Assembly: GCF_000582535.1 (NCBI RefSeq)
Contig: NZ_CP006932.1
Location: 120,001-152,000 of the forward strand
Source: Candidatus Saccharimonadota bacterium
GTDB lineage: Bacteria > Bacillota_I > Bacilli_A > Mycoplasmatales > Hepatoplasmataceae
Length of the DNA stretch: 32,000 nucleotides
Reading direction: 5' to 3'
The number at the start of each line of letters is the position of its first letter. The stretch's first letter is position 1. This document shows positions 1 through 32,000 of this stretch, one piece after another. The notes beneath the pieces are model-generated. The model worked only from the letters and a program-made list of their open reading frames with translations, had not been told where the DNA came from and searched no databases. Both the position numbers and the translations under genes were made by a program.

Positions 1-1
1 A

Positions 2-247
2 AGAAATGCAATTTTTAATGCAATTACAGAGGGAGTAATATGAGGAGATATTAGAGAAATTCATTTATTATCAAAATCAAACAATAATAGTAATGAATTC
101 ACTACTCCTTGTGGTAGTTGTAGACAAGTAATAAATGAATCTTCTAACAATAAAGCAATTGTTTATATTTATAACTTTAAAAAGGAAATAAAAAAATTTA
201 CAATTAATCAATTATTACCTTATAGTTTTAAATCAAAAGATTTTTAA
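2..247 (+). CDS. cdd: Cytidine deaminase, C-terminal part (5' end outside window)
   Basis: Frame reads ...NEFTTPCGSCRQVINESSNNKAIVYIYNF...LLPYSFKSKDF*. It carries the PCGxCRQ zinc-ligand motif of cytidine deaminases. One in-frame TGA is read as Trp. TAA stop at 245-247. Confidence 0.85.
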
Positions 248-748
248 TTAGTAATTTGTATTTTGTCTTACAAAATTTATTTCATTTTTTAATTGATAAG
301 AATCAAATATTTTTTCAATTTTAAAATTATAAATAATTCCTATTTCAAGAACTTTTATAATAATTTCTTTTAGGATTTTCTTATCTTTATTTTTCTGTAA
401 TATTGTAATTAAATTTATTATTTCAAGAAAAATTAATTCAATTTTTTTATTTTCTGTTGAAATTTCTAATTTTCAATCATTATAATTAAGATTATTTGCA
501 ATTGAAATTAAAAAATGAATTATATCAACAAACTCATCTAAAATAATTTCATCTGCACTTTTTTCTTTTTTTGATCAATATTTAAAAAATTTTAATTCAT
601 TTGCAAATTCTCCCAATTCTACAAAAAGAGCAATAATTTTTTTATCAAAAATTTCTTCATTTTCTTCTAAATTATTTCTTTCAAGAATATATTTATCTAA
701 TATTTTTTGTTTTTCAGAAATATTTCTAAGATCGATCTTCATTTTCAT
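248..748 (-). CDS. Dimeric dUTPase-like (dUTPase_2 / MazG-like all-alpha NTP pyrophosphatase family) protein
   Basis: I checked this 501-nt ORF triplet by triplet and it is open only if two TGA codons encode Trp. Sequence: MKMKIDLRNISEKQKILDKYI...FVELGEFANELKFFKYWSKKE...FVDIIHFLISIAN...NFVRQNTNY*. The ELGEhANE and FKYWSKK motifs match my recollection of dimeric dUTPases. ATG at 748-746. The stop (250-248) abuts the cdd stop. Confidence 0.6.
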
Positions 749-853
749 AATTTAATAATATCATTAATAATTTTTTAAATTATTAAAGTTTATTTTTTAA
801 TTTAAAATTGATAAAATCTATTTATTAAAGTTAAAGGAAATATTTGTAAAAAA

Positions 854-1477
854 TTGAAAGCAAATTCAAATTTATATCTTTATTATGGTCCGATGTTTTC
901 GGGAAAGTCAAAAAAATTAATTGAAGTTTATAATTCACTTAAGGAAAAAAAGATTATTTTCAAACCAAAAATTGATACTAGGGGGAAAAATTTTGTAATT
1001 TCCCGGGATGGAGGTAAGGTTGAGGCAATTCCTTTAAAAAATATTAAAGAGGTTTATAAATATTTAGAAAATATAGATATAGAAGATATTTTTTTTGATG
1101 AAATGTTTATGTTAGAGGGGGATATAAATATTGTTATAGATGATTTATTATTAAAAAATTATCGTCTTCATATTGCCTCTTTAGAAAAAAATTATTTGGG
1201 AAATGATTTTTTAGAAATCAAAAAATTAATAAAAAAATCACCAGAGTATAATAGACATCATTTATTTGCTCGTTGTCATATTTGTAATATGCCTTCTGCT
1301 TGAACAGTAAGATTAATTAATAATCATCTTGATAATGATAAATCTCCTGAGATTATAGTAGATGATCAGGAAGATCAAATAATTTATGAGAGTAGATGTG
1401 ATGAACATAGATTCACAGAAAAAATATTAAATCAAGAAGTAAAAATATATGAGGATTCGGAAATATTTTATAAATAA
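854..1477 (+). CDS. tdk: Thymidine kinase
   Basis: P-loop GPMFSGKS near the N-terminus. The C-terminal Cys/His zinc ribbon (ARCHICN...ESRCDEH) appears only after reading through TGA at 1301-1303. TTG start at 854, with AAAGGAAA upstream. The stop overlaps the thyA ATG (TAATG). Confidence 0.85.
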
Positions 1478-2343
1478 TGAAACAATATTTAGATTTATTA
1501 CAAAAAGTATTAAAAGAAGGAAATAAAAAAGAAGATCGTACAGGAGTAGGTACGATATCTTATTTTGCAACACAAACAAGATATAATTTAGAAAATAATT
1601 TACCAATAATTACAACAAAGGAAGTTAATTTTAAAGCAATTTTGCATGAGTTATTATGATTTATTAAGGGAGATACAAATATTAGATATCTTGTTTTAAA
1701 TGATGTCTCAATTTGAAATGATTGACCATATCAAAATTTTAAAAATAGTAAAGATTATAAAAATGAAACAATGAGTGATTTTGTAAATTTAATTAAAAAG
1801 GATCTTAATTTTGCAAAAAAATATGGAAATTTAGGACCAGTTTATGGAAAACAATGAAGAGATTTTGATGGCAAAGATCAATTAAAGGAAGCTTTAAAAT
1901 TATTAAAAGAGAATCCAAATTCACGAAGAATAATTATTTCAGCATGAAATCCTAATGATGTAGATAAAATGCTTCTTCCTCCTTGTCATGCTTTTTTTCA
2001 ATTTTATGTTATCGATGGTAAATTAAGTTGTCAATTATATCAAAGATCAGCAGATCTCTTTCTTGGAGTTCCTTTTAATATTACATCATATTCGATTCTT
2101 ACAATTTTAATTGCTCATCATTTAGGATTAAAAGCAAAAGAATTTATCCATACTTTGGGTGATTTTCATATTTATAAAAATCATATTGAGCAAGTTAAAT
2201 TGCAGATTGAAAGAAATCCATATCCTTTACCAAAATTAAAAATAAAAAATAAATATCAAAATCTTGAAGATTATAATTTTTCAGATTTTGAATTAATAAA
2301 TTATAAACATCATTCAAAAATTGTAGGAAAGGTAGCTGTTTAA
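1477..2343 (+). CDS. thyA: Thymidylate synthase (ThyA type)
   Basis: Track fragments 1477-1659 and 1969-2343 join in one frame through six TGA=Trp codons. Motifs: [54 protein letters not shown]. Confidence 0.95.
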
Positions 2344-2344
2344 A

Positions 2345-2842
2345 ATGTTAAAAATAATTGCCGCACACGATAGTGCTTTTTTAATTGGAAATAAAAATAA
2401 ATTGCCTTGAAAAGTTGAAGAAGATATTGAACATTTTCGCAATGAAATTAAAGGAAAAATAATTGTATTGGGACGAATTACTTATGAAAGTCTTTTACAA
2501 ATAAAAGATAAGTTAGATGTTTCAAAAATAATTGTATTAACAAGTAATTTAAATTATGATCCAAAAGATGACAAAGTGGTTGTATTTCATAAAGTTTTCG
2601 ATATCTTAAGATACTCACAAGATAATGAGATTTATATTTGTGGTGGAAGTAAAATATATGAGGAATTTTTACCTTATGTTGATCAAATGATAATTACAGA
2701 AATTAAAGGAAGATACGAAGGAGATAGTTATTTTCCTCTTTATAACAAAAATGATTTTAAATTAATAAAAGAAAAAAAATTATCAGACCAAGCAACTGTA
2801 AAGTATCTTAATCATTTAAAGAAAGAAAGCAAACAATACTAA
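2345..2842 (+). CDS. folA: Dihydrofolate reductase
   Basis: ATG at 2345. N-terminus MLKIIAAHDSAFLIGNKNKLPWKVEEDIEHFRNEIKGKIIVLGRITYES is in frame with track ORF 2468-2842 through one TGA. It follows thyA directly, which is the classic pairing. Confidence 0.85.
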
Positions 2843-2861
2843 ATTAAAAAAATAAAAAAAT

Positions 2862-3929
2862 ATGGAAAAACAACTCATTGAAAATTTAGAAGAGATTAAG
2901 AAAAAATATCAAGATCTTGATCAAAAAATTATTAAAGAAACAAAAAATAATAATTTTGAAATTATTAAAGAATATGCAAAAGAACAGAAAAAATATCAAT
3001 TTACATATCAACTTTATATTAAATATCTTGATTTAAAAGAAGAAATAAAAGATTCTGAATCAATTTTGGAATTAGAAGATGATAAAAAATTAATTAATGA
3101 ACTTAAAAAATTAATTTCAAATAATAAAAAAGAAATTAATATATTAGAAGAAAAATTATTAGATTCTTTAATTGAAAAAGATCCCATTGATAAATACAAT
3201 GCTTTTATTGAAATTAAAGGAGCTGCTGGTGGTTTAGAAGCTAATATTTTTGCAAATGATCTTTTAGATATGTATTTAAAATATGCACAAAAAATAGGCT
3301 TTAAAGCAAAAATAATAGATTTACAAGAATCAGAAAAAAAAGGTATTTCTTATGTTAATTTTAAAATTATGGGAGAAGGAGCATATGGAAGATTTAAATA
3401 TGAATCTGGTGTCCATAGAGTACAAAGAATTCCTGAAACAGAAAGTAATGGAAGAATTCATACTTCAACAGCAACAGTATCTGTTACTCCTGAATTAGAT
3501 GATTTAGATTTAAAGATAAATAAAAGTGATTTAAGAATTGATACTTATAGATCTTCTGGTGCTGGGGGACAACATGTAAATAAAACAGATTCTGCTGTAA
3601 GAATTTTACATATTCCTACAGGAATTATTTCTTCTTCACAAAGCGGAAGAAGTCAACATGATAATAAAGAAAGAGCAATGCAGTCACTTAGAAGTAAAAT
3701 TTATCAACAAAAATTAGATGCAGAACAACAGAATTTAAATAAAACAAAAAAAGAAGCAGTTGGAACAGGTGATCGTGCAGAAAAAATTCGAACATATAAT
3801 TATCAACAGAATCGTGTTACCGATCATCGTATAAATTTAACTTTAAAAAAATTAGATATTATTATGAGTGGTGATTTAGAAGAGTTTTTAAATTTATTAC
3901 ATTCTAGTTTTAAAGATAAAAATAATTAA
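2862..3929 (+). CDS. prfA: Peptide chain release factor 1
   Basis: Intact 355-aa ORF with the GGQ motif (SSGAGGQHVNKTDSAVRILHIPTGI) and an RF1-type tripeptide region (RVQRIPETESNGRIHTSTATV). Confidence 0.95.
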   Translation: MEKQLIENLEEIKKKYQDLDQKIIKETKNNNFEIIKEYAKEQKKYQFTYQLYIKYLDLKEEIKDSESILELEDDKKLINELKKLISNNKKEINILEEKLLDSLIEKDPIDKYNAFIEIKGAAGGLEANIFANDLLDMYLKYAQKIGFKAKIIDLQESEKKGISYVNFKIMGEGAYGRFKYESGVHRVQRIPETESNGRIHTSTATVSVTPELDDLDLKINKSDLRIDTYRSSGAGGQHVNKTDSAVRILHIPTGIISSSQSGRSQHDNKERAMQSLRSKIYQQKLDAEQQNLNKTKKEAVGTGDRAEKIRTYNYQQNRVTDHRINLTLKKLDIIMSGDLEEFLNLLHSSFKDKNN

Positions 3930-3930
3930 A

Positions 3931-4770
3931 ATGATATTTTTTAAAAAAAGATACACATTAAATGATTTAATTTTCAAAAAGGATTTAAATTATCGTAATA
4001 ATTTATATCTCTTTCTTGCTAATTATTTTGAAAAAGATATTTTTTATTTTTTTCAAAATAAAGAGAAAAAATTTTTTACGATAAAAGAAAAAATTATTAT
4101 TAATTATAAAGTGAAAAAAATTATTAGTAATAAAGATTTAAATTCAATTTGTCAAAAAAAAAGATTTTACAATTTAGATTTAAAACTTAATAAAAGTGTT
4201 TTTATTCCCCAATATGATACAGAAGGACTTGTTGAAATTATTCTTTCAAATGAAAAACAAAAAAAAGGAATTGAGATTGGAATTGGGACAGGGGCAATAA
4301 TTCTTTCAATTTTAAAAAATAGTGAAAATACAGTAGATGGAATAGATATTAATAAAAAAGCAATTAAATTAACTAATATAAATGCAAAAAGAAATAATAT
4401 AGATCTTAAAAAGGAAACTATTTTAAAGAAAAATGTATTTAAAATTAAAAACAATTTAAAATATGATTTTCTTGTTGCAAATCCTCCTTATATTTCTTAT
4501 GATGATCAAAAAATAACAAAAATAGTAAAAAAAATCCAACCAAAAAAAGCTTTATATGCAAAAGAAAAAGGTTTTTATTTTTATAAATATCTTATTAAAA
4601 ATAATGAGAAATTTTTAAAAGAAAATGGAAGAATGTATTTTGAAATAGGATTAGATCAAGATAAATATTTGGAAAATTATTTAGCAGATTTTAAAAAATT
4701 AAATTTTTATTTTGTAAAAGATTTGAATAATATTAATAGATATCTTGTAATTAAAAAAATCAAGGATTAA
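3931..4770 (+). CDS. prmC: Release-factor glutamine N5-methyltransferase (PrmC/HemK)
   Basis: 279-aa ORF directly after prfA. SAM-binding GIEIGIGTGAI and catalytic LVANPPYIS (NPPY) motifs. Confidence 0.85.
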   Translation: MIFFKKRYTLNDLIFKKDLNYRNNLYLFLANYFEKDIFYFFQNKEKKFFTIKEKIIINYKVKKIISNKDLNSICQKKRFYNLDLKLNKSVFIPQYDTEGLVEIILSNEKQKKGIEIGIGTGAIILSILKNSENTVDGIDINKKAIKLTNINAKRNNIDLKKETILKKNVFKIKNNLKYDFLVANPPYISYDDQKITKIVKKIQPKKALYAKEKGFYFYKYLIKNNEKFLKENGRMYFEIGLDQDKYLENYLADFKKLNFYFVKDLNNINRYLVIKKIKD

Positions 4771-4772
4771 AA

Positions 4773-5324
4773 ATGAAATTATTAAAAATTAATAAATTAT
4801 TAAATGATCTAAATAATAATAAAATAATAGCAATGCCTACAGAAACTGTATATGGTTTTTTTAGTCTAATTTCTCTTGAAAATTTAAAAAATATTAATAA
4901 ATTAAAAGGAAGAGAATTAGAAAAACCTTTACAAGTTTTTTTCTTAGATTTTTCTCAAATTGAAAAATATACAAAATTATCGCAATTCCAAAAGCAAATC
5001 TTAATTCAAGAATTACCAGGAAATAAATCTTTTTTAGTTCCTAGTTCTTCCTTTTTTAAAAAATTAACAAATCAAAATACAATTCTTATAAGATTACCAA
5101 TTTGAGAGCAAAAAATTTTAAAAAATACAAAAAAAGTTTTTGAAAAGATAAATGTTCCTTTATTTGCTACTTCAGCAAATCTTACAAATAATAAAGAATT
5201 TGATAATGGGAAATTAATTCAAAATGAATTTAAAATTAATGGTTTTAATAAAAAAATAAAGGCAAAAAAATCATCAATAATTATTTCTTTATTAGAGGAT
5301 AAAGTTGAGATTATTAGAAATTAA
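4773..5324 (+). CDS. tsaC: L-threonylcarbamoyladenylate synthase, YrdC/TsaC type (YwlC family)
   Basis: N-terminal IIAMPTETVYGFFS motif. The ORF continues through TGA at 5103-5105 into ...LFATSANLTN... and ends at TAA 5322-5324. The position between prmC and glyA matches Bacillus ywlC synteny. Confidence 0.75.
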
Positions 5325-5372
5325 TTTAATTTTAAACTAAAAAATTTAAAATTTAGAAGAAGGTAAAAAAAT

Positions 5373-6527
5373 ATGAAAGATAAAGAAATCGAAAATTTAA
5401 TTTTATTAGAAAAAAAAAGACAAGAAAATGAAATAGAATTAATCGCATCAGAAAACTTTGTTTCCAATGATGTATTAAAAGCTACAGGATCTATTCTTAC
5501 TAATAAATATGCAGAAGGTTATCCTAATAATAGATATTATGAAGGGTGTGAAAATGTTGATAAAATTGAAACATTAGCAATTGAAAGATTAAAGAAATTA
5601 TTTAATGCAAAATATGCAAACGTTCAACCTCATTCTGGAACACAAGCAAATCTTGCTGCTTATAATGCTTTAATAAAACCAGGAAGTAAAATTTTAGGAT
5701 TATCACTTAGTTCTGGAGGACATTTAAGCCACGGTTTTAAAATTACAATGAGTGGAATTTTTTACGATTCATATACCTATGAAGTTGATAAGAAAACTAA
5801 TCTTTTAGATTATGAAAAAATTTTAGAAATTGCAAAAGAAGTAAAACCTGATTTAATAATTTGTGGATATTCAGCTTATCCTCGAATTATTGATTTTAAA
5901 AAATTTCGTAATATTGCAGATCAAGTCGGGGCTTATCTATTAGCAGATATTGCTCATATTGCTGGTCTTATTGCTGCTAAATTACATCCTAATCCTCTAG
6001 ATTTTGGTGTAGATATTGTAACATCAACAACTCATAAAACTTTAAGAGGACCAAGAGGAGGAATTATTCTTACAAATAAAGAAGAAATTTTCAAAAAAAT
6101 TAATAGTTCTGTCTTTCCAGGTAGTCAAGGTGGACCTTTGATGCATGTAATCGCAGCAAAAGCAGTGGCTTTTAGAGAAGCATTAGATAAATCTTTTATT
6201 AGTTATCAAAAACAAGTAATAAAAAATGCAAAAGCACTTGCAAATAGATTGATTGAACATAATGTTAAGATTACAACAAATGGAACTGATAATCATTTAA
6301 TGCTTATCGATGTAAAGAAAAGCTTTAATATTACAGGACAAGAAGCAGAAAAAATTTTAAAAAAACATCATATTACTATAAATAAAAATGCTATCCCTTT
6401 TGATCCTCTTAGTCCAAAAATTGCTTCTGGAATTAGATTAGGAACACCAGCAATGACAACTAGAGGTTGGAAAGAAAAAGATTTTATTGCACTTGCTGAT
6501 AAAATCTATAATCTTTTAAAATCTTAA
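5373..6527 (+). CDS. glyA: Serine hydroxymethyltransferase
   Basis: Intact 384-aa ORF. Motifs: [27 protein letters not shown], and the PLP-lysine motif [15 protein letters not shown]. Confidence 0.95.
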
Positions 6528-6543
6528 AAAGGATTGTAAAATT

Positions 6544-7170
6544 ATGAAAATTAAAATTATTAATCATTCTCTAATTCAACATAAATTAACATTACTTAGA
6601 GATAAAAAAACAAATTCAAAGGATTTTCGTGAGTATTTAGATGAAATTTCAAGATTACTTGCCTTTGAGGTTTTACGTAATATTAAATTAAAAGAAATTG
6701 AAATAGAAACACCAATAAAAAAAACAACAGGAAAAATTTTGAATGAAAAAATTAATTTATTTCCGATTCTTCGAGCAGGACAAGGAATGGTAGAAGGTTT
6801 TTTGGGAGTTGTCCCAAATGCTAAAATTGGTCATATTGGTCTTTATCGTGATGAAAAAACTTTAGAACCAAAAAAATATTTATTTAAATTTCCTAGTGAT
6901 GCAAAAAAAGAAAGTTTAAATATTATTTTGGATCCAATGATAGCAACAGGAGGAAGTGCAATTGAAGCATTAAAAATTCTTAAAAAAGAAAAAATTAAAA
7001 ATATTAAATTTGTTTCAATTGTAACTGTAGAAGAAGCAGTTTTAAAAATAAATAAAAAATTTCCGGAAGTTGAATTAATTACTTGTTCAGTTGATCAAAA
7101 GCTTAATCAAAAAGGTTATATAATCCCAGGTCTTGGCGATGCTGGTGATCGAATCTATGGTACTAAGTAA
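6544..7170 (+). CDS. upp: Uracil phosphoribosyltransferase
   Basis: Intact 208-aa ORF. PRPP-binding ILDPMIATGGSA and C-terminal YIIPGLGDAGDRIYGTK. Confidence 0.95.
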   Translation: MKIKIINHSLIQHKLTLLRDKKTNSKDFREYLDEISRLLAFEVLRNIKLKEIEIETPIKKTTGKILNEKINLFPILRAGQGMVEGFLGVVPNAKIGHIGLYRDEKTLEPKKYLFKFPSDAKKESLNIILDPMIATGGSAIEALKILKKEKIKNIKFVSIVTVEEAVLKINKKFPEVELITCSVDQKLNQKGYIIPGLGDAGDRIYGTK

Positions 7171-7300
7171 ATTAATTAATTTAAATTTAAATTTTAAAAT
7201 TTTAATAAATTTTACAATTCTTGCTTTATTAAGTATCATAATTTCTTTTATTTGTTTTTTTTGATATCCATTTGTTCTATATAGCTTTTTATATTCAATT

Positions 7301-7651
7301 TTGCTTGTTTATTTTCTTTTTTTAATTACTTTTATAATTAATAAATTTTTATTTAAGAAAATTTCTATTAGCAAATCACTTATTTTATTTGTTGTAAGAA
7401 TTACCTTTTTTTTATTATTTTTCTTTATTGCAATATATTTAATTAATTTTGCAATTTTGAATGTAAAAGGAGTAGAATTATTAATGAAACCAATAAATAT
7501 TTTCATATATTTATTGGTATATTCTCTTTATTATCTTGCGGTATTTTTAATTCCAATTTATGATTATGTAATCTTTTTTTTCTTAAAAAGAAAAAATAAT
7601 AAAAATATTATAAAAGATCAAAAAAGTTTAGTTCAAAATGAATCAATATAG
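7301..7651 (+). CDS. Small hydrophobic protein, possibly ATP synthase protein I (AtpI-like) by position
   Basis: 116-aa multi-TM ORF directly upstream of atpB, overlapping it by 14 nt. There is no diagnostic motif. The start is uncertain: TTG at 7301, but under code 4 the frame stays open upstream through TGA 7262-7264 with no ATG. Confidence 0.45.
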   Translation: MLVYFLFLITFIINKFLFKKISISKSLILFVVRITFFLLFFFIAIYLINFAILNVKGVELLMKPINIFIYLLVYSLYYLAVFLIPIYDYVIFFFLKRKNNKNIIKDQKSLVQNESI

Positions 7652-8456
7652 TACTTATTTTAGTGAAACACAAGATAATTCTAGTCCTCTAGCTTTAGTT
7701 TTAAATCTAGGTGCTTTTATTTTTACTTTAATAATAACTCTTATTATTACAATTTTGATTGTTTGATATATTAATCGTAAACTTAAACAATTTGATCCTG
7801 AAAAACCAGCTACAGGTATTGTTTTATTTGCACAAAATTATGTAAATGCTTTTAATAATTTATTTGATTCAATTACAGGAGGAAAATTAAGAAAAGCATA
7901 TTCATATTTTTTTACATTGTTTAATTTTATATTAGTTGCTAATCTTTTATCACTAATTAATTTACTTCCTGCTGCTACAAGTCTTGCTTTTACTTTTACA
8001 TTAGGAATAATTACTTTTATTGGAATTTATGTTGTTGGAGTTTGTACAAGTGGATTAATTCATTTTATTAAGCATAAATATGCAAATCCAATTGAAATCT
8101 TAGGGCAATTTAGTCCTCTTCTTTCAATTTCAATTCGTTTATTTGGAGCTACACTTGCTGGTTATGTAATTGATGAAATTATTGTAATTATGGTAGGGGG
8201 AGTTACAGATAATAATGAACAAGCAATGTTATTTGCTGAGCTTGGAATTTCACCGGGAATATGAGTATGAGAAATACTTGATTCAGGATTAACAATTATT
8301 CAAGCATTTGTATTTGCTATTCTTACATGTTTATATTGAAGTTTAGAACATGGTCCTTCATGAGATAAAAAAGAAAGAAAAGAACATTTTAAAGCAGAAA
8401 AAGAGCTTAAAAGACAATTAAAATCTGAAAAAAAGAAAACGAAAAGTAGTAGTTAA
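7638..8456 (+). CDS. atpB: F0F1 ATP synthase subunit a
   Basis: ATG at 7638 is in frame with track ORF 7917-8264. It continues through four further TGA=Trp codons to TAA 8454-8456. Conserved LSISIRLFGATLAG (essential Arg) and IIQAFVFAILTCLYW segments. Confidence 0.9.
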
Positions 8457-8497
8457 AATTATTTTTCGTTAAATTTTAAAATACTAAGGAGAAATTT

Positions 8498-8932
8498 ATG
8501 AATAAAAATTTAAATACAAATATTAAATCAAAAAACTTTTACAAAAATTTAAATACTTTTGTAAAATGATCGACTCTTATTATTGCAATAATTACATTAA
8601 TTTTAGTTATTCTAGCATCATTAATTCATTATGGTGTAATTTTTGAAGATACAACAAATGTATTACAATCAACACAACAAGATATGATGGTAGGAGAATC
8701 TACAATTACAGATAAAGGTTTTGCTTATCTTGGTGCTGGAGTTGCTGCTGTTGGATTTTTGGGAGCAGGAGTTGGACAAGGATATGCTGCTGGTAGAGCT
8801 GCTGAGGCTGTAGGGAGAAATCCAGAAGCAGAAGGAAAAATTAGAAATATGATGATTATTGGATCTGCAATTGCTGAATCAAGTGCTTTATATTCTCTTG
8901 TTATTGCTATTTTATTAATTTTTGTAGCATAA
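8498..8932 (+). CDS. atpE: F0F1 ATP synthase subunit c, with a long N-terminal extension
   Basis: Conserved core GAGVAAVGFLGAGVGQGYAAGRAAEAVGRNPEA...IGSAIAESSALYSLVIAILL. ATG at 8498 follows TAAGGAGAA and is in frame with the core through one TGA. This adds about 62 residues, including a hydrophobic segment. Confidence 0.85.
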
Positions 8933-8951
8933 AGAAAAAGGATTTTTGAGA

Positions 8952-9446
8952 ATGGATTTTTGTTGAACACTTTTAATTGAAGCACTTGCAACAATTATTA
9001 GTTTAGGAATTTTATTTGTTGTAATTTCATATTTTTTATATTTTCCAATTAAAGATAGTATTAAAAAAAGAGAAAAATTCTTAGATGATCGTTACAAAGA
9101 TGCAAATAAAATTAACTCTGATGCTTTAAAAACACAAGCAGCAATTGGTGAAAGATTGAAAGCTTCAAAAGATGAAGCAAAAGAGATTATTGATTTATCA
9201 AAAAAAGAAGCAAATGAATTAAAAGCACAAATAATTGAACAAGCAAATGTAAAAGCAAAAACTACAGTTGAACAAGCACGCGAGCAAATTAAAAATGAAG
9301 AAATTGAAATGTATGAAAAATTAAAAGATGAAATTTCTTCAATTTCAATTTTAGTTGCAAAAAAAATTCTTGAAAAAGAAATAGATCCTAAAGTGGATCA
9401 AAAAATGATTGATGATTTAATCAAAACAATTCAAAATGAAAAATAA
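8952..9446 (+). CDS. atpF: F0F1 ATP synthase subunit b
   Basis: ATG at 8952, N-terminal TM (MDFCWTLLIEALATIISLGILFVVISYFLYFPI), then a long charged helix. In frame with track ORF 9156-9446. Confidence 0.85.
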
Positions 9447-9996
9447 TCAAAACATTTTACCTTTTGTAGAAGCTTTTTATCAATTAGCAAAAGAACAAAA
9501 AAATCTTAATAAAACAATTTTATTAATAAAGGAAACATTACAAGCAGTTTTGAATACTAATTTTATTGATTTTCTTGCTGATTATAATCTTGATTTAGAA
9601 AATAAAAAAAAAACATTAGATAAAATTTATAAAAAAGAGCAATTATTTATCAATTGAATTCTTGTTTTAATTGAAAATAAAATTGTTCGCAAATTTGATT
9701 TTATTCTTAAAAAATTTATTCAAATTTATAATAATGAAAATAAAATTGTCGAAGGAAATATTTATTTTGCTCATAAAAAAAATTTAAAAGATCTTAATAA
9801 AATTACTAATGTAATTAGTAAAAAATGAACAAAAAAGGTTTATTTAGATGCAAAAATTGATGGAGAACTTATCGGTGGTGTTAAATTAATTATTGGTGAT
9901 AATGTTTGAGATAATTCAATTTTAAAAAAATTAAATGATTTAACAGAAGAATTAATAAATAAGAAAGGTCTGATCACATTAGATGGCGAATATTAA
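9436..9996 (+). CDS. atpH: F0F1 ATP synthase subunit delta
   Basis: Continues through three TGA codons to TAA 9994-9996. C-terminal IDGELIGGVKLIIGDNVWDNSI is typical of delta/OSCP. Overlaps atpF by 11 nt and atpA by 14 nt. Confidence 0.85.
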
Positions 9997-11500
9997 TATT
10001 ACAAGCATAATTAAAAATCAGATTAAAAATTATAATCTTGATACAAAAAAAAGTTCAGAAGGGAAAGTTGTTGCTATTTCTGATGGAATTGCAACTGTTT
10101 CTGGACTTTATGATACGCAATTAGGTGAATTGCTTAAATTTCCAAAAGATACATATGGAATGGCCCTTAATTTAGAAGAGGATTTAATAGGAGTTATTCT
10201 TTTGGGGGAATATTCTCATATAAATGAGGGTAATAAAGTTTTACGAACAAAAAAAATTGTTCAAGTTCCGGTTGGTGATAAACTTTTAGGAAGAATTGTT
10301 GATTCTTTAGGTCAAGCTGTTGATGGTAAGAATGTAATTAAAAGTGATAAAACAAGAGAAATTGAACGTGTGGCATTAGGAATAATGACAAGACAATCTG
10401 TAAATCAACCACTTGAAACAGGAATTTTAGCAATTGATGCGATGATTCCAATTGGAAAAGGACAACGTGAACTTATTATTGGTGATCGGAAAACAGGAAA
10501 AACAGCAATTGCGATTGATGCGATTATTAATCAAAAAGGTAAAAATGTAAAATGTGTTTATGTTTCAATTGGACAAAAAAATTCTTCACTTGCGATTATT
10601 ACACAAAAATTAATAGATGCAGATGCTTTAAAATATACAACTATTGTTTCTGCTAATTCTTCTGAATCTGATGCAATGCAATATATTTCTCCTTATACAG
10701 GAATTGCAATTGCAGAAGAATGAATGGAAAAAGGACAAGATGTTCTAATTATTTTTGATGATTTAAGTAAACATGCTGTTGCTTATCGTTCACTTTCGTT
10801 ATTACTTAGAAGACCACCTGGACGTGAAGCTTATCCTGGAGATGTTTTTTATATTCATTCTCGCTTATTAGAAAGAGCAGCAAAACTTAATAAAAATTAT
10901 GGGAATGGTTCAATTACAGCACTTCCAATAATAGAAACACAAGCGGGGGATATTTCTGCTTATATTCCTACTAATGTAATTTCAATTACTGATGGTCAGA
11001 TTTTTTTGATGACTGATGCTTTTAATTCCGGACAAAGACCCGCTGTTGATTCAGGGCTTTCTGTTTCTCGTGTTGGTTCAGCTGCCCAAACAAAACTTAT
11101 AAAAAAAGTTTCTTCTTCTTTAAAATTACAGTTAGCAAATTATGGAGAAATTAAATCTTTTTCTGAATTTTCATCTGATCTTGATCAAGAAACAAAAACA
11201 ATTCTTGAAAATGGGAGCAAAATTATGGCTTTTTTAAAGCAAAAACAATATTCTCCTTATACACAATCATATCAAGCAATTATTCTTTATTTAATTGATC
11301 AAAAAATGATCGATCTTTTAAATATTAATTTAATTCCACAATTTAAAGAATTTTTAGCAAAAGAAGTAAAAAATAAAGAAGAATTCAAAAAAATTGCAAA
11401 AGATATGAATCAAAAATTAGAATTTACAAATGAAATTGAAAAAAAATTAAATTCTTTACTTACAAAAACAATTAATAAATTTAATCAAGAATATAGTTAA
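9983..11500 (+). CDS. atpA: F0F1 ATP synthase subunit alpha
   Basis: Track ORFs 9983-10723 and 10724-11500 are one gene joined by TGA 10721-10723 (..[25 protein letters not shown]..). Walker A GDRKTGKT. Confidence 0.97.
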
Positions 11501-11527
11501 TATTTATTTTAAATTTAGGAAAATAAA

Positions 11528-12376
11528 ATGGCACAATTAAAGAAATTAAAAGAACAGCAAACTTCAATTAAATCAATTAATAAAATTACAAAAGCGATGA
11601 AACTTGTTTCAACTGCAAAAGCACAAAAAGCCCTTAAAAGATTAAAAGGTTATAAAAATTATTATTTACAAATTGGAAATGTTGTTGATGATATTGCAAA
11701 AGATGTTTTACAAAAAAAAACTTTTAAAGGAACAACTTTTATTTTTTTTACTTCTGATCTTGGCCTTGTTGGTGGATATAACTCAAATATTATTAAATTA
11801 GTAAAAAAGGAATTTAATCCAAAAACAGATAAATTAATTGTAATTGGTAAAAAAGGTAATTCTTTTATAAAAGAATTAATTGCTAAAAATTTTCCGAAAG
11901 AAAAAATTGTATCTATTCAATCTGTTGAATTTGTAGAAGCAAAAAATTTATCAAGTAATGTTAGATCCTTGTTAAGTGATTATTTAGAAAAAAATTTAAA
12001 AATTGTTTGTGTTTATACAAAATATATTTCACAAATTTCATTTGAACCTTCAATTAAAACTTTACTTCCAATTGAAATAAATAAAAATAATACAAATAAT
12101 AATAAAGATAAAATTTCTTCGGTTACCGAATATGAACCAGAAAAAGAAATTTTATTAAAAGAAATTTTATCAATTTATTTAGAATCATTACTTTTTGGTT
12201 ATTATCTTGAATCTATTACTTCTGAACATACATCAAGAAGAGTCGCAATGGAAAATGCAACAAAAAATGGTGATGATATGTTAAAAAAATTAAGTATTGC
12301 TTTCAATCGGGAACGACAAGCCAAAATTACACAAGAAATTTCTGAAGTAATAGGTGGAGCAGAAGCATTAAAATAA
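11528..12376 (+). CDS. atpG: F0F1 ATP synthase subunit gamma
   Basis: Intact 282-aa ORF. N-terminal IKSINKITKAMKLVSTAK and C-terminal AMENATKNGDDM...FNRERQAKITQEISEVIGGAEAL. Confidence 0.95.
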   Translation: MAQLKKLKEQQTSIKSINKITKAMKLVSTAKAQKALKRLKGYKNYYLQIGNVVDDIAKDVLQKKTFKGTTFIFFTSDLGLVGGYNSNIIKLVKKEFNPKTDKLIVIGKKGNSFIKELIAKNFPKEKIVSIQSVEFVEAKNLSSNVRSLLSDYLEKNLKIVCVYTKYISQISFEPSIKTLLPIEINKNNTNNNKDKISSVTEYEPEKEILLKEILSIYLESLLFGYYLESITSEHTSRRVAMENATKNGDDMLKKLSIAFNRERQAKITQEISEVIGGAEALK

Positions 12377-12393
12377 TAAAGGAGAATTATTAA

Positions 12394-13770
<1,377 letters not shown>

Positions 13771-13783
13771 TATATAAATTAAG

Positions 13784-14191
13784 ATGGCTAATACTTTCAA
13801 ATTATCAATTCTTACACCAAGAGAAACTTTTTTTATCGGAGAAGTTGAATTACTTGATATCGAAGTTTTTAATGGTTATATTGGAATTTTAAAAGATCAC
13901 ATTCCTTTTGTTTCTTCTATCAAAACTAATTATTTTTGAATTTTAGATCAAAAAGGACAAAAGAAAAAAGGCGTTATTTTGGATGGAATTTTAAATGTCT
14001 CCAAAAATGAAGTTATTGTTATTACTTCAAGAGTTAATTGATTAAAAGATAAAGAAACAAAAGTAATAAATGCAAAAATAAAAGAAAAAAAAGATCTTCT
14101 TAATAATAAAAAACTAACTGATTTTGAGAGAAAAGAACTTGAAAAAAAACTTCTCTTCTATCAAAAAAGATTAGATGGAAAAGAAGATTAA
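13784..14191 (+). CDS. atpC: F0F1 ATP synthase subunit epsilon
   Basis: ATG at 13784. MANTFKLSILTPRETFFIGEVELLDIEVFNGYIGILKDHIPFVSSIK..., with two TGA=Trp and TAA at 14189-14191. Last gene of the atp operon. Confidence 0.85.
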
Positions 14192-14208
14192 TTTACAATT
14201 ACGATATT

Positions 14209-14436
14209 ATGAAAAAAGATACTTGAATTTATTATATCTCGAAAACATTTTTATGAATTTCTTTATTATTGCTTTCAATAACTTTTTTTATATATTTTGA
14301 AGAACAAATAATATTATTAAAGATTGGATGAAAAAGTGCTGCACTTTCAACTTCCTCTGCTTTTATTATTTATTCTTTTATTAATTCTACTTATTATTTC
14401 ACTATGTTTATAAAAAAATGAATTTTAGAAAAATAA
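14209..14436 (+). CDS. Hypothetical small membrane protein (75 aa, visible only under code 4)
   Basis: ATG at 14209. MKKDTWIYYISKTFLWISLLLLSITFFIYFEEQIILLKIGWKSAALSTSSAFIIYSFINSTYYFTMFIKKWILEK*. Four TGA=Trp and two hydrophobic segments. No recognisable homology. Confidence 0.4.
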
Positions 14437-14509
14437 TTAAATAACCAATATTTCAATAAATAGTGATATAACCTTATTTTTCGTATAATAATTATGTTGG
14501 GAGAAAGAT

Positions 14510-15904
14510 ATGAATAAAGAACTAAAAATTAAATTAATTGATGAGAATAATCTAAACTTTTCATTAAAAGAAAAAGGAGAAATAGGAGATATTATTAATT
14601 TAAATTCATTAAATAATATTGATTTTTCTTCTTTGCAAAATAATATAAATCTTTTAAAAGATCAATTTATAAAAGATAAAATCACACAAGAATTAAATTA
14701 TGAGCGAAAAGAACTTAATTTAAAATATCAAAGCAAAATTTTAGATCTTGAAAAAGAAAAAGATCAAACGATTAATAATTTAGAAAAAGAAATAAATAAC
14801 TTACAATTCAATTTTAAAGCAGAAGTAAACAAAAAAGTTTGAGAGATTGAAGATGATCTAAAGAAAAAGAAAGATCAATTTGAAATCTTTGTTCGTGAAG
14901 AAACAAAAATAAAACAAGAAAAAGATTTCCAAAAATTACTTAATAAAGATCAAGAAATAAGTAAATTAAACTCAATTTTACAAAATTATCAAGAAAAAGA
15001 GCAATTTAGAATAGACCAAATAATTTTAGAAAAAGATCAAAAAATTTATGATTTAAAAAATACAAAAAACAAACTTATTGAAAATTTAAAAAATCAAAAT
15101 GAAGAATTATCAATTGAAATTGATAATTTAAAAAGGAATCGCTCACAAAACATTAAATTATTGGGAAGTGAACTAGAAGGTTGAATAGATCAAGAATTAC
15201 AAGAAAATTTTGCTTGAAATGAAAGAATAAATATTATAAAAGAACCAAAAGTAATTAATAAACAAAAAGCAGATTTTGTAATTGAAATTAAAAATGGTTT
15301 AAAAGTAACAAAAATTGTAATTGAAGCAAAAACAGAATTATTTACAGGAGATAATAAAAAAACTAATAAAAGTCATTTAGAAAAATTAGAAAATTATCGT
15401 AAAAGATCAGAAAGTGAATATGCAATTTTAGTTTCTGAACTTGAAAATGAAAAAGATTTTTTAGTATACAAAGATAGCAACTATAAACATATCTTTATTG
15501 TAAGACCAAAGGTTTTAATTTCACTTCTTCAATTTATGATTAATTTATTAATTGTAAATCAAAAAATATTAGATTTAAATGTTGAATTTAATGATAAACA
15601 AACTATTTTAAAAGAATGAGATTTATTTTTAAAAGATGTAGATAAAACATTTTCAACTTTAAAAACAAATCTTGAAATAATTTTAGATGAAAAAGATAAA
15701 TTAATTACAATTGCTAATAAAATTGGGGAGCGTGCTAATATTGTTTTAAATACACAAATTATTACTCTTGATAAAAAATTAAAAAAATTTAATATTGAAA
15801 AGAAAATTACAAATAAAATTAATAATTTAAATTTAATTGAGAATCTAAATAGTAATTTTAAAAATAACAAGGAAGAACAAGATAAAGAAATTGCAATTTT
15901 ATAA
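14510..15904 (+). CDS. DUF2130-like coiled-coil protein with a putative PD-(D/E)xK nuclease-type core
   Basis: 464-aa ORF after reading through four TGA codons. Long heptad-rich N-terminal region, then IKLLGSELEGWIDQEL...KADFVIEIKNGLKVTKIVIEAKTE...YAILVSELE. Family assignment is from memory of DUF2130 proteins. RBS GGGAGAAAG lies upstream. Confidence 0.6.
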
Positions 15905-15908
15905 TTAA

Positions 15909-16847
15909 TTAACTAATAGGATTAGCAACTAACAATTTGAAATTACCTTCCAAGGTAATTTCTTTTATTTCATCATAAGTAAGAATTAAAGTTTGATAAT
16001 GCTCTATTACAAAATCATTAATTTTTCCTTTTCCCTCGATTGCAGTTACAATCAAGAAATTTCTTTCATCTGCATTTAATCTAATTTTTGTATTTCCATA
16101 AATACTTCATTTTTGTAAATTAAAAATTTTATTATTGACAAGTTGTAAAATCTTAAGATTTAAAAAATTAATTTCACTTTTAAAACTAAGATTTTCTTTA
16201 AAATCATTATTAATTACTTTAATGCTTTTTTCAAGATCTAATTGTCTTTTCTTACCATTTTTTTCTAAACGATCAAAATCATAAATTCGATAAGTTATAT
16301 CAGAAGGTTGTTGAATTTCATAAACAAAAGTTCCTTTTCTAATTGCATGAACTGTTCCTGGTTTAATATCAAAAACACTTCCTACTTTTATTTTTTTAAT
16401 ATTTATTATTTTTTTCCAATTATCCTTATTTACTTTCTTTAATTCATTTAAATTTTCTGATTTTAAACCAATGATAATTTCATGATTTTTTTCTAATCCT
16501 AAAATATATCAAGCTTCGCTTTTTCCATAAGGATAATTTTCTAATTCTTGTGCTTGTTTATTATTTGGGTGAACTTGAATTGAAAGATCATCTTTTGCAT
16601 CTAAAAATTTAATTAAAAGAGGAAAATCTTCAGTTTTATAATTATTAAATAATTTTTTATTTTGTTTATAAAATAAATCAAGAGTCATTTCTTCTTTTTG
16701 ATTTATAATTTTTGCTTGATTATCTTTAATTCCTGATACAACCCAAGCTTCTCCTATTTTATCATTACTTTTAAAATTAAAAATCTTTGCAATCTTTTCG
16801 CCACCTCAGATTTTTTGGACATAATGTGGTCTTAATTTTAGAATCAT
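15909..16847 (-). CDS. manA: Mannose-6-phosphate isomerase, class I (Bacillus ManA type)
   Basis: 312-aa ORF with three TGA=Trp. MILKLRPHYVQKIWGGEKI...GEAWVVS...LLIKFLDAKDDLSIQVHPN...YGKSEAWYILG...GTVHAI..GTFVYEIQQPSDITYRIYDFDR. These are the cupin metal-binding motifs. Confidence 0.85.
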
Positions 16848-17000
16848 ATTCTTTATTTATAATATTCCCATTTCAATTTCTATAAATAAAATTATAATTT
16901 TTTTTAAATTATTTAAAAATAATTTATTATTTAATTTATAAGAATACTTCAAGAGGATACTGGGTGTTTCTTATAATAAGGGAGGGATTTTTGTATTTTT

Positions 17001-19640
17001 ATGTATGAAAATAATATTGCCCTTGAGCAATTAATTATTAATAAAGATTTTAGTTCGATAGAAGATGCTTTAAAAGAAATTGCAAATCTTTTAAAAACAA
17101 ACAATCTTATTAAAGATCAGAATAAAGCATTTCAAAATCTTTTAGCAAGAGAAAAGCAAATTTCAACTGGAGTTGGTGATGGTATTGCCATTCCTCATGC
17201 TGAAATAGAAGATCTTTTGGAACCTAAAATTGCTGTTATTAGAACAAAAAAAGGAATTGATTGAAAATCAATTGATGGTAAAAATGTTAATTTAATAATA
17301 GCTATTTTGGTTCCTGCTACAAATCGTGATAAGCATTTTGAAATACTTACAAAATTGTCAAGTTCACTTGTTGATCCAAAAAATATTGAAAAATTCAGAA
17401 AAGCTAATGCAAAAGAGCTTGTTAGTTATATTGAAAATAATATTTTAAAAGATCAAGTAGATGAAAATTCTGATGAAAAAAATAATAGTGTAGAAAAAAA
17501 AATAGATCGTAAAGAGGTTTTTATTGTTGGGATTACAACTTGTCCTACTGGGGTTGCTCATACTTTTATGGCAGCAAAAGCTTTAGAACAAGAAGCTCCT
17601 AATCATAATATTAGATTAAGAATTGAGAAACAAGGACAGATGACAAGAGATCAGCTGAAAGCAAGTGAAATTGCTGAAGCTGATTATGTTTTGCTTGCAA
17701 TTGGAAAAGGGATCGATGATCCAGAAAGATTCAATGGTAAAAAAATTTATCAAGTTCAGATTGCAAAAGCAATGGTTGAACCTGGTAAAGTATTAGAAGA
17801 TACAATTAAAAATGCCCGGATTAAAACACAATCGGGGGGGGGATCAGAAGCAACTGAAATAAAAGCTGTTGGTGAAAAGAAAAGTTTTAATGAAGGACCA
17901 ATCAGACATTTATTATCAGGAATTTCATATATGATTCCTTTTATTGCCTTTGCGGGAATTTTATTGGGATTAACAACAGCATTTGGATATGATATTGGAT
18001 TTACAAATGCAGATGGAATTATAGATCCAACAAATCCTTTAAATCAAACAACTGAATCATTTGCTCCTCAAGGTTATGCTGCTCTGGCAATTAGTAATCT
18101 TGCGGGAATGGGATTTACGTTATTCGTACCGATTCTTGGAGGATTTATTGGAGTTTCGATCGCAGGTCGAAAAGCACTAGCTCCTTCAATGATGCTTTCA
18201 CTTGTATTAAATGATGCTAGTGGAACTAGTGTATTTAATTATCAAGAAGGTAGATTTGGTGGGTTTGATCCAAATTCAAATCCGGTTGCTTTAGGATTTT
18301 TTGGAGCAATTGCTGCTGGATATCTTGTAGGTTATTTAATTTTATGATTTACAAAATATACAAATAAAGTTGAAAATCAAGCATTTCAAACAATTCTTCC
18401 ATTAATTATAATTCCATTACTATTTACATTTATTCCTTGAGTATTTTTTGCATTTATTGGATATTTACCACTTTATTGATTAGGTGTAGGATTAAATGAT
18501 CTTATTAATATCTTAATTGATGTCAATTTACTATGGATGGTCGGGGCAATTTTAGGAATGATGATTTGTTTCGATCTTGGGGGACCTGTTAATAAAATGG
18601 CAATGGTAATCGCTGCGTTATTTTTAGCTCCTGGAGCAAGTTATCTTCCACTTCTTAATGGAGTAGCTGCAGTTTGTGTTGCAATTCCTCCTATGATTTT
18701 AGTATGAGCAGCTTATGCTGGACCATTACTTGGATTTAGAATGGATGAAGATGACAAAGTTAATGCTACAAGTGCTGGAATAATGGGATTTTTTGGAGTA
18801 ACAGAGGGATCAATTCCTTTTGCTGCAAAAGATCCAAAAGTTTATATGCCTTCATTTATGATTGGAGGATTCTTTGCAGGAATGATTGCAATCTTTACTG
18901 GAGTAGGTAATTCTGTTGCTTTATTTGGTGGACCTATAATTTATCTTGCGGGAGGAATGGGACAATCTCCTGATCTTGGTGGACAAATAATGTCTACTGA
19001 TTATGCTTATGCTTTACTTTATTTCATTCCGCTTATAATCGGTTCATTTATTGGATTTTTAATGGTTAGTTTATTAAATAAGGTTTATAGTAACAAAAAT
19101 AATAAATTAAGTTACGAATTAAAAAAAGATTTAAAAAGTGATAAGAAAAAACAAACAAAAGGAATTAAAGTAGAATTAAAAGGATTTAAAAAAGATTTTA
19201 AAAAAGCAAAAATAGATCAAAAAGAATATCAGAAAAAAGAATTAGAATTGAATAATAAACTTTCTTTAATTGAGAAAAAATATCAAGAGAATTTTGATAA
19301 ATTAACACAATATGATGATGATTTTAAAAAATATGTTGCTGATAATATTTCAAATGCAAAAAAACAATTCTTAGATCAAAAGGAACAGTTCAAAAAAGAA
19401 ATTTTAGATTATAAAGCTAAAATTAAAGAACTTAAAAATCAAAAAAAAGCAATCAATAAAGAAGAAACAAAAGAATATCAAGATTTAAAAGATAAGATAA
19501 AAGATTACAAAAAATTAATAGAAGCAGATAAAAGTAAAATAAGCGATTTACATTTCAAATATTTGAATAAAGAATTTGCAAATACAAAAAAATTAGAGTA
19601 TCGAAAAAAATTAAGCAATTATCTTGTAATTAATGTATAA
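17001..19640 (+). CDS. fruA: PTS fructose-family enzyme IIABC component with a C-terminal Lys-rich coiled-coil extension
   Basis: Track ORFs 17001-17264, 17307-18347 and 18741-19640 share one frame and join through TGA=Trp, giving 879 aa. EIIA-2 motif GVGDGIAIPHA, EIIB motif GITTCPTGVAHTFMAA, then a multi-TM EIIC. RBS AAGGGAGGG lies upstream. Specificity (fructose versus mannose) cannot be decided from sequence. Confidence 0.9.
17834..17842 (+). repeat. G9 homopolymer inside the PTS EII gene (EIIB-EIIC linker, encodes SGGGS)
   Basis: Direct reading of atcGGGGGGGGGatc at 17834-17842. It stands out in a genome otherwise nearly devoid of G/C runs. Confidence 0.95.
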
Positions 19641-19663
19641 TAAGTTTGTAAAAGTAATTTAAA

Positions 19664-19689
19664 GCAATCACGAAAGTGATTGTTTTTTT
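19664..19689. terminator. Rho-independent terminator between the convergent PTS gene and the minus-strand operon
   Basis: Stem CAATCAC (19665-19671), loop GAAA, stem GTGATTG (19676-19682), then T7 (19683-19689). It lies 24 nt after the PTS stop and 17 nt before the stop of the 194-aa minus-strand gene. Confidence 0.75.
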
Positions 19690-19706
19690 ATTTAAAATAT
19701 ATTTTT

Positions 19707-20291
19707 TTATAAATCTTCTTTATCATAAATCAAAAATTCAATTGTTTTTAAAGTATCTATAGAAACTATTCTTTTATAATTTATATTTAATTCATCTCCT
19801 ACATTAGATATAAAATTAAAATCTTCGAATAAATTTAAAATTTCTAAATAAATTAAATTATTTGATTCTTTTTCTGATTCAAAATCTAAATCTAAATTAT
19901 TATTAATTTTAAAATAATCAATAATTTTCTTTAAATTTTTATAATAATAAGAATTATCTTTTATAATTGATTTTTTAGTTAAATTTAATAATATAAAAAT
20001 ATTTAAAAGAATTTCATTATTAATATTTTTATTTGTAATTAATTTTAATTTATTATTTTTATCTAAAATTGTTTTTAATTCTTTAATTTCTTTTTTAAAT
20101 TTTGATATTTCTTCATCTTTATCTTTTAATTCTTTTTTTAAATGTTTTACTAAGTCATCAGATGAAAAATAATTTTTTACATTTTTTTTTAATTTCCATA
20201 TTTTTTTATTATTTTCAGTATTTGCTTCAACACTGGAATTATTATCTGGTGAATTTTTAATTTTTTTTAAAAATTTAATTTTAAAAAACAT
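19707..20291 (-). CDS. Hypothetical protein (194 aa), third gene of the ATPase-peptidase operon
   Basis: Intact ORF. The ATG at 20291 is 2 nt after the peptidase stop (20296-20294). Central Lys/Glu-rich helix (KHLKKELKDKDEEISKFKKEIKELKTILDK). No recognisable domain. Contains an A9 tract (plus-strand T9 at 20182-20190). Confidence 0.6.
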   Translation of the reverse strand: MFFKIKFLKKIKNSPDNNSSVEANTENNKKIWKLKKNVKNYFSSDDLVKHLKKELKDKDEEISKFKKEIKELKTILDKNNKLKLITNKNINNEILLNIFILLNLTKKSIIKDNSYYYKNLKKIIDYFKINNNLDLDFESEKESNNLIYLEILNLFEDFNFISNVGDELNINYKRIVSIDTLKTIEFLIYDKEDL

Positions 20292-20293
20292 AA

Positions 20294-22417
20294 TTAATTA
20301 TCCAATTCTTGTTCTAAATTTAATTCTAGATTTTTTGTTTCGATTTCTAATTTTAATTCAAATTTGTTATTTATAAATTTATTATAATATTCTTTTGAAT
20401 TTAAATTTTCACTTAAATCTTCTACCGTTATATATGAATAAAATTCAATTTCTTTAGAATCATCAAAATGCTCTCTATAATTTCTAGTAAAATTTATTAT
20501 AAATTCAGAAATGTTATATCTAGTTTTTCTTAAATCTATAATAAATGAATTTATTCTTTGATATTTTCCAAAATCATTAACAAGATTTTTTTCGTATCTC
20601 ATAAATTCTCCATTTTTAATATCTATTTTACCTATTATTTCTTTTCCTGAAGATATACTTTGTAATTTTTCATTTGAGGAATTAAAATATTGAAAACTTC
20701 CAATAACATTACTTTCTACTTTTTCTAATCCTCTTTCAAAATTTAAAGATGAATTAGAAATAATTGTTATGTAAATTTTAAAATTATTTGAATTATTTGG
20801 TAAAGGTATTTTTTTAACTTTAAAATGTCTTGAATCTATTTTTTCAAAAAAATAAATACTAAAGTATTTATTATTATTATTAATATGATCAAAATTTGCT
20901 TTTGATCATATTCCGTTACCATATAATTCAAAATTTTTATTATTAAAATTATTATTAATCATTGAATTATTTATTATTAAAATTTCAGTTTTTTTTATTA
21001 ATTCTTTTTTATTTAGTGAATTTAAATTGTAAAAATTTGTTTTCCATATTTTTTTTAAAATATACTCAAAATTTCTAGCTAAATTAACAGCTGAAATTGA
21101 AGTACCACTTTTTTTAAAAAATTCTCCAGCAGAATATACAATTACTTTTTGATCTTCATAATCTCCTCCTCCAAAAAGTGATAAATCTGGTTTATATCCA
21201 AAAAGATTTTTTCAACCTTTTTTAGAATAATTTGTTTTTGTATTATCTAAATTTATTGAATTAACTGTTAAAGAAAAAAAAGAATCAGAAGGAGGTAATA
21301 AATAATTTTTATTTTGATTTACATATTCATCTGCATTTCCTGAGGAAATAATAATTTTTATATCGTATATAATTTGTAATTTATCTAAAAATTTAGCAAA
21401 TTCTGAAGTTAGACTTTCTTTAGGATTTATTTCTGTAATTTGATTTATTGATAAAATTCAAACTTTTATTTCATTGTGATATTTTTTAATTCCATATTCA
21501 ATTCTTTTTTTTATTTTTTCTAATGTTTCTTTGTTTTTTTCATCTCTACTTATTATCGGTATTAAAGTAACTTCAAAATTATTTTTAATTCCATCTATTG
21601 ATTTATCTGTTCATGAATTAACATTTAAGCCATTAATTAATAAAAAAGCCATCGATTCTCCATGAGAAATATTATTATAATCTCTATCTAATATTTTCAA
21701 ATTTTCTTCATATTCTTCATCTATTTTTAATCAATTTTTATATTTTTTAATTAATTCATTTTTATTTTTATAAGAAATTGTTGTATCAAATAATCCTATT
21801 TTTAAATCATTATTTTGAAATTTAGGTAAATTAATATCTTCTAATGACAGATCATTAATTTGTAATCCTTCTTCATCGGTTTGTCCTTTGAATTTATCTT
21901 TAAAATTATTATTATTAAATTCTTCTTTATCAAAATTTTCTACGGTTAAAGAAATATTTTTTAAATATAAAATAGAAATACTTTTTAATTCTCTTGAAAT
22001 TAATTTTATTTGATCAATTTTAGTTATAGGAAAAGAATGATTATAATTATCTATTCCTTCAATTATTTTTTTAACAAAAGAATTAAATTTATTTTTATTT
22101 TTTAAATTTATTTTATAACGTCTCCCAATTAGCATTTTTTCTAAATTAAAATTTTTTCTAAAATAAGCAAAACCGGGAAATTCTAAAAATTCTAAAAATA
22201 ATTTATCAAATGATAGAGATTTTGACGGGAATCTATTAAAATTTATATATAAATATTCATCATTTAATTTAATTTTTTCTAATAATGAAATTAAAATTTT
22301 TTTAATTTTTTTCAATTCTGATTCATTTAAATCTTCTGAACCTCCTTTACCAAAAATTTTTTCAATATTATCAATAGGTATTTTAATTTTATATATATTA
22401 CTCATAATTTTTTCCAT
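20294..22417 (-). CDS. S8 (subtilisin-like) serine peptidase, IetS-like. The frame is disrupted as sequenced (possible pseudogene, phase-variable gene or homopolymer sequencing error).
   Basis: Under code 4, track ORFs 21731-22417 and 20294-20602 share one frame.
- That frame has no TAA/TAG between them except TAA at 21310-21308.
- Subtilase motifs appear in the order D-H-N-S.
- Asp: KIGLFDTTIS, codon 21787-21785.
- His: NNISHGESMAF, codon 21664-21662.
- Asn: IIISSGNADEY, codon 21336-21334, found only in the +1 frame.
- Ser: KKSGTSISAVNLA, codon 21100-21098.
- Segment A (22417-21308, 369 aa) is an intact ORF.
- Segment B (21307-20294) has no ATG, TTG or GTG before 20962. Confidence 0.75.
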
Positions 22418-23471
22418 TTATTTCTTTACTTATTTTTTCTCTTGTTTTTTTAGTGAATTTATTTGATATATAAATTTCCAAATCTTTTAGAGACATTTTA
22501 TATTTATTTTTTCAATCATAAAAAATTTTTAAATTTTTATTATTTAAATTAATTTTTATTCTATTTTTATTTAAAATAAATAAATTTTTATCAAATATAA
22601 TTTCTATTAAATCATTAGAATCTTGTATTTTTGATTTTATTTCAAATGGACTCATATTAATAAAAATCTCATTATATAAAAAATCAAAAAATTTTTTTGA
22701 AAATAATTGATTTTTTTTGGTATCAGAATTAATATTTTTAGATAAATTTTTAATAATTAATTGTTTTTTAATTAAATGTATTAAATCATTGCTTGAATAT
22801 ATATCGAAATTTATTTTTAATTTAAATCTTCTAAGTAATGCTTCATCTATTTGATTTTTTAAATTTGTGGCTGCAATTAAAATTATATTTTCTGGTAGTT
22901 CATCAATTATTTGCATAAATTCAGTTATTAATCTATTAATTTCATTGATATCTTTATCATTAAATCTTTTTCCAAATAATGTTTCAACTTCATCAATATA
23001 ATATAAGTTATATCTTTTAGAATTGAAATTAAAAATATTATTTAAATTTTTAATTGATAAACCTAACTTTGAATCTAAAATTTCAGATGCTTTAATTTTT
23101 AAAAAGCTAAAATCTTTATTATGTTGTTTTAAATTATTAATTATTTCTTCAATAAAAGATGTTTTTCCTGTTCCTGGCTTTCCATACAAAAGAACTGTGT
23201 TTTTTGTTTTTTTTCCATATAATGTATCTATAATTTCAATTTTATAATTATTTATTTCTTTAGGATATATATTTTTATTTAAATTAGAAGAAAAAGATGG
23301 TTTAAAAGATGTTGAATTATTTATTATTTTTTCCAAAATTGAAATTCATTCTTTTTCATTATTAATCTTTTTATTTAATAATTCTTTTTCGAAAAATGTA
23401 CTTAAATTAAATTTATTTTGAATTTTAATTAAAAATTCAATAAAATCATTATTTGTTATTTTTTTATTCAT
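22398..23471 (-). CDS. AAA+ ATPase (classical AAA clade), IetA-like
   Basis: Under code 4 the track ORF 22512-23336 extends in both directions, giving 357 aa.
- It runs upstream to ATG 23471-23469 through TGA 23348-23346.
- It runs downstream through TGA 22514-22512 to TAA 22400-22398.
- Walker A: LLYGKPGTGKTS (23183-23160).
- Walker B: LYYIDEVETLF.
- Sensor 1: LIAATN.
- Arg-finger region: IDEALLRRF.
- It overlaps the peptidase start by 20 nt. Confidence 0.85.
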
Positions 23472-23481
23472 ATTTTTATTA

Positions 23482-23621
23482 TATAAAAATGGTGGTAAAA
23501 AGTATAAAAATGGTGGTAAAAAGTATAAAAATGGTGGTAAAAAGTATAAAAATGGTGGTAAAAAGTATAAAAATGGTGGTAAAAAGTATAAAAATGGTGG
23601 TAAAAAGTATAAAAATGGTGG
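23482..23621. repeat. Perfect 21-bp tandem repeat TATAAAAATGGTGGTAAAAAG, 6 full copies plus a 14-bp partial copy
   Basis: Direct reading. Units start at 23482, 23503, 23524, 23545, 23566, 23587 and 23608 (partial). It lies in the divergent intergenic region, 10 bp from the ATPase ATG. There is no C on the plus strand anywhere in the array. Confidence 0.97.
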
Positions 23622-23679
23622 TTTTTATGCAATTATTAATTTTATAATATAAATGTTATAATTTTAAAAATTATATAAA

Positions 23680-24207
23680 ATGGAAAATAAAACAGAAAAT
23701 AAAACAGAAAATTTTACAAAGGTTTTAAATGTAATTAATAATTACAATTTTAAAAACCCTGAAAACAAAAAATTGGTAAATGAATCATTTGAAAAAGTTG
23801 TTAATAATTTAGAAAAATTTGCTTATGAAAAAGAAGAAAAACAAGAAATAAATTTTGAAAACGTAAAAAAAATGATTTTAAAATTTATTAATGGATTTTT
23901 AAATAATTTCATGGAAGAAAAATTAAAAAAAGAACATTTAAATGATTATAAAAATTTAAATTCAATTCCAGAAAAAATTAATTTTTTGGCACAAAATCAA
24001 TATTTTGGTTATGATAGCGAAATTAATGAAGGACTATATTATCTTTTTGTAAAAGGGTCTTCAAATAATAAAGATGTAGCAAAAAAATTAATTTTAATAA
24101 ATTCAATTTATCATATCTTTAATTTGCTTTGTTGATTCTTTAATATTAATTCTAAAAAAGCAAAAAAAGAATTAAATTTAAGTAAATATTTTAATTCAGA
24201 AAAATAA
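23680..24207 (+). CDS. Hypothetical protein (175 aa)
   Basis: ATG at 23680, MENKTENKTENFTK... It continues through TGA 24133-24135 to TAA 24205-24207. No recognisable domain. Divergent from the ATPase operon. TATAAT-like hexamers at about 23644 and 23657. Confidence 0.55.
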
Positions 24208-24233
24208 TAAATTTAAAATAAAGAGGGATTAAA

Positions 24234-24440
24234 ATGTCTACAGGATTAAGTATTTTTTTTGGTTTTGTATTTTTTGTTTTAATAATATCTTTAGTAATTT
24301 TTTTAAAAAGACATAAACAAGCAAAAAAAATTAGAAGAGATGAAAGAATAAGAATAAATGAAAGAAATAAACAAATTAGAAGAGATGAAAGAATAAGAAT
24401 TGAAGAACAAAATAAAATGGAAGAAAATATTGAAAAATAA
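24234..24440 (+). CDS. Hypothetical small single-TM protein (68 aa) with an Arg/Lys/Glu-rich repeated tail
   Basis: RBS AGAGGGA lies upstream. N-terminal TM LSIFFGFVFFVLIISLVIFL, then a duplicated IRRDERIRI segment. A strong terminator follows. Confidence 0.55.
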   Translation: MSTGLSIFFGFVFFVLIISLVIFLKRHKQAKKIRRDERIRINERNKQIRRDERIRIEEQNKMEENIEK

Positions 24441-24464
24441 AGACCTTTTAAGGTCTTTTTTATT
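24439..24464 (+). terminator. Rho-independent terminator
   Basis: AAAGACCTT / AAGGTCTTT inverted repeat (24439-24458) followed by a T-run, overlapping the stop codon of the 68-aa ORF. Confidence 0.75.
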
Positions 24465-24559
24465 ATTTATATTTTAAAATCCCTTCTTTCTAATTTATTA
24501 AAAAAAGTTATAATAAAAATAATGTATTTTAAAATATAACTAATATATAGGAGAAGAAA

Positions 24560-24787
24560 ATGTTCGGATTTAGTGGACCTGATTGATTTGTAATAACAAT
24601 CTTAATAATCGCATTCGCACTTTCTTTTTCTATCTCACTTTTATTTGATTGATCAAAAATATTAAGATTTGAAAAAAAAGAAACAACTATTGGTATCTTA
24701 GTTTCAATTGTTTTTTCTATTGCCCTTTCTGTTTTATTAACTTTTTTTGTCTTAATATTGACTAATCCAATTTTTAATGCTTTTTAA
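24560..24787 (+). CDS. Hypothetical small membrane protein (75 aa, two TM segments, visible only under code 4)
   Basis: RBS TAGGAGAAG then ATG at 24560. MFGFSGPDWFVITILIIAFALSFSISLLFDWSKILRFEKKETTIGILVSIVFSIALSVLLTFFVLILTNPIFNAF*. Two TGA=Trp. Confidence 0.5.
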
Positions 24788-24821
24788 TTAGAGTTATATT
24801 AAAAAATATTTAAGGAATACT

Positions 24822-27224
24822 ATGGTTTTAAAGAAAAAAAAGACAAAAAATAAACGACAAAAACAATCAATTAAATATTATAAACTTTTAAGAAAAGCAG
24901 AAACAATTGCGGAAGAAGTTTTAGAAAAAGTAAAAGTTTATCAAGATGATTTAAAAGCAGCTGCTTTTAAAAGAAAAACAGAGCAATTTTTAGAAGCGAT
25001 TCATAAAGATAAAAAAAGTTTGAATAGTATTTTAATTGATGTTTTTGCTGTTAGTTTTCTTTCAATAAAAGAGGTTTATGGAATTAAATTGCATAAAGTA
25101 CAAGTTATGGGTGCTTATGCATTACATCATGGAGATGTGGCAGAAATGAAAACAGGAGAAGGAAAAACTCTTACTGCTGTTCTTCCTGCTTATCTTAATG
25201 CTCTTACAAAAAAAGGTGTTCATATTGTAACTGTAAATGAATATCTTTCTACACGTGATGCTTATAATATTGGAAAGATCTTTAATTTACTAGGATTATC
25301 AGTTGGTTCTGTAGTAAAAGATCAAACGCCTGAAGAAAAAAGAAAAGAATATGCAAAAGATCTTGTATATCTTACAAATGCAGAATTAGGATTTGATTAT
25401 CTAAGAGATAATATGGTGATGAATTTAAAAGATAAAATTCAACGAGAATTTAATTATGCAATTGTCGATGAAGTTGATTCAATTCTTATTGATGAAGCAA
25501 GAACACCGCTTATTATTTCTGGTGGAGTAAATGTAACTGAGAAAAATTATCATGAAATAAATCAATTCGTTGCTTCATTAAAAGAAGATGATTATATTGT
25601 TGATCGAGAGACAAGACAAGCCTTTCTTACAGAATCCGGAGTATTAAAAGCAGAAGAGCATTTTAATACAAAAAATCTTTATTCTTATAAAAATTCATTA
25701 TTGGTTCATTTAATTTTTAATTCTATTCAAGCTAATTATATTTATAAATTAGATGTTGATTATACAGTAAAAGAGGATCAAATAATTTTAATTGATGTAT
25801 TTACAGGAAGGCTTTTACCAGGAAGACAATTTTCAGAAGGATTAAATCAAGCAATTGAAGCAAAAGAAAATGTGAAAATAAATCCAGAAACAAAAACATT
25901 AGCTTCAATTACTTATCAAAATTTATTTCGTATGTATAAAAAATTATCAGGAATGTCTGGTACAGCACTTACAGAAGAAGAAGAATTTTTAGATATATAT
26001 AATATGCGAGTTCTTACAATTCCTACAGATCTTCCTATAATAAGAGATGATCGTCCTGATGTAATATATGCAACAAAAGAAGCGAAAATTAATGGAATAG
26101 TAAATAAAATAATATCAATTCATAAAACAAAGCAACCAATCTTAATAGGAACTCGTTCTGTAAATGAATCTGAAGATCTTGGAGATATCTTAGAAAAAAA
26201 AGGATATTCTTTTGAGATTTTAAATGCAAAAAATCATGCAAGAGAGGCAGATATTATTGCAAATGCAGGACAATTGGGTTCAATTACAATTTCAACTAAT
26301 ATGGCTGGTCGTGGTACTGATATTAAATTAGGAAAAGGTGTAAAAGATTTAGGCGGACTTTTTGTATTGGGAACAGAAAGAAATGAAGCAAGAAGAATTG
26401 ATGATCAGTTAAGAGGAAGATCAGGAAGACAAGGAGATGTCGGAGTATCGCAATTTTATCTTTCGATGGATGATGAAGTAATGCAAAGATCAGGAATGAA
26501 AAAATTCCAAAAATTTCTGAAATCAATTGATAAAGATCCCTTGGAAAGTAAATCTATTGCAAGAGCAATTAAATCAGCACAAAAAAAATTAGAAGGATTA
26601 AATTATGATTATCGAAAATCAATTGTAGAATATGATGCAGTATTAAATTATCAAAGAATAATTACTTATAATCAAAGAGATGCTATTTTAAAAGCAACTG
26701 ATTTTACAAAATTTATTGATCAATTATTAGATAGTTTTTTAAAAAATTTAAGCAAATCAGAAGTTGTATTTAGTAAAAATACTTTTAGTTCAAAATTATA
26801 TTTTGCAAAATTAAATCATGATTTTAATCTTAATTTAGAAGAAAAAGATAATTTAAGTATTGAAAAAACAGAAATGATTACTAGAGAAATTTTACTTAAA
26901 AAATTATCAGAGAAAATTAATAATTTTATTGAATTAAATAAATTTGATGTAATTGATTATATAAGAAAAATCTTTTTATTCTCAATTGATACAAATTGAC
27001 AAAAGCAATTAGATCAATTAGATCGATTAAAATCAGGAATAAGATATAGACAATATGCCCAAAAAAATCCTGTACAAATTTATATTCAAGAAGCAGATAA
27101 ATTATTTAATCTTTATCGAGCAGAAATAAATGAACAAGTTATTACAATGCTTTTAAATACAAATCCTTTAAGTGATAATAATAAAAATAGAAATGAAAAA
27201 ACAAAGGAATTATTAGTAAATTAG
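24822..27224 (+). CDS. secA: Preprotein translocase ATPase SecA
   Basis: The 725-aa track ORF continues through TGA 26997-26999 to TAG 27222-27224, giving 800 aa. Motifs: MKTGEGKTLTAVLPAYLNAL, VDEVDSILIDEARTPLIISG, TNMAGRGTDIKLG, RIDDQLRGRSGRQGD. Confidence 0.97.
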
Positions 27225-27230
27225 TATAAA

Positions 27231-27812
27231 ATGAATTTAAATATTAAGAATAAGTCAATATCATATTATATATTTGGAACAGTTTTTATTTTGTTGTGAA
27301 TTATTTTTCTTATTACTTGATGTTTTGTTTATGTTGAACCAGCTGCATTAATTTTATTTATTTTATGAATTTCATCGGGTCTTATTTCTTCGCTTTTATT
27401 CATAGTTGGAGCATTTGAAAATACAAGATATAAAAATAATTTAGAAAAATTAAAAATCGAAGAAAATAAAAAAGCAAAATATCAACAATTTGATCACCAA
27501 ATTCCTGAAAAATTTAATTTAAATCAAGAAATTAAATTAGATGAAACTTCAAAAATAAAACAAGAAAAATTTTCAAAATCAGATTTTGAAAATTTTGTTG
27601 AATTTAATCCAAATATCGAAAAAATCGATAAACCAATTAAAAAAATAGAAGAAGAAAATTTCCAAAAAGTTGATCGAGAAATTCTTGCAAATTGTGAAAA
27701 AATATGTAGCAATAATTGAAAATGTATTCAAGAATGTGTTGCATTTAGTTTAAAATTTAAGGATAATTTAAATATTAAAGATTACAAATATGACGAAGAA
27801 AAGAGAAATTAA
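27231..27812 (+). CDS. Hypothetical membrane protein (193 aa) with a C-terminal Cys motif
   Basis: ATG at 27231. Two N-terminal TM segments containing three TGA=Trp, a charged middle region, then ANCEKICSNNWKCIQECVAF (CxxxC...CxxxC). Overlaps the next gene by 23 nt. Confidence 0.5.
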
Positions 27813-29442
27813 AACAAATAATAATAGGCACCAATATGGTTTATTATCAATGCTAGCAATGATTGTTGGTGTTGTTGTTGGATCTGGTGTTTATGTTGTA
27901 AATGATAGTTTATATGAATTAAGTGGAAGTGTTGGACTTATAATAATTACTTGAATTATTATAAGTGCAGTGGTTCTTTTTATGCTTGTTGCTTTTATTG
28001 AAGTAGCATCAATTACAGCTAGAACAAAAGAACCAGGAACAGTAAATAATTGATTCAGACATTTTTTTGGAAAAAAAGGTTCAAAATATATTGGAGTCTT
28101 TTTTCCAATTATTTATTTTCCAATTTTAATATCAGTTCTTGCTGTAATTGGATCAGAGCAATTATTTAATACAATTTGAATTGATGGTGATAATAGCAAA
28201 CCTTATTTAATGTTTCTTTTTGTTACAATTTTTGCTTATCTTTTTGCTTCTCTTTTTTATGGAGTAAATGCATTTACGCAAAAACCTGGGAAAATATTTC
28301 AAAATACAGGAACAATTATTAAATTAATTCCTTTATTTTTATTAATATTTTTGGGAATATTAGTTGCTGCAAATGCTTTTAGTCCGGCTAACGAAGCATT
28401 TGATAATGGAGGTAATTTCAATTTCTTTGATCCAAATGCTGCATTTAATCAAGGATGAGAAAATGGAGCAGATGGTTGAGATAGTGGTGTTAGTAATTTA
28501 GAAATTATTTTACTAATGGCTCCTACAATTATGTTTTCATTTGATGGATTTTTATTTGCTGCATCATTACAAAATGAATCAAAAAAACCTTCTACATATA
28601 AAATTGCTGCAATTACAGGAATTGTTTTTATTGTATTTATATATATAGTTTTATCATTATTTGTATTTGCTTTCGGAACTTCAGGTGAAAATCATGATTT
28701 TAGTGTTGTAAATTGCGTATTTAATATTACAGGACAAAAATGATTATCAATTATTATTGGATTAATGATTGTAATTTCTGTTTATACAGGATTTTCAGCT
28801 TGTACAATTGCCCAAAATAGAATGATTGCTGATCTTTCTGTAAATAATCAAATTCGTGATAAAAATGGTGATTTAATTGCAAGAAATAAAGCTAAAGTTC
28901 CTCAAAGAGCAGCATTATGATCATGAGGTCTTACGATCTTTTGATTAACTATTTTAAGAATTTTAGATCTGGCAATTCTTATAAGTATTATAAGTGAGGA
29001 TAGTAGTGTTATTACTTCTACTTTATTTATTTCAGGTTGATCGCTTAATTTTATAACTTTACTTTCATATAGTGTTTATACATTATTAATTATTGGAGCT
29101 TTCAAGAATCGCTTTGATAAAAAAGTTGAAGTAGAAAAAACAAAAGGATTTTATCCTGCTGCAATTATTTCAATATTTGCAATGTTTATAGTTTTAATTG
29201 TATTTACAATTAATTTATTTGATTATCGATCAATATTTGATCAAAATGACAATCTTGTTGTTTCCGGATTGCTTTCATATTTAATTCATATTTTAATGGT
29301 TATATTTATTATTTTTCTTGCTATTTTTATTCCTAATTATTTTGAAAAAGATGTAAAAAAAGTACAAAAAGAAGAATTAGAAAAAAAAGAAAAATTGATA
29401 AAACAGTATCTTAAAAATAAAACAGATCCTCGTTTTTCTTAA
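27790..29442 (+). CDS. APC-superfamily amino acid permease, paralogue 1 (550 aa)
   Basis: ATG at 27790. Track fragments 28210-28458, 28516-28743 and 29182-29442 share its frame through many TGA=Trp. N-terminal IVGVVVGSGVYVV motif and about 12 hydrophobic segments. Confidence 0.8.
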
Positions 29443-29530
29443 TTATTTTTAAATAAATAGATATAAAAATAAATAATGGTAAATTTTAATTTAAATTTAT
29501 AGTGCTAGATATTATATATTAGGAGTTTGA

Positions 29531-31183
29531 ATGTATACAAAAAATAATCTAAATAAGAAAGAACAAGGACAATATGGACTTTTATCAATGCTTGCACTTA
29601 TTGTAGGTGTTGTAATTGGATCTGGTGTTTATGTTGTAAATGATAGCTTATATAGAATTAGTAATAGTGCAGGTTTAATTATAATTACTTGGCTTTTAAT
29701 TTCTCTAGTAATTCTTTTTATGCTTGTTGCATTTATTGAAATAAGTTCAATTACAGCAAAAACGAAAGAAGCGGGAACAATTAATAATTGATTTAGACAT
29801 CTTTTTGGAGCAAAGTATTCAAAGTTTATCGGAGTCTTTTTTGCCCTTATTTATTTTCCAATTTTAATTTCTGTACTTGGTATAATTTCGGGAGAAGAGT
29901 TTTTTAAAACAATTTGACCGCTTAGTAATCAATCGCAGGGTTATGATTCTCCTTATTTAATGTTTCTTTTTGTTACAATATTTGCTTTTATTTTTATAAA
30001 TATTATTTTTACAATAAATACATATACTACAAAACCAGGAAAAAAAATTCAAGGAATTGGAACAATAATTAAATTAATTCCTTTAGTATTATTAATCTTT
30101 CTTGGATTATTAATATTAATGAATGCCTTTACAGCAAATAATCAAGCAATAAATAATGGAGAAGGAAATTTTACTTTCTTTGATCCTAATGCAGCTTTTA
30201 ATAGTGGATGAGAAAATGGTTCTAGTAATCTTAAAATAATCTTACTTATGGCTCCTACAGTGATGTTTTCGTTTGATGGTTTTTTATTTGCAGCTTCTTT
30301 ACAAAATGAATCAAAAAAAACATCAACTTATAAAGTTGCTGCTGTAAGTGGAGTTTTATTTATTATTTTAATTTATATTCTTCTTTCTTTATTTGTGTTT
30401 GCCTTTGGTGATCAAGAAGGTGGCTATATTGTTTCAAATGCTCTTTATAATATTACAGGACAAAAATGATTATCTACAATTGTAGGAATAATGATTGTAG
30501 TATCTGTAATTACAGGAATTTCGGGAAATTCAATTACACAAAATAGAATGATTGCTGATCTTTCTGTAAATAATGAAATAAAGGATTTAGATGGTAATTT
30601 AATTGCAAGAAATAAAGCAAAAGTTCCGCAAAATTCAGCAAAGTTATCCTGAATACTAGCAATTATTTGGTTTTTTATTTTTCGATTATTAGATCTTTGC
30701 ATTTTACTTAGTATTGTTGAAAATAAAGATCAATTAAATCCATTTAATACAATAAATTCAACTTTATTTGTATCAGGATGATCACTTAATTTTATAACTT
30801 TAATTTCTTATACTTTTTATGTTTTAGTAATAATTGGCGGAATAAAGAATCGTTTCGATAAAAAAGTAGAAGTAGAAAAAAATAAATTATTCTATCCTGC
30901 AGCATTTATCTCAGTTTTTATGATATTTATTATTTTAATTGTATTTACAATTGATTTATTTGATTATCGATCAATATTTACTGATTCTAATCAATTAATA
31001 GTTTCTGAACTTGTATCTTATATTTTTCATATAATAATTTTAATTACAATAATTTCAATAATAATCGCTGTTCCAATTTATTTTGAAAAAGATGTAAAAA
31101 AAGCAAATCAAGAAAAATTAAAAGCAAAAGAAAAATTAATAAAAGCATATAAAATGCAAAAAACAGATCCTAGATATAAATAA
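29531..31183 (+). CDS. APC-superfamily amino acid permease, paralogue 2 (550 aa)
   Basis: RBS TAGGAG then ATG at 29531. Fragments 29960-30211, 30248-30469 and 30920-31183 are in frame. It is colinear with paralogue 1 from QYGLLSMLA to the C-terminal FEKDVKK...KTDPR tail. Confidence 0.8.
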
Positions 31184-31398
31184 ATTTATTTAAATCTTGA
31201 TTTAAAAATGAAAATAATTTATAATTATTTTGCAGCTAAATTAAAACAGCAATGTTAAGATATAGCCTTTAATAATATAAATTATTTTTTATTTTTCCAC
31301 TTTTAAATACCATCTTATTTATTTTAAAAAAGATAAATTTCTAATACTATTTTTATTATTTTTTTTTTAAAAAATAATCTAAAAAGGATTTTTATTTT

Positions 31399-32000
31399 AT
31401 GAATGAATTAATGCAAATATTGATTGATTCTACTGATACAACTATAATCGATATAATGGTTTGAGTTTCACTTTCTCTTATTTTGTTTGAAATGATTAAT
31501 ATTTTCACAAAAGATAGATTTTATAGTGCGATTGAACATACAAAAAAAGCTCAACCTTTTTTAGGAGCTTTATTAGGATCTTTTCCTGGTTGTTCGGGAC
31601 CAATCATTGTAACAAATCTTTATAATAAAGAGAAAGTAACATTTGGAACCTTATGTGCTTCTTTTATTGCAACATTTGGAGATGCGGCTTTTGTTTATCT
31701 TGCAAATGATTGATTATTTTTTATACAATTATTAATTGTTTCTTTCATCGTAGGAATTATGATGGGATATATGATAGATTTTACACCCTGAGGTAAAAGA
31801 TTATCAAAATGATTAAAAAAAGGAACAAAGGAACCTCCTGTATATGGAATTGATATTCAAAAAACAAAAGAAATTACACCAGAATATTTTTTAATTATTG
31901 ATCGATATATAATGCCTTTATTTTTCTTTTCTTTTCTTTTATTTGTTTTCCCAGAAACAATCTATATTGTAAGTGGACATGTAGATGATCAAGGAGTTAT
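31399..32000 (+). CDS. Integral membrane protein resembling the putative manganese / heavy-metal transporter family (ArsP_2 / DUF2899-like). 3' end outside window.
   Basis: ATG at 31399, in frame with track ORF 31483-31713 through TGA. Motifs LGALLGSFPGCSGPIIVTNLY and FIATFGDAAFVYLAND match my recollection of that family. The assignment is tentative. Confidence 0.5.

What the first reader, a model, noticed from the sequence alone, without database searches (positions are those of the whole stretch)
19707..23471. Hidden three-gene operon: AAA+ ATPase, S8 subtilase and an unknown 194-aa protein (IetAS-like module in a code-4 mollicute)
The standard-code ORF track shows only unrelated-looking fragments here. 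With TGA read as Trp, three tightly coupled minus-strand genes appear.

**Genes**
- A 357-aa classical AAA+ ATPase (22398-23471) with Walker A GKPGTGKT, Walker B YYIDEVE, sensor-1 AATN and LLRRF.
- A roughly 707-aa protein (20294-22417) carrying subtilase motifs in the canonical D-H-N-S order.
- A 194-aa coiled-coil protein of unknown function (19707-20291).
- The ATPase stop overlaps the peptidase start by 20 nt. The third gene starts 2 nt after the peptidase stop.

**Context**
- This is the only multi-gene minus-strand block in a window otherwise co-oriented on the plus strand.
- It lies between the PTS gene and secA, bounded by a hairpin terminator.
- It is visibly even more AT-rich than the flanking core genes.

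**Interpretation**
- From memory, an AAA ATPase followed by an S8 protease is the architecture of ietA/ietS. That pair was described as a plasmid stability / toxin-antitoxin-like module on Agrobacterium pTiC58 and later reported as the anti-phage system IetAS.
- The mechanism of that family is still poorly understood.
- This version differs in three ways: it is highly diverged, it carries an extra third gene plus about 200-aa N-terminal and about 270-aa C-terminal regions of unknown function on the protease, and it uses TGA-Trp codons (two in the ATPase, five in the peptidase).
- Those TGA-Trp codons mean it is adapted to, or was acquired from, another code-4 organism or its mobile element.
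- I know of no characterised example in Mollicutes.
Basis: partly seen in the sequence, partly recalled or inferred. Interest (0 to 1): 0.85.

Follow-up and report, generated by a model that had tools for sequence, protein, structure and literature searches.

The report
IetAS toxin–antitoxin defence module in Hepatoplasma
This is a very divergent but intact copy of the known IetA/IetS ATPase–protease toxin–antitoxin and anti-phage module, plus one orphan gene, sitting in a strain-variable defence slot of the woodlouse gut symbiont Candidatus Hepatoplasma crinochetorum, so it is a new member of a known kind.

Summary
Read with TGA as Trp, the minus strand carries three coupled genes: a 357-aa AAA+ ATPase, a 703/707-aa S8 protease and a 194-aa ORF.

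The window is Candidatus Hepatoplasma crinochetorum Av. The genes are already annotated in GenBank as an S8 subtilisin-like protein and hypothetical protein X271_00141.

PADLOC profiles match both large proteins (IetA 4e-30, IetS 4e-32). The ATPase motifs and the protease D-H-N-S residues are kept.

The protease's N- and C-terminal regions are normal for the 700–780-aa IetS family. They are not additions.

The nearest relatives are only about 30% identical. Every relative whose locus I read uses in-frame TGA and has an adjacent ATPase. None has the third gene.

A mollicute example has been characterised. In Mycoplasma mycoides capri the protease T133 is toxic and the ATPase A132 neutralises it.

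New here: the 3.9-kb block fills a variable slot between fruA and secA. Sister strains have that slot empty or filled by GmrSD-like, AbiL-like or helicase-type defence genes.

The 194-aa gene has no detectable homologue. A perfect 21-bp × 6.7 repeat lies upstream of ietA.

Verdict: a real IetAS-family module and a new member of a known kind, of modest interest.

The parts
22398..23471 (-). ietA-like AAA+ ATPase, 357 aa, the presumed antitoxin or regulator. Walker A is at 23160-23183, Walker B at 22983-23003, sensor-1 at 22863-22874 and the RRF motif at 22824-22838.
   Evidence: Pfam AAA scores 1.4e-23, PADLOC IetA 4.3e-30 and NCBIfam IteA 8e-31. The motifs are conserved in an alignment with seven IetA relatives at 25-27% identity.
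20294..22417 (-). ietS-like S8 serine protease, the presumed toxin or effector. It is 707 aa from the first ATG, or 703 aa from the ATG at 22405. Catalytic codons: D211 at 21785-21787, H252 at 21662-21664, N361 at 21335-21337 and S440 at 21098-21100.
   Evidence: PADLOC IetS scores 4e-32 over residues 192-674. D, H, N and S are invariant in a 36-sequence alignment. The family profile hits subtilisins in the PDB at 5e-19. The AlphaFold2 model has pTM 0.72 and its best Foldseek matches are subtilases. Pfam PF00082 gives no hit.
19707..20291 (-). Orphan 194-aa ORF (GenBank X271_00141). It starts 2 nt after the ietS stop, is predicted to be mostly helical, and has no known function.
   Evidence: The chance of an open frame this long is 3.6e-7, and GC1>GC2>GC3 is 0.21/0.12/0.04. 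The only hit in the 5.8-billion-protein word-index search was itself. It matches no table-4 ORF in any related locus. Pfam, PADLOC, NCBIfam and PHROGs give no significant hit. The AlphaFold2 model has pLDDT 40.
23482..23622 (.). Perfect 21-bp tandem repeat, 6.7 copies (unit TATAAAAATGGTGGTAAAAAG). It ends 10 nt upstream of the ietA start codon and lies inside the strain-specific insert.
   Evidence: Tandem Repeats Finder reports 100% matches, score 282. The unit occurs nowhere else in the window and 0.01 matches are expected by chance. Each unit gives a weak -35/-10-like match on the minus strand. A public assembly contig breaks inside this array.
19695..23630 (.). Approximate limits of the strain-specific insert of about 3.9 kb. 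It holds the three genes and the repeat array, between the fruA terminator and the promoter region of the conserved 171-182-aa gene.
   Evidence: Comparison with empty sites in Ca. H. scabrum (L008, 162-bp spacer) and SRR22386049 (L013) sets the limits. GC is 16.2% against 23.9% elsewhere.
19661..19686 (.). Hairpin terminator of fruA. It can also read as a weaker terminator for the third gene on the minus strand.
   Evidence: The terminator scan found 3 sites against 0.2 expected. An equivalent hairpin follows fruA in every strain compared. The minus-strand fold has z = -2.1.
17001..19640 (+). fruA (PTS EIIABC-Fru), the conserved left flank of the variable slot.
   Evidence: It is 100% identical to EIIABC-Fru of Ca. 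H. crinochetorum Av. Orthologues at 82-89% identity flank the slot in the other strains.
23677..24207 (+). Conserved gene of unknown function, the right flank of the slot. It is 176 aa here and 171-182 aa in sister strains.
   Evidence: It is present next to the slot in four sister-strain loci (L008, L009, L010, L013). It is 32% identical (E 1e-15) to the N-terminal 178 aa of the GmrSD-like protein that occupies the slot in strain Ps.

Best explanation
The block is a chromosomal copy of the IetA/IetS two-component toxin-antitoxin and anti-mobile-element module. It was acquired horizontally, most likely from another code-4 mollicute or one of its mobile elements. It landed in a slot between fruA and secA that works as a defence-gene hotspot in Hepatoplasma.

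**Proposed mechanism (inferred from characterised relatives, not shown here)**
- The two genes are translationally coupled, so IetA and IetS are made together.
- In uninfected cells the AAA+ ATPase IetA keeps the cytoplasmic subtilase IetS inactive.
- When a phage or plasmid disturbs this control, or when the module is lost, IetS is freed.
- Free IetS cleaves cellular or invader proteins. The cell stops growing or dies, and the invader does not spread.

**Accessory features**
- The 194-aa gene is carried on the same insert and is translationally coupled to ietS. Its role is unknown. My best guess is an accessory regulator or a passenger gene.
- The perfect 21-bp repeat array directly upstream of ietA probably contains or modulates the operon promoter.
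For: **Shown here**
- Both large proteins match IetA and IetS profiles.
- ATPase motifs and the protease D-H-N-S residues are intact.
- The ATPase-protease order and the overlapping junction match every relative read.
- The block is absent from Ca. H. scabrum and from a further strain.
- The same slot holds other defence genes elsewhere: a GmrSD/SspE-like gene in strain Ps, an AbiLi-like pair in ERR14048305, and a PDC-S37/Hhe-like helicase in ERR14656831.
- Relatives sit beside type I and type III restriction-modification genes.
- The four closest relatives whose loci I read (ranked 1, 2, 7 and 8 in the exhaustive search) and the M. hyorhinis homologue carry 4-10 in-frame TGA codons.

**From the literature**
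- In M. mycoides capri, the subtilisin-like T133 is toxic in E. coli, B. subtilis and M. capricolum, and A132 neutralises it.
- In IetAS the protease is the toxin and the ATPase the antitoxin, and protease activity is needed for anti-phage function.
Against: - No experiment exists on this locus.
- The proteins are extremely divergent. The best non-self hit among 1.84 billion representatives is 30% identical at E 8e-17.
- Pfam S8 does not hit. NCBIfam scores are far below the equivalog cut-offs: 107 against 510 bits and 62 against 900 bits.
- The genome paper reports no phage, plasmid or insertion sequence in this genome. A current defence role is therefore unproven.
- The third gene and the repeat array have no counterpart in any known IetAS locus.
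Confidence: 0.75

Rival explanations
1. The block is a purely selfish addiction module. It would be the stability cassette of a plasmid or integrative element that integrated and then decayed. It persists because losing it kills the cell, and it has no present anti-phage role. The 21-bp repeat array could then be a remnant of that element, for example an iteron-like or regulatory array.
For: - ietAS was first described as a plasmid-stability toxin-antitoxin system.
- The M. mycoides pair behaves as a toxin-antitoxin system.
- Relatives lie on Macrococcus, Clostridium perfringens and Enterococcus plasmids, in one case next to RepB.
- The Av genome has no detectable mobile elements.
- The insert carries a repeat array and has lower GC than its surroundings.
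Against: - The same slot holds bona fide defence genes in sister strains. That pattern is typical of defence hotspots rather than of plasmid integration scars.
- No replication, recombinase or integrase gene is on the insert.
- The repeats are 100% identical head-to-tail copies, unlike the spaced, imperfect iterons of plasmid origins (own knowledge).
- This reading is not exclusive of the best explanation.
Confidence: 0.15
2. The block is a tripartite IetAS variant in which the 194-aa protein is an obligatory third component, such as a sensor, adaptor, inhibitor or chaperone. This would parallel the helicase of ietHAS.
For: - The gene starts 2 nt after the ietS stop, on the same insert.
- It is a genuine ORF with a coding-like codon-position GC gradient.
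- A three-gene IetAS variant has been validated experimentally, and there the third gene also restrains toxicity.
Against: - No homologue of the 194-aa protein was found anywhere.
- None of the seven related IetAS loci read has a coupled downstream gene or a similar ORF.
- It bears no resemblance to the SNF2 helicase IetH.
- The structure model carries no information (pLDDT 40).
Confidence: 0.15
3. The protease is a secreted or surface enzyme that serves the symbiosis, for example in host digestion or adhesion, and the ATPase is its chaperone. Hepatoplasma peptidases have been suggested as possible nutritional factors.
For: A Hepatoplasmataceae comparative study speculated that peptidases of unclear role might benefit the host.
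Against: - The N-terminus has no hydrophobic signal peptide or lipobox (sequence).
- The protein matches IetS over about 480 residues and is paired with IetA.
- The block is missing from sister strains that live in the same kind of host.
- Its neighbours in relatives are restriction-modification genes.
Confidence: 0.03
4. The module is a decaying, non-functional relic. Its extreme divergence would reflect relaxed selection under AT mutation pressure.
For: - The three genes have the lowest GC in the window, at 12-18%.
- Pfam S8 gives no hit.
- The nearest relative is 30% identical.
Against: - All three frames are intact across 1,260 codons at a composition where stop codons arise at about 7% per codon.
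- All catalytic and nucleotide-binding residues are retained.
- An identical protein sequence was recovered from two independent public read sets.
Confidence: 0.07

Closest known systems
IetA/IetS (ietAS) of Agrobacterium tumefaciens pTiC58 and the IetAS anti-phage system catalogued in PADLOC and DefenseFinder (NCBIfam IteA/IteS)
   Same: - Two overlapping genes in the order AAA+ ATPase then S8 protease of about 750 aa.
- PADLOC IetA and IetS profiles match at 4e-30 and 4e-32.
- Catalytic and ATPase motifs are kept.
- The genes lie in an accessory, defence-associated position.
   Different: - Very divergent: NCBIfam scores are 107 and 62 bits against cut-offs of 510 and 900, and Pfam S8 gives no hit.
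- It uses TGA for Trp.
- It is chromosomal, in a 657-kb symbiont genome.
- An orphan third gene and a 21-bp repeat array are attached.
Mycoplasma mycoides subsp. capri GM12 TAS 132/133 (A132 AAA-ATPase antitoxin, T133 subtilisin-like toxin)
   Same: - It is a mollicute, code-4, ATPase-plus-subtilase pair that its authors explicitly likened to ietAS.
- The protease is toxic in three hosts and the ATPase neutralises it.
- It is the best functional precedent for this locus.
   Different: - I could not obtain the M. mycoides sequences, so direct similarity to the Hepatoplasma proteins was not measured.
- The passages I read describe it as a two-gene system, with no third gene.
Mollicute IetAS homologues found here: Mesomycoplasma hyorhinis NCTC10121 (WP_014335435/WP_014335434) and four uncultured code-4 genomes (L006, L014, L015, L016)
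   Same: - The same gene order with an ATPase of 315-349 aa and a protease of 701-765 aa. The genes overlap by 8-17 nt in four of the five loci.
- In-frame TGA codons are present.
- PADLOC IetA and IetS hits for L003 and L006.
- L003 and L016 sit next to restriction-modification genes.
   Different: - They are only 22-26% identical (global alignment) to the Hepatoplasma protease.
- The M. hyorhinis protein and the four metagenomic relatives (precomputed Pfam marks) still hit Pfam Peptidase_S8.
- None has the 194-aa gene or the repeat array.
ietHAS (Liu-DS4), an IetAS variant with an SNF2 helicase as an essential third component
   Same: It is a three-gene IetAS derivative in which the extra gene is required for function and restrains toxicity.
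   Different: The third component there is a large SNF2/DrmD-like helicase found in E. coli. Here it is a 194-aa helical orphan with no detectable domain.

Membership tests
IetAS (PADLOC/DefenseFinder definition) | A protein matching an IetA (AAA+ ATPase) profile | tested here: met
   PDLC02196 IetA scores 4.3e-30, covering protein residues 42-331 of 357 and profile positions 75-353 of 374. Three further IetA models score 7.5e-29 to 2e-19.
IetAS (PADLOC/DefenseFinder definition) | A protein matching an IetS (S8 protease) profile | tested here: met
   PDLC02197 IetS scores 4e-32, covering protein residues 192-674 of 707 and profile positions 246-723 of 749. PDLC02199 scores 8e-22.
IetAS (PADLOC/DefenseFinder definition) | The two genes are adjacent and co-oriented, with the ATPase first | tested here: met
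   The genes overlap by 20 nt, or by 8 nt from the second ATG. Every relative read has the same order.
IetAS (functional definition) | Intact S8 catalytic residues (Asp, His, Ser and the oxyanion Asn) | tested here: met
   D211, H252, N361 and S440 fall in invariant columns of a 36-sequence family alignment.
IetAS (functional definition) | Intact Walker A, Walker B, sensor-1 and arginine motifs in the ATPase | tested here: met
   GKPGTGKT, IDEVE, AATN and LLRRF align with the same motifs in seven IetA relatives.
IetAS (functional definition) | The protease is toxic and the ATPase neutralises it | not testable with these tools
   This has been shown only for relatives: the M. mycoides pair and the plasmid and E. 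coli systems.
IetAS (functional definition) | Protection against phage or plasmid invasion | not testable with these tools
   The only support is indirect. The block occupies a slot that holds other defence genes in sister strains.
NCBIfam IteA_antiphage / IteS_antiphage equivalogs | Whole-protein score above the curated cut-off | tested here: not met
   IteA scores 107.5 bits against a cut-off of 510, and IteS 62.5 bits against 900. These are the best hits but lie far below equivalog level.
Pfam Peptidase_S8 (PF00082) | Score above the gathering threshold | tested here: not met
   No hit appears even at E ≤ 1, whereas the M. hyorhinis homologue scores 1.8e-32. S8 identity rests on three other results: the family profile against PDB subtilisins at 5e-19, the structure-model matches and the invariant catalytic residues.
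Pfam AAA (PF00004) | Score above the gathering threshold | tested here: met
   The score is 84.2 bits against a threshold of 21.2, E 1.4e-23, with the full-length domain at residues 93-223.

The most novel reading that the evidence does not exclude
The Hepatoplasma block could be a distinct tripartite IetAS variant with two added features.
- The orphan 194-aa protein would be an obligatory third component, such as a sensor, an adaptor or a second antitoxin.
- The perfect 21-bp repeat array upstream of ietA would act as a copy-number (phase-variable) switch that sets expression of a toxic protease system in a minimal-genome symbiont.

If so, this very small and divergent system could be a convenient handle on the still-unknown trigger and substrates of IetAS.
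Probability: 0.12. Interest if true: 0.55.

Novelty: new member of a known kind. Interest (0 to 1): 0.3.

Why it matters
- **Defence repertoire.** This adds IetAS to the known defences of Hepatoplasmataceae. The two Hepatoplasma genome studies I searched by keyword list only CRISPR-Cas and restriction-modification.
- **IetAS in mollicutes.** At least five further code-4 lineages carry the module, besides M. mycoides.
- **A variable slot.** The fruA–secA interval is a strain-variable defence hotspot in a 0.6-Mb symbiont genome that was described as free of mobile elements. These streamlined symbionts therefore still exchange immune or addiction cargo.
- **Annotation practice.** Defence-system annotation of mollicutes has to use translation table 4. 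Pfam alone can also miss highly AT-skewed family members.
- **Limits.** None of this changes the understanding of IetAS itself, whose mechanism remains open.

Tried and rejected
- **Wasted genome scan.** I scanned the genome collection with SecA to fetch Hepatoplasma relatives. It returned only two irrelevant loci, because lysine-rich word patterns swamped the search. I recovered synteny through fruA homologues and exact-protein look-ups instead.
- **Word-index searches.** Searches with the protease and with the 194-aa protein each found only the query itself. The exhaustive HMMER search was needed to reach relatives of the protease.
- **PDB by sequence.** The single protease sequence gave nothing in the PDB. 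Only the family profile worked. No IetS structure has been solved.
- **The 194-aa protein.** The AlphaFold2 model was uninformative (pLDDT 40). Pfam, PADLOC, NCBIfam and PHROGs gave no significant hit.
- **Other null searches.**
  - Rfam found nothing in the window.
  - blastn of the insert against plasmids found nothing.
  - tblastn against phages gave only two weak hits in unannotated gut phage contigs.
  - The one supplementary file held as text for the Hepatoplasmataceae comparative paper contained no subtilase entry.
- **Readings considered and rejected.** I rejected a housekeeping AAA-protease role because the block is strain-specific. I rejected a secreted digestive protease because there is no signal peptide and the gene is paired with IetA.


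Full report
**1. What is in the sequence**

The window has 23% GC. Under translation table 4 it reads as a run of mostly plus-strand housekeeping genes: thyA, folA, prfA, glyA, the atp operon, fruA, secA and amino-acid permeases.

- 22398-23471, 357 aa, with two in-frame TGA codons.
- 20294-22417, 707 aa, with five TGA and one TGG.
- 19707-20291, 194 aa, with no TGA.

The quoted ATPase motifs are present.

The junctions are as described: a 20-nt overlap between the first two genes and a 2-nt gap before the third. A second ATG at 22405 is the GenBank start (703 aa). It gives an 8-nt ATGAGTAA overlap, the same length as in three of the relatives.

At this base composition the chance of an open frame is 3.6e-7 for 194 codons and 3e-24 for 707.

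**2. Source and annotation status**

The protease is 100% identical to 'Peptidases S8 Subtilisin-like protein' of Candidatus Hepatoplasma crinochetorum Av, on a contig of 657,101 bp. The 194-aa ORF is 'hypothetical protein X271_00141'. fruA is that strain's EIIABC-Fru. The operon is therefore hidden only when the standard code is used.

Keyword searches of the genome paper and of a later Hepatoplasmataceae comparison found no mention of these genes. Those papers list only CRISPR-Cas and restriction-modification as defences.

**3. Family assignment: the ATPase**
- Pfam AAA at 1.4e-23.
- PADLOC IetA at 4.3e-30, with three further IetA models.
- NCBIfam 'anti-phage ATPase IteA' as best hit at 8e-31.
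- Aligned with seven IetA relatives it is 25-27% identical. It keeps Walker A, the ILDSKLG motif, Walker B, the sensor-1 asparagine and the RRF motif.

**4. Family assignment: the protease**
- PADLOC IetS at 4e-32, over residues 192-674 against profile positions 246-723 of 749.
- NCBIfam IteS as its only hit, at 2e-17.
- No Pfam Peptidase_S8 hit at E ≤ 1. The Mesomycoplasma hyorhinis homologue scores 1.8e-32 on the same model.
- An exhaustive HMMER search of 1.84 billion representatives found 152 relatives. Nearly all full-length ones are 700-780 aa. The best is only 30% identical, at E 8e-17.
- In a 36-sequence alignment, D211, H252, N361 and S440 (707-aa numbering) fall in invariant columns. 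So does K66 in the N-terminal domain.
- The profile of that alignment hits PDB subtilisins, from 5e-19 for the best entries down to about 1e-6 for subtilisin BPN'.
- An AlphaFold2 model has pTM 0.72. It shows a confident S8 core at roughly residues 180-500 and a C-terminal β-sandwich at roughly 510-665. The N-terminal region is poorly defined. Its best Foldseek matches are Tk-SP, Kex2, furin and subtilisins.

The protein is a very divergent S8 protease that appears catalytically competent and has the standard IetS architecture.

NCBIfam equivalog cut-offs are not met (107 against 510 bits, 62 against 900 bits). I therefore file it as an IetAS-family member at the PADLOC level, not as an equivalog.

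**5. Relatives and their context**

Homologues on plasmids of Macrococcus, Clostridium perfringens, Enterococcus and others are two-gene ATPase + S8 pairs.

M. hyorhinis has the pair overlapping by 8 nt, next to type III restriction-modification methylase genes.

I read the loci of four of the closest database relatives (L006, L014, L015, L016). In each, an AAA gene lies immediately upstream of the protease gene and overlaps it in three of the four. L016 lies beside type I restriction-modification genes.

The four metagenomic relatives and the M. hyorhinis gene each carry 4-10 in-frame TGA codons at 21-29% GC. The plasmid copies from Firmicutes have none.

It also shows that IetAS is not rare in mollicutes.

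**6. A functional precedent in mollicutes**

A study of Mycoplasma mycoides subsp. capri GM12 tested the pair A132 (AAA-ATPase) and T133 (subtilisin-like protease) and likened it to ietAS:
- T133 stopped the growth of E. coli.
- It could not be established in B. subtilis.
- It cut transformation of M. capricolum about 100-fold from its own promoter, and gave no transformants at all from the spiralin promoter.
- The complete pair transformed normally.

So the statement that no mollicute example is characterised is wrong. I could not retrieve those sequences to measure their similarity to the Hepatoplasma proteins.

[quoted passage not shown] It also states that the protease is the toxin and the ATPase the antitoxin. 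It validates a three-gene variant with an SNF2 helicase, ietHAS.

**7. The block is accessory and sits in a defence hotspot**

fruA orthologues led to the same region in other Hepatoplasma genomes. The flanks are conserved: atp operon, DUF2130, manA and fruA on one side; a 171-182-aa gene, a gene of about 76 aa, secA and the permeases on the other. The interval between fruA and the 171-182-aa gene differs from strain to strain:

| Strain or sample | Locus | Slot content |
|---|---|---|
| Ca. H. scabrum | L008 | empty, 162-bp spacer |
| SRR22386049 | L013 | empty |
| Ca. H. crinochetorum (GCA_001179805.1, taken to be strain Ps) | L009 | 834-aa GmrSD/SspE/HEC-06-like gene, 1e-22 |
| ERR14048305 | L010 | AbiLi-like ATPase (3.8e-32) plus a 236-aa gene |
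| ERR14656831 | L012 | PDC-S37/Hhe-like helicase gene (8e-19), cut by the contig end |
| Strain Av | this window | ietA, ietS and the 194-aa gene |

Comparison with the empty sites puts the insert at about 19695-23630. It includes the third gene and the repeat array. It excludes the fruA terminator hairpin, which follows fruA in every strain compared. The insert has 16.2% GC against 23.9% elsewhere, and its three genes have the lowest GC in the window.

**8. The third gene**

It is a real ORF with a coding-like GC gradient across codon positions (0.21, 0.12, 0.04). Nothing else could be learned about it:
- The word-index search of 5.8 billion proteins returned only the protein itself.
- It matches no table-4 ORF in any related locus, and none of those loci has a coupled downstream gene.
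- Four profile libraries gave no significant hit.
- The structure model is uninformative (pLDDT 40, mostly helical).

It may be an accessory component, as in the ietHAS precedent, or a passenger gene. I put the former at roughly 0.15.

**9. The repeat array**

A perfect 21-bp × 6.7 tandem array lies at 23482-23622 and ends 10 nt upstream of the ietA start. The unit occurs nowhere else in the window. Among the fetched loci it appears only at the end of a public contig that breaks inside the array. Each unit gives a weak promoter-like match on the minus strand, but promoter-like matches are not enriched in this AT-rich DNA: 54 were found against 50 expected. Its role is unknown. A promoter or operator, a copy-number switch and an element remnant are all possible.

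**10. Mechanism and verdict**

*Shown here:* family membership by profile, intact active sites, a coupled gene arrangement, and accessory status inside a slot that collects defence genes.

*Inferred from relatives:* IetA restrains the toxic protease IetS. Disturbance by an invader, or loss of the module, frees the protease and causes growth arrest or death.

*Unknown:* the trigger, the substrates, the role of the 194-aa protein and the role of the repeats.

This is a new and very divergent member of a known kind. Its claims of unusual architecture and of no mollicute precedent were not.

Noticed in passing
window 23482-23622: A perfect 21-bp × 6.7 tandem repeat (unit TATAAAAATGGTGGTAAAAAG) lies in the divergent intergenic region and ends 10 nt upstream of ietA. 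Each unit has a weak -35/-10-like match on the minus strand. A public Logan assembly contig (L007) ends inside the array. It could be a promoter or operator array or a copy-number-variable element.
   Followed up: partly
window 23677-24207 (+); L009 12751-15255: The conserved gene of unknown function that flanks the variable slot (176 aa here, 171-182 aa in sister strains) is 32% identical (E 1e-15) to the N-terminal 178 aa of the GmrSD-like protein that fills the slot in strain Ps. The flank gene therefore has a paralogue fused to a defence nuclease.
   Followed up: partly
L008, L009, L010, L012, L013 (region downstream of fruA): The fruA–secA interval is a strain-variable defence hotspot in Hepatoplasma. 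It is empty in two genomes. The others hold a GmrSD/SspE-like gene, an AbiLi-like pair and a PDC-S37/Hhe-like helicase gene.
   Followed up: yes
L010 12797-13507 (-): A 236-aa protein lies downstream of the AbiLi-like ATPase and has no PADLOC or Pfam hit. It may be a divergent AbiLii partner.
   Followed up: partly
L006 3309-4859: In an 864-kb circular code-4 metagenomic genome, the IetAS pair is directly preceded by a DUF6119 protein of 516 aa. It has no PADLOC hit and may belong to the same island.
   Followed up: no
window 24234-24440 and 24568-24800 (+): Two short ORFs lie between the 176-aa gene and secA. The first contains a 45-bp × 2.1 repeat at 24324-24417 that encodes a repeated RRDERIRI-type motif. 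Sister strains have a gene of about 76 aa at this position.
   Followed up: no
window 17001-19640: FruA carries a lysine- and glutamate-rich, coiled-coil-like C-terminal tail of about 180 aa after the EIIC domain. The five orthologues at 82-89% identity, presumably Hepatoplasma, are the same length at 879-882 aa; more distant relatives vary.
   Followed up: no

What the first reader, a model, noticed from the sequence alone, without database searches (positions are those of the whole stretch)
23482..23621. Perfect 21-bp tandem array (6.7 copies) 10 bp upstream of the ATPase start, stacking promoter-like hexamers
**What is there**
- The unit TATAAAAATGGTGGTAAAAAG is repeated without a single mismatch.
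- It fills most of the divergent intergenic region between the ATPase operon (ATG at 23471) and the 175-aa plus-strand gene (23680).
- The 21-bp period is about two helical turns, so every copy presents the same face of the helix.
- Perfect identity implies recent expansion or ongoing homogenisation, so copy number is probably unstable.

**Promoter-like content**
- Read toward the ATPase (minus strand), each repeat junction gives TTTATA, a 17-nt spacer, then TATACT. That is a -35-like/-10-like pair with canonical spacing, repeated at every junction between units.
- On the plus strand each unit carries TATAAA.
- Because the array nearly touches the ATG, the operon promoter must lie in or beyond it.

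**Hypotheses**
- A copy-number-dependent expression switch for the ATPase/protease operon.
- An array of operator sites for a regulator.
- Iteron-like remnants of a plasmid or phage replicon. This would fit the plasmid-stability history of ietAS-type modules, but no rep gene is recognisable.
Basis: partly seen in the sequence, partly recalled or inferred. Interest (0 to 1): 0.6.

Follow-up and report, generated by a model that had tools for sequence, protein, structure and literature searches.

The report
Curved 21-bp repeat array upstream of ietAS
A perfect 21-bp repeat array, predicted to be strongly bent DNA, sits between two back-to-back promoters at the edge of a strain-specific anti-phage gene cassette in an isopod gut symbiont; it is real and unique to this strain, but any regulatory role is inferred, not shown.

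Summary
TATAAAAATGGTGGTAAAAAG is repeated 6.7 times without a mismatch at 23482..23622, 10 nt from the ATPase ATG. The window is Candidatus Hepatoplasma crinochetorum Av (genetic code 4), and the minus-strand genes are an IetA/IetS defence pair plus an orphan 194-aa gene.

New findings:
- The array lies at the right edge of about 3.9 kb of Av-specific DNA. In other Hepatoplasma genomes this slot is empty or holds RmuC or a GmrSD-like gene. None of them has the array or a single unit.
- The unit occurs nowhere else in the collections searched, apart from single chance hits.
- Each unit carries two A5 tracts 12 and 9 bp apart. The 13 tracts are in helical phase, and the array is predicted to be by far the most curved DNA in the window.
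- No mollicute-type -10 box (TANAAT) lies inside the array. It sits between a junction TATAAT 6 nt before the ietA ATG and the conserved TGTTATAAT promoter of the 175-aa gene.

Best reading: a recently expanded slippage minisatellite acting as curved upstream DNA whose copy number could tune transcription. A neutral by-product is nearly as likely. The iteron idea is not supported. Copy number rests on one gap-filled short-read assembly.

The parts
23482..23622 (.). Perfect tandem array of 6.7 copies of the 21-bp unit TATAAAAATGGTGGTAAAAAG. It carries 13 A-tracts of at least 4 nt in helical phase and is predicted to be strongly curved DNA.
   Evidence: TRF, pattern search, curvature and phasing computation, contig breaks in independent sequencing runs.
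23478..23483 (-). Consensus -10 box TATAAT, formed by the first two bases of the array plus flanking sequence. It ends 6 nt before the ietA ATG, which is the geometry of a leaderless mRNA. Candidate ietA promoter.
   Evidence: Sequence. It is the only minus-strand TANAAT within 160 nt of the ATG. ietA has no Shine-Dalgarno sequence. The geometry alone is not statistically significant.
22398..23471 (-). ietA: a 357-aa AAA+ ATPase (AHK22252.1).
   Evidence: Pfam AAA 1.4e-23, PADLOC IetA 4.3e-30, exact look-up.
20294..22417 (-). ietS: a 707-aa IetS-type protease partner. It overlaps ietA by 20 nt.
   Evidence: PADLOC IetS 4e-32. Partners of the nearest IetA relatives carry Peptidase_S8.
19707..20291 (-). 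Orphan 194-aa gene, third in the cassette, function unknown.
   Evidence: No family hits. It is the only member of its 90% cluster. The structure model is unusable.
19703..23647 (.). Av-specific cargo segment of a variable defence slot. The array lies 25 nt from its right border.
   Evidence: BLAST of the window against other Hepatoplasma loci, gene maps, border sequences.
23654..23662 (+). Extended -10 box TGTTATAAT, the core promoter of the 175-aa gene. The TATAAT is conserved in all five slot contexts. It places the array at about -47 to -187 from that gene's transcription start.
   Evidence: Comparison of upstream regions in Av, L006, L007, L021 and L022; TANAAT scan.
23680..24207 (+). The 175-aa gene (AHK22253.1), transcribed divergently from ietA. 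It belongs to a Hepatoplasma-only family and is homologous to the N-terminal module of a GmrSD-like protein in another strain.

Best explanation
The array is a recently expanded minisatellite generated by replication slippage. It forms the upstream promoter DNA of the strain-specific ietA-ietS-p194 defence cassette.

Shown:
- It is non-coding for ietA, perfect, unique to this lineage, and part of the cassette DNA.
- Each 21-bp unit spans two helical turns and carries two A5 tracts, so the 13 tracts add up in phase. The array is predicted to be an arc of very roughly 235-290 degrees.
- It is bracketed by two outward-facing consensus -10 boxes. One is the TATAAT at the array/flank junction, 6 nt before the ietA ATG. 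The other is the conserved TGTTATAAT of the 175-aa gene, 35 nt beyond the other end.

Inferred:
- ietA is transcribed from the junction TATAAT as a leaderless or near-leaderless mRNA.
- The array acts as intrinsically curved, UP-element-like upstream DNA for this promoter, and possibly for the divergent one. It would help or hinder RNA polymerase or a nucleoid protein such as HU in engaging the DNA.
- Slippage adds or removes whole units. That changes the amount of curvature and the distance between the two promoters while keeping their helical phase. Copy number could therefore tune expression of a potentially toxic defence module.
For: - Perfect array.
- A-tract phasing vector of 11.7 out of 13, against a maximum of 6.6 anywhere else in 32 kb.
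- End-to-end/contour ratio of 0.22-0.43 in three wedge models. The rest of the window has a mean of 0.93-0.95 and a minimum of 0.61-0.77. Only 0.4-0.6% of shuffled-unit arrays with the same period and composition are as curved.
- Not a coding extension of ietA: that frame has a stop just upstream of the array and no start codon inside it.
- No significant RNA structure on either strand and no Rfam family.
- The array lies inside Av-specific DNA, next to the conserved promoter of the 175-aa gene.
- The junction TATAAT is the only consensus TANAAT near the ietA ATG, and the array interior has none. ietA lacks a Shine-Dalgarno sequence although about half of the window's genes have one.
- In M. 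pneumoniae the Pribnow box is the main promoter determinant and -35 boxes are rare (PMC4402517).
- Phased A-boxes upstream of a promoter, combined with a slippage-prone repeat, act as a rheostat in H. pylori sabA (PMC4081817).
- A second slippage event, a 12-bp duplication, lies about 55 bp away in the 175-aa gene. This shows that slippage is active locally.
Against: - No transcription data, no copy-number variation data and no protein-binding data exist.
- A TANAAT 4-9 nt before a start codon is expected by chance in about 1.2 of 30 genes, and exactly one was seen.
- Any 21-bp tandem repeat amplifies whatever bend its unit has, so part of the curvature follows automatically from the period.
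- The wedge parameters were recalled from memory, although the model-free phasing measure agrees with them.
- The nearest IetAS loci have ordinary promoters and no arrays, so the array is not a conserved feature of the system.
- Distal TANAAT boxes at 23644..23639 and beyond could be the real ietA promoter, which would make the array a 5' leader.
Confidence: 0.4

Rival explanations
1. The array is a neutral by-product. A 21-bp segment in a non-essential spacer of a recently acquired cassette expanded by slippage. It has no effect on expression, and its curvature and promoter-like hexamers are incidental consequences of an A-rich unit repeated at 21 bp.
For: - The array is absent from all other Hepatoplasma genomes and from all IetAS relatives examined, so nothing shows conservation or selection.
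- Perfect identity indicates youth.
- Nearby 12-bp slippage.
- The promoter-like sites are of chance-level quality.
- Intergenic tandem repeats are common in mycoplasma 5' regions, with only correlative links to expression (PMC5179023).
Against: - Only about 0.5% of shuffled units give comparable curvature.
- 141 bp of strongly bent DNA directly abutting one -10 box, and ending 35 nt from the other, is physically unlikely to be transcriptionally inert (inference from established work on upstream curved DNA).
- Hepatoplasma genomes are streamlined. No comparable array occurs in the 32-kb window or in about 52 kb of other strains.
Confidence: 0.33
2. The array is a row of protein-binding sites. 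Each unit, perhaps through its only G-containing core TGGTGG/CCACCA, binds a regulator or nucleoid-associated protein on one face of the helix. The resulting filament or loop would repress or activate the divergent promoters.
For: - Identical sites at exactly two helical turns.
- The position between two divergent core promoters.
- The G-rich core stands out in 23% GC DNA.
- Curved DNA is a preferred substrate of HU-type proteins (established knowledge).
Against: - No DNA-binding domain was detected in any neighbouring protein.
- The 175-aa protein is conserved in strains that lack the array, so it cannot depend on it.
- The motif occurs nowhere else in the window, so there is no regulon.
- The structure models were too poor to test for a helix-turn-helix fold.
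Confidence: 0.12
3. The array is transcribed and acts in RNA or as a peptide. It could be a pyrimidine-rich 5' leader of about 160 nt for ietA, made from a distal promoter. Or it could be a small plus-strand ORF encoding (MVVKSIK)n, at 23489..23647.
For: - Distal minus-strand TANAAT boxes at 23644..23639, 23666..23661 and 23675..23670.
- The plus-strand frame has an ATG in every unit and stays open for 52-64 codons.
Against: - No RNA structure beyond shuffled controls (z = -0.9 and -0.8).
- No Rfam hit.
- No Shine-Dalgarno sequence before any ATG in the array.
- No homologue: the exact unit is absent from all collections.
- The only similar repeats found are unrelated NGGSSVV coding heptads.
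Confidence: 0.06
4. The repeats are iterons left over from a plasmid or phage replicon that brought in the ietAS module.
For: - Seven direct repeats of about 21-22 bp resemble iteron arrays such as that of the R6K gamma origin (recalled knowledge).
- ietAS was first described as a plasmid stability module (recalled knowledge).
- The cassette is foreign DNA with a lower GC content (15-19%) than the genome.
Against: - No Rep-like protein in the cassette or its flanks.
- No real match in 72,556 plasmids or 50,697 phages or in IMG/VR.
- The genome paper reports no detectable phage, plasmid, transposon or insertion-sequence genes (PMC3942034).
- Functional iterons are usually imperfect copies separated by variable spacers, not perfect head-to-tail copies.
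- GC skew shows no origin here.
Confidence: 0.03

Closest known systems
Promoter-proximal repeat 'rheostats' and contingency loci: H. pylori sabA T-tract (PMC4081817), H. influenzae hmw1A/hmw2A 7-bp repeats (PMC8262952), M. gallisepticum vlhA GAA repeats (recalled)
   Same: - A slippage-prone repeat lies in or next to a core promoter.
- Phased A-boxes and curvature upstream are implicated in RNA polymerase contact.
- Copy number is expected to give graded expression in an organism with few transcription factors.
   Different: - The unit here is 21 bp, not 1-7 bp, so each step is two whole helical turns. The helical phase between flanking elements is preserved, not rotated.
- The repeat itself supplies the A-tracts.
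- The target is a defence cassette, not a surface protein.
- No copy-number variation or expression effect has been shown here.
Static upstream curved DNA activating promoters: phased A-tracts upstream of Clostridium perfringens plc, and synthetic curved DNA replacing activator sites in E. coli (recalled knowledge)
   Same: A5-type tracts phased at about 10.5 bp lie immediately upstream of a core promoter (about -47 to -187 for the 175-aa gene; -11 to -151 for the candidate ietA promoter).
   Different: - Known cases have 3-5 imperfectly repeated tracts fixed in the species.
- Here 13 tracts arise from a perfect, strain-specific minisatellite.
- The array lies between two divergent promoters.
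Plasmid iterons (for example R6K, with seven 22-bp repeats)
   Same: The number, length and helical-phase spacing of the direct repeats.
   Different: - No rep gene, no plasmid or phage context, and no sequence relatives.
- Perfect, contiguous copies.
- A chromosomal defence slot.
Bacterial intergenic VNTRs and minisatellites used for MLVA typing (for example M. tuberculosis MIRU/VNTR; PMC12817950 reports phase-variable tandem-repeat copy number)
   Same: A unit of tens of bp, an intergenic location, expansion driven by slippage or recombination, and possible effects on neighbouring promoters.
   Different: - This locus exists in only one lineage, because the whole cassette is strain-specific.
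- Polymorphism has not been measured.

Membership tests
Iterons of a plasmid or phage replicon | Several direct repeats of 17-22 bp in helical phase | tested here: met
   6.7 copies of a 21-bp unit. The copies are perfect and contiguous, unlike typical iterons.
Iterons of a plasmid or phage replicon | A cognate Rep initiator gene adjacent | tested here: not met
   No Rep family hit in Pfam, PHROGs or NCBIfam for the 194-aa and 175-aa proteins. The other two genes are IetA and IetS.
Iterons of a plasmid or phage replicon | Location on, or clear derivation from, a plasmid or phage, with relatives elsewhere | tested here: not met
   The locus is a chromosomal slot between a PTS gene and the 175-aa gene. 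There are no real hits in plasmids, phages or IMG/VR.
Promoter repeat contingency locus (phase or rheostat variation) | A slippage-prone repeat within or adjoining a core promoter | tested here: met
   The array abuts the junction TATAAT (23483..23478). It ends 35 nt from the conserved TATAAT of the 175-aa gene's promoter.
Promoter repeat contingency locus (phase or rheostat variation) | Copy number varies within or between populations | not testable with these tools
   k=31 contigs from three runs break in the array and show only that there are at least 2.7 copies. Only CP006932 resolves the array. Other strains lack the cassette.
Promoter repeat contingency locus (phase or rheostat variation) | Expression of the adjacent gene depends on copy number | not testable with these tools
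   This needs reporter assays or transcriptomics.
Upstream intrinsically curved DNA / UP-like element | A-tracts phased at about 10-11 bp | tested here: met
   13 tracts with a phasing vector of 11.7 out of 13, and extreme predicted curvature in three models.
Upstream intrinsically curved DNA / UP-like element | Located upstream of a functional core promoter | tested here: inconclusive
   The -10 box of the 175-aa gene is conserved in five contexts but no TSS has been mapped. The ietA promoter is inferred only.
Upstream intrinsically curved DNA / UP-like element | Measured bend and a measured effect on transcription | not testable with these tools
   This needs gel-mobility or AFM measurements and promoter assays.
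IetAS defence system (the neighbouring genes) | An AAA+ ATPase (IetA) adjacent to an IetS protease in one operon | tested here: met
   PADLOC IetA 4.3e-30 and IetS 4e-32. The genes overlap by 20 nt. Pfam did not detect Peptidase_S8 in this IetS, though partners of the nearest relatives have it.

The most novel reading that the evidence does not exclude
The array is a phase-preserving curvature rheostat. Its unit is exactly two helical turns carrying two phased A-tracts. Slippage therefore changes the arc of bent DNA, and the spacing between two divergent promoters, without rotating them relative to each other. This would give heritable but reversible, graded expression of a potentially toxic IetAS defence module, and of its neighbour, in a genome-reduced symbiont with very few transcription factors. 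It would extend repeat-based phase variation from 1-7-bp tracts and surface antigens to a 21-bp minisatellite and an anti-phage system.
Probability: 0.15. Interest if true: 0.55.

Novelty: new member of a known kind. Interest (0 to 1): 0.33.

Why it matters
If the array does tune ietAS expression, it would show how a minimal genome lacking classical regulators controls a costly defence module, using only DNA shape and slippage. It would also add a minisatellite-scale mechanism to the repertoire of bacterial contingency loci.

Two practical points hold regardless of function:
- The array is a ready-made VNTR marker for the Av lineage of an unculturable isopod symbiont.
- Its copy number in the reference genome should be treated as provisional.

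The side finding may be more immediately useful. One chromosomal slot exists in four states: empty, RmuC, GmrSD-like, and IetAS. This documents a defence-island hotspot in Hepatoplasma that the two genome papers consulted here do not mention; the 2024 paper's defence survey lists only restriction-modification and CRISPR systems.

Tried and rejected
- **Exact-unit scans.** GTDB species representatives, JGI metagenomes and IMG/VR gave only eight single hits, all in unrelated genomes with no homology to the window. The unit is therefore not a dispersed repeat and has no relatives.
- **BLAST against plasmids and phages.** The only hit of note was 69% identity to L. salivarius megaplasmids. It proved to be an unrelated AT-rich 32-bp imperfect repeat.
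- **Degenerate core search.** AATGGTGGT-N12-AATGGTGGT in IMG/VR returned more than 120 hits. Those inspected, including all with three or more cores in register, are coding N-G-G heptads such as NGGSSVV, and none resembles the unit between the cores.
- **Coding roles.**
  - The ietA frame has a stop just upstream of the array and no start inside it.
  - The YKNGGKK frame has no start codon in 134 codons.
  - The MVVKSIK ORF cannot be excluded but has no support.
- **RNA roles.** No Rfam hit and no structure beyond shuffled controls.
- **Arrays upstream of other IetAS loci.** The nearest relatives (34% identity) have ordinary TTGACT/TATAAT promoters.
- **Local origin of the unit.** The start region of the 175-aa gene matches the unit junction at 17 of 19 positions. 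Several unrelated sites in the window score as well or better, so this is only a weak hint.
- **DNA-binding or Rep folds.** AlphaFold models of the 175-aa and 194-aa proteins had pLDDT of 54 and 40, too poor for a fold search.
- **Chi-site resemblance.** TGGTGG matches the 3' part of the E. coli chi site GCTGGTGG. I considered this from memory and set it aside. The first two bases differ, mollicutes generally lack RecBCD, and it cannot be tested in this window.
- **DnaA box or origin.** The closest reading, TTACCACCA against the TTATCCACA consensus, has three mismatches, and GC skew shows no switch here.
- **Exact-protein look-ups.** I worked around this with a TGA-free ORF and with cluster-member ids.

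Full report
**Observation**

The sequence at 23482..23622 is a head-to-tail array of the 21-bp unit TATAAAAATGGTGGTAAAAAG. It has six full copies plus 15 bases and not a single mismatch.
- Its Tandem Repeats Finder score of 282 is by far the highest in the 32-kb window.
- The unit and its core occur only in the array.
- The array starts 10 nt from the ATG of the minus-strand ATPase gene (23471). It fills 141 of the 208 intergenic bases up to the ATG of the plus-strand 175-aa gene (23680).
Everything else in the description is accurate, including the five TTTATA-17-TATACT pairs on the minus strand.

**Organism and genes**

The window has 23% GC. It gives long ORFs only with genetic code 4, in which TGA encodes Trp. 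Exact protein look-ups identify it as Candidatus Hepatoplasma crinochetorum Av, whose genome is 657,101 bp.

| Gene | Coordinates | Identification |
|---|---|---|
| 357-aa ATPase | 22398..23471 (-) | IetA, PADLOC 4e-30; Pfam AAA |
| 707-aa protein | 20294..22417 (-) | IetS, PADLOC 4e-32 |
| 194-aa ORF | 19707..20291 (-) | Orphan, no family hits |
| 175-aa gene (p175) | 23680..24207 (+) | Family found only in Hepatoplasma |

**Is the array real, and is 6.7 reliable?**

k=31 Logan contigs from three independent runs carry the flanking genes at identical offsets.
- In the two runs whose DNA could be read, the contigs are identical to the window. They stop exactly 30 nt (k-1) into the array, from the ATPase side in SRR3458570 and from the p175 side in both runs.
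- This is the expected behaviour of a de Bruijn graph at a tandem repeat, and it requires at least 2.7 copies.
- The array and both of its junctions are therefore real.
- The exact number comes only from the reference assembly, which used short reads at k=49, SSPACE and GapFiller, with PCR and Sanger validation at the 24 contig junctions (PMC3942034). It should be treated as provisional.

**Genomic context**

The segment 19703..23647 has no counterpart in other Hepatoplasma genomes. The same slot lies between the fructose-type PTS gene and the p175 homologue, and it exists in four states:

| State of the slot | Where seen | Calls |
|---|---|---|
| Empty | Ca. H. scabrum AP027133 and one Logan sample | 58, 59 |
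| RmuC-family gene | Three assemblies | 20 |
| 827-aa GmrSD-like gene | AP027132 | 19, 75 |
| IetAS cassette plus array | Av | this window |

- None of the other states has the array or anything within 5 mismatches of a unit. TRF also finds no comparable array in about 52 kb of DNA from other strains.
- The left border of the cargo is the PTS gene's terminator hairpin.
- The right border is the p175 promoter. Its TATAAT is conserved in all five contexts, and in Av it reads TGTTATAAT at 23654..23662.
- The array therefore belongs to the cassette, 25 nt from its right edge.
- The cassette's IetA has no relative above 34% identity anywhere, so its source cannot be traced.
- The nearest IetAS loci have conventional promoters and no arrays.

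**Uniqueness**

The exact unit was scanned against three collections: one genome per prokaryotic species, JGI metagenomes, and IMG/VR.
- Only eight isolated hits were found, all in unrelated DNA.
- BLAST against plasmid and phage records gave nothing real.
- The array is therefore not a dispersed repeat, and it has no plasmid or phage relatives.

**What the array is physically**

Each unit contains two A5 tracts whose centres are 12 and 9 bp apart. The array is thus a train of 13 A-tracts at a mean spacing of 10.5 bp.
- A model-free phasing measure, the vector sum of tract centres at a 10.5-bp period, gives 11.7 out of 13. The maximum in any other 141-bp window of the 32 kb is 6.6.
- Three dinucleotide wedge models (Bolshoy-Trifonov, De Santis and AA-wedge, with parameters recalled from memory) predict an end-to-end/contour ratio of 0.22-0.43. 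The rest of the window has a mean of 0.93-0.95 and a minimum of 0.61-0.77.
- If the bend is planar, that ratio corresponds to an arc of roughly 235-290 degrees.
- Only 0.4-0.6% of arrays built from shuffled units with the same period and composition are as curved. The curvature is therefore not just an automatic result of the 21-bp period.

**What the array is not**

- *Not an N-terminal extension of IetA.* That frame has a stop just upstream of the array and no start codon within it.
- *Not coding in the YKNGGKK frame.* That frame has no start codon in 134 codons.
- *A small ORF cannot be formally excluded.* A plus-strand ORF of 52-64 codons encoding MVVKSIK repeats is possible, but it has no ribosome-binding site and no homologue.
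- *Not a structured RNA.* Neither strand folds better than shuffled controls, and Rfam finds nothing.
- *Not accompanied by a recognisable Rep or DNA-binding protein*. However, AlphaFold models of p175 and p194 were too poor (pLDDT 54 and 40) for a fold test.

**Promoters**

In M. pneumoniae the near-invariant promoter determinant is a TANAAT Pribnow box, and -35 boxes are rare (PMC4402517). I applied that rule here.
- There is no TANAAT anywhere inside the array on either strand.
- On the minus strand, the only TANAAT within 160 nt of the ietA ATG is TATAAT at 23483..23478. It is made from the first two bases of the array plus flanking sequence, and it ends 6 nt before the ATG. That is the geometry of a leaderless mRNA.
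- ietA also lacks a Shine-Dalgarno sequence, whereas about half of the window's genes have one.
- This geometry is suggestive, not significant. With 6.5 TANAAT per kb per strand, about 1.2 of 30 genes should show it by chance, and exactly one does.
- Three distal minus-strand boxes (23644..23639, 23666..23661 and 23675..23670) could instead drive a transcript with the array as its leader.
- On the plus strand, the conserved TGTTATAAT places the array at about -47 to -187 from the p175 start. That is where UP elements and curved activating DNA act.

**Mechanism**

The best-supported reading is that the array is a young slippage minisatellite. It serves as intrinsically curved upstream DNA for the cassette's promoter, and probably also for the divergent p175 promoter.
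- One unit is exactly two helical turns. Gaining or losing units changes the bend and the distance between promoters without rotating the promoters relative to each other.
- This would make it a possible copy-number rheostat, analogous in logic to the H. pylori sabA T-tract with its phased A-box system (PMC4081817).
- A 12-bp slippage duplication about 55 bp away turns the p175 N-terminus MENKTENF into MENKTENKTENF. It shows that slippage operates at this locus.
- All functional steps are inferred. A neutral by-product is almost as likely, because nothing shows conservation or selection.
- An operator or nucleoid-protein array remains possible.
- The iteron idea fails two of its three defining features.

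**Verdict**

The feature is real, striking in its perfection and its predicted curvature, and specific to one lineage. It fits known categories: an intergenic VNTR, promoter-proximal repeats, and upstream curved DNA. It therefore counts as a new member of a known kind, of moderate interest. Testable predictions are listed under the next steps.

Noticed in passing
window 19641..23679; L006 7360..10000; L007 8717..10000; L021 7839..8000; L022 5335..5464: A defence-island hotspot in Hepatoplasma. The slot between the PTS gene and the p175 homologue is empty (Ca. H. scabrum and one Logan sample), or holds RmuC, a GmrSD-like gene, or IetAS+p194 (Av). The two Hepatoplasma genome papers consulted do not mention IetAS or this slot. 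The 2024 paper's defence survey lists only restriction-modification and CRISPR systems.
   Followed up: yes
window 23680..24207; L006 7462..7992: The 175-aa protein is homologous over its whole length (33% identity, E = 3e-21) to the N-terminal 177 residues of the 827-aa GmrSD-like protein of strain AP027132. That protein's GmrSD_N domain starts only at residue 210. p175 therefore looks like a stand-alone copy of a defence-protein N-terminal module.
   Followed up: partly
window 23675..23712: A 12-bp tandem repeat (ATAAAACAGAAA, 3.2 copies) at the 5' end of the 175-aa gene gives MENKTENKTENF in Av, against MENKTENF in the other Hepatoplasma crinochetorum-type assemblies compared. This is a second slippage event about 55 bp from the array.
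   Followed up: partly
L006 10581..11249 (+); L007 10745..11422 (-); absent from window around 24207..24234: There is a second variable slot just downstream of the p175 homologue. A 222/225-aa gene with an N-terminal membrane helix is present in opposite orientations in two strains, and absent in Av and Ca. H. scabrum. By eye it has a GIY...YIG...R..H-like motif, but Pfam gives no hit.
   Followed up: partly
L016 about 4900..5000; L017 about 4900..5000; L018 about 3370..3470: The nearest IetA relatives are on Firmicute-like contigs of 27% GC. They share a TTGACT-17-TATAAT promoter in which a direct repeat, TTTGTCCCAAA, flanks the -35 box. This looks like a conserved operator for that IetAS clade.
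   Followed up: no
window 24324..24417; L006 11478..11571: A 45-bp repeat of 2.1 copies lies inside the small 68-aa membrane-protein gene and encodes a lysine/arginine/glutamate-rich repeat. It is conserved between strains.
   Followed up: no
L043 1085..1150; L114 6383..6520: IMG/VR contigs of 25-26% GC carry near-perfect 21-nt tandem repeats. These encode NGGSSVV heptads at the C-terminus of an ORF. An in-frame TGA follows shortly after, suggesting a host that uses genetic code 4.
   Followed up: no
window 27790..29442 and 29531..31183: Two tandem paralogous amino-acid permease genes of 550 aa each share about 73% nucleotide identity. The pair is conserved in other strains.
   Followed up: no
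window 20001..23000: The IetAS cassette has 15-19% GC, lower than the 23% of the window. This is consistent with foreign origin.
   Followed up: no
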